40,599 nt of DNA, taken from NCBI GenBank assembly GCA_032718475.1, contig JAUCBJ010001366.1:1-40599 (forward strand). Reading direction: 5' to 3'. The translations under genes were made by a program, and so were the position numbers. Below the pieces are notes generated by a model. It did no database searches. It was not told where the DNA came from and was given only the letters and a program-made list of their open reading frames with translations. Shown here piece by piece: positions 1 through 40,599 of the stretch (its first letter is position 1; each line of letters begins with the position of its first letter). This DNA is from Nemertoderma westbladi (lineage: Eukaryota; Animalia; Xenacoelomorpha).

Positions 1-1194
1 ATTAATGTTTGTGTCCCTCATTAATGTTTGTGTCCCTCATTAATGTTTGTGTCCCTCATTAATGTTTGTGTACCTCATTAATGTTTGTGTCCCTCATTAA
101 TGTTTGTGTCCCTCATTAATGTTTGTGTACCTCATTAATGTTTGTGTCCCTCATTAATGTTTGTGTCCCTCATTAATGTTTGTGTACCTCATTAATGTTT
201 GTGTCCCTCATTCTTGTTTGTGTCCCTCATTAATGTTTTGTATCTCATTAATGTTTGTGTCCCTCATTAATGTTTGTGACCCTCATTAATGTTTGTGTAT
301 CTCATTAATGTTTGTGTACCTCATTAATGTTTGTGTCCCTAATTAATGTTTGTGTCCCTCATTAATGTCTGTGTCCCTCATTAATATTTGTGTCCCTCAT
401 TAATGTTTGTGTACCTCATTAATGTTTGTGTCCCTCATTAATGTTTGTGTATCTCATTAATTTTTTTGTATCTCGTTAATGTTTGTGTCCCTGATTAATG
501 TTTGTGTCCCTCATTAATGTTTGTGTATCTCATTAATTAATGTTTGTGTCCCTCATTAATGTTTGTGTTCCTCATTAATGTTTGTGTACCTCATTAATGT
601 GTGTGTCCCTCATTAATGTTTGTGTCCCTCATTAATGTTTGTGTACCTCATTAATGTTTGTGTACCTCATTAATGTTTGTGTCCCTAATTAATGTTTGTG
701 TCCCTCATTAATGTTTGTGTCCCTCATTAATGTTTGTGTACCTCATTAATGTTTGTGTCCCTCATTAATGTTTGTGTCCCTCATTAATGTTTGTGTACCT
801 CATTAATGTTTGTGCTCCTCATTAATGTTTGTGTCCCTCATTAATGTTTGTGTACCTCATTAATGTTTGTGTCCCTCATTAATGTTTGTGTCCCTCATTA
901 ATGTTTGTGTACCTCATTAATGTTTGTGTACCTCATTAATGTTTGTGTCCCTCATTAATGTTTGTGTCCCTCATTAATGTTTGTGTACCTAATTAATGTT
1001 TGTGTACCTCATTAATGTTTGTGTCCCTCATTAATATTTGTGTCCCTCATTAATGTTTGTGTCCCTCATTAATGTTTGTGTCCTATATCAATGTTTATGT
1101 CCCACATTAATGTTTGTGTCCCTCATTAATGTTTGTCCCACATTAATGTTTGTGGCGCTGATAAATATATGTCCCTCATTTAATGTTTGTGTCC
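1..1194. repeat. 19-bp minisatellite (attaatgtttgtgtccctc)n, ~62 copies, truncated by the window edge
   Basis: Unit read directly; common variants gtgtacctc and gtgtatctc; degenerates from ~1080 and ends in taatgtttgtgtccAG at 1196. Confidence 0.97.
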
Positions 1195-1196
1195 AG

Positions 1197-1253
1197 GTTG
1201 CTATAAGTTACTCTAGGTTGCCGGACGTTTTGGACAATTTGGTCAGCAACTAG
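1197..1253 (+). CDS. Possible terminal coding exon of an upstream gene outside the window (VAISYSRLPDVLDNLVSN*)
   Basis: tttgtgtccag|G acceptor-like site at 1195-1196 is the first AG after the AG-free array; phase 0 reads 18 codons to TAG, while the other phases stop within 2-6 codons. No homology recognised. Confidence 0.25.
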   Translation, partial: VAISYSRLPDVLDNLVSN

Positions 1254-1721
1254 CAACTTAATTTGAGTAACATTGACTTTTAGTCTCCGTTATATGAGGC
1301 ATCTTTTACAGCAACAAACTTCGCGTTTACATAGAGCAACTTGATCGGCAACCTGACATGCTCACTAAGTTGCTGATAGAGTTGCTCAAAATGTTGCCAC
1401 GTACTGTAGAAAAAACAGGTCTTTAATTATTCGTCATGACGTACTGTAAGTGAACTTTACTTTAACTTTAACGTAGGTGTAACCCTGTAGCTAGACTTTG
1501 TTCTTACTGTAGAGTACCACCCATGGCTATATTTTGTACTTAGAGTTCCGCTTTCTTGAATTTAAATTTTGTTCTTATAGTTCTGCATTTGGCTACATTT
1601 TGTTCAATTTGTATTGATACATGATTCTAACTACAGTACCGTACTTATTTTAGAAGCAATTAATACCAAAATATCAAAAACTTGTGGAGCCCTTTAGAAT
1701 TTTGAATTCAAAAATTTCCAA

Positions 1722-1894
1722 CATGTGCGCAAGTGTGTTAGCTACAGTATATTGTATGTGATTATTTGTTATTATTGCGTTTACAGGTAATACTAACACC
1801 TGATCATGTGCGCAAGTGTGTTAGCTACAGTATATTGTATGTGATTATTTGTTATTATTGCGTTTACAGGTAATACTAACACCTGATCATGTGC
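1722..1894. repeat. Exact 83-bp tandem duplication (two copies plus 7 bp)
   Basis: 1722-1804 is identical to 1805-1887, followed by catgtgc. Confidence 0.95.
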
Positions 1895-2002
1895 TAGTTA
1901 ACACGTATTAGCTAATAACAAATGCGCACATGTATTACGTGCGCACTACGCACTAAATTATTAAGGACATACGATACGCCTTGGCTATTATTTGATATAT
2001 TA

Positions 2003-2174
2003 TGCGTGTTTTTTGTAAAAATTCGGACTTATGGTGTTTTGCCAAATTGATGATACCTTGTTTTCTAGGCAATACCCCGCAACTAACGTATAGTTACAGG
2101 ATAATACCAGAAAATGGTGTTCCCCTTTGTTTTGGCAAAACACCATAAGTCAGAATTTTTACAAAAAAACCGCA
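2003..2174. mobile_element. MITE-like element / hairpin with ~40-bp inverted repeats
   Basis: gttttttgtaaaaattcggacttatggtgttttgccaaa (2008-2046) is the near-perfect reverse complement of tttggcaaaacaccataagtcagaatttttacaaaaaaac (2131-2170); no coding capacity; TSD not resolved. Confidence 0.6.
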
Positions 2175-3866
2175 ATATTTTATTTCAAAGGTAATTCTAA
2201 ATCAAATTGAAAGTTTAGTTATATGAATTCTATATATATTTAGTTATCAAAAAACACAATAACAAGTAAACTGAGGCATCTCTCTAAAAAATAAACAGTT
2301 TTTATCGATTATCTCAGAACTACAAAAATCGACTTAGGGGGTTCTGCCTTGAAGGTGACGTAATTGTACTGTATCTAACTTTTATTAGCTTGAGTTCAGT
2401 ATTAAGATTACACTTGTTTTGTTCCATGTTATACCAAGGCCATCGTAATACAATGGCCTCGGTCTTATGCATTAAAGTATGTATCCTTGGTGACACTACA
2501 CAGGATCTATTATTTAATTTCAGATGAATTAGTTTTCATAGCAAACTTGTCGAATAATTGGATTGTTTTGTGAAGTTCTAACAGTTTGCTCTTCGGTAGG
2601 ACTGTAGGAGATTATTTTATTTTAAGCCAAGTGACAACCGGGTAGCATAATTATTATAGAAGACTCTTCTCTTATTGACTATACAGACTCTTAACTCAAT
2701 TAAAATTACATACATTTACACAATCACAATAACACGCCCTAAAGTAAAAATCAATATACTTTATAGTACCTAGAGGGTGCGAGATGGTTTTATCTTCATT
2801 TATATTGGCCGTTTAAATGGGATAGCGATAGACGATTGCTTTCGTTAACCATTTCAAGGACCGGTGTATCCTCCTTTACAGATACACACACGTCAGATTA
2901 GAGAACGGGAAGTAGATGCGAGACAAGTGCACGTCTCGCCTCTGGTTATCCATTGGCATTGCGCATTGATACTGTATGGGTTGGCGCATAATTAATTAAT
3001 TTGCCAGAAAGAGAGCTTTTGTTAAGATGGTGATGTTCTACAGTTTAGTATCCTAAGCAAAAAGGCAGGATTTACATCTGTGCGCATATATCCAATCACA
3101 AGTCTTGATAATTATTGATTTCTGCAACGCAGTTTACACTGCCTGCCTATGCAATATAACTGTAGAATAGTGAGTCATGCATTATGACATTTAAATTACA
3201 CAAACATAGCAATAATTCGTCTCTAGGCATACTGTATTAAATTTAATTAAACCTGTCCTTACATATCAATAAACCTATGATTGATTGCGGTTAAAAATTG
3301 CCCAAAGGTTATTGATCAGTTGTAGGCCCGCTTCACGTTAAAGAAATATGGTATTGTGGATGGTGGATATACAATTAACAAAATGTTAATTTATTTATTT
3401 TAAATATTTAATTGTGGAGTAATATTATATATATTTATTAATCCTAAAGTAAAACACTAAAAATACTGTATTATGTAGTTCCGGAACCCATAACCTGTGG
3501 GTAACTGTGTAGAAACACGAGAGCAATTCCATTGCGGTTGGTGTTTCAGATTTGAGAATGGTGCGCAATTTCGTGTTCCACAAGTGTCCATATTCTATAA
3601 AATAATTAGGACGTACTTTAGGCCACCTACTTGTACCTACTAACTTCAGCAAAATTTTTGGCAGAATATTGTCTCAGAGGGACTTGGCATTAAATGGCTA
3701 TAAATTTCTGGCACAGTGCATTTACTAACGATTGTTTTAGTTGTTAGAGCTTTATTACAGTAGGTAGTCTTGTATTGCCTGAATTTAGAGGTTCTATTAT
3801 GATTTTTAGTACGTGTTCTCCACGTACACGTACACCGGTACACGTACATTGTACTAACTAGCTATG

Positions 3867-4025
3867 GAGGGGGGGGGGGGGGGATTTCCCACGCAATTAG
3901 AATTCCTCCATCTCCAGGGGAAAATCGACGAAAAATATCAGCTGATTACTCCCAAAAATAAAACTGTAACCTTTATGCTATTGACTTCCCTTCGGTATTG
4001 TTTCGGTTCGAACAATATGTCACTG
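3867..4025 (+). repeat. Dispersed repeat, copy 1 (diverged homolog at 23694-23837)
   Basis: Shared collinear blocks: G-run, acgcaatt, ctccaggg(g/t)aaaatcgac, gctgatt, gtattgtttc(g/a)gtt(c/a)gaa. Confidence 0.65.
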
Positions 4026-4176
4026 TAACATGTTTTTTCCCCTTAATTTATTAATCGATAATTTAAGATTGATGTGAGATATTAATTCGCCGAGACAGGA
4101 TTGAACTGTATGGGGTTTTCTGTTTAATAGAGACAACCTTTTCTAATAATCATTATTGGTGTTGGTTTTATAGCCT

Positions 4177-5799
4177 ATGAATGCTACTATGAATGCACAA
4201 ATATCAGAACAGGAATTTCTCCTTCCGCTGGGAAACGGAGAGGTCAGCGACCTGGAAAGCGAAAGTAACTTGCCGCCAGACATTTCCCAAAGATTTGATG
4301 AAGTTATATGCGAGGTGTCCAGGGGTAGAGCCTACAGACTCACTGTGTTAGTAACCATGGCAACAGTACTCGCGTCTGAAGGAATATCAATGATCAGTGC
4401 GGCATTCGTCCTCCCTCAAGTAGAATCGGAACTGAATCTTTCTTCTCTTCAGACTGGATTAGTTGGCGGTTCTGTGTTCTTCGGGATGGCAATTGGTGCG
4501 CCAATATGGGGAAATATATCCGATAACTACGGTCGCAGGTCCTCCCTTACTGCAGCGCTCCTATTGGCTACCCTTTGCGGAGTATTAGCTGCTATTTCTC
4601 CTTACTTCTTACCTCTCTGCCTATTCCGAATACTCGCGGGTTTCGGTATAGGAGGCGCGGCAACCATGGTAATGCCCTACATCACAGAGATTATTGGCAG
4701 AAAGGACGCCCCCTGGTTTATCTGCGTTGTAATGCTTATCGGCTCCACTGGGGCGCTGATAGTCTCGGGTGCGGCTTGGATAATATTACCCCGAGACCTT
4801 CTAACTTTCTCTGTGGGTTCCATTACTATAGGTAGTTGGAGAATGTTCCTATTACTATGCACACTTCCAGCTGTCGTAGGCATTGCCTTAGTTACAAAGA
4901 TACCAAAAAGCCCCATGTACCTACTGGCAAGCGGTCGCTACATCGATGCAATCAGAGTTCTTATAAGAATAAGTCAATTGTCGAGACTTGAAACCACCCC
5001 TTTATTAAACGCACTTCCAAACATGACAATATCGGAAGACAAACTAATTTCTTACGGCCAACAGCCTGACTGCGATATTTGCCTCTACAAAGTCTATAAG
5101 CAGATCCGAAATGTCTCCAAGGCCGTTCCGGAGATGCTAAACATTCACCTAAGATGGACAACATTAACTCTATTAACGATGTGGTTAACTCTTGGTTTCG
5201 GTTATTACGGAATAAGCATATGGTTTGTTGAATACATCAAGGTATTAGAGGATAACATTTGGTCACCAACACACTTAATATCATTAGCTAATATGACGAT
5301 TAATTACAACGTTACGAAGAATATGGCAATTAATCAGACAAATAACGGGGATTTTGATGCGTTTGGTACTTATATGAGCGCATTTATCAGCGCGAGTTCA
5401 TTAGTACCCGGTTCCATGATCGCAGTTATCTTAGTTAAATGCATTCCTAGTAAGTTTATATACTTGGTTATGACTAACATTAGCGCTGTAGCCTTACTCG
5501 TAATCCTCGCCACGCCCAACGTGATGTTAATAACGCTGCTGTTCTGCATCTTCCAGATCGTGAATACCACCTCGTGGTGCGCGGTGCAATCATATACCCC
5601 CGGGGTGTATTCCAGTGAGATCCGCGCGATGGCGTACGGATTAATGATGTCGGTTAGTCGATTGGGTGCTATACTGGGCTCGGTTTGTTTCGGCGCTTGG
5701 GTGACGACTATACCCTCCCTACCTTTTGTACTGAGCGCAGTTCTACTCTCCGTTGGTGCGTGCTTGGCGATCACACTGCCGTCCACACCAGGTGGTTAA
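4177..5799 (+). CDS. Major facilitator superfamily transporter, SV2/SVOP-like, 540 aa, intronless CDS
   Basis: About 12 hydrophobic segments; MFS motif A GNISDNYGRR; RILAGFGIGG in TM4; WR after TM5/6; PKSP after TM6; YSSEIRAMAYG before TM11; N-glycosylation-rich loop between TM7 and TM8 (NMT, NVT, NQT) as in SV2-type proteins. Confidence 0.9.
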   Translation: MNATMNAQISEQEFLLPLGNGEVSDLESESNLPPDISQRFDEVICEVSRGRAYRLTVLVTMATVLASEGISMISAAFVLPQVESELNLSSLQTGLVGGSVFFGMAIGAPIWGNISDNYGRRSSLTAALLLATLCGVLAAISPYFLPLCLFRILAGFGIGGAATMVMPYITEIIGRKDAPWFICVVMLIGSTGALIVSGAAWIILPRDLLTFSVGSITIGSWRMFLLLCTLPAVVGIALVTKIPKSPMYLLASGRYIDAIRVLIRISQLSRLETTPLLNALPNMTISEDKLISYGQQPDCDICLYKVYKQIRNVSKAVPEMLNIHLRWTTLTLLTMWLTLGFGYYGISIWFVEYIKVLEDNIWSPTHLISLANMTINYNVTKNMAINQTNNGDFDAFGTYMSAFISASSLVPGSMIAVILVKCIPSKFIYLVMTNISAVALLVILATPNVMLITLLFCIFQIVNTTSWCAVQSYTPGVYSSEIRAMAYGLMMSVSRLGAILGSVCFGAWVTTIPSLPFVLSAVLLSVGACLAITLPSTPGG

Positions 5800-8700
5800 T
5801 GATCTCCGTTGGTGCGTGCTTGGCGGTCACACTGCCGTCCACACCAGGTGGTTAAATCTCCGTTGGTGCGTCCTTGGTGGTCACACTGCCATCCACACCA
5901 GGTGGTTAATGATCTCCGTTGGTGGGTGCTTGGCGGTCACACTGTCGTCCACACCAAGTGGTTAATGATCTCCGTTGGTTCGTGCTTGGAGGTCACACTG
6001 CCGTCCACACCAGGTGCTTAATGATCTCCGTTGGTTCGTGCTTGGTGGTCACACTGCCGTCCACACCAGGTGGTTAATGATCTCCGTTGGTTCGTGCTTG
6101 GCGGTCACACTGCCGTCCACACCAGGTGCTTAATGATCTCCGTTGGTTCGTGCTTGGTGGTCACACTGCCGTCCACACCAGGTGGTTAATGATCTCCGTT
6201 GGTTCGTGCTTGGCGGTCACACTGCCATCCACACCAGGTGGTTAATGATCTCCGTTGGTTCGTGCTTGGCGGTCACACTGCCATCCACACCAGGTGGTTA
6301 ATGATCTCCGTTGGTTCGTGCTTGGCGGTCACACTGCCATCCACACCAGGTGGTTAATGATCTCCGTTGGTTCGTGCTTGGCGGTCACACTGCCGTCCAC
6401 ACCAGGTGCTTAATGATCTCCGTTGGTTCGTGCTTGGTGGTCACACTGCCGTCCACACCAGGTGGTTAATGATCTCCGTTGGTTCGTGCTTGGCGGTCAC
6501 ACTGCCATCCACACCAGGTGGTTAATGATCTCCGTTGGTTCGTGCTTGGCGGTCACACTGCCATCCACACCAGGTGCTTAATGATCTCCGTTGGTGCGTG
6601 CTTGGCGGTCACACTGCCATCCACACCAGGTGGTTAATGATCTCCGTTGGTGCGTGCTTGGCGGTCACACTGCCGTCCACACCAGGTGGTTAATGATCTC
6701 CGTTGGTGCGTGCTTGGTGGTCACACTGCCGTCCACACCAGGTGGTTAATGATCTCCGTTGGTTCGTGCTTGGTGGTCACACTGCCGTCCACACCAGGTG
6801 GTTAATGATCTCCGTTGGTGCGTGCTTGGCGGTCACACTGCCGTCCACACCAGGTGGTTAATGATCTCCGTTGGTTCGTGCTTGGCGGTCACACTGCCAT
6901 CCACACCAGGTGCTTAATGATCTCCGTTGGTTCGTGCTTGGTGGTCACACTGCCGTCCACACCAGGTGGTTAATGATCTCCGTTGGTGCGTGCTTGGCGG
7001 TCACACTGTCGTCCACACCAAGTGGTTAATGATCTCCGTTGGTTCGTGCTTGGCGGTCACACTGCCGTCCACACCAGGTGCTTAATGATCTCCGTTGGTG
7101 CGTGCTTGGCGGTCACACTGCCATCCACACCAGGTGCTTAATGATCTCCGTTGGTGCGTGCTTGGCGGTCACACTGCCATCCACACCAGGTGGTTAATGA
7201 TCTCCGTTGGTTCGTGCTTGGCGGTCACACTGCCATCCACACCAGGTGCTTAATGATCTCCGTTGGTGCGTGCTTGGCGGTCACACTGCCATCCACACCA
7301 GGTGGTTAATGATCTCCGTTGGTTCGTGCTTGGTGGTTACACTGCCGTCCACACCAGGTGCTTAATGATCTCCGTTGGTGCGTGCTTGGTGGTCACACTG
7401 CCGTCCACACCAGGTGGTTAATGATCTCCGTTGGTGCGTGCTTGGCGGTCACACTGCCGTCCACACCAAGTGGTTAATGATCTCCGTTGGTTCGTGCTTG
7501 GCGGTCACACTGCCATCCACACCAGGTGCTTAATGATCTCCGTTGGTTCGTGCTTGGTGGTCACACTGCCGTCCACACCAGGTGGTTAATGATCTCCGTT
7601 GGTGCGTGCTTGGCGGTCACACTGTCGTCCACACCAAGTGGTTAATGATCTCCGTTGGTTCGTGCTTGGCGGTCACACTGCCGTCCACACCAGGTGCTTA
7701 ATGATCTCCGTTGGTGCGTGCTTGGCGGTCACACTGCCATCCACACCAGGTGCTTAATGATCTCCGTTGGTGCGTGCTTGGCGGTCACACTGCCATCCAC
7801 ACCAGGTGGTTAATGATCTCCGTTGGTTCGTGCTTGGCGGTCACACTGCCATCCACACCAGGTGCTTAATGATCTCCGTTGGTGCGTGCTTGGCGGTCAC
7901 ACTGCCATCCACACCAGGTGGTTAATGATCTCCGTTGGTTCGTGCTTGGTGGTTACACTGCCGTCCACACCAGGTGCTTAATGATCTCCGTTGGTGCGTG
8001 CTTGGTGGTCACACTGCCGTCCACACCAGGTGGTTAATGATCTCCGTTGGTTCGTGCTTGGCGGTCACACTGCCATCCACACCAGGTGGTTAATGATCTC
8101 CGTTGGTTCGTGCTTGGCGGTCACACTGCCATCCACACCAGGTGCTTAATGATCTCCGTTGGTGCGTGCTTGGCGGTCACACTGCCATCCACACCAGGTG
8201 GTTAATGATCTCCGTTGGTGCGTGCTTGGCGGTCACACTGCCATCCACACCAGGTGGTTAATGATCTCCGTTGGTTCGTGCTTGGCGGTCACACTGCCAT
8301 CCACACCAGGTGCTTAATGATCTCCGTTGGTGCGTGCTTGGCGGTCACACTGCCATCCACACCAGGTGCTTAATGATCTCCGTTGGTGCATGCTTGGCGG
8401 TCACACTGCCATCCACACCAGGTGGTTAATGATCTCCGTTGGTTCGTGCTTGGCGGTCACACTGCCATCCACACCAGGTGCTTAATGATCTCCGTTGGGT
8501 CGTGCTTGGTGGTCACACTGCCGTCCACACCAGGTGGTTAATGATCTCCGTTGGTTCGTGCTTGGTGGTCACACTGCCGTCCACACCAGGTGGTTAATGA
8601 TCTCCGTTGGTTCGTGCTTGGCGGTCACACTGCCATCCACACCAGGTGCTTAATGATCTCCGTTGGTGCGTGCTTGGCGGTCACACTGCCATCCACACCA

Positions 8701-11700
8701 GGTGGTTAATGATCTCCGTTGGTTCGTGCTTGGCGGTCACACTGCCGTCCACACCAGGTGCTTAATGATCTCCGTTGGTGCGTGCTTGGCGGTCACACTG
8801 CCATCCACACCAGGTGGTTAATGATCTCCGTTGGTTCGTGCTTGGCGGTCACACTGCCATCCACACCAGGTGGTTAATGATCTCCGTTGGTTTGTGCTTG
8901 GTGGTTACACTGCCGTCCACACCAGGTGGTTAATGATCTCCGTTGGTTCGTGCTTGGTGGTTACACTGCCGTCCACACCAGGTGGTTAATGATCTCCGTT
9001 GGTTCGTGCTTGGCGGTCACACTGCCATCCACACCAGGTGGTTAATGATCTCCGTTGGTTCGTGCTTGGCGGTCACACTGCCATCCACACCAGGTGGTTA
9101 ATGATCTCCGTTGGTGCGTGCTTGGCGGTCACACTGCCATCCACACCAGGTGGTTAATGATCTCCGTTGGTTCGTGCTTGGTGGTTACACTGCCGTCCAC
9201 ACCAGGTGGTTAATGATCTCCGTTGGTTCGTGCTTGGCGGTCACACTGCCATCCACACCAGGTGGTTAATGATCTCCGTTGGTGCGTGCTTGGCGGTCAC
9301 ACTGCCATCCACACCAGGTGGTTAATGATCTCCGTTGGTGCGTGCTTGGCGGTCACACTGCCATCCACACCAGGTGGTTAATGATCTCCGTTGGTTCGTG
9401 CTTGGCGGTCACACTGCCATCCACACCAGGTGGTTAATGATCTCCGTTGGTGCGTGCTTGGCGGTCACACTGCCATCCACACCAGGTGGTTAATGATCTC
9501 CGTTGGTTCGTGCTTGGCGGTCACACTGCCATCCACACCAGGTGCTTAATGATCTCCGTTGGGTCGTGCTTGGTGGTCACACTGCCGTCCACACCAGGTG
9601 GTTAATGATCTCCGTTGGTTCGTGCTTGGTGGTCACACTGCCGTCCACACCAGGTGGTTAATGATCTCCGTTGGTTCGTGCTTGGCGGTCACACTGCCAT
9701 CCACACCAGGTGCTTAATGATCTCCGTTGGTGCATGCTTGGCGGTCACACTGCCATCCACACCAGGTGGTTAATGATCTCCGTTGGTTCGTGCTTGGCGG
9801 TCACACTGCCGTCCACACCAGGTGCTTAATGATCTCCGTTGGTGCGTGCTTGGCGGTCACACTGCCATCCACACCAGGTGGTTAATGATCTCCGTTGGTT
9901 CGTGCTTGGCGGTCACACTGCCATCCACACCAGGTGGTTAATGATCTCCGTTGGTTTGTGCTTGGTGGTTACACTGCCGTCCACACCAGGTGGTTAATGA
10001 TCTCCGTTGGTTCGTGCTTGGTGGTTACACTGCCGTCCACACCAGGTGGTTAATGATCTCCGTTGGTTCGTGCTTGGCGGTCACACTGCCATCCACACCA
10101 GGTGGTTAATGATCTCCGTTGGTTCGTGCTTGGCGGTCACACTGCCATCCACACCAGGTGGTTAATGATCTCCGTTGGTGCGTGCTTGGCGGTCACACTG
10201 CCATCCACACCAGGTGGTTAATGATCTCCGTTGGTTCGTGCTTGGTGGTTACACTGCCGTCCACACCAGGTGGTTAATGATCTCCGTTGGTTCGTGCTTG
10301 GCGGTCACACTGCCATCCACACCAGGTGGTTAATGATCTCCGTTGGTGCGTGCTTGGCGGTCACACTGCCATCCACACCAGGTGGTTAATGATCTCCGTT
10401 GGTGCGTGCTTGGCGGTCACACTGCCATCCACACCAGGTGGTTAATGATCTCCGTTGGTTCGTGCTTGGCGGTCACACTGCCATCCACACCAGGTGGTTA
10501 ATGATCTCCGTTGGTGCGTGCTTGGCGGTCACACTGCCATCCACACCAGGTGGTTAATGATCTCCGTTGGTTCGTGCTTGGTGGTTACACTGCCGTCCAC
10601 ACCAGGTGGTTAATGATCTCCGTTGGTTCGTGCTTGGCGGTCACACTGCCATCCACACCAGGTGGTTAATGATCTCCGTTGGTGCGTGCTTGGCGGTCAC
10701 ACTGCCATCCACACCAGGTGGTTAATGATCTCCGTTGGTGCGTGCTTGGCGGTCACACTGCCATCCACACCAGGTGGTTAATGATCTCCGTTGGTTCGTG
10801 CTTGGCGGTCACACTGCCATCCACACCAGGTGGTTAATGATCTCCGTTGGTGCGTGCTTGGCGGTCACACTGCCATCCACACCAGGTGGTTAATGATCTC
10901 CGTTGGTGCGTGCTTGGCGGTCACACTGCCGTCCACACCAAGTGGTTAATGATCTCCGTTGGTTCGTGCTTGGCGGTCACACTGCCATCCACACCAGGTG
11001 CTTAATGATCTCCGTTGGGTCGTGCTTGGTGGTCACACTGCCGTCCACACCAGGTGGTTAATGATCTCCGTTGGTTCGTGCTTGGTGGTCACACTGCCGT
11101 CCACACCAGGTGGTTAATGATCTCCGTTGGTTCGTGCTTGGCGGTCACACTGCCATCCACACCAGGTGCTTAATGATCTCCGTTGGTTCGTGCTTGGTGG
11201 TCACACTGCCGTCCACACCAGGTGGTTAATGATCTCCGTTGGTGCGTGCTTGGCGGTCACACTGTCGTCCACACCAAGTGGTTAATGATCTCCGTTGGTT
11301 CGTGCTTGGCGGTCACACTGCCGTCCACACCAGGTGCTTAATGATCTCCGTTGGTGCGTGCTTGGCGGTCACACTGCCATCCACACCAGGTGCTTAATGA
11401 TCTCCGTTGGTGCGTGCTTGGCGGTCACACTGCCGTCCACACCAGGTGGTTAATGATCTCCGTTGGTTCGTGCTTGGCGGTCACACTGCCATCCACACCA
11501 GGTGTTTAATGATCTCCGTTGGTGCGTGCTTGGCGGTCACACTGCCATCCACACCAGGTGGTTAATGATCTCCGTTGGTTCGTGCTTGGCGGTCACACTG
11601 CCATCCACACCAGGTGCTTAATGATCTCCGTTGGTGCGTGCTTGGCGGTCACACTGCCATCCACACCAGGTGGTTAATGATCTCCGTTGGTTCGTGCTTG

Positions 11701-14700
11701 GCGGTCACACTGCCATCCACACCAGGTGGTTAATGATCTCCGTTGGTTCGTGCTTGGTGGTTACACTGCCGTCCACACCAGGTGGTTAATGATCTCCGTT
11801 GGTGCGTGCTTGGCGGTCACACTGCCATCCACACCAGGTGGTTAATGATCTCCGTTGGTTCGTGCTTGGCGGTCACACTGCCATCCACACCAGGTGGTTA
11901 ATGATCTCCGTTTGTTCGTGCTTGGCGGTCACACTGCCATCCACACCAGGTGTTTAATGATCTCCGTTGGTGCGTGCTTGGCGGTCACACTGCCATCCAC
12001 ACCAGGTGGTTAATGATCTCCGTTGGTTCGTGCTTGGCGGTCACACTGCCATCCACACCAGGTGGTTAATGATCTCCGTTGGTTCGTGCTTGGCGGTCAC
12101 ACTGCCGTCCACACCAGGTGCTTAATGATCTCCGTTAGTTCGTGCTTGGCGGTCACACTGCCGTCCACACCAGGTGGTTAATGATCTCCGTTGGTTCGTG
12201 CTTGGCGGTCACACTGCCATCCACACCAGGTGCTTAATGATCTCCGTTGGTGCGTGCTTGGCGGTCACACTGCCATCCACACCAGGTGGTTAATGATCTC
12301 CGTTGGTTCGTGCTTGGCGGTCACACTGCCGTCCACACCAGGTGCTTAATGATCTCCGTTAGTTCGTGCTTGGCGGTCACACTGCCGTCCACACCAGGTG
12401 GTTAATGATCTCCGTTGGTTCGTGCTTGGCGGTCACACTGCCATCCACACCAGGTGCTTAATGATCTCCGTTGGTGCGTGCTTGGCGGTCACACTGCCAT
12501 CCACACCAGGTGGTTAATGATCTCCGTTTGTTCGTGCTTGGCGGTCACACTGCCATCCACACCAGGTGTTTAATGATCTCCGTTGGTGCGTGCTTGGCGG
12601 TCACACTGCCATCCACACCAGGTGGTTAATGATCTCCGTTGGTTCGTGCTTGGCGGTCACATTGCCATCCACACCAGGTGTTTAATGATCTCCGTTGGTG
12701 CGTGCTTGGCGGTCACACTGCCATCCACACCAGGTGGTTAATGATCTCCGTTGGTTCGTGCTTGGCGGTCACACTGCCATCCACACCAGGTGGTTAATGA
12801 TCTCCGTTGGTTCGTGCTTGGCGGTCACACTGCCGTCCACACCAGGTGCTTAATGATCTCCGTTAGTTCGTGCTTGGCGGTCACACTGCCGTCCACACCA
12901 GGTGGTTAATGATCTCCGTTGGTTCGTGCTTGGCGGTCACACTGCCATCCACACCAGGTGCTTAATGATCTCCGTTGGTGCGTGCTTGGCGGTCACACTG
13001 CCATCCACACCAGGTGGTTAATGATCTCCGTTGGTTCGTGCTTGGTGGTCACACTGCCGTCCACACCAGGTGGTTAATGATCTCCGTTGGTTCGTGCTTG
13101 GCGGTCACACTGCCATCCACACCAGGTGGTTAATGATCTCCGTTGGTGCGTGCTTGGCGGTCACACTGCCATCCACACCAGGTGGTTAATGATCTCCGTT
13201 GGTGCGTGCTTGGCGGTCACACTGCCATCCACACCAGGTTGTTAATGATCTCCGTTGGTGCGTGCTTGGCGGTCACACTGCCGTCCACACCAGGTGGTTA
13301 ATGATCTCCGTTGGTTCGTGCTTGGCGTTCACACTGCCATCCACACCAGGTGGTTAATGATCTCCGTTGGTTCGTGCTTGGCGGTCACACTGCCATCCAC
13401 ACCAGGTGCTTAATGATCTCCGTTGGTGCGTGCTTGGCGGTCACACTGCCGTCCACACCAGGTGCTTAATGATCTCCGTTGGTGCGTGCTTGGCGGTCAC
13501 ACTGCCATCCACACCAGGTGCTTAATGATCTCCGTTGGTGCGTGCTTGGCGGTCACACTGCCATCCACACCAGGTGGTTAATGATCTCCGTTGGTTCGTG
13601 CTTGGCGGTCACACTGCCATCCACACCAGGTGCTTAATGATCTCCGTTGGTGCGTGCTTGGCGGTCACACTGCCATCCACACCAGGTGGTTAATGATCTC
13701 CGTTGGTGCGTGCTTGGCGGTCACACTGCCATCCACACCAGGTGGTTAATGATCTCCGTTGGTTCGTGCTTGGCGGTCACACTGCCATCCACACCAGGTG
13801 CTTAATGATCTCCGTTGGTGCGTGCTTGGCGGTCACACTGCCATCCACACCAGGTGGTTAATGATCTCCGTTGGTGCGTGCTTGGCGGTCACACTGCCAT
13901 CCACACCAGGTGGTTAATGATCTCCGTTGGTTCGTGCTTGGCGGTCACACTGCCATCCACACCAGGTGCTTAATGATCTCCGTTGGTGCGTGCTTGGCGG
14001 TCACACTGCCATCCACACCAGGTGGTTAATGATCTCCGTTGGTTCGTGCTTGGCGGTCACACTGCCATCCACACCAGGTGCTTAATGATCTCCGTTGGTG
14101 CGTGCTTGGCGGTCACACTGCCATCCACACCAGGTGGTTAATGATCTCCGTTGGTTCGTGCTTGGCGGTCACACTGCCATCCACACCAGGTGCTTAATGA
14201 TCTCCGTTGGTGCGTGCTTGGCGGTCACACTGCCATCCACACCAGGTGCTTAATGATCTCCTTTGGTGCGTGCTTGGCGGTCACACTGCCATCCACACCA
14301 GGTGCTTAATGATCTCCGTTGGTGCGTGCTTGGCGGTCACACTGCCATCCACACCAGGTGGTTAATGATCTCCGTTGGTTCGTGCTTGGCGGTCACACTG
14401 CCATCCACACCAGGTGGTTAATGATCTCCGTTGGTGCGTGCTTGGCGGTCACACTGCCATCCACACCAGGTGGTTAATGATCTCCGTTGGTGCGTGCTTG
14501 GCGGTCACACTGCCGTCCACACCAAGTGGTTAATGATCTCCGTTGGTTCGTGCTTGGCGGTCACACTGCCATCCACACCAGGTGCTTAATGATCTCCGTT
14601 GGGTCGTGCTTGGTGGTCACACTGCCGTCCACACCAGGTGGTTAATGATCTCCGTTGGTTCGTGCTTGGTGGTCACACTGCCGTCCACACCAGGTGGTTA

Positions 14701-17700
14701 ATGATCTCCGTTGGTTCGTGCTTGGCGGTCACACTGCCATCCACACCAGGTGCTTAATGATCTCCGTTGGTTCGTGCTTGGTGGTCACACTGCCGTCCAC
14801 ACCAGGTGGTTAATGATCTCCGTTGGTGCGTGCTTGGCGGTCACACTGTCGTCCACACCAAGTGGTTAATGATCTCCGTTGGTTCGTGCTTGGCGGTCAC
14901 ACTGCCGTCCACACCAGGTGCTTAATGATCTCCGTTGGTGCGTGCTTGGCGGTCACACTGCCATCCACACCAGGTGCTTAATGATCTCCGTTGGTGCGTG
15001 CTTGGCGGTCACACTGCCGTCCACACCAGGTGGTTAATGATCTCCGTTGGTTCGTGCTTGGCGGTCACACTGCCATCCACACCAGGTGTTTAATGATCTC
15101 CGTTGGTGCGTGCTTGGCGGTCACACTGCCATCCACACCAGGTGGTTAATGATCTCCGTTGGTTCGTGCTTGGCGGTCACACTGCCATCCACACCAGGTG
15201 CTTAATGATCTCCGTTGGTGCGTGCTTGGCGGTCACACTGCCATCCACACCAGGTGGTTAATGATCTCCGTTGGTTCGTGCTTGGCGGTCACACTGCCAT
15301 CCACACCAGGTGGTTAATGATCTCCGTTGGTTCGTGCTTGGTGGTTACACTGCCGTCCACACCAGGTGGTTAATGATCTCCGTTGGTGCGTGCTTGGCGG
15401 TCACACTGCCATCCACACCAGGTGGTTAATGATCTCCGTTGGTTCGTGCTTGGCGGTCACACTGCCATCCACACCAGGTGGTTAATGATCTCCGTTTGTT
15501 CGTGCTTGGCGGTCACACTGCCATCCACACCAGGTGTTTAATGATCTCCGTTGGTGCGTGCTTGGCGGTCACACTGCCATCCACACCAGGTGGTTAATGA
15601 TCTCCGTTGGTTCGTGCTTGGCGGTCACACTGCCATCCACACCAGGTGGTTAATGATCTCCGTTGGTTCGTGCTTGGCGGTCACACTGCCGTCCACACCA
15701 GGTGCTTAATGATCTCCGTTAGTTCGTGCTTGGCGGTCACACTGCCGTCCACACCAGGTGGTTAATGATCTCCGTTGGTTCGTGCTTGGCGGTCACACTG
15801 CCATCCACACCAGGTGCTTAATGATCTCCGTTGGTGCGTGCTTGGCGGTCACACTGCCATCCACACCAGGTGGTTAATGATCTCCGTTGGTTCGTGCTTG
15901 GTGGTTACACTGCCGTCCACACCAGGTGCTTAATGATCTCCGTTGGTGCGTGCTTGGTGGTCACACTGCCGTCCACACCAGGTGGTTAATGATCTCCGTT
16001 GGTTCGTGCTTGGCGGTCACACTGCCATCCACACCAGGTGGTTAATGATCTCCGTTGGTTCGTGCTTGGCGGTCACACTGCCATCCACACCAGGTGCTTA
16101 ATGATCTCCGTTGGTGCGTGCTTGGCGGTCACACTGCCGTCCACACCAGGTGCTTAATGATCTCCGTTGGTGCGTGCTTGGCGGTCACACTGCCATCCAC
16201 ACCAGGTGCTTAATGATCTCCGTTGGTGCGTGCTTGGCGGTCACACTGCCATCCACACCAGGTGGTTAATGATCTCCGTTGGTTCGTGCTTGGCGGTCAC
16301 ACTGCCATCCACACCAGGTGGTTAATGATCTCCGTTGGTGCGTGCTTGGCGGTCACACTGCCATCCACACCAGGTGGTTAATGATCTCCGTTGGTGCGTG
16401 CTTGGCGGTCACACTGCCATCCACACCAGGTGGTTAATGATCTCCGTTGGTTCGTGCTTGGCGGTCACACTGCCATCCACACCAGGTGCTTAATGATCTC
16501 CGTTGGTGCGTGCTTGGCGGTCACACTGCCATCCACACCAGGTGGTTAATGATCTCCGTTGGTGCGTGCTTGGCGGTCACACTGCCATCCACACCAGGTG
16601 GTTAATGATCTCCGTTGGTTCGTGCTTGGCGGTCACACTGCCATCCACACCAGGTGCTTAATGATCTCCGTTGGTGCGTGCTTGGCGGTCACACTGCCAT
16701 CCACACCAGGTGGTTAATGATCTCCGTTGGTTCGTGCTTGGCGGTCACACTGCCATCCACACCAGGTGCTTAATGATCTCCGTTGGTGCGTGCTTGGCGG
16801 TCACACTGCCATCCACACCAGGTGGTTAATGATCTCCGTTGGTTCGTGCTTGGCGGTCACACTGCCATCCACACCAGGTGCTTAATGATCTCCGTTGGTG
16901 CGTGCTTGGCGGTCACACTGCCATCCACACCAGGTGCTTAATGATCTCCTTTGGTGCGTGCTTGGCGGTCACACTGCCATCCACACCAGGTGCTTAATGA
17001 TCTCCGTTGGTGCGTGCTTGGCGGTCACACTGCCATCCACACCAGGTGGTTAATGATCTCCGTTGGTGCGTGCTTGGTGGTCACACTGCCATCCACACCA
17101 GGTGGTTAATGATCTCCGTTGGTTCGTGCTTGGCGGTCACACTGCCATCCACACCAGGTGGTTAATGATCTCCGTTGGTTCGTGCTTGGCGGTCACACTG
17201 CCATCCACACCAGGTGTTTAATGATCTCCGTTGGTTCGTGCTTGGCGGTCACACTGCCATCCACACCAGGTGCTTAATGATCTCCGTTGGTACGTGCTTG
17301 GCGGTCACACTGCCATCCACACCAGGTGGTTAATGATCTCCGTTGGTTCGTGCTTGGTGGTTACACTGCCGTCCACACCAGGTGGTTAATGATCTCCGTT
17401 GGTGCGTGCTTGGCGGTCACACTGCCATCCACACCAGGTGGTTAATGATCTCCGTTGGTTCGTGCTTGGCGGTGACACTGCCATCCACACCAGGTGGTTA
17501 ATGATCTCCGTTTGTTCGTGCTTGGCGGTCACACTGCCATCCACACCAGGTGTTTAATGATCTCCGTTGGTGCGTGCTTGGCGGTCACACTGCCATCCAC
17601 ACCAGGTGGTTAATGATCTCCGTTGGTTCGTGCTTGGCGGTCACACTGCCATCCACACCAGGTGGTTAATGATCTCCGTTGGTTCGTGCTTGGCGGTCAC

Positions 17701-19330
17701 ACTGCCGTCCACACCAGGTGGTTAATGATCTCCGTTGGTTCGTGCTTGGCGGTCACACTGCCATCCACACCAGGTGCTTAATGATCTCCGTTGGTGCGTG
17801 CTTGGCGGTCACACTGCCATCCACACCAGGTGGTTAATGATCTCCGTTGGTTCGTGCTTGGCGGTCACACTGCCGTCCACACCAGGTGGTTAATGATCTC
17901 CGTTGGTTCGTGCTTGGCGGTCACACTGCCATCCACACCAGGTGCTTAATGATCTCCGTTGGTTCGTGTTTGGCGGTCACACTGCCATCCACACCAGGTG
18001 GTTAATGATCTCCCTTGGTGCGTGCTTGGCGGTCACACTGCCATCCACACCAGGTGGTTAATGATCTCCGTTGGTGCGTGCTTGGTGGTCACACTGCCAT
18101 CCACACCAGGTGGTTAATGATCTCCGTTGGTTCGTGCTTGGCGGTCACACTGCCATCCACACCAGGTGGTTAATGATCTCCGTTGGTTCGTGCTTGGCGG
18201 TCACACTGCCATCCACACCAGGTGGTTAATGATCTCCGTTGGTTCGTGCTTGGCGGTCACACTGCCATCCACACCAGGTGCTTAATGATCTCCGTTGGTG
18301 CGTGCTTGGCGGTCACACTGCCATCCACACCAGGTGCTTAATGATCTCCGTTGGTTCGTGCTTGGCGGTCACACTGCCATCCACACCAGGTGGTTAATGA
18401 TCTCCGTTGGTTCGTGCTTGGCGGTCACACTGCCATCCACACCAGGTGCTTAATGATCTCCGTTGGTGCGTGCTTGGCGGTCACACTGCCATCCACACCA
18501 GGTGGTTAATGATCTCCGTTGGTTCGTGCTTGGCGGTCACACTGCCATCCACACCAGGTGGTTAATGATCTCCGTTGGTTCGTGCTTGGCGGTCACACTG
18601 CCATCCACACCAGGTGGTTAATGATCTCCGTTGGTGCGTGCTTGGCGGTCACACTGCCATCCACACCAGGTGGTTAATGATCTCCGTTGGTGCGTGCTTG
18701 GCGGTCACACTGCCATCCACACCAGGTGGTTAATGATCTCCGTTGGTGCGTGCTTGGCGGTCACACTGCCATCCACACCAGGTGGTTAATGATCTCCGTT
18801 GGTGCGTGCTTGGCGGTCACACTGCCATCCACACCAGGTGGTTAATGATCTCCGTTGGTGCGTGCTTGGCGGTCACACTGCCATCCACACCAGGTGGTTA
18901 ATGATCTCCGTTGGTGCGTGCTTGGCGGTCACACTGCCATCCACACCAGGTGGTTAATGATCTCCGTTGGTGCGTGCTTGGCGGTCACACTGCCATCCAC
19001 ACCAGGTGGTTAATGATCTCCGTTGGTGCGTGCTTGGTGGTTACACTGCCGTCCACACCAGGTGCTTAATGATCTCCGTTGGTGCGTGCTTGGTGGTCAC
19101 ACTGCCATCCACACCAGGTGGTTAAATCTCCGTTGGTGCGTGCTTGGCGGTCACACTGCCATCCACACCAGGTGGTTAAATCTCCGTTGGTGCGTGCTTG
19201 GCGGTCACACTGCCATCCACACCAGGTGGTTAATGATCTCCGTTGGTTCGTGCTTGGCGGTCACACTGCCATCCACACCAGGTGGTTAACGATCTCCGTT
19301 GGTGCGTGCTGGGCGGTCACACTGCCATCC
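5747..19330 (+). repeat. 56-bp minisatellite, ~243 copies (13.6 kb); the unit is the last codons, stop and 3 nt of the MFS gene
   Basis: Unit tctccgttggt(g/t)cgtgcttgg(c/t)ggtcacactgcc(a/g)tccacaccaggtg(g/c)ttaatga; the first copy lies in the CDS (SVGACLAITLPSTPGG*); the last copy is partial and ends at 19330. Confidence 0.98.
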
Positions 19331-20532
19331 TGCAGTTAAATTCGAAGGAAATCTTTACTTAACTAATTTGGAACTACTGTAGTTACTATTTAAATATACT
19401 GTAATACTGTATTTAATGATTGTCTCATTTATGAAGTACAATAATAATTTATTCATGAAAGTAAACAGAATATAAAATAATATTATTATTCCGACTTTCG
19501 GGGAGCTGAGAAGAAATCAATACCCGTAATTAAGTATAAGATGACGCTATTTAGGGCGACTACGGCAGTATCATACCTAAGTTGTACACTATTTAACCGT
19601 AAGTTGTCTCACTTTAAAGGGTCAACATGGATATATTCGATTAAAAAACTTACTTCCGGTTTTGAAAAGAAAGTTTAATGTTCACATTATATTTTTGCAT
19701 AGTGTTTTATTTATGGTAATGTTTTCGGATAGATAATAATAATGGTGCAATATACCAGTACAGATTAATAATAATTCCAATTATTAGGTTTAATTGTACA
19801 ATTCTATGGTCAAAAGATCCATAGCTAACGTTCGTACAATAATACAATCTATACTGCAGATGAAAACCGCACGAAAACAGCACCAATTGTTGCTATGAGT
19901 TCACAGAATAACCATATCATTACCATGGTAACAAGACCTATGGCACTTCGGATTAAAGTTACACCGTACGTTTAAAAGTTAAACAACATTAAAACAACCA
20001 AAGTTAAAAAATACAACTAGCCTTATAATTTAAATAATTTAAACCAACATTGCAATTAATTAAATTATTACGATGTTCAATAAAATGTTTTTAAACTATA
20101 ATTAATATAATGCTATTATTTTCATAGTCTTGTAAGACGTTGAATTTAAAATAGACCCAAACTTTTATTAAATAATTATAATAATACTTCAAACTAACTG
20201 GCAAGATTGGTTTCATACAAACAATACAATGCCTTTTATTCGAATACAGAATTTGGCATTCCATAAATATTGTCCTGTATGTAATAGCTAGCTAGAGTAT
20301 AAAAAGCAAAACAAAATAGTCGCGTAATCTCAAATACGATGGGACATAAGAAGTTGTAATTAAATATTGTTTGAATATTTCTCCAACTTATTAAAAATTT
20401 GTATTATCATATCGATGAATCGCATTATTTTCCTTTTTACTAAATAAAAATAAATAATTATTTTATCAAATAAGGAAATTAATGGCACTTTACTGATATT
20501 TGCATTTGTAAATCGTTTCAGTTTTGTATAAT

Positions 20533-20950
20533 GGCCGCCAATTTTGTATTTTTTTTGTTTTCCCAAGTTTTGAAAAGTTGTTCAAATCTAATTGGCTGGA
20601 ATGGTTTCTATACCAACAAACATCCATTCAAGTTTATTTCCATAATCAGATTGGGACGGCTGTCTCCTTGACAACCTCTAATCGAATATGTATATAATTA
20701 ATGTGGGAAATTGAAAAAATATTCGACGAAGTAGCCGTAGTTTTAAATTGAATACTTTCATTGGAGTTGTCCCATTATAACAATATTCCTTAAAGTGTCA
20801 CAAACTTATCTTCCTTTTAATTTTATAAATGTCTTTGATTGGGTGTTTGTTGGTATAGAATCCACTCCAGCCAATTAGATTTGTTTCCCCGAGTCGTTTG
20901 AACGAGTTTGCAAAATTCGGGGATACAAAAAAAAGATTACAAATATGGCC
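20533..20950. mobile_element. Degenerate foldback/MITE-like element with long inverted repeats
   Basis: aaatctaattggctggaatggtttctataccaacaaacatcca (from 20585) pairs with tgggtgtttgttggtatagaatccactccagccaattagattt (to 20882); weaker complementarity extends outward to about 20533 and 20950. Confidence 0.55.
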
Positions 20951-21969
20951 GTTCAAGGGCCACCATAGTTTAAGTTGTTCGAACCAGTTAGAATATTTAT
21001 TTATTTTAAATGTAATCAATCATACGCGATCCAAACTGCAATCCCTAAAAAACTGCAGAGATTTGTGTAAACGGTTGCCATGTGAACCGTTCCTTAAACA
21101 CAATAATAAAAAGTGCAGCAATGTTGTGCAAAACAGATAACGATTAAAATAATATAAAGTCACGAACAAACAAATTTCTATCTTTCCAAAGTCATTGGAT
21201 CAATTGAATGTTGTTGGTTATCAGTCAGTCAACGGAATAAATAAAATATTAACAAAACAAAAGTTAGTTCATTCAAAAATGTATATTTTGCTTGATGTGG
21301 GTTTTTCAGCAAATTACATTGTTTCGTATTCTACCTTCATATCTTTCAGAAACCATAAATGTAGCTTAAACGAAAAAAAAACTTTTTTTAATTAGACCAA
21401 TAAGAAAGAAATTTGTTTATTTTTAGCTTATCCTGCAGGTAATATATTACAGAGTAATAAATTGTTTTCACAGGAGTAAACTTGTGGCACACACTTGGCT
21501 AAATTCTTATACAAAATTAAAACTACACAAACATTTCTCTTCAATCTCTTGCAAAACGAAAGTATGTTTTTATCCTACTTATAATCCGCATTTTCTCGAA
21601 ATAGGAAACAATTTTTTCCTCGGCCTTAGGCATAAAAAAATATATGTTTTTAATATTCCTCGAAAATGCGGGTTAAAGAGTCAGACAAAAAAATATTTCC
21701 TTGTTTTAGTAAAAGAAATAGTTAATACCTAATATCAAAGCAATGTTTGAGCAGATTATACCAAAAGTTGTTCTGCACACCGCGCAGACAGGAAGTAACT
21801 ATGGCATAAGCAGAAAAATAATAAATAATAATAATAATATTAACGTAATAATTAACATATTATGTAAATAGTTGTTGCAGATAATTATTATAGAAGATTA
21901 AATCCAATATATATGACGTCATTTCCGCATGACCCTTGCGTTCCTGGGCTGCTGTCAACGTCAAGGAAA

Positions 21970-31978
<10,009 letters not shown>

Positions 31979-31979
31979 A

Positions 31980-32127
31980 CTGAAAGTAAAACCAACGATT
32001 AGTGAAATATGTCGGAAATAAGTAACAGACATACACATACAGTTTACATCAACATCCAATCGGTTGTGTCTGTATAAATATAAACCTATTTGATATACTC
32101 AGATATAAGGTTTAAGTTATTTCTTAC
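31980..32127 (-). other. Candidate 5' UTR intron of cathepsin L
   Basis: Strong acceptor ttttactttcag one base before the ATG; donor-like GAC|gtaaga at 32127; TATAAA on the minus strand at 32264-32259. Confidence 0.45.
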
Positions 32128-32318
32128 GTCGCAAATTTTGTAATGAGATTAAAACACGATGTGGGGACTTCACGCAGACTAAGTTAGCGAACATTAGCAG
32201 TACGAAGCGAAAACCTAATCATTTTGAGTGTAAAATATGTGGTGGAATGTGATCGTGCTTTATAACACCGACAGGGGGCGACGTATCAGAGAAGCTGCGT
32301 CGTCTGCAACACGGGATT

Positions 32319-34280
32319 TCACCACAGAACTTTCTTGCCGAGAGTTTTTTTAAGCACATACGCAGAGAAACGTTTAAGGAAGCGCGGGTACTCGCGTTTA
32401 TATACGGCGCGAAGTACAGAAGCAGGGGCCCAGCCACCGGGATGAACATTTGCTGTATAAATAATCCGACATCTCAAATGATCTCTTGATACTTTGTCTT
32501 TATTCTTATGTGGCACATCCAACAATGTCTGACATATTAACGCGACTTGCATTGTGGCGCGTACGTACTTGGTGTTAGCCGCTTGGCTGTGGTCTATAGA
32601 GTAATTGAATACCCCCCAGGTATCGAGATGTCCCCCACTGCCTCCGTCCGATATCTTACGAATGTGGGACACGAAACAGGTGTCCCGTTGGACCGTCGGC
32701 CAGACGCGTTTCATAACCTGGTGGAGAATCGTGGTGTCAGCGGAAAGTTCGTCTATTACGTTAATAGATTCCAAAGTCGAAGTTTCCCATTCCATTCTTA
32801 CATCTGGGTCGTAGAATAAATTTGTTATCTCGTGGGCTGTGAATCCTTTCACTGTGTGGGCGGCTTTCAGTGGATCGCATACCAAACCGCCCTCTTCTTC
32901 CTCACGTCTGTAAACCTTCAGGTCCCCTTCCTGGTATATGCAATCCCATTGACCTTCTGGCCCAACCTCTTCCATCGCGTAGGTAAACAATGTTTTCACA
33001 TGATTCTCAACTTCTGTTGATCTACTGTGTATTGTTCCTGGGGGACTCAGCGATATCTGTGCGTCTTTGTTACCTCGTACGGGTTTCTCCACCATTTCCT
33101 GTTCGTAATCGCGTTTATCCAGCGCCATCTCCACAGCATCGAAGAACTCTTCCTCAGCGAGGGCGCAGGCAGGCCCTTCCTCGTAGTCGGGGCCATGGAG
33201 AGGGCGGGGGTGGTTGGCCAATAGGTCGATGGCTTGTCGGTAACATTCCTCTGTCCGTTGGCGACGGTCTTTCTCTCGCTCAATTTTCTTCACCCACGTC
33301 TCCTCTCTTTTAGACATAAGCTCCATACAGTATTGTAAGGTTGCTAAGATGCCAGTTGTAGTTGCCCGAAATGTAATCGCTTCTCCTCGGAAATCAACAG
33401 CCTGCTGGGGGGATATCTCTGGAGGTAGAAGCGGTTTGGTCAGACTCGCTTTGCGTTGGTGACCTCTGCCGCACGGTGATTGGCTGAACGGCGGACGGTA
33501 GGGTGTGGGGGCGTGGCCGGGCAATAACCCCGGGTGGTTACTAGGCAATGGTGACACTGAGGTGGGGGACACTGGTGGTTGCGATGCCAACACTGAGTCG
33601 GTGCCTCTCAAAGTCAAGTCGTCGATCTCAATATCAGTTACATTGTAACTATCCTCTGATTGGCCAAAAGAATCAGCACACCTATCGAAGTAACTCTGTA
33701 ATGTCTCTATCTGCCGCACCAGAATGTCCCTAAAGGTCTCCATCTCTGCGAGCTTCTCCCTCAGACTTCGGCCTTTCGCGTTGAAACTACCGCTAGAGGC
33801 GTAACTTGCCATGGAGTGTAGGGACATGAGAGACCCCTCCCTACGCAGGCTGCCATGGGAACCGTAGCCGGACTCAGACTTCTGTGATTCTAAGTCGTCG
33901 ATCCATTGTTGGCGTTCAGTTCGACTGGAAGATCGTAGGTAATAGATGGAGTCGTTTACGGCACTCACATCGAACCTTAGTTCGTCAAATTCGTGAGCCT
34001 TTATAGTGGCTCGATTTAAACTGATTGTTCCTCTCGTACCGAAATCAATGTCTTCCTCTGATTTATAATAACTCAAAGTTCCGTTCTTCAGTACAAAAAA
34101 CCGTTCCTGCCATCCATTAATATAATTAGTCCATTTACACAGAACGCCTTGTCGTTCAGGGATATGAACATCTGTTGAATCAGAAAGCTCCTCTTCTTCC
34201 GACATGCTGGAACTGCAAGCTTCGGCGTTGAGTTGGGAACCTGCATGTATTGCTGTACCGGTACCGGTGGGTGTTGTCAT
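32319..34280 (-). CDS. CERT1: Ceramide transfer protein (CERT/COL4A3BP/STARD11) ortholog, 653 aa, intronless CDS
   Basis: PH domain (GVLCKWTNYINGWQERFFVL), serine-repeat motif (SLRREGSLMSLHSMASYASSGS), FRGEAITFRATT segment, FFAT motif EEEFFDAVE, START domain ending NVHPGGWAPASVLRAVYKREYPRFLKRF. The start could be the second Met (MSEEEE). Confidence 0.95.
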   Translation of the reverse strand: MTTPTGTGTAIHAGSQLNAEACSSSMSEEEELSDSTDVHIPERQGVLCKWTNYINGWQERFFVLKNGTLSYYKSEEDIDFGTRGTISLNRATIKAHEFDELRFDVSAVNDSIYYLRSSSRTERQQWIDDLESQKSESGYGSHGSLRREGSLMSLHSMASYASSGSFNAKGRSLREKLAEMETFRDILVRQIETLQSYFDRCADSFGQSEDSYNVTDIEIDDLTLRGTDSVLASQPPVSPTSVSPLPSNHPGLLPGHAPTPYRPPFSQSPCGRGHQRKASLTKPLLPPEISPQQAVDFRGEAITFRATTTGILATLQYCMELMSKREETWVKKIEREKDRRQRTEECYRQAIDLLANHPRPLHGPDYEEGPACALAEEEFFDAVEMALDKRDYEQEMVEKPVRGNKDAQISLSPPGTIHSRSTEVENHVKTLFTYAMEEVGPEGQWDCIYQEGDLKVYRREEEEGGLVCDPLKAAHTVKGFTAHEITNLFYDPDVRMEWETSTLESINVIDELSADTTILHQVMKRVWPTVQRDTCFVSHIRKISDGGSGGHLDTWGVFNYSIDHSQAANTKYVRATMQVALICQTLLDVPHKNKDKVSRDHLRCRIIYTANVHPGGWAPASVLRAVYKREYPRFLKRFSAYVLKKTLGKKVLW

Positions 34281-34700
34281 CCTGGTATGCTGTACTACAG
34301 TCTGACAGTACCGGTACTACTGTACTACCCAAGGACAGCTCTACTACAGGACCTGAGGACTGGCAAGTGGCAAGCCTATTTCCCCGATACCGCTACAGCG
34401 CTAGCGGGGGCCATTCTGCCATTGTACAGTTTGTTGTTGAATGTCTGTATGTGTACTGCAGTACTGGCTGACTGGCCTATTGTTGATATGAATATGTAGG
34501 CCGCTGTCAGGCTGTAGTGTAGTGCTGTAGTGTAGGACTACAACCAGACAACTCAGCAACTGCCATAATGCAGAACTAGACCGGTACTGTACTGCTGTAC
34601 TTGCAGACTTGTAGTAAATTTCCCACTCCAAATTATTAGTTTTTATGGATTAATTAATAATATTTGAGATTCTTATTTTCTTCCTTAACTGCTATACCGG

Positions 34701-35359
34701 TGTCACAGGCGAAAATGTCCCCCCGCGCGGAATGCCCTGCCCAGGGGGGCATATTCGCCTAGCGCCAAATGTCCCCCCCCCCGGGTCACATACTGACATA
34801 GGCCTAGCGCCATATGGCCCCCTACCGCGCAGAATGCCCCCCCCCCCCCCCCGGTGATTTTATGGTTTGAAATAAGGGATTCAATTGTAATTTCATTACA
34901 CATTACATTAGGCCTATTTATTAGGCCTATTATTTATAAGTATACCAGAATACCATAAACAATATACAATATGATACATAACAATGTACATAGTGGGTGG
35001 TATTAATGAATTCTTAAAAAGCTTAACTTCTGCCACGAACTCACGTCCCTGATCTGACATCACGATCTCCGCCACCCCATAGCGAGTCAACAATTCGTAC
35101 AGAAATTCCGCAACGCGAGTCTTTTCCAGGAAGAGCCTTGGCTTCGGGCCATTGCACTGGGGGCACATGCTGCACTGTGTCAGCTCATGATTTAGTATCT
35201 TAATTCTGAATCTTATCTTAATTCTTTGCAGTTGGGGTGGGGCATTTGGCGCGGAAGGGGGTCATTACGCGCTCGGCGAGTATACCCGGGGGTAATTACG
35301 CGCTAGGCGATTACGCCCAGGGGGGCGTATTCTACAGGGGGGCAATTTCGACTGGGACA
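34701..35359 (-). mobile_element. Non-autonomous Ginger-like DNA transposon (TGT...ACA ends, CCGG target duplication, integrase fragment)
   Basis: ccgg|TGTCACAGGCGAAAATG... and ...CAATTTCGACTGGGACA|ccgg; imperfect GC-rich TIRs over 60 bp; internal minus-strand peptide VAEFLYELLTRYGVAEIVMSDQGREFV resembles the Gypsy-type integrase core. Confidence 0.7.
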
Positions 35360-35375
35360 CCGGTACTGTAATAAT

Positions 35376-36362
35376 GACGAAGACAGGAAGAAGTGTTGTG
35401 TCTTTGGGTGTGGCGGCAATTATAAAGGAAATCCGGTTCGCACTGTGAAGTTGCCTCCGTCCGCAACTGAGCGCGATAAGTGGATTTCGGCGTTATACCT
35501 AAGCGAGTTATCTGCATTCAGCATTGGCTGAATTTTCCCGTTGCCGTTCCACATAAAAAAGTTCCAGGTGGATCGTTGCGGCCAACCATTCCCCTGTTCC
35601 ACTTCCCAGGCATTCCTGTCTCCTGTATCCCAACTCCTCCCATCCCTGTACACAAAACTCCTCCCATTGAAGAGCGACAGTTGGCCCTACTGAATCAGAT
35701 CGATTCAATTTCCGGTTTTCCAGAATTATCCGAGAAACTGGATCGAAAATTAACCGAGATACCCACATATGGAACTGATATGGAGATCTTCGTAAAGAGA
35801 AGGATTAGCCACATTCTCATCTTTGTGTTCCATATGGATAAGTATATGGGCAAGAGAGGTCTTCCTTAAACAACAGTTCCTTTCCGATATGTGTCTGCGC
35901 TGAGACCCATTGCTATTGTTCAACGCCTTTCTGATATAGACTCTAAGGCCACGGACTGTGAACGCTGGGCTGCCGCATACGTAGCGGGATATCTGTTACG
36001 TGTTGTACCAGAACTTGAAAACTCAGAATATGTAGTGCAAGCGGACAGTACTTTTATTCGAAATCTGTCACGTGGTGGTACAACTGCCCTGCCAAGAGTT
36101 GGTGTGGTGGACATTGGCTTCAGCAGCCTTTGTTGATCTTGTGCCCCATGGCACAATTCGCTGTCATAAGCAACTTGTTGTAATCATCGATCTAATTGCC
36201 AGCTACTATGATATTTTCCCAAGACCGCCTATAGCCGCGTGTCGTGTTCTAGCTAACACGATTATAAACGGCCTGCAGAAGAGAACCCCGGATTCACATC
36301 AAACTGAGAACAGACGCCATACTGGGGCTCATACCAAACTGGCTCGAATTACGGGAACATAA
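35376..36362 (+). pseudogene. Decayed THAP-domain / P-element-like transposase remnant
   Basis: KKCCVFGCGGNY...KLPPSATERDKWISA (Cys codons from 35394), frameshift, then KRVICIQHW...PTIPLF form a THAP C2CH zinc finger; downstream AAYVAGYLLR and LSRGG/QLPC resemble the P-element/THAP9 C-terminal motifs; multiple frameshifts; catalytic core apparently deleted. Confidence 0.6.
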
Positions 36363-37517
36363 CATTTCTAGGACTATTTTATAGTAGGATAATTTCTGTA
36401 CCTTTAGAGACTGTTATATTTCCATTTTTATCACATTTATAATGGTCCCACATATTACTTTTAAAATAAATATGTGAATTATACAATAACAAAGAAATAT
36501 ACAATAACTTGTAGCCATAATGCGATACGAAAGTAAAAAAGTGAGCTTTTTATACGTTGATTTACTCGGTTACCATAGCAACAAACTGTTATTTTGGTTG
36601 TCAATAATTCATTGCTGATAGAGCTTGTTTTAGGCTGCCATAGGGGTAATTTTTCAGTTTGTGTCATAATTATTAACGTAATATTATAATTTGAAATTAA
36701 ACAATGTATCTTCATAAGTGATACACAAATTGGTGCTTCACCTATTAAAATTAAAATTCAAGGTCTTTAAATAAAAAATGGATAAGAATAAATAATCTAT
36801 TCGTTTTCACTGTAAAATTTTACTCCAGATAGACCCTGAACCGCGGTGTAATGGTCATATATCGACTGTTTATTAAGTATAACGCAATGGCGGGTGCACC
36901 ACCTCAGATAGAATAGAATCGGGTCGTACACCCAGAAGTCGCGGCACAACCGGGGGTATAACACTCCCTACCTATAGAGTGGTTAGCCAATAGGAGGCCG
37001 TTATAGCGGCGAATGGAAGGCAAGAGCAGGCCTAAATGCGGCAAGAAATCAACAGCTAGGTGGAATAAATAGAATAAATTGGCAAGATAAAAATTACTGC
37101 AACCCTACAATAGAGACCAAGTACAAGAACAATGGATTAATAGCCAAAGAGAAGAACAAAGACAGACAGCAACAGTTAGGAGTAGTACCCCAATTCCAAA
37201 GCGACCAGAGATAAATCAATATATGGAAAAACAAATAAAGGAATAGTCCGAACATCCAACTTACACGTTCGTGGGGCCTTCGCGCAGCACGAGGCCCAGT
37301 TATGAGATACAAATTAAAACTGAGCGACTGTATCACAAAATCAGTATTTGAGAAATTTACCCACACCACCAATCAATTAAAGAAAGGGGTACAGTACGTG
37401 TTCAGCCCTTTTAATCTGCACCCCCCCCCCCTTCCCACCCACCAATACATAACCGCGACATCTACCACCCACGGAAGGGTAGCACGAACTTATTTCCAAT
37501 CGCACGTTCAATTTGCA

Positions 37518-37944
37518 AAGCCAGGTGGTTTATAGGAATATAATAAACGCAGTACTCGTTTTCATTATAAGCCTCGTTGCGTTCGTCCTGTTTTGAATTT
37601 AAATATATTTCTTAAACGCAGGGTAGGACGATCTTTATAATAATAATAACTAGGGATGCGATCAATGTGTGAAGCCAGGGTTTATATAATAATATAGTCA
37701 ACGCAGTACTCGTCTTCTTTATAGGCCTCGTTGTGCTCGTCCTGTTTTGTATTTAAATATATTCTCTAAACGCAGACTGACGATCTTTATAACTACCAAT
37801 GCGTTCAATAGGCGCAGCCAGGTATGGTTTATAGGAATATAGTCTACGCAGTACTCGTCCATATTATATGCCTCGTTGCGCTCGTCGCTCGTCCTGTGTT
37901 GTCATATAATATTTTTCCTAAACGCAGACTGACGACCTTTATAC
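37518..37944. repeat. Three diverged tandem copies of a ~145-155 bp unit
   Basis: Recurring agccagg...tttata...acgcagtactcgt...gcctcgttg...cgtcctgt...taaacgcag...gacgatctttata. Confidence 0.85.
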
Positions 37945-38930
37945 AGTTATAACTATGCGAAGTTTCGAAACTGTGCGAGTAACTGCTGATACATCTATGT
38001 GGATATGTGTGATATGTGGAGATGTGTGATACAACGCCAACGCATCGTATGCCGATGTAGTAATATGGGTAAGGAAATAATATTAAATCAATGTACACTC
38101 TTAAAGCTGCAGCGAAAAAATGTAGCTAATTTCGTAGGTTACATATAAAATAATAAAATTATTTTTAAGAACATTAATTTTACTACTTTACAAAAATTCA
38201 ATTAAAAAATAACCAGACAAATACATTGTGGAATAAACTATTTCATATAATATAAGGCTACACAACAGCCATGCCATGGATTCTATTTATGTATTATATC
38301 TGTCATTTACCTGAGAGCAACACAACATTTATAGTAGAGTCAATAGTGGATTTAGAGAATGCTGTCTGGGCTGGAATAGCAATACTGGTTGCCCCTATTA
38401 CAGTTCCTCTCTTGTTAGTCTACAACTACAACTCCCAGCCAGCTAGCTCTACACCAGCAGAGACTTGACCGAATCATTCCCAGCAACTGGCTCCCTTACA
38501 CACACATCCTTCCATCTATGTACCAGCATGTTGGCCAATAAATGAGCAGTATTTAATGAGAATCAATTTTTTATGCCGTCTTAATTACTTTAGATCAATT
38601 AAAGACACATTTATTAAAGCAAATCACTTGAACTAATTAAAAACTATAATAGAATGGTGTATGTGGATTACATCTGTATAATTTTTAAGTATAATTATTT
38701 AAATCTTATACTGTAAAACAATTAATTTCCTTTAAAAGGCAGGTTGAAAATGGTGTTTTCACCGTAATCAACTTAATTAACTGCTATTATCTTAGCTTCT
38801 CGAAGGCCACACGGAAATTCTACTTGGAAATTTTCTAAACTTTTGCCAAACAACATGTGTACCAAGTTTGGATAGATTTCATCAAAGATTGGCCGAGTTA
38901 TTAACGTTTAAAATTGAACACGACAGAACG

Positions 38931-39046
38931 ACAGGTTGATTAATGGTACCACTACGCTAAGGCTCACTCACTTCGTGGCTCGCCCCACAGGTTGATTAAT
39001 GGTACCACTACGCTAAGGCTCACTCACTTCGTGGCTCGCCCCACAG
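38931..39046. repeat. Exact 56-bp tandem duplication (two copies plus acag)
   Basis: 38931-38986 is identical to 38987-39042; unrelated in sequence to the 56-bp MFS unit. Confidence 0.95.
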
Positions 39047-39049
39047 TCA

Positions 39050-39600
39050 AGGTGTTACTTACATCCGGAACGGATAATCATTCATTGAAGGAATGTGTAA
39101 CCTGGAAAGGATTAACGCAAGACGACCAATGGAATTATATTAGGCTGAATGGACAGTTTGTATTTACCACAAGGGCATATAGCCAAAGGATGTAGAGAGA
39201 GACGAAATTATAGAAGTAGGAGTGCAGACTATTTATGACAACAGCAGACAAGACTGCATATTTGTCAGTAATGGTAGTGAGAGAGGGAGACCATGAGAAA
39301 GAAACTATGATGGACAGAACAATTATTCCAATGACAGACGGAATAATTACTCAGACAATAGAAGCGAACGAGGAAATAATTACAATGATAGGAGTAATTT
39401 CGACAGTAGAAGAAATAATACGGATAGTAGGAATTTATCTAATCACGACAACCATAAAAACAACAGAAGAGAAAATATTGAGGGATACAGAGTACGACAG
39501 CCGGAAAATAATAAATAGGAGAATAAACCAGATAACTAACCGAAATACAAACCACAAGAAGAGTCAAAAACGGTAACGAGAGTGGGGACATGTATGTTGG
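39050..39600 (+). mobile_element. Possible decayed LTR-retrotransposon gag fragment (BEL/Pao-like zinc knuckles plus N/R/D-rich tract)
   Basis: HSLKECVTWKGLTQDDQWNYIRLNG, then QGHIAKGCRERR in another frame, followed by a purine-rich stretch reading RNYDGQNNYSNDRRNNYSDNR with stops. Confidence 0.35.
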
Positions 39601-40599
39601 TAACAAAGAGACGCGTATACTTAAAAATAGTACCAGTATTAATTGGTGACATCACAAAGCAGTAGGAGAGGTGTTACTACATACGCACTACCGTCATCCA
39701 CATTGTGCTGAAGTAGAAGGAATGAAAATTTGACTTCTAATCTCGATAATAATGAATTCAACGAACCAAAAAAGCATAGTATGGTTTAATGGTTGGTTAT
39801 ACCAAAGTATTTGAAGGGTGATGTATTTTCTGTGTAATTTTACCAATACTGAAAGGTGTTGATATGGCATGTGTGCCAGGAACTCCACATCTCGAAAACT
39901 ACTGTCGGAGCTATTAAATTTTTATTTGACTCATCTGAAACAGGACATAACTTTAGTTAGTGCCAAGAACTTTCGACGCCCTAGACCTATTGTTTCAGTG
40001 ATTTTAACTAAGATAAATAACTTGCCCACTAAATTTAAGGGCTTTGCAGCAGCAGCTTGGCGGGTCGTATCTATAGTACTGTAGGTCATGTGACAAGGTT
40101 GCCCAATTTAACAACTGAGTTGAGGATGGTTGATCATGAAAATCCGTCAGTAAAATTCGTTTCTTGTTTTGGTTACCTACAGCACTGCTGTAACCTTATT
40201 TTTAATGAAAATCTAGTATTTGAGACCTTTGCACCATTGGATTAAGGGGTGAAGTGAAATATATCAACATAAAGTATAACATACCTCACATTGATACATT
40301 ACATACATCTTATTAAAAAATTTCAATTAAAGTACTAATTAATTCAGATTGCATAATGGATGGAATTTAATAAGATTTAGGCAGTTGTAAGAGCGTAAGG
40401 CTGAAGACTCACGTAATAATGATATTTAATTCATTTTAGTTTAAACAGCCAAAAGATTATCTTTATCCTGATTAAAGTGATGCGGCACGGAATATTCCAA
40501 ATGTATGGCATACATCAACAGGTCTAATGTCGATTAAGTGAGGGCATCCAGGGGTGTCATCCTTCAGGTTTTGTAAAAGCTTTTGTGGGATAACTGATT

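Follow-up and report, generated by a model that had tools for sequence, protein, structure and literature searches.

What becomes of the messenger RNA of a gene whose own end, stop codon included, has been amplified into a long tandem array? The question is raised by an intronless transporter gene in the window (the whole stretch of DNA analysed here, 40,599 nucleotides of the Nemertoderma westbladi contig JAUCBJ010001366.1). The first-pass annotation had set three outcomes side by side: an mRNA with a very long 3' UTR, termination within the array, or removal of the array by splicing. The last of these is now favoured by a contig from one sequencing run, although in a form that had not been foreseen, as the joint starts inside the coding sequence and removes 92 codons. 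We consider it likely, though by no means certain, that a minisatellite built from the last codons and the stop codon of this SV2-like gene created a new intron, and that a substantial share of the transcripts is spliced between position 5521 and the AG in the last full repeat, with loss of the array and of the three C-terminal membrane helices predicted for the protein.

Eight sequencing runs were considered, none of which is recorded as RNA. The transporter gene is present in four of them (X1 to X4, from three samples), and X4 is filed as 'DNA?'.

The transporter gene and its natural end

4177..5799, + strand: single-exon open reading frame for an SV2-like MFS transporter of 540 amino acids, recognised from the reading frame and from Pfam and PDB matches

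The encoded protein scores above the cut-off for the Pfam families MFS_1 and Sugar_tr, and its best matches in the PDB are SV2A and SV2B (E ~1e-50). These align in two blocks, residues 31-356 and 379-536, which reach the last residues (ITLPSTPG here, LKLPETRG there) and end on the LP-x-T motif. Between the blocks lie about 22 residues, as opposed to about 105 in SV2A. SV2A, SV2B and SV2C carry a large luminal domain between TM7 and TM8, which is absent here, and the protein is therefore called SV2-like. An initial protein search returned 14 distant MFS proteins with 21-31% identity, and among the 150 relatives listed none exceeds 36%. The first ATG (4177) is changed by G4179T in three of the four runs; a second ATG at 4189, giving a protein of 536 amino acids, is the start that remains in X1, X2 and X4.

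The first unit of the array coincides with the true end of this reading frame, SVGACLAITLPSTPGG, which is followed by TAA TGA. The proline of the LP motif is found in 93 of the 150 listed relatives, in which the tail behind LP has a modal length of eight residues (39 of 93; five here) and threonine is the commonest residue at P+2 (39 of 93), cysteine being outside the top five. Judged by the position of LP, the length of the tail and the threonine at P+2, unit 1 is the natural end of the gene or close to it. The opposite edge of the array, which would end in ..LPSCS and a stop, is disfavoured as the ancestral gene end because threonine and not cysteine is common at P+2. The last 92 residues, which include the near-invariant R491, are at least 70% aligned in 124 of the 150 listed relatives. 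They comprise hydrophobic peaks and the second SV2A-aligned block, and we take them to be TM10-12 of the SV2A topology. The alignment with SV2A and the hydropathy agree in predicting that the last three membrane helices of the twelve-helix fold lie in this part.

No frameshift or premature stop was seen in the coding sequence in any of the four runs. Compared with the window, X3 has seven non-synonymous and two synonymous changes (pN/pS ~1.2; P = 0.017 under an omega of 0.2 and P = 0.07-0.23 under an omega of 0.3-0.5), and the ratio falls to 0.78 on inclusion of one further synonymous site, which is known from a single X2 contig. These nine sites, read without a control gene, give a hint of relaxed selection on the transporter gene.

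An array built from the gene end

5747..19330, + strand: 56-bp minisatellite of 243 units, each unit being the last 17 codons plus TAA TGA of the transporter reading frame
5789..5797, + strand: AG|GT site of array unit 1, with six of nine consensus donor matches

The amplification had been put at about 243 copies, with a displacement of the 3' end by 13.5 kb, and both figures hold. TRF finds positions 5747-19330 to be one array with a period of 56, 242.7 copies and 96% matches, and a unit-by-unit split yields 243 units (239 at 56 bp, three at 54 bp and the final one at 38 bp), which fall into 39 distinct types. The isoleucine form is confined to unit 1 and the commonest array unit (64 copies counted) has valine; the 54-bp form occurs at 5850, 19120 and 19174 only. 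Unit 1 and the units at the far end each occur only once, so that the edges of the array are divergent and its interior is homogenised. Blocks of 28, 14, 13 and 10 units are duplicated inside the array, where shuffled unit orders (n=100) give blocks of at most seven; these duplications suggest growth by unequal exchange. Contigs built of array units are present at high depth in all four runs and all three samples, which argues that the array is not an assembly artefact. A coding repeat is ruled out, as the longest stop-free run in six frames is 90 codons, and no special RNA structure was found, the folding of the array units and of the donor region being unremarkable (z -1.7 to +1.7).

A feature missed by the first-pass annotation is an AG|GT site in 234 of the 243 units. 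The consensus unit contains a single AG, the one inside AG|GT, with a YTNAY motif 49 nt upstream of it, and a cut at AG|GT divides the unit into 45 nt and 11 nt. The array had also been said to lack AATAAA and ATTAAA, and a scan of 5747-19330 for 13 poly(A)-type hexamers indeed found none of them. ATTAAA at 19640 and AATAAA at 20079, past the array, likewise lie where they had been placed, but weaker hexamers come earlier: the first listed ones 3' of the array, within 19389-19471, are AATATA (19393 and 19469), AGTAAA (19460) and TATAAA (19471). The poly(A) region has thus been moved 13.5 kb away by an array that carries AG|GT sites.

The view that the array is far richer in GC and CpG than its surroundings is correct for the non-coding flanks (56% GC and 55 CpG per kb in the array, 30-35% and 24-26 per kb in the flanks), but not for CpG in the transporter coding sequence (46% GC, 52 CpG per kb), and the observed/expected CpG ratio of 0.71 is the lowest of the four regions (0.86-1.10 in the flanks and the coding sequence). 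With CpG not enriched over the coding sequence, composition gives no support to CpG-driven silencing of the array.

A joint from the coding sequence to the last repeat

5521..5526, + strand: weak cryptic donor GT within the coding sequence, phase 0 after codon 448, where the X4 contig leaves the gene
5521..19281, + strand: putative new GT-AG intron of 13,761 nt, comprising the 3' coding sequence and the array minus its last 49 nt, from the X4 joint
19226..19281, + strand: acceptor in the X4 contig, in the last full unit, with YTNAY 49 nt upstream, an AG-free stretch and CAG
19282..19472, + strand: putative terminal exon, made up of 49 nt from the end of the array and 142 nt of unique DNA

The contig of X4 that crosses the locus is 1,708 nt long, has a depth of 141 and consists of positions 4001-5520, a skip with GT..AG ends, 49 nt of repeat unit and 142 nt more. 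Placed on 4000-5858 alone, its joint is read as 5520|5792-equivalent ('skips 271, GT..AG'). The 49-nt repeat piece carries three differences, which are exactly those of 19282-19330, and the next-best array position differs from it at two sites. All 31-mers starting at 19260-19330 are unique in the window. The inner units are indistinguishable by short words. The three matching differences and the unique 31-mers place the skip at 5521-19281, a length of 13,761 nt. Beyond the repeat piece, the first 30 letters of the 142-nt loose end equal 19331-19360, unique DNA 3' of the array. Logan contigs are built at k=31 and represent simplified graphs, according to the accessible text of their description (10.1101/2024.07.30.605881); a 3-nt overlap could therefore not create the joint during assembly, and reads must cross it.

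The joint is in phase 0, so that 448 codons are kept, 92 are lost and 26 non-hydrophobic ones are added. It is seen as one contig in one of the four runs and one of the three samples, and position 19472 marks the end of that contig, not a demonstrated poly(A) site. X4 has no contig over 5550-5735, and one contig joins across this interval at full gene depth. In each of X1, X2 and X3, a single unbroken piece reaches from 4000 to 5769 or beyond. A precise splice from the GT of unit 1 (5792) to AG 19281, which would leave the protein intact, was not found as a joint in the four runs; splices from unit 1 to AG 19335 or AG 19382 were not seen either, and the X4 contig retains 19331-19360. The array is thus probably removed by splicing, although the donor is a weak one that lies within the coding sequence.

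The nature of run X4

X4 is likely RNA, to judge from its repeat depth, its record length and the make-up of its study. Relative to the gene, a dispersed repeat that lies immediately 5' of it has a depth of 64 in X3, 84 in X1 and 302 in X2, and of 1.2 in X4, these ratios being taken from summed contig depths, which are a poor measure. The longest record is 11.6 kb in X4 and 31-137 kb in the other runs, and the study to which X4 belongs includes two other species.

Array sequence is present in X4 at roughly 20-26 times gene depth. Some array-bearing RNA or DNA is thus present in this run, and a form with the long UTR may coexist with the spliced one. The corresponding ratio is 44-548 in the three DNA-like runs and differs twofold between two runs of one sample, so it does not measure copy number. 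Contig building could also prune a short path that runs next to array nodes of high depth. Contigs accordingly show the presence of a form and not its share, and an intact form may be common yet pruned.

Splice, deletion or artefact

The strength of the splice sites bears on every reading of the joint. The donor at 5521 has four of nine consensus matches, as compared with six at the unit-1 site, seven at GT 5450 and six to eight at the four donors of the cathepsin-L-like gene on the other strand of the window; use of GT 5450 or of the unit-1 donor was not seen in the four runs. The array acceptor is T-poor relative to the cathepsin-L acceptors. The two sides of the joint share 3 nt (GTG), and their wider likeness ranks 20-48 among 1,530 coding positions (top 1-3%) but 3-6 among the 17 that start with GTG, which is unremarkable. 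Some likeness of the joint sides is also what a deletion or a template switch would give.

One may suppose that most of the protein made from the gene is still intact, the source being either a read-through mRNA whose repetitive 3' UTR is 13.5 kb long or a precise Rogers-type splice from 5792 to AG 19281, and that the truncating joint is a side product which was assembled because it is short and unique. We regard this as unlikely, even though it would accommodate the high array depth in X4, the better donor of unit 1 and a reading frame that is intact in all four runs. The simplified graphs behind the contigs add to its appeal, a short path near deep array nodes being prunable. Precise splicing of a duplicated AGGT with an efficiency of 6-16% in human cells is also on record, in the accessible text of one study (PMC3265369). 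It does not sit well with the empty interval 5550-5735 in X4, bridged by a single contig at full gene depth, nor with the mostly non-synonymous polymorphism of X3. Alternatively, the X4 individual may carry a microhomology-mediated genomic deletion of 5521-19281, in which case the short allele would give a stable mRNA and the array allele little. We rate this as less likely still. The shared GTG with partial likeness around it, the weak donor, the active rearrangement of the array to which its duplicated blocks of up to 28 units point, and the restriction of the joint to one of three samples would all be in keeping with it. However, of simulated deletions from the coding sequence into the array only 411 of 300,413 draws (0.14%) have GT..AG ends, and even given at least 3 nt of microhomology the fraction is 198 of 4,729 (4.2%). 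The DNA of X1-X3 is moreover unbroken across 4000-5769. In terminal-exon definition, the acceptor nearest the unique 3' DNA is the one expected to be used. The joint ends at the last of about 240 acceptors and not at one of the others, which suggests splicing rather than deletion.

A switch of template by reverse transcriptase between similar sequences during library preparation appears very improbable. It would explain a short shared sequence at the joint, and for introns bounded by repeats such artefacts of reverse transcriptase are a recognised caveat (PMC2812944, accessible text). Yet the exact overlap amounts to only 3 nt, the ends are canonical, the joint persists as the main contig path at a depth of 141, and neither the array units nor the donor region fold in an unusual way.

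How a new intron could have arisen and what it would mean

For the preferred reading, splicing from 5521 to the last full repeat, we propose the following course. A short duplication of the gene end, of which the 54-bp edge form may be an older version, would have been expanded by slippage and unequal exchange, as would the cathepsin arrays described below. As the array lacks a poly(A) signal, transcription would run on into the AT-rich DNA past 19330. The acceptor nearest this 3' end would define a new terminal exon and pull in a latent donor from the coding sequence. Splicing to this exon would give an mRNA that is short and stable and encodes a truncated transporter, and the unspliced form with its 13.5-kb UTR would be under-represented in poly(A) RNA through decay or 3' bias. 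The product of 448 plus 26 codons is expected to be a poor transporter, and the gene would then likely be partly or largely inactivated. A bolder version, which we put forward as speculation and think improbable, is that a splicing-linked mutational habit of this animal amplifies exon 3' ends, and that here it has turned an intronless transporter gene into a two-exon one. The new intron of 13.8 kb might then be taken out in steps through about 240 AG|GT ratchet sites, and the gene would be undergoing inactivation with its reading frame still intact, a case in which the birth of an intron and the decay into a pseudogene are observed as they happen.

To our knowledge, few natural intron gains by tandem duplication with a visible source have been described. 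If the joint represents spliced RNA, the locus would stand out among cases of the damaging 'imprecise' type by its great size and its youth, about 240 acceptors and donors following one another in nearly identical copies. The choice of a terminal acceptor and of a donor across 13.6 kb of decoys could then be tested there, as could a dependence of the proportion of truncated mRNA on the length of the array, and the ability of a repeat expansion past the stop codon to disable an intronless gene with its reading frame untouched. If the joint is instead a private deletion, the locus would be an ordinary, though large, exon-end minisatellite.

Comparison with known systems

Intron gain by tandem duplication, in which a duplicated exonic segment with AGGT supplies a splice site, has been described in several studies, cited here from their accessible parts (PMC3443670, PMC3265369, PMC2812944, PMC4974935), and the transporter array resembles it in being a duplicated exonic segment with AG|GT in nearly all of its units. 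The same literature describes an imprecise outcome, in which the duplication leads to the use of latent sites in its vicinity and part of the coding sequence is lost (PMC3443670). The X4 joint fits this imprecise form only, with 92 conserved codons out and 26 in, and not a precise Rogers intron. By analogy, the locus fits imprecise intron gain by tandem duplication. In human paralogs, minisatellites have been reported to activate cryptic sites and to form new introns, with an average of four copies of 30 bp (PMC2812944, accessible text), whereas the unit described here includes a stop codon and is present in 243 copies over 13.6 kb behind a single-exon gene.

Exon ends are also involved in the 'mirage' minisatellites of amphioxus, which span an exon-intron boundary (PMC3087553), and in the 37-bp VNTR of human F7 IVS7, an exon-end array that likewise spans such a boundary (PMC1557585); for both, the accessible text reports that normal splicing is undisturbed. 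The transporter array shares with them a first unit that is a real exon end, a homogenised interior, divergent edges and many latent splice sites. In contrast to them, it spans a stop codon, at a place where no earlier intron is in evidence, and appears to alter the mRNA: the only transcript-like contig, that of X4, has the altered and not the normal form. A mirage in the strict sense would have a unit that crosses an exon-intron boundary already present, and the transporter array, with a stop codon in that position, is therefore not one.

Recursive splicing makes use of AG|GT ratchet points. Nearly every unit of the transporter array resembles such a point in having an acceptor directly followed by GT, but the donor regenerated after a first step would be weak. 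Word searches of the literature, partial in coverage, found no stop-spanning minisatellite that creates a truncating intron, and the accessible part of a paper on glass-sponge gene architecture mentions no such arrays (PMC10282587). What is new here is likely the stop-spanning, intron-creating form of array, arrays of an exon tail plus donor being already known.

Sister arrays in a cathepsin-L-like gene

21970..31978, - strand: cathepsin-L-like gene with five exons, recognised from Pfam I29 and Peptidase_C1 and from translations
31978-31739, 31588-31409, 30317-30117, 22933-22765 and 22178-21970, - strand: its exons, in frame across GT-AG introns, with boundaries placed from the sequence
30553..31459, - strand: sister array of 18 copies of a 50-bp unit, the last 40 nt of exon 2 plus donor and intron to +10
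23882..30152, - strand: sister array of about 131 copies of a 47-bp unit, the last 36 nt of exon 3 plus donor and intron to +11

Two further arrays, which had gone unnoticed in the first-pass annotation, start on exon ends of a neighbouring gene. Their units consist of exon tail and intron in the proportions 40 + 10 nt and 36 + 11 nt, and by this composition both are exon-tail-plus-donor 'mirage' minisatellites. The units of all three exon-seeded arrays of the window stop 10-11 nt past a GT. The window contains four long arrays, three of which begin at the 3' end of an exon, and a rough count (seven exon ends of 56 nt each in 18,643 non-array bases) gives this a chance of P ~4e-5, or 1.3e-3 for two of three if the transporter array is taken as given; this count ignores the purging of arrays from elsewhere in exons, and two of the three arrays share a gene. 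In a separate protein search with CERT, the product of another neighbouring gene, identities range from 43 to 49% among the 120 matches listed.

Exon-seeded arrays and other tandem repeats

The cathepsin-L-like gene, whose five exons lie on the minus strand at 21970-31978, carries two minisatellites in consecutive introns, and further tandem repeats occur elsewhere in the window:

23882-30152, minus strand, intron of the cathepsin-L-like gene: 47-bp minisatellite, ~131 copies of an exon tail plus donor unit
30553-31459, minus strand, intron of the cathepsin-L-like gene: 50-bp minisatellite, 18 copies of an exon tail plus donor unit
1-1194: 19-bp AT-rich minisatellite, 63 copies, left edge cut by the window start
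1722-1894: perfect tandem duplication, two copies, 83 bp, in non-coding DNA
38931-39046: perfect tandem duplication, two copies, 56 bp, in non-coding DNA

The 50-bp unit contains the active-site QCGSCWAF motif. On the plus strand, the 47-bp array has two frames without a stop over ~2,140 codons, which are likely to be incidental. No exon association was found for the 19-bp minisatellite, and the two-copy duplications are possible seeds for further arrays.

Sequence around the MFS start

X1, X2 and X4, three of the four sequencing runs holding the MFS gene, have in common a 3-bp deletion at 4152 and a change at 4179 that abolishes the first MFS ATG (4177), and they retain the second (4189). A dispersed element is present as two diverged copies (3870-4095 and 23690-23880), the former, directly upstream of the MFS start, being high-copy in the DNA-like runs.

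CERT gene and probable mobile-element remnants

The right part of the window contains the following features:

32319-34316, minus strand: single-exon ceramide transfer protein (CERT) gene, PH and START domains
34697-35360: element with short inverted ends
35380-36370, plus strand: broken frames with a CCVFGC zinc-finger-like stretch at their start
39040-39600, plus strand: degenerate Arg/Asn/Asp-rich frame

CERT shares 43-49% identity with its relatives (among the 120 listed). The minus strand of the element with inverted ends presumably holds a retro-integrase-like fragment, for which a Pfam profile search returned no match. We take the broken frames to be a likely decayed DNA-transposon gene, and the Arg/Asn/Asp-rich frame, with its zinc-knuckle-like motif, is presumably gag-like.
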